Shown piece by piece: positions 1-18,860 of a DNA stretch of 18,860 nt. Within the stretch, counting starts at the first letter, position 1, and every line of letters begins with the position of its first letter. Location of the stretch: positions 1 through 18,860 of the forward strand of contig JAQGDQ010001979.1 of assembly GCA_030141605.1 (NCBI GenBank), given 5' to 3'. Origin of the DNA: Tubiluchus corallicola (lineage: Eukaryota; Animalia; Priapulida). Position numbers and translations under genes: made by a program. The notes under the pieces were generated by a model. It searched no databases, was not told the origin of the DNA, and saw only the letters and a list, made by a program, of their open reading frames with translations.

Positions 1-383
1 GAAAGAATTCCATTACTAAGCAAGCTATACAAATTTGGAATTCATTACCGACATCACTAAAACACAGCAGCTCTTTATCAATATTCAAGTCTAAATTAAA
101 AAAACATTTAATGACACGTTTTGAATATCCGACATACGAACACGATGACACCTACTCAAATCATAATTTCATTTTCCCCAGACCTTACTAAACTAGTTTA
201 TATTTTATTTTTTGAAATTCTAGTTGCACTTATAGTTTAGCTTGCACCAGGCCGCTCCTATGCAAAAGTATATAAAAACTGTCTGCAATTGACTCAAATA
301 ACTCTGCACAATTGATTCTATTTTTATACATAGAGATAAACACGTGGTTACACTGATGTACGTGATGTAAACAAAGTGACGGC

Positions 384-400
384 CTGCCATCTAGCGGTCA
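384..400. promoter_or_regulatory. CTCF-like motif
   Basis: ctgccatctagcggtca resembles the CTCF core variant GCCATCTAGTGG; a weaker copy tgccatctagtgac lies at 622-635. Motif match only. Confidence 0.3.
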
Positions 401-484
401 GCTTGTGAAATAATGTACCGGGTCCTAAAAAATTTTCTCAACGAATTTGCGCGATTTATAAAAACGCACTACTGGTCTTCCAAA

Positions 485-525
485 AACTCGGAATTCAGCG
501 TATCCGCGGAAAATTCTCATCCCTG
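485..525. mobile_element. Possible right end of an Ac-like hAT element (other end not in window)
   Basis: ...ccgcggaaaattctcatccctg is the reverse complement of CAGGGATGAGAATTTTCCGCGG, similar to the Ac-type terminus CAGGGATGAAA. No partner TIR or TSD is visible. Confidence 0.25.
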
Positions 526-1289
526 ATAATTAAACATGGTTTTGTTATAAATGAAATACTTGGACTGTATTGTCAATATAGTTCTAGACAGCACCACTGT
601 TTTCCAGATACTTGAATTTAATGCCATCTAGTGACAACAAAAAACAACGAAATATTAAAAAACTTTAAAGAAGGCAAGCTGATTTTTCATATAATACCCA
701 ATTTTCAAGTCCGATAAAAAGTATACATTTTAACACGATTAATACTACAAAAGCGTTTCTGCTAATTAAATAATAGATTAATAACTTAATTAACAGCTAG
801 TGAACCAAACTATTGATGAGTCATCACAAACGAATATAATTTTCAACAGCAGAAATATTCCATGAGCATGTTGCACGTGTTTGCGAAAGCGAAAATTGAA
901 GTACAGTGCTACTGTAAGATATTCAGTGTGTTGCACTAAAAGTAGGAAAGTCTTAACATAAAAAGTTAAATTTCAAATTCTCTGCTGTGCTCATGCATCA
1001 GCCGTCGAACTCGTGCAGTTCAAGCTGAGAGGTACAGCACCTGTTTTTTGTGCAATGCATTTCCGAAATGCAGGCGCTGGTGCCCATCTTGCTAGCAAAT
1101 GGCGAAATGCACGTAACAGCAAAGAACTAGTGACGCGAACGTGAAATTGTCTCTGTGTGGTAATAAATCTTTCACGTAAGTCACTTTTGAAAAAATGGTA
1201 CGTTTCCTTTCAGTATTTTAAAGAATAGATTGTTTTGACCTACAGTTTAAGATTGGGTCCAATAGCTTAACTAATAGTTTAATCAACTA

Positions 1290-1943
1290 ATAGTTTAAAG
1301 CTGTGATCTAAAGAATTAGTACTTATTTATGTTTAAACTGAAAAATAACTATGCATCAGAAAATAGTAAATTATTTGCATCAAGTGAAGTAGTTGTCACT
1401 TTTGCAGGAGCAAGTATGTCACTTTTGAAATGTCAAACTTTCCAAGGTAATCGCTCAAATATTAGAAACAATTGCAAACTTTTATTGGCAAGAAAATGTA
1501 TATTTTGGACAGGAAATTAAAATGAGATTGAGTCTTCAGAATTAATTGTCTCGTTTGTTTTAAAGGGGAAGATGTCACAAAGTTGGTTACTGAACACTTT
1601 ATAATCATGATCACAGTTTTTCTTAGTTCTCGCTCCATTTCATCTTTCATTCACTACTCCCCCCTCCCCACTTTTATGTATATATTATCATTATTTCAAT
1701 TATTAATCATTTCTTTAAGAAATCCACGTACAGTTCGGCCTGTCAAGCTATGCTTTTACGCTCAAACGGTATGCATCAAAATTATTCTGTAATGTAATTT
1801 GCACATGTATATGCTGCATTTTGTAATTTCTGCATAATATTGCATTTATATTTATATTTACTTCAGTGAAATTATCTGTATTTTTGTTATAACTGTTAGA
1901 TGCAGAGTGGAAATAAATCAACTTATAAACTTATAACTTGTAA
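1290..1943 (+). mobile_element. Probable decayed 3' end of a CR1-group (Crack/Daphne-like) LINE
   Basis: Broken translation LFMFKLKNN...ARKCIFWTG...NEI...SFVLK...WLLNTL* resembles the ORF2 C-terminus of these LINEs. It is followed by an AT-rich UTR, aaataaa at about 1911 and a short tandem tail (aacttata)n. Confidence 0.4.
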
Positions 1944-1969
1944 TCACTCCAAGTAACCGAGTGTGGTAA

Positions 1970-2114
1970 AGAGAGAGAGAGAGAGAGAGAGAGAGGGGGA
2001 AGAGAGAGAGAGGGAGAGAGGAGAGAGAGGGAGAGAGGAGAGAGAGAGAGAGAGAGGGGGGGAAGAGAGAGAGGGAGAGAGAGAGGAGAGAGAGACAGAG
2101 AGAAAGAGAGAGGG

Positions 2115-2184
<70 letters not shown>
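1970..2184. repeat. Imperfect (GA)n polypurine microsatellite
   Basis: About 215 bp of almost pure G/A; explains ORFs 1944..2237 and 1963..2196. Confidence 0.98.
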
Positions 2185-2246
2185 TTTAAAAAATAAATAA
2201 ACTTATAAAGTTCTATAGAGCATATTAACGTGTACACACGACTTAC

Positions 2247-2900
2247 CGTACGTATTTATCTAGCGGAAGCTTCTCCATTCTTAACCCTTCTTTCTTTGCT
2301 TTGGCCATGGTCAGTGGCAGCTGCTTGGACTTATCTACAAATCCACCAACTATATACACCAGATCATCGTCAAAAGTTTCCATGTAATTAGAAGCATTCG
2401 GACTCAAGTAAACCAGTTTATTTTTCGGATAAAGGTCCAGATAACTCTCCCCGCTGACCGTTATCATTACTTTAGTGTCGAGTCCACTGATCATCGGTTT
2501 GAGTTTTTCGTACACCGGGTCGTCGGACCGCACGTTGCACATGTGTATGTGGAACGGGTGCGGTGCGGTTTTGTTGTGTCCGTGCACGATCTTCATCTGC
2601 CACGCCGTGTTTGTTATTTCCGGCTTTTGCATGTATTCCGCAAAATCCATGTCGAAAACCAGATGCGGCCCGTACAGCATGGCGTGAGCGAGCCTCCAGT
2701 TGTCGAACTGTGTCATGGTGCTCTCACGAACGTACAGCGTGATGGTGTTGCAGCTCAGTCCGTACTGGAGGTGACCGTCGGCATCGAACGGTCCGGTGAT
2801 CATACCTTCTCTTTGGGCCAGCTGTGATTGATGGTAAGCTTGACGTGCGGCTTTTTTCCGAGCCGCACTTTCCTTCTTCCTCTCAGTTTTGAAATAATAC
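2247..2900 (-). CDS. TRMT10C: TRMT10C/MRPP1 homologue, internal coding exon containing most of the Trm10-type SPOUT methyltransferase domain
   Basis: Acceptor ttttatttttttcAG|G at 2901/2900. AC+G restores the frame (T-YYFKTERKKESAARKK...) into the 186-aa ORF with Trm10 motifs LVFDMDF, HPFHIHMCN, LVYLSPNA, VYIVGGFVDK and AKKEGLRMEKLPLDKY. Donor CG|GTAAGT at 2247/2246. The C-terminal exon was not found and probably lies left of position 1. Confidence 0.93.
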
Positions 2901-2918
2901 CTGAAAAAAATAAAATCT

Positions 2919-3419
2919 ATCTGTATTAACTGTATTATCTGTATTAACTGTATTATCTGTATTAACTGTATTAACTGTATTATCTGTATTAACTGTATTA
3001 ACTGTATTATCTGTATTAACTGTATTATCTGTATTAACTGTATTATCTGTATTAACTGTATTATCTGTATTAACTGTATTATCTGTATTAACTGTATTAA
3101 CTGTATTATCTGTATTATCTGTATTAACTGTATTATCTCTGTATTACTGTATTACTGTATTACTGTATTACTGTATTACTGTATTAACTGTATTTCTGTA
3201 TTAACTGTATTATCTGTATTAACTGTATTAACTGTATTATCTGTATTATCTGTATTAACTGTATTATCAACACAACTGTATACAAACATATCTGTATTAA
3301 CTGTATTAACTGTATTAACTGTATTACTGTAAACAACAATATTATCTGTATTAACTGTATTATCTGTATTAACTGTATTAACTGTATTATCTGTATTATC
3401 TGTATTAACTGTATTATCT
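2919..3419. repeat. 9-bp minisatellite (ctgtattaa/ctgtattat) with 8-bp ctgtatta variants
   Basis: Roughly 50 tandem units with two short interruptions (about 3268-3290 and 3331-3342), starting about 20 nt from the TRMT10C acceptor. Confidence 0.97.
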
Positions 3420-3423
3420 AACT

Positions 3424-3883
3424 CAGGGGTGTGCATATTGCGGCCTGCCAAGAGATTTGTCAACCTAATGAAAGTGCGGCCCGGGCGATTAATTGAGTGT
3501 ATCCAGCTGAAGTCCGTGCCACGATCCCAAAGATAGTGCGGGTAGTTTTTTCTACTAGATCGGATGCCATTAACCCTTACAAGACGGTTGTAGCTTAATG
3601 TCACTGTACTACACAGACTGTGTGATACACATTACTAATATGCATTGTAATGAAATTACCACTATCTGTCCTGAAAGTAGAAATATATGGTTTGTAATAT
3701 AAATTTTAATAACTTCTAAAATAGTTTCTTGAGTGTAGTAGTAATGATGTACGCAGGTCGGATGCAAAAAAATCGTTATTAGGCCTTTCTGTACTTGGCT
3801 CCTTGATCAAACTGCCTGTGGCCCGCAGGAATTGCGGGAAAGTTTAATGTGGCCTGGCTAATCAGATAATTTGCACACCCCTG
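3424..3883. mobile_element. hAT MITE family A, copy 1 (Buster/Charlie-like)
   Basis: TIR CAGGGGTGTGCA...TGCACACCCCTG; perfect 8-bp TSD atctaact; GGCCC/GCGG subterminal motifs; homologous to three other copies in the window. Confidence 0.93.
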
Positions 3884-4602
3884 ATCTAACTCATCTAATT
3901 GTATTATTACACAGCCAAATATTTGTGCAGCGTAAATATCCTAGAATGATGATGAAGACTGACAATTGTCAATAATTAGAACCTTCCAGCTCGAGGCCCA
4001 GTGTCGTCACAAATCCTTGAAGTTGAAGTCCAAATCAAGTCTTAGGTCAAGTCACTGCCGTCCAAGCTCAAACCAAATAAAGTTTGAAGTTTTATTATTA
4101 TCACATTATTATAATGACGTATAATACATGGTAACATCAAAAAATTATTACGTCATACTGTAATAAATTATTATGTTTCATACACTATCGTTATCATAAA
4201 ATAATAATTGTACTGCAGTGGGGCTAGAGAAGCAAAGGCTTGTATAAGCCCACTGTCATGTGAACCCGATAAAAGAATGGATGAGTGAACAAAGAAAGAA
4301 CTGGGAGAAAGGTTAGATCACACAGGAAGGGTAGAAGGATGTGTTAGTGGAAATGGAAGGAAGAAAGATAATAGATTGTGCTATGTTGACATCAGCTCTA
4401 AAGATTTATCAATGATGCCTTGTTCGATTAAATTACAATTAAACAGGAATTTGAGTTTAAATCTTGGGTTAATTTGACTTGAACTGTTCCTTGACGTAGC
4501 CAATGTAATTTCTTGGAACTCAGTTTGCACAGGGCGATTTGAGAATCGACCCAGTCGCCGGACACTATAAAAACTTGAGATTCGACCTGTATTTAGGCAT
4601 CG

Positions 4603-5729
4603 GCCAAGTGGTTGAAGACTTGACTTGGACTTTGCTGCATTGGGTTGAACACGTCTTAGACTTTGCCACATTGGGTTCAAGACTTGACGACTTAGACTTT
4701 GCCACATTGGGTTCAAGACTTCACGACTTAGACTTTGCCACATTGGGTTCAAGACTTCACGTCTTAGACTTTGCCACCAAGTGGTTCAAGACTTAACTTA
4801 GAATTTGCCACCAAGTGGTTCAAGACTTAACTTAGACTTTGCCACCAAGTGGTTCAAGACTTAACTTAGACTTTGCCACCAAGTGGTTCAAGACTTGACT
4901 TAGAATTTGCCACCAAGTGGTTCAAGACTTAACTTAGACTTTGCCACCAAGTGGTTCAAGACTTAACTTAGACTTTGCCACCAAGTGGTTCAAGACTTAA
5001 CTTAGACTTTGCCACCAAGTGGTTCAAGACTTGACTTAGACTTTGCCACCAAGTGGTTCAAGACTTAACTTAGAATTTGCCACCAATTGGTTCAAGACTT
5101 GACTTAGAATTTGCCACCAATTGGTTCAAGACTTAAATTAGAATTTGCCACCAATTGGTTCAAGACTTAACATAGACTTTGCCACCAAGTGGTTCAAGAC
5201 TTGACTTAGAATTTGCCACCAAGTGGTTCAAGACTTAACTTAGACTTTGCCACCAAGTGGTTCAAGACTTAACTTAGAATTTGCCACCAAGTGGTTCAAG
5301 ACTTGACTTAGACTTTGCCACCAAGTGGTTCAAGACTTAACTTAGACTTTGCCACCAAGTGGTTCAAGACTTGACTTAGAATTTGCCACCAAGTGGTTCA
5401 AGACTTGACTTAGACTTTGCCACCAAGTGGTTCAAGACTTGACTTAGACTTTGCCACCAAGTGGTTCAAGACTTAACTTAGAATTTGCCACCAAGTGGTT
5501 CAAGACTTGACTTAGACTTTGCCACCAAGTGGTTCAAGACTTAACTTAGAATTTGCCACCAAGTGGTTCAAGACTTAACTTAGAATTTGCCACCAAGTGG
5601 TTCAAGACTTGACTTAGACTTTGCCACCAAGTGGTTCAAGACTTGACTTAGACTTTGCCACCAAGTGGTTCAAGACTTGACTTAGACTTTGCCGCATTGG
5701 GTTCAAGACTTGACGCAGAATTTGCCATA
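4603..5729. repeat. 34-bp minisatellite array (ccaccaagtggttcaagacttRacttagaMtttg)
   Basis: Period 34 (for example 4774 and 4808); 27 core units from 4774 to 5691, flanked by diverged cattggg-type units, some of 36 bp. Confidence 0.97.
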
Positions 5730-5859
5730 CCAATATGGCAAAGTCTGAGTTTTGGCTTTAACCTCATAAACGCCTACTTTTCATATTTAAAAAAAACCCT
5801 AGACAAGTTGGCAATAGCAAACTGTGATTCCGAATCTAAACAATGAATGTCAGCCCATT

Positions 5860-6038
5860 GTTGTTATTGGCATGCTTCTGTCTCGGAAGACAATGGAATG
5901 TGCGCCAAGAGAGTCCGATCCTTGAACGTCTCCAGGGCGCACGCCTGGGCAACGTGTATGGAGATCCTGAGTTGCCCAGACAACAGGAACCCCCTCTCTT
6001 CCCTCCCTGGTGTAGTCCAAACGAAAGCGGAGCGATAC
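5860..6038 (-). mobile_element. 5'-truncated RTE-related non-autonomous retroelement/SINE
   Basis: The minus strand ends ...ggcgcacattccattgtcttccgagacagaagcatgcc followed by aataacaac, resembling RTE 3' ends with a terminal stem-loop and (CAA)n tail. Flanked by gtcagcccatt/gttagcccatt (TSD, 1 mismatch). Family call is from memory. Confidence 0.6.
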
Positions 6039-6270
6039 GTTAGCCCATTAATGTCATGTTATTTAGCAATTCCCGCTTGCTTATTAAATTTCTCAACTAA
6101 AAAGTTCGCCAAATTCACACACAAATTCTTCTGGGTTGCTGCACAACATGAAACTCAATCAGTCAGCATTTTGCCTCAGCTGTTAAATAGCTAAGGTTGA
6201 ATGACAGAGTGAAAGTGTTATTGCGGTACTTTATACTGTGATGCACTCGTAATCATGGTGTAGTGGCATC

Positions 6271-6389
6271 TGTGATAATCCGTTTGGCCTAAAATGCTGT
6301 AAATGTGTTGATGTCAGAATGGATTATCACAGTGGTGTCAGAAGTGGGATATGAACCCATGGCTGGACAACCAGACTGCGATTATCACA
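6271..6389 (+). mobile_element. 119-bp TG...CA element: 61-bp mini-LTR-like unit + Leu PBS extended into an antisense tRNA 3' half + regenerated terminus
   Basis: 5-bp TSD gcatc (6266-6270 and 6390-6394); tgtgataatcc...ggattatcaca (6271-6331); PBS TGGTGTCAGAAGTGGGAT (6333-6350); gattatcaca again at 6380-6389. Confidence 0.8.
6333..6381 (-). pseudogene. 3' half (positions 38-76, including CCA) of tRNA-Leu(CAG)
   Basis: The minus strand reads T-CGCAG-T-CTGG-TTGT-CCAG-CC-ATGGG-TTCATAT-CCCAC-TTCTGAC-A-CCA: 3' anticodon-stem strand, paired long variable arm, T arm, acceptor strand, discriminator A and CCA. Confidence 0.85.
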
Positions 6390-7075
6390 GCATCAAATGT
6401 TACGACAGAACTCAACAAAACGCCTTGAACTGGTGAATAATTTCTACCGTTTGTTTATTTGAAAGTTAAAACACACTTGTTGACTTTTCAGTCCAGAACA
6501 CAATACTGTGATGGCGAATTCATTACTTTCCACAATACTGTGAAAGTCATTTTTGAAGTTGTTGTTTAGTCACTTTGTTATGATTGAGTTTAGACACAGA
6601 GAAGTACGAATAGGAACCAAAAATCTATAATAAATATTTGCACTGCAAACAACAGAAAAGTGTTTATTAAACTACAGAAAACATGAGTAGCAAAAACTAG
6701 AAAGCAAAAACAGTCAGTAAAACCTGTTTCACAGCCAGTATACAGGTATAGAACTTGACGTTTGTCTCCTTATAAGCCTCGCTCAGGTCAGGCAGTCAGT
6801 CAGTCAGTCTCTTCTACTCCGTGCCTAAGCTCTCTTTTCATAAAACAGCCACTACGCCTCACTAAACCAGGAAATAAAAAATCTGTGTTTTTTTCTAGTT
6901 GTGCCAGCTACTGCAAATACTTAACTTTCTTCTTCTTCTTCAAAATCTCATTCCACCTGTTGTACGCACTGAGAAACACTTAACTAAGTGAACGTTCCAG
7001 TTGTGCAGCCCAGTGCCTGGCAGCTCAGTAAAATCAATAACTCTATGAGAAAATAATAAGAATGTAATTACTTAC

Positions 7076-7491
7076 GTTAAAAGTCTAGTTCTCGATGATT
7101 TTGTGTCTCTTGTCAACAGCTCAAGAAACTGCTCATTGGAGATCCTTGACGGCATCTTATGTCCGGACTGTTTCAACATGGAACATTCCAGAGCGATGAT
7201 TAGCAGACGTTTCTTCTGTTCCTCGGACAGGTGAGAGAAACACTCGTCGTCGACATCTACCTGTACGTCTGCATCATCATCGGCAGGTAGCTCATCCAAG
7301 TCGTTACCAACAACCGATGAAACTTTTCTTCTGTGTAGACTGAGCCAATTAACTGCTTTGCTGTGTTGTTGTTGTTTGTAAGCGATCTTAGAGTCACGTC
7401 GGACATGAGAACAGACCGCGGTGTAAATGTTCCTATGAATAACTGCTGCATAGCGGGATAAAGAATAAACACTTCGCATGGACTGCGCCAT
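7076..7491 (-). CDS. TRMT10C: TRMT10C/MRPP1 homologue, first identified coding exon (N-terminal, putative mitochondrial presequence)
   Basis: Acceptor ttttcttatAG places the exon start at 7517. ATG in accATGG context at 7491, open to donor AC|GTAAGT at 7076/7075 (phase 2). The N-terminus is Arg/Ser-rich and poor in acidic residues, followed by 'LECSMLKQSGHKMPSRISNEQFLELL...SSRTRLL', which resembles the MRPP1 N-terminal region. The frame is also open upstream of the ATG, so the start could lie in an earlier exon. Confidence 0.85.
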
Positions 7492-7573
7492 GGTCAAGGC
7501 ATTACTCAAAATGTCACCTATAAGAAAAGTAAGTTGAATGAAACATTTTTTGTAAATAAATAATGAATAAATA

Positions 7574-8247
7574 AATGACTAATTATTCATAAGCACTTGC
7601 AAGATTCATACAAACGAACTCATATTAAATTGAATGTAAAAAAACGATAAACTGATGGAAAATTATTTAAAATCTAAAATATTTTCTTAATACCTACAAG
7701 TGAAATTATTAATGATTAATTATGAGGGGTGAGCATCGAACGTTCGAATTTGATTCGAACGAGTTTTTTTAGTTCGAACTCGATTCGAATCCAAAACTAT
7801 AGATTCGAATAATTCAGCACTTCAATCACACATGTTCTTTATCACTAAAACGATTGAAACATCATGCAATTAGCATAATTTAGCTGTGATTTCTGCGCAC
7901 AATTTTAAACAAATTACTAGTCGTTTTATTGCAGAACAAAATCTAGTGATATGCATGATCTTTGTAAGACTAATTTTTACTGGTGGTTCGAAAACTTGTT
8001 CGAAAATCTTTCAATCTCAATTCGAATTCGAAACACTGAAGTTCGGTTCGATTCGAATTCGAAAGTCACAAATTCGGTTCGATTCGAATTCACTTTCTGG
8101 TAGAGAATGCTCACCCCTATTAATTATTAATAAGCACTTGCAAGATTCATACAAACTAACTCATATTAAATTGAATGTAAAAAAAGAATAAACTGACACA
8201 AAATTATTTAAAATCTAAAATATTTCCCTAATACCTACAAGTGAAAT
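7574..8247. repeat. 137-bp tandem duplication whose second copy is interrupted by a MITE
   Basis: Unit 1 is 7574-7710; unit 2 starts at 7711 and resumes at about 8128-8247 (taagcacttgcaagattcatacaaac...taatacctacaagtgaaat in both). Confidence 0.9.
7724..8119. mobile_element. hAT MITE family B, copy 1 (TTCGAA-rich subterminals)
   Basis: TIR (g)AGGGGTGAGCA...TGCTCACCCCTA; perfect 8-bp TSD ttaattat. Confidence 0.92.
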
Positions 8248-8627
8248 ATCAGAGATGCATTCCATAGTGTTCCACAGTCTTTTATCATTATGCTTAACTC
8301 AATTTGATTAAACACTATTGCGTATTTTTGTTTCATTGTATTTAGTTTGATTTTATCATGTATATTTTGTTTCCTTCACTGATTTATTATTTATGTTTTA
8401 TTTTTTTCATTCGGTTTGAGTTTTTTCTAGTTTATTTTATGTTTTAATCGGGTTAGTTAAACGCTTTCCATATCTTGTTAATCATTATTTCATATTTTTC
8501 ATTTTATTTTAATGTTTCTTTGTTGCACAGCCTATTTAGTTATTTTGCTCTCAAGTTTAATTTCTTCCCCCATAAATTTATGTTAACAGCTGATTTTCTT
8601 AACTGACTTCATAATTATGTTACATCT

Positions 8628-8905
8628 ATAATAATAATAATAATAATAATAACAATCTTTATTTAATGTCGGGTTTTGGGTCAACAATTAACATTAGCTC
8701 AAAGAGCTATTATCACCGACTGTAAATAACAACCTACAACTACATAACAGAGACTATTATTACCCCACTTTTACCCTAAATACCACGTGTCAGGCAGGGC
8801 AACAGCAGGTACCATTTTTAAAGTCTGTGGTATGACCCGGCCGGTGGTTCGAACTCACGACCTCCCAGACGGAAAGCACACGCATTACCATTAGACTAAA
8901 CCTTT
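8628..8905 (-). mobile_element. tRNA-derived SINE with a Meta-domain-like body and (TTA)n tail
   Basis: Minus strand: A box TAGTCTAATGG (8898-8888), B box GAGTTCGAACC (8856-8846), body gggtcataccacagactttaaaaatggtacctgctgttgccctgcctgacacg, then AATAAA and (TTA)n. Confidence 0.8.
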
Positions 8906-9203
8906 TAATTAGCAGCACTAGAAATTTTTTTACAAGTTACACTAATCTCAGAAAGATAGCTGACTTGATGACCAATTGGTCTTTTTTTACCCTTTCTCCT
9001 GCACCCCCTTCAACTCTTTCCTTTATGCATAATTTATCCTTTTTAATCGAAAACTATAGCAATAATAGTCTATTTGTATCCTGGTGTAAATGAGGAGATA
9101 AATAAAATGTCTATGTCTATGTATTGAGCATAGATGCAAGTGCTGCATGTGTGAAACCAAGTGGAAAAATATTTGCTATTGTGATGGAAAAGATAGATTA
9201 GGC

Positions 9204-9609
9204 CAGGGGTGTGTAAACTGCAGCCCGCCGAAAGATCTTGTGTGGCCCGCGAAGAGGTTTGTCAACGTAATGAAAGTGCGGCCCACGCGATCCAGCTAAG
9301 TCCGCGCCAATATCACAAAGATAGTGCGGATAGTTTTTTCCTCAAGATCGGATGGCATTAACCCTTACAAGACCATTGTCACTTAGTGTCACTGTCGGAC
9401 ATGACGAAATATATGGTTTTTAATATATATTTTAATAACTTCTAAAATAGTTTCTTGAGTGTAGTAGTAATGATGTACGCAGGTCGTATGCAAAAAAATC
9501 GTTATTAGGCCTTTCTGTACCTGGCTCCTTGATCAAACTGCCTGTGGCCCGCAGGAGTTGCGGGAAAGTTTAATGTGGCCCGACTAGTCAGATAATTTGC
9601 ACACCCCTG
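9204..9609. mobile_element. hAT MITE family A, copy 2 (shorter, more diverged variant)
   Basis: CAGGGGTGTGTA...TGCACACCCCTG; TSD gattaggc/gtttaggc; lacks the internal segment seen at about 3608-3680 of copy 1. Confidence 0.9.
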
Positions 9610-10658
9610 GTTTAGGCTGTGAATTTCTTATTAAGGGTTTTTCGTATTATAAAAAACGGAAACGTTGGGAGAGTTGGCGAAGGTTGCCGAAAATTCCGCC
9701 ATGGAGAACATGACAGAGCTCGAAATGAATCTTTATTAAATTTTAAACAGAAATAGAAATTTATTATGAACGTGTCGTAGCGTACTGTGGGCATTGAAAG
9801 CCTTTAGCAATGACACGGACGCCATGTAAAATCCCAAAAGTTTGTATCAAGTCTCGGTACATGCACATATGCTTTTTAATAAAGATATTTTCGAAATTAA
9901 CTCGAGTGCTTGCTTTTCTATTTATTAACCCTGCTGTACGTACATTAAATAATTTACGTGCACAAGTTGATCACTTCCCATTTGATCATTTATTTAGTGG
10001 TAACAATCATTTATGCTAGTGCAAGGCAGGTAGTCTAGAATTAGTAAAAGAAACTTGGTAACAATTAGACAACCTAATTAACTCAGTAACTTAGGCAGAC
10101 TAAGTGTTGAAAAAAACACAACCAAACCCGAATTCTATAGACGTACAACACTAAATAAATTTGTAATTGCGCAAGTCCCAGCACACAAGATAACCTTATC
10201 ACCACGACGGCATTCGATTCTTAAACGATTCTAACTACAAGTCGGAAATATTATTTCTAAATCCATTTAAGCTCTAGAGCCAAAAATTTTCCATTTTTTA
10301 CAAAACTGCTTAACATCACGCGGTTTCAGCAACATGGGCAATCTTTCCATGGCAGAGTAGTTGTCAAGCAGGTTGTAACAGCAAAGGGCACACGAAGGCC
10401 TCTTCCAAAGGGCATTGCCGCACGCGCGTGCACGCACACACACACAGACCTGGACGCTGGTTGTAATAATAGCATTCATTCTTGGTAGGTTTGATCGGTA
10501 AAAACTTATTTGTCCAAATTCTTAGACTAAATATCGTACTGTGACAATAATGTGTGGCTTAATAATACGCACTAATAAAGCAAGCAGCTTCCGCATTAAT
10601 GTTAGTGCACTTCAATAGTGATCTAAATTTAACTGGACCACGACCATGGTGCCCTAAT

Positions 10659-11029
10659 TAGGACTGAGCATCAAGCGTTCGAGTTCGAACGTAATTCGAT
10701 TCAAATGAGTTTTTTAGTTAGAATTCGATTCGAGCCTGAAATTATAGATTTGAATAATTCAGCAGTTCAGCCACATTATATTCTTTATAATTAATAACGT
10801 TTGGAAAAGCATGCAATCAGCACAATTTACTGTAGTTTCTGCGCAAAATTTTTACTGCAGAACAAAATCAAGTAATATGCATAATCTTTGTAAGACCAGT
10901 GGTTCAAAAACTTCTTCGAAAATCTTTCAGACTCAATTCGAATTCGAAATACTGAAATTCGGTTCAATTCGAATGTCACAAATTCGATTCGACTCGAATT
11001 GGCTTTCTGGTAGAGAATGCTCACCCCTA
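10659..11029. mobile_element. hAT MITE family B, copy 2 (diverged)
   Basis: TAGGACTGAGCA...TGCTCACCCCTA; TSD gccctaat/gccctaaa; homologous to 7724-8119. Confidence 0.88.
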
Positions 11030-12189
11030 GCCCTAAAACCAATTTAATTTGGTGATTTCTTTTGTGACATGCTCCATGTAATTTTTTTTACTTTTAAAAT
11101 GACCGAGACATTTTTATTATACTGTACTGAACACCCCTTTCACGCAAAATTTAAGTTTCAGTTAAAGCCTAGTTATGCACCTGGCCTGTATAATAGCGGT
11201 CGTCTCTGCTCTTTCACTGGTCCAGTTAGATAAATCTACGACGGTGTAAATTCTATTTCATCATTATATTTGTAGCTACTTCATATAATTTGCTAATAAA
11301 GGTATCATTTTTCTTACACATCATTCTGTTGTTTTGTTGATGGATGTCAGAAGAGTTATACTCTGCTTGGCCTCCGCATCAGCTGGTACAGAACCAACCT
11401 GGGTAGGTTTAACCACACGTGGGCGACGTACCACCAGCACTTCAATACTATTAACCATTCAAGCATCTTCTTTTGGTATGATTTTATAAATGGATGCTTA
11501 TGAATTACAATGGTAATAACAAAGATCATTATTAGTTCTCTTGACAAGAACAGTAGGATCACTGATTATTGTTCAAATACTTCTCTTCCTGCAGTCACAT
11601 AAATGCCAAGTACCAAAGACTAGCAATGTTGAAAATTCTACTCTAAAATGGCAGTGCTGATGTACCAGTCACGTATTTCTTTTACCAGATGATTAGAATT
11701 CAAATGTGGAAGAAGCTGGATAGTTTTTCCTCCCAATAGATCAACTGAGAAGCCTCATTTAACTACTATAACACACCTGAGTGTAGGTATATTTACTTAC
11801 AGTAAGAATATTTTGCAAACATTATTATTATTAATTTTTATTGTGTCATAAATTGATTTAATTTCAACAATTCTTTTACGTTTTTCAAAGCATGCAAGTT
11901 TCTCACTCAACTCAATTACTAATTTATAAAAAAAATCAAACGCAGTCATCAATAAACCAATAAATTTAAAACAATTATGAATAATTACCCATTTATTTTA
12001 CTATTTACACACAAATATCATGTTGACTATCATAATATCTACAAGATCTACTGATGATGATAACAATTAACTTTCTACGGTCTCACTGAAAACTATATAA
12101 ACTTTCCATCAAGGCATAATGAATGAAAATACATTTGACTCATTGCAATAAAAAAAATAACTTTAAAAGTCAACCACAGTTTCCAATTA

Positions 12190-12608
12190 CAGTCAACCCT
12201 CGTTAAACCGGGCTAATTGGGGGTGGGTCCGGTTTAGCCGATTGTCTGATTTTTCCGATATGCCTATATATGGTCTATATTATACAGGAATAATCACCTT
12301 AATATGGCCTATATACATGGCACTATATACTATACTGTATATTACTTTAAAATAGTTAACCTGTGAGGATAAAGAAATTAGCGAGTGCTTTCGATGTGGT
12401 AAGCAAACTGAATTTTGGCGGGAATCGTAGCAGCCTGGGCGGTACAGCGAGCCGCTTCGGCCCGTCAATGGCTCGTGTTGAGTTGGTAGGCCCTGTTGTG
12501 TTTAGCGCTCCGGCTCGGTCGGAAAGCGGTCAGTTTCCTTTACCACGGATGACGTCCGTCTTATCCGATATCCCGGCTAACGGGGTTCGGTTTAACGAGG
12601 GTTGACTG
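12190..12608. mobile_element. Tc1/mariner (pogo/Tigger-like) MITE
   Basis: Perfect 21-bp TIR CAGTCAACCCTCGTTAAACCG / CGGTTTAACGAGGGTTGACTG, flanked by TA on both sides. Confidence 0.92.
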
Positions 12609-13013
12609 TATTCACTAAGAACAACGAACCAAAATCTCCTATAACAACATCACCTCATTACTTTATCACACAACGCGTCATATCTGAAAAAGGCAGCAGC
12701 ATGATAATACAGTTCAATGTTGTTTTCATAGCAATTAACTGGTTTTAACAGACAGACAAATCTAGCAAACAGACAGCTAGTAATGAGAAGTCTGTATTTT
12801 CATAGTCGAATTCGTAAATTATGCTTTAATGACACAACTTGCAGACAGCAATATACCCATGAATCAGCCTAGAACAAACCTAACAATAGTGGAAGTTTTT
12901 AGATTTTAGTTTTACAAACTTAGATACTTTTACAAAACTTGATCTGCATGTAATGTAGTGCTGGCATTGATATTTCAGTAAAGATAAGAAGCACCCAAGA
13001 TCACAATTCCACG

Positions 13014-13108
13014 CAACAAACAATGGTATTTTCAACAAACAATGGTATTTCCAACAAACAATGGTATTTCCAACAAACAATGGTATTTTCAACAAACAAT
13101 GGCATTTT
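13014..13108. repeat. 19-bp tandem repeat x5 (caacaaacaatggtatttY)
   Basis: Five adjacent near-identical units. Confidence 0.95.
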
Positions 13109-13520
13109 CATTATCTATTTCATGACAATTGCAATAATTGTCAACAACCATTAACAAAAACCTTATTCAACAACACTTGTCGCTAATATGACAGTGCTGC
13201 CACCAATGTACAAAAAAATAAAGCGCTGCAGAGATACGCATTTTAACGATTGGACACAAGTAGCGAAGCATTTCGAAAATTATTTTACTGAAATAAGAAA
13301 TAAATAGTTGCTGAACGATCTATAAAAAAATCAACTTAGAATATTTTGGGTAACAGAAAAATAATTACTTTCGTTGGAAGATATAATATTCTGTCCAGAA
13401 AGAGGAGCAACAAATTTTCCAGCTTCACTCATAATAAAACCAGAGCAATGGCAATCTTGCTGTTAACTGTGATAATTGAAAAGCTGTTAAACACTGATGT
13501 CAATATGTGAACAGCTATAT

Positions 13521-14020
13521 CAGGGGTGTGCAAATTATCTGGTTAGCAGGGCCACATTAAACTTTCCCGCAATTCCTGCGGGCCACAGGCAGTTTGATCA
13601 AGGAGCCAAGTACAGAAAGGCCTAATAAGGATTTTTTTGCATCCGACCTGCGTACATCATTACTACTACACTCAAGAAACTATTTTAGAAGTTATTAAAA
13701 TTTATATTACAAACCATATATTTCTACTTTCAGGACAGATAGTGGTAATTTCATTACAATGCATATTAGTAATGTGTATCACACAGTCTGTGTAGTACAG
13801 TGACATTAATCTACAACCGTCTTGTAAGGGTTAATGGCATCCGATCTAGTAGAAAAAACTACCCGCACTATCTTTGGGATCGTGGCACGGACTTCAGCTG
13901 GATACACTTAATTAATCGCCCGGGCCGCACTTTCATTAGGTTGACAAATCTCTTCGCGGGCTGCACAAATTCTCTCGGTGGGCCGCAAGTGGCCCACGGG
14001 CCGCAATTTGCATACCCCTG
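13521..14020. mobile_element. hAT MITE family A, copy 3 (inverted relative to copies 1-2)
   Basis: CAGGGGTGTGCA...TGCATACCCCTG; TSD agctatat/aactacat (2 mismatches); near reverse complement of 3424-3883. Confidence 0.92.
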
Positions 14021-14210
14021 AACTACATTCACAACAGTATACACCAGAATCAGAATTTGACATTCCCACAGAACAGCCAACCTAAAGCATGCAGCCAGTA
14101 ACAAGTCCATTATAGGCATACCAGCAACACATCACATAACTAAATAGTTAGTAATCAGTCAACTAACGAAGTCAAATGATACAATTAAAATATTTAACAC
14201 TACCTATTAC

Positions 14211-14604
14211 TAGGGGTGAGCATTCTCTACCAGAAAGCGGATTCGAATCGAACCGAATTTGTGACTTTCGAATTCGAATCGAACCGAACTTCAGTGTTTC
14301 GAATTCGAATTGAGATTGCAAGATTTTCGAACAAGTTTTTGAACCACCAGTAAAAATTAATCTTACAAAGATCGTGCATCTCACTAGATTTTGTTCTGCA
14401 ATAAAACGAATACTAATTTCTTTAAAATTGTGCGCAGAAATCACAGCTAAATTATGCTAATTGCATGATGTTTCGATCGTTTTAGTGATCAGGAACATGT
14501 GATTGAAGTGCTGAATTATTCGAATCTATAGTTTTGGATTCGAATCGAGTTCGAACTAAAAAAACTCGTTCGAATCGAATTCGAGCGTTTCATGCTCACC
14601 CCTA
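14211..14604. mobile_element. hAT MITE family B, copy 3 (inverted relative to copies 1-2)
   Basis: TAGGGGTGAGCAT...ATGCTCACCCCTA; perfect TSD cctattac; near reverse complement of 7724-8119. Confidence 0.94.
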
Positions 14605-15025
14605 CCTATTACACTCGCCTCTGTGTGAAAGTTCTGATAAATTTAATTGCCTACTCTAAAGACCACAGTTACAACAGAGTGAAGGTATAGAGTTAGTAAT
14701 CACAATAATAATATTTATGCTACACTAACACTACATCATTATCTAACGATCAAAATAGTAACAGATAGCTTATTCACACTAAAATGGTTCACTCCAGCTG
14801 ATTTTCACTTAAACTGGTGCTGAAGTTTGGCAGTGCATTTCACGAGAATGCTGTGGATCTAATAAGAAATGAGAAGACGAGTCAAGGGTAGACATCTATG
14901 GATATAGCTTGATAAACAAGCCAAGGAGGAACTATCCAGGTATTAATGGTCCAATAACTATCTGGCTAAACAGAGTTTGCTAATAAAACATGTCAGCATA
15001 AACAAACTAAACTGACCGTCTAAGT

Positions 15026-15543
15026 CAGGGGTGTGCAAATTATCTGACTAGCCGGTCCACATTAAACTTTCCCGCAATTCCTGCAGGCCACAGGCAGTTT
15101 GATCAAGAAGCCAAGTACAGAAAGACCTAATAACGATTTTTTTGCATCCGACCTGCGTACATCATTACTACTACACTCAAGAAGCTATTTTAGAAGTTAT
15201 TAAAATTTATATTACAAACCATATATTTCTACTTTCAGGACAGATAGTGGTTATTTCAATACAATGCATATTAGTAATGTGTATCACACAGTCTGTGTAG
15301 AACAGTGACATTAAACTACAACTGTCTTGTAAGGGTTAATGGTATCCGATCTAGTAGAAAAAACTACCCGCACTATCGTTGGTATCGTGGCACGGACTTC
15401 AGCTGGATACACTCAATTAATCGCCCAGGCCGCACTTTCATTAGCTTGACAAATCTCTTCGCGGGCCGCACTTTCATTAGGTTGACAAATCTCTTCGCGG
15501 GCTGCACATATTCTCTCGGCGGGCCGTAATTTGCACACCCCTG
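15026..15543. mobile_element. hAT MITE family A, copy 4 (inverted; internal 36-bp duplication)
   Basis: CAGGGGTGTGCAAATTA...TAATTTGCACACCCCTG; perfect TSD gtctaagt. Confidence 0.94.
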
Positions 15544-15824
15544 GTCTAAGTTAACCAATCAGGCAAACCACCTTAGTGTTAATAAGCTACAAGTAATAAC
15601 AATAAGCAACTCTTTCTATAATAATAATAGTAATAAAATTACTACAGCTAGTTACAAGGGATTCTGATATCACACATAAACATAACGATGATGCAACTAC
15701 AATTAAAATGTAAGTAACATCTAATTAACTTCTAGTAACGGAGACTTTGAAATCTGTCTATTGTGTGACAAGAGTGAAGGGAGACTTGCTTTCGCGACAA
15801 AATCTCAGGCAAACAATTTATTAA

Positions 15825-16272
15825 CCCTTTCAGTCCCAAATTATTTTTTAATAAAAAAAATTTTTTTGGCTTGGTACTTTATGTCCATCTTGTTTACACA
15901 TAATTATTTTTTTCTACTTGTGCCCGCGTGCTAAATATAGCCTGTATCCCACAGAATACATTGGGATTCAATGGAAGCATAAAATGTGCTTCATTTTGCA
16001 ACTGCTGATAATATTTTAAAGTATTTAAGACATTTAGTATGCATGCTATGCTGATCTGTACAAAGTCGTCTCTAAAGTACTGTACCTTGCACAGGTTTTT
16101 ATGCTATGCAGATTTTCTAGTTTGCCATTTTATCACCATTTTTAGTCTATTGTTATTGACATAAATCAAAATAACTATTAACAGATCAAATAACTGTCAA
16201 TTTTAAAAATTTATTAATTTTAAAGGCAGAAAATATTCTCGTATGCCACGGGATACAACGGGTATGAAAGGG
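15825..16272. mobile_element. piggyBac-like MITE
   Basis: TTAA|CCCTTTCAGTCCC ... GGGTATGAAAGGG|TTAA (11/13 TIR match, TTAA target on both sides). Confidence 0.8.
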
Positions 16273-16956
16273 TTAAACTATGTGCATTCGACGAGGCAGT
16301 TCACAGATTTCAGAATTTCAAGCAAATTGTGCATAAATGACATTACTGAGATAACAACGAATTACACCAGAGTGCAACATTGATAATTGTTTATTAATTT
16401 AGAAATCTACATCCTGATTAATTAAATTATTCCTGTCTTGTCTTTCAGATTAGAACTATTAGCGAAATATCGTCGTAATACATTTGCTCAAAACAATTCT
16501 GGATACTTTTTTTTGCTATAATTCCAAACCAATTTATTGTCTCTATGATAAAGATGCAACATCATAAAGATGCTACTGCATCTAGACTTTGCCACACGAT
16601 TCCCAACATCACTGGTAAGAGAAAGTTAAAAAGATCGCCGCTATTGCTACATTCGATCAGTCTGTTGTGTTGTTTTTTTCTTGACAAACATTTTCTTATG
16701 GTACAAATTATTCAGTTTGGGAGAAACAAAGGCTGGAACGGAAGAACGGTGTCATCAAGTTGATCAGTTGTGGTTCTAAATCTAGTCGGAGTAATTTTCT
16801 CAATCTTGACTCCTTTTAACGAGCATTTTTCCATTATTCAGTGGAAGCTCAAGTGGTGTAGTGTGCACTTTTCTTACAGTTGCATTTTCTTTTTGTAACT
16901 GTACTTCTCAACTTCGTGATCTGTTTGACCATATTTTTAAAGGGTACGATGTGAAA

Positions 16957-17026
16957 ATGTACGGCAACGTAGAGCCTGGTTAGTACTTGGATGGGTGACC
17001 GCCTAGAAATACCAGGTGCTGTAGGC
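16957..17026 (+). pseudogene. 5S rRNA-derived copy 1 with internal deletion
   Basis: atgtacggc is joined directly to aacgtagagcctggttagtacttggatgggtgaccgcc...gtgctgtaggc; 48 nt shorter than copies 2 and 3. Confidence 0.88.
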
Positions 17027-17055
17027 CTGTGGGATGCCCACACTGTGTCTCTAAA

Positions 17056-17173
17056 ATCTACGGCCAGATCACGTTGAAAACACCGGTTCTCGTCTGATCA
17101 TTGAAGTTAAGCAACATAGAGCCAGGATAGTACTTGGATGGGTGACCGCCTAGGAATACCAGGTGCTGTAGGC
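17056..17173 (+). pseudogene. 5S rRNA-derived copy 2 (full length, no oligo-T terminator)
   Basis: atctacggccagatcacgttgaaaacaccggttctcgtctgatc...tagtacttggatgggtgaccgcctaggaataccaggtgctgtaggc matches invertebrate 5S rRNA with scattered substitutions. Confidence 0.9.
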
Positions 17174-17215
17174 CTGCGGGATGCTCACACTGTATCTCGA
17201 CACTACTACGGAAAA

Positions 17216-17333
17216 CCCAATGGCCATATCACATTGAAAACACTGGTTTTCGCCTGATCACCGAAATTAAGCAACGTAGAGCTTGATTAGTACTTGGATG
17301 GGTGACCGCCTAGGAATACCAGGTGCTGTAGGC
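17216..17333 (+). pseudogene. 5S rRNA-derived copy 3 (full length, no oligo-T terminator)
   Basis: Starts 160 bp after copy 2; same 5S motifs and the same 32-nt 3' tail. Confidence 0.9.
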
Positions 17334-18232
17334 CTGCGGGATGCTCACACTGTATCTCGACACTAGGTGGAGGAGCTGCACAAGCAGCCAACGGCTAGAG
17401 GGCGGAGGTTCTACGTACATTTTAAGGTACATTGCAACAATTTTGTGCTTACTTTTATTACTAAAATCGTCATCATAAATAGTACTAAAAAGTCTTTGAT
17501 TATCATTTTTCAAACTTCTACAAGCAACATACAAACTAACTCCCCAAACAGCAAAACATCCGTTAGTCAACATTCTTTGTATATTTGTTAAAAAGTATTA
17601 AATCTATGTTTCAGGTAACACAATTGATTACACGATACAGCACTAAGACAGAAATGTTGCAAAAACATTTAATAACTCATGAGCAATAAAGTAAGGATAG
17701 CAGATTATGAAAAACCAGATTCACTTGCGAAGTACGGAAGATATACCCAACCACAGGACAACAGTGCCGAAGAGTGTACCGGCTCCAAAAGCCGCCCATC
17801 GAACAAGTTTCGGGTGCTTGGGTTTCGTCAGGCACGCCCAGTTGATGAGGTCTACAGAGCCCTCTTCTGTCACGTTTGCATTCTAAAAGTAAAATTTCAA
17901 ATTAATGAAAGCATTGCATTAGCTGTCAGGCCTTGAGAACTCGCTTCATTGATTCTCACGAGATGTTTTTAAGATCACAGATGCATTACAGGTTGTCAAA
18001 ATTAACGGCTTAATGCAAAACTGTAGCTTGCTTGTGGTAGTTTCCAGTGCTTAAAGTTTGCGAGGTCTGTTATTAGGGTTTCGGAACCAGAACCTAAAGT
18101 TATAGGCCCCGTAGCAAAAGCAAAAACAATCCCTCGTCGGGTTGAGCGGTCAGTTTTTTTACAAGTTCATTAGTCTAAGCCTATCTATAGTGTAAACCCA
18201 ACTTTCAATCAGCAAAACTGAACTGTAGACGA

Positions 18233-18860
18233 TAACAATGGGCTCAAGTATTTTAACAATGGGCTCAAGTATTTTAACAATGGGCTCAAGTATTTTAACA
18301 ATGGGCTCAAGTATTTTAACAATGGGCTCAAGTATCTTAACAATGGGCTCAAGTATCTTAACAATGGGCTCAAATATTTTAACAATGGGCTCAAGTATTT
18401 TAAACAATGGGCTCAAGTATTTTAACAATAGGCTCAAGTATTTTAACAATGGGCTTAAGTATTTTAACAATGGCTCAAGTATTTTAACAATGGGCTCAAG
18501 TATTTTAACAATGGGCTCAAGTATTTTAACAATAGGCTCAAGTATTTTAACAATGGGCTTAAGTATTTTAACAATGGCTCAAGTATTTTAACAATGGGCT
18601 CAAGTATTTTAACAATGGGCTCAAGTATTTTAACAATAGGCTCAAGTATTTTAACAATGGGCTTAAGTATTTTAACAATGGCTCAAGTATTTTAACAATG
18701 GGCTCAAGTATTTTAACAATGGGCTCAAGTATTTTAACAATAGGCTCAAGTATTTTAACAATGGGCTTAAGTATTTTAACAATGGCTCAAGTATTTTAAC
18801 AATGGGCTCAAGTATCTTAACAATGGGCTCAAGTATTTTAACAATAGGCTCAAGTATTTT
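18233..18860. repeat. 21-bp minisatellite (aacaatgggctcaagtatttt), runs off the window
   Basis: About 30 units; a 104-bp higher-order period appears from about 18405. Confidence 0.98.

What the first reader, a model, noticed from the sequence alone, without database searches (positions are those of the whole stretch)
6266..6394. Minimal 119-bp integrase-type element: mini-LTR + primer tRNA copy + rebuilt terminus, with 5-bp TSD
Seen: gcatc | TGTGATAATCC-39 nt-GGATTATCACA | g | TGGTGTCAGAAGTGGGAT...GACTGC | GATTATCACA | gcatc. Established: TG...CA ends, short terminal inverted repeats, 4-6 bp TSDs and a TGG-starting 18-nt PBS 1-3 nt after the LTR are hallmarks of LTR retrotransposons. Unusual: the LTR-like unit is only 61 bp, there is no PPT or second LTR, the PBS continues into 49 nt of tRNA, and only a 10-nt end motif closes the element. 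Inference: plus-strand strong-stop DNA ran on into the primer tRNA, then switched template via the shared GA onto TGTGATAATC, rebuilding an integrase-competent end. This could be a one-off event or a family of tiny tRNA-capturing non-autonomous elements, unlike two-LTR TRIMs. Related tRNA-associated mini-LTR repeats may already be in repeat libraries, so novelty is unverified.
Basis: partly seen in the sequence, partly recalled or inferred. Interest (0 to 1): 0.85.

Follow-up and report, generated by a model that had tools for sequence, protein, structure and literature searches.

The report
Retrotransposon misfire with copied primer tRNA
This 119-base insertion is a single copy made of a shortened end-repeat of a common jumping gene plus a backwards copy of most of a leucine tRNA, and it is likely a one-off copying accident in which reverse transcriptase overran its tRNA primer and re-made the element's end, not a new family of tiny mobile elements.

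Summary
The anatomy is exactly as described. (1) The 61-bp 'mini-LTR' is not a natural unit. Its first 52 bp are a high-copy repeat end whose other copies continue differently at 6322. Its last 14 bp end a longer LTR that precedes a normal 18-nt primer site. The two pieces overlap by AATGG (6318-6322), the mark of an internal deletion. (2) No family was seen: the tRNA extension and rebuilt end sit at single-copy depth, and empty sites with one GCATC exist. The proposed mechanism holds up. The copy reads T at tRNA position 58 and stops at 38, next to G37. An unrelated LTR-like junction (L097) has the same 49-nt copy, same letters and same stop, and HIV-1 makes an analogous minor product (PMC13191261). 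Best reading: an over-extended plus strand of a Leu-primed Ty3/Gypsy element jumped to the LTR end and was integrated. It is a dead-end fossil of a known error; the rebuilt, integrated end is the new twist (0 of 113 other junctions).

The parts
6266..6270 (+). Left target-site duplication GCATC
   Evidence: contigs that end here continue with letters matching window 6395-6408 at 12-13 of 14, i.e. empty sites with one GCATC
6271..6322 (+). 5' 52 bp of a high-copy LTR-type repeat (TG start)
   Evidence: summed contig depth 8,000-17,000 against 102-109 on the unique flanks in X1; unrelated loose ends before 6270/6271 (agreement 0.49-0.59 where several contigs); shared different continuation after 6322 in X1-X4 (agreement 0.88-0.90)
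6318..6322 (+). AATGG microhomology at the inferred internal deletion of the LTR
   Evidence: the 5' pieces match up to 6322; a longer LTR-end contig starts matching at 6318 (X1 record 1)
6318..6331 (+). 3' 14 bp of the longer LTR (CA end)
   Evidence: X1 record 1 (220 nt, depth 146) matches 6318-6350 exactly with 187 other letters before; record 3 (depth 249) matches 6321-6350
6332..6350 (+). 1-nt spacer G plus 18-nt primer-binding site for a leucine tRNA (includes the CCA complement)
   Evidence: same junction form in 120 public loci; TGGTGTCAGAAG is the Steamer/C-clade Gypsy primer site (PMC8905726, passage)
6351..6352 (+). tRNA positions 58 and 57, reading T and A in tRNA sense where a genomic tRNA gene reads A and G
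   Evidence: window, L097 and L064 read 58T 57A; L061 reads 58G 57G; the tRNA gene in L049 reads 58A 57G
6351..6381 (+). 31-nt over-extension: antisense copy of tRNA-Leu(CAG) T-arm, variable arm and 3' anticodon stem, ending at position 38
   Evidence: 28 of 31 identical to L097 with the same end point; an X3 contig runs on into G37 and the CAG anticodon; 6367-6381 at depth 109 in X1
6380..6389 (+). Rebuilt right end GATTATCACA (GA shared with the tRNA copy; identical to 6322-6331)
   Evidence: 16 matches in a 20-column alignment of 6370-6389 with 6313-6331; single-copy depth
6390..6394 (+). Right target-site duplication GCATC
6228..6530 (.). Host site: an older, unrelated interspersed repeat interrupted by the insertion (limits approximate)
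   Evidence: raised depth at 6228-6270 and 6420-6530 (up to about 3,200 in X1), pieces with up to about 20% other letters
2901..7075 (-). 4.2-kb GT..AG intron of a TRMT10C/MRPP1-like gene; the element lies in it, antisense to the gene
   Evidence: TRMT10C chains, E about 1e-33

Best explanation
The insertion is likely a single dead-end product of a leucine-tRNA-primed Ty3/Gypsy retrotransposon, made when reverse transcriptase overran its primer. SHOWN: an LTR 5' piece and an LTR 3' piece overlapping by AATGG, spacer, 18-nt primer site, 31 further tRNA-derived bases ending at position 38, a second copy of the last 10 LTR bases, a 5-bp duplication, single-copy depth and empty sites. INFERRED, in order: (1) plus-strand strong-stop synthesis copied LTR, spacer and primer site; (2) it read through m1A58, leaving T at 58; (3) it stalled before G37, probably m1G37; (4) the primer site paired as in a normal second transfer, so the minus strand copied the left LTR, while the unpaired 31-nt flap annealed by its GA and imperfect upstream likeness to the far U5 end and copied 8 more bases; (5) both ends then carried integrase ends, the looped duplex was integrated, and repair or replication fixed the short plus-strand version; (6) the LTR interior was lost by a separate AATGG-mediated deletion, before or after insertion. 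With no PPT, second LTR or coding region it is not expected to move again.
For: Anatomy and chance estimates. Longer parent LTR with a normal primer site. In X1, contigs of depth 146 and 249 enter 6321-6350 but the only listed contig leaving it has depth 109 and runs unbroken to 6560, so the other copies leave at 6351, the end of the 18-nt site (my inference). Of 118 public junctions with enough sequence, 113 match the next 10 tRNA bases at 5 or fewer, 1 at 6, 1 at 8 and 3 at 10, so extension is the exception. L097, with no BLAST likeness to this LTR, has the same 58T/57A and the same stop at 38; L061 has 58G; the genomic tRNA gene L049 has 58A. Encoded CCA points to a mature tRNA template (established for eukaryotes, recalled). 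HIV-1 makes a minor plus-strand product that stops at the modified base 37 and cannot do a normal transfer (PMC13191261, section 10). m1G37 blocks AMV RT in yeast tRNA-Leu-UAA (PMC8062790, passages). Steamer has this primer site and a 5-bp duplication. Downstream ORFs of such junctions: 10 of 28 zinc knuckle, 1 of 28 RT plus RNase H.
Against: No whole genome was held; copy numbers rest on summed contig depth, which the tool says is no copy number, and X1, X2 and X4 are one sample that may be the window's source. The parent's coding region was never seen, so 'Gypsy' rests on primer site and duplication length. The organism's own tRNA-Leu(CAG) gene was not read and its modifications are untested. 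57A is unexplained (native base, CpG decay or second error); 6360, 6362 and 6368 also differ from L097. The exact microhomology at the switch is only 2 nt. Only one other locus (L097) shares the end point, and identical letters could also reflect common descent. X3 records 6 and 7 run past position 37, so 38 is not the only end among tRNA-like copies. 14 of 28 ORFs had no Pfam hit. No contig spans the deletion junction.
Confidence: 0.75

Rival explanations
1. Inherited leader plus later deletion: a lineage of Leu-primed elements carries the 49-nt tRNA copy as a fixed part of its 5' internal region; a full copy inserted normally and a later deletion removed everything up to the last 10 bases of the 3' LTR.
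For: Window and L097 share 58T/57A and the end point. The LTR itself shows a microhomology deletion, so deletions do happen here. It needs no unusual integrase substrate.
Against: The other LTR+primer-site junctions in X1 appear to leave at 6351 (inferred). Window and L097 LTR sides are unrelated. A later deletion would have to end by chance at the base where L097's copy also ends.
Confidence: 0.12
2. A propagating family of about 119-bp one-LTR, tRNA-capturing elements moved by an integrase.
For: Clean TG..CA ends, 10-bp inverted repeat and 5-bp duplication; the left end is high-copy; a B-box-like motif at 2 mismatches on the minus strand.
Against: 6367-6389 is at single-copy depth in X1 and not covered in X3; the high-copy part continues into a different, longer sequence; 0 of 113 public junctions have a rebuilt end within 150 nt; no properly placed A box (the only 1-mismatch hit lies downstream of the B box); no PPT.
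Confidence: 0.05
3. A LINE-made tailless tRNA retrocopy, or a decayed tRNA gene, that happens to sit between a solo LTR or MITE and a 10-bp terminal motif.
For: Other tRNA-Leu-like loci with CCA occur in these runs (X1 records 4 and 5, X3 records 6 and 7); a genomic tRNA gene can be followed by CCA (L049).
Against: The tRNA end sits 1 nt after the LTR end exactly as in longer contigs of the same family; one duplication brackets the whole 119 bp; the copy lacks the tRNA's 5' part rather than its 3' part.
Confidence: 0.03
4. The short form is partly an assembly artefact: the true allele has a full-length LTR before the tRNA copy and the window collapsed it.
For: No listed contig spans 6303-6317; X1 record 1 (longer LTR, depth 146) could feed record 2 (depth 109) directly.
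Against: The window-identical left flank is also missing from the listed contigs, which fits graph clean-up of short links next to a very deep repeat (my inference); the tool states that holes prove nothing. This rival changes the size, not the mechanism.
Confidence: 0.05

Closest known systems
Over-extended plus-strand strong-stop DNA of HIV-1, product P5 (PMC13191261; passages and section 10 read)
   Same: Read-through of m1A58 and stop at the modified base at 37 of the primer tRNA; such products cannot do the normal second transfer.
   Different: Seen in vitro and in cells for tRNA-Lys3 (ms2t6A37). Here the primer is tRNA-Leu(CAG), and the product appears rescued by a switch to the LTR end and fixed in a genome.
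C-clade Ty3/Gypsy elements (Steamer, SURL; PMC8905726 and PMC10663159, passages)
   Same: TG..CA LTR, TGGTGTCAGAAG Leu primer site, 5-bp duplication; LTRs of 153-219 bp against at least 201 bp inferred for the parent here.
   Different: No coding region seen; LTR starts TGTGATA, not TGTAACA; Steamer's CATN..NATG target bias is not matched by the flanks (sequence).
TRIMs, SMARTs and Helenus/Ajax (Kojima 2024, PMC10886601; part 1 of 6 and passages read; supplements not read)
   Same: Short, non-coding, LTR-derived, with a primer site; Helenus carries tRNA-like sequence; solo LTRs with 5-bp duplications occur.
   Different: TRIMs have two LTRs and a PPT and are multi-copy; Helenus has its tRNA-like part inside the LTR as a Pol III promoter. 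Here the tRNA copy continues the primer site and there is one deleted LTR plus a 10-bp end.
Dead-end plus-strand strong-stop DNA of yeast Ty1/Ty3 (PMC5371799, passages)
   Same: A first plus strand that extends into the tRNA and accumulates as a dead end.
   Different: Not described there as integrated or as rebuilding an end.
Retroviral 'deletion with insertion' transfer errors (Pulsinelli and Temin 1991) and the strong-stop model for SINE origin (Ohshima et al. 1993): both recalled; look-ups failed, nothing read
   Same: As recalled: primer-tRNA sequence copied beyond the primer site then a jump; tRNA joined to U5 sequence.
   Different: Details unverified. This copy lacks the tRNA 5' half and A box, so it is not a SINE head.

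Membership tests
LTR retrotransposon-derived insertion | TG...CA ends with terminal inverted repeat | tested here: met
LTR retrotransposon-derived insertion | 4-6 bp target-site duplication with an empty site | tested here: met
   allelic or paralogous status of the empty sites not settled
LTR retrotransposon-derived insertion | tRNA primer site 1-3 nt after the LTR, also in other family copies | tested here: met
   X1 records 1 and 3
Ty3/Gypsy C-clade (parent element) | Leu primer site and 5-bp duplication | tested here: met
Ty3/Gypsy C-clade (parent element) | RT/RNase H phylogeny and RT-RH-IN order | not testable with these tools
   no genome held; parent coding region not retrieved; PMC8905726 says only a tree separates these branches
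TRIM/SMART | Two LTRs | tested here: not met
   only 10 bp of a second end
TRIM/SMART | Polypurine tract | tested here: not met
   longest purine run 3 in 6351-6381
TRIM/SMART | Multi-copy family of the whole unit | tested here: not met
   6367-6389 at single-copy depth in X1; contigs only, one sample
Helenus (TRIMp3) | tRNA-like sequence with A and B boxes inside both LTRs | tested here: not met
   tRNA part lies outside the LTR; B-box-like only
tRNA gene or tRNA-SINE | Complete cloverleaf or A+B box head | tested here: not met
   ARAGORN 0 genes; no tRNA match among 9 weak Rfam hits in 6000-6700
Over-extended plus-strand strong-stop product | Copy of mature tRNA (CCA) contiguous with the primer site | tested here: met
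Over-extended plus-strand strong-stop product | Misread at 58 and stop beside a modified base 37 | tested here: inconclusive
   58T and end at 38 seen, repeated in L097; the host's tRNA gene and its modifications were not available

The most novel reading that the evidence does not exclude
Integrase accepts over-extended strong-stop DNA whose far end was rebuilt from only 8-10 LTR bases, so Gypsy elements routinely deposit LTR+primer-tRNA chimeras as complete insertions; these form a genomic record of germ-line tRNA modification (m1A58 misreads, stops at 37), and some have become self-standing, re-mobilised tRNA-LTR elements, a living route from retrotransposon primer to SINE-like repeat.
Probability: 0.1. 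Interest if true: 0.75.

Novelty: new variant of a known kind. Interest (0 to 1): 0.38.

Why it matters
It is a compact genomic trace of a biochemical event known mainly from retrovirus assays: read-through of m1A58 and arrest near position 37 of the primer tRNA. If right, it shows that such a dead-end strand can be rescued with an 8-10 base end and integrated, which bears on the minimal end a Gypsy integrase needs. Collected genome-wide, such copies would report which tRNA primed an element and how it was modified in the germ line. As one non-mobile copy in an intron it probably does nothing for the host, and earlier notes of this scan describe like accidents in other genomes, so the interest is moderate.

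Tried and rejected
Whole-genome search: none held. ARAGORN found 0 genes in the window. Rfam on 6000-6700 gave 9 weak hits, all far below gathering scores; the microRNA-like hits on 6271-6331 only reflect the inverted repeat. No second copy inside the window. IMG/VR: 0 matches for the extended primer pattern, 1 for the junction pattern, 8 for the LTR-start 17-mer, none extending beyond 17-22 nt, rejected as chance. The missing cover at 6303-6317 is not used as evidence. L049 was set aside as an intron-bearing tRNA gene (ARAGORN at a relaxed score labels it Ser(cga); I read it as Leu-CAA). L064 (6 of 10) and L066 (8 of 10) are ambiguous. Paper searches for a published genomic case: searches gave 0 papers; one search listed 19 of 22, none on this by title or abstract start; some searches gave the papers cited. 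Most subscription and older papers, Repbase and Dfam were not searchable, so absence from print is not established. Lauermann and Boeke 1997 was not held.

Full report
Observation. Fixed-place probabilities are about 8e-4 for the duplication, 3e-5 for the 8 untemplated end bases and 4e-7 for the 11-bp repeat, and no other span in the window joins a 10-bp inverted repeat with a 5-bp direct flank. The window is animal-like DNA; the element lies antisense in a 4.2-kb GT..AG intron (7075-2901) of a TRMT10C-like gene. No genome was held, so family questions were put to contigs of public runs: 6 were listed and 4 laid. X1, X2 and X4 are one sample that may be the window's source; X3 is a second study.

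The 61-bp LTR is a deletion product. In one search summed depth over 6276-6323 is 8,000-17,000 in X1 against 102-109 on the flanks. Loose ends before 6270/6271 disagree with each other, as expected at a true family terminus. At 6322 the listed copies in all four runs go on with one shared different sequence. In one search a 220-nt X1 contig matches 6318-6350 exactly and has 187 other letters before 6318, and a second variant matches 6321-6350. So the parent LTR is at least about 200 bp, ends at 6331 and is followed by the same G and 18-nt primer site. The window's unit is its first 52 and last 14 bases, overlapping by AATGG (6318-6322). No listed contig spans this junction; the tool warns that holes prove nothing, so the time of the deletion, and even a full-length allele, stay open.

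One copy, with empty sites. From 6367 to 6420 only one contig (depth 109, no differences) covers the stretch in X1, and none in X3. Contigs ending at 6270 continue with letters matching window 6395-6408 at 12-13 of 14 (2 contigs in X1, 2 in X2, 1 in X4), so sites with a single GCATC and no element exist. One of them carries the unique left flank with 13 differences and an 8-base gap at depth 102, which fits a second allele but may be a paralogue, because the target is itself a repeat. Depth entering 6321-6350 (146 + 249) exceeds depth leaving through the window's path (109, unbroken), from which I infer that the other copies leave at 6351, the end of a normal primer site.

The tRNA copy looks like a reverse transcript of the mature primer. 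Numbered from the CCA end, the window reads 59A 58T 57A 56C. The copy ends at position 38; an X3 contig of a related copy continues into G37 and a CAG anticodon, which names the tRNA as Leu(CAG), in line with the recalled layout. Only 3 of 120 continue with the T-arm motif. L049 is a genomic tRNA gene and reads 58A 57G. L061 is a 12-nt extension reading 58G. L097 has an LTR-like end unrelated to ours, the same spacer, 28 of 31 identical extension bases, the same 58T 57A and the same stop at 38 before non-tRNA sequence. Of 118 loci with enough sequence, 113 match the next ten tRNA bases at five or fewer. Of 28 long downstream ORFs, 10 have a zinc knuckle, 1 has RT and RNase H, 3 have other hits and 14 none, consistent with LTR-element junctions. 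None of 113 testable loci repeats its LTR end within 150 nt after the primer site, so the rebuilt end is rare.

Literature. A 2026 review (PMC13191261, passages and section 10) states that HIV-1 plus-strand strong stop is set by m1A58, that minor products end at 55, 54 and the modified base 37, and that the 37 product cannot serve for transfer. PMC8062790 (passages) shows misincorporation signatures at m1A and an AMV-RT block at m1G37 in yeast tRNA-Leu-UAA; that Leu(CAG) carries m1G37 and that m1A58 is misread mostly as T or G is recalled, not shown here. PMC8905726 and PMC10663159 (passages) give this primer site, 153-219-bp LTRs and a 5-bp duplication for Steamer-type C-clade Gypsy elements. 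PMC10886601 (part 1 of 6 and passages; supplements unread) defines TRIMs and Helenus, which this fails on two LTRs, PPT and place of the tRNA part. PMC5371799 (passages) describes dead-end plus strands in Ty1/Ty3. My searches for a published genomic case found none, but older and subscription papers, Repbase and Dfam were out of reach. Earlier notes of this scan (e1-7804496, e1-8610053, e1-9536341) report like over-runs in other genomes; they are unchecked AI notes, used only to lower my novelty estimate.

Mechanism. Most likely (0.75) the plus strand overran m1A58, stalled before G37 and paired at the primer site, while its 31-nt flap annealed to the far U5 end. The exact overlap is GA, and the alignment of 6370-6389 with 6313-6331 has 16 matches in 20 columns, 10 of them the repeated end. 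Eight more bases completed an integrase end, the looped duplex was integrated with a 5-bp duplication, and the short strand was fixed. All these steps are inferred; the parts, copy depth and empty sites are shown. Rivals: an inherited tRNA leader with later deletion (0.12), a mobile mini-family (0.05), an assembly collapse of the LTR (0.05), a chance tRNA retrocopy (0.03). Unexplained: the A at position 57, shared with L097 and L064.

Verdict. Observation confirmed; mechanism largely supported; 'mini-LTR' and 'family' not supported. It works like an over-extended strong-stop product of a Leu-primed Gypsy element and is not a TRIM, Helenus or SINE. New variant of a known kind; interest 0.38.

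Noticed in passing
window 6271-6291 against X1 record 1: In the longer LTR-end contig the inverted match to the window's LTR start extends to 20 of 21 bases (read by eye), long for an LTR. The left end is about 100-fold deeper than the flanks while the LTR+primer-site junction is only about 5-7-fold: a large solo-LTR excess, or an LTR-derived repeat moving by its ends.
   Followed up: no
X1 records 4, 5 and X3 records 6, 7, laid on 6328-6366: Further CCA-ending tRNA-Leu-like copies; three records (X1 record 4, X3 records 6 and 7) align from 6328/6329, i.e. over the LTR-end and spacer letters, and the X3 ones run past position 37 into the anticodon. They may be more over-extension products or tRNA genes and pseudogenes.
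   Followed up: partly
L097:250-330 (-), L061, L064, L066: LTR-like ends followed by primer sites extended into the tRNA in unrelated metagenome contigs; 58T/57A recurs in L097 and L064, 58G in L061.
   Followed up: partly
window 2243-2900 and 7076-7490 (-): Two-exon TRMT10C/MRPP1-like gene (mitochondrial tRNA m1R9 methyltransferase) with a 4.2-kb intron. The link to a tRNA-bearing insert is taken as coincidence.
   Followed up: yes
window 6100-6270: The contig with the empty site differs from the window by 13 letters and an 8-base gap; the same six listed substitutions occur in X3 from another study. It is either a very divergent allele or a paralogue.
   Followed up: partly
window 4604-5725, 2855-3400, 18147-18856, 1951-2206: Tandem arrays with units of 34, 9 and about 21 bases and a GA microsatellite.
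   Followed up: no
window 3424-3891, 9198-9626, 13508-14028, 15009-15559; 7725-8124, 10710-11030, 14206-14603: Two dispersed repeat families of about 450-600 bp and 300-400 bp in both orientations; the first has CAGGGGTG-type ends that suggest a non-autonomous DNA transposon (family label recalled).
   Followed up: no
L020:451-1641, L052:2-1471: ORFs downstream of Leu primer sites carry a SCAN domain and an N-terminal SAP domain.
   Followed up: no
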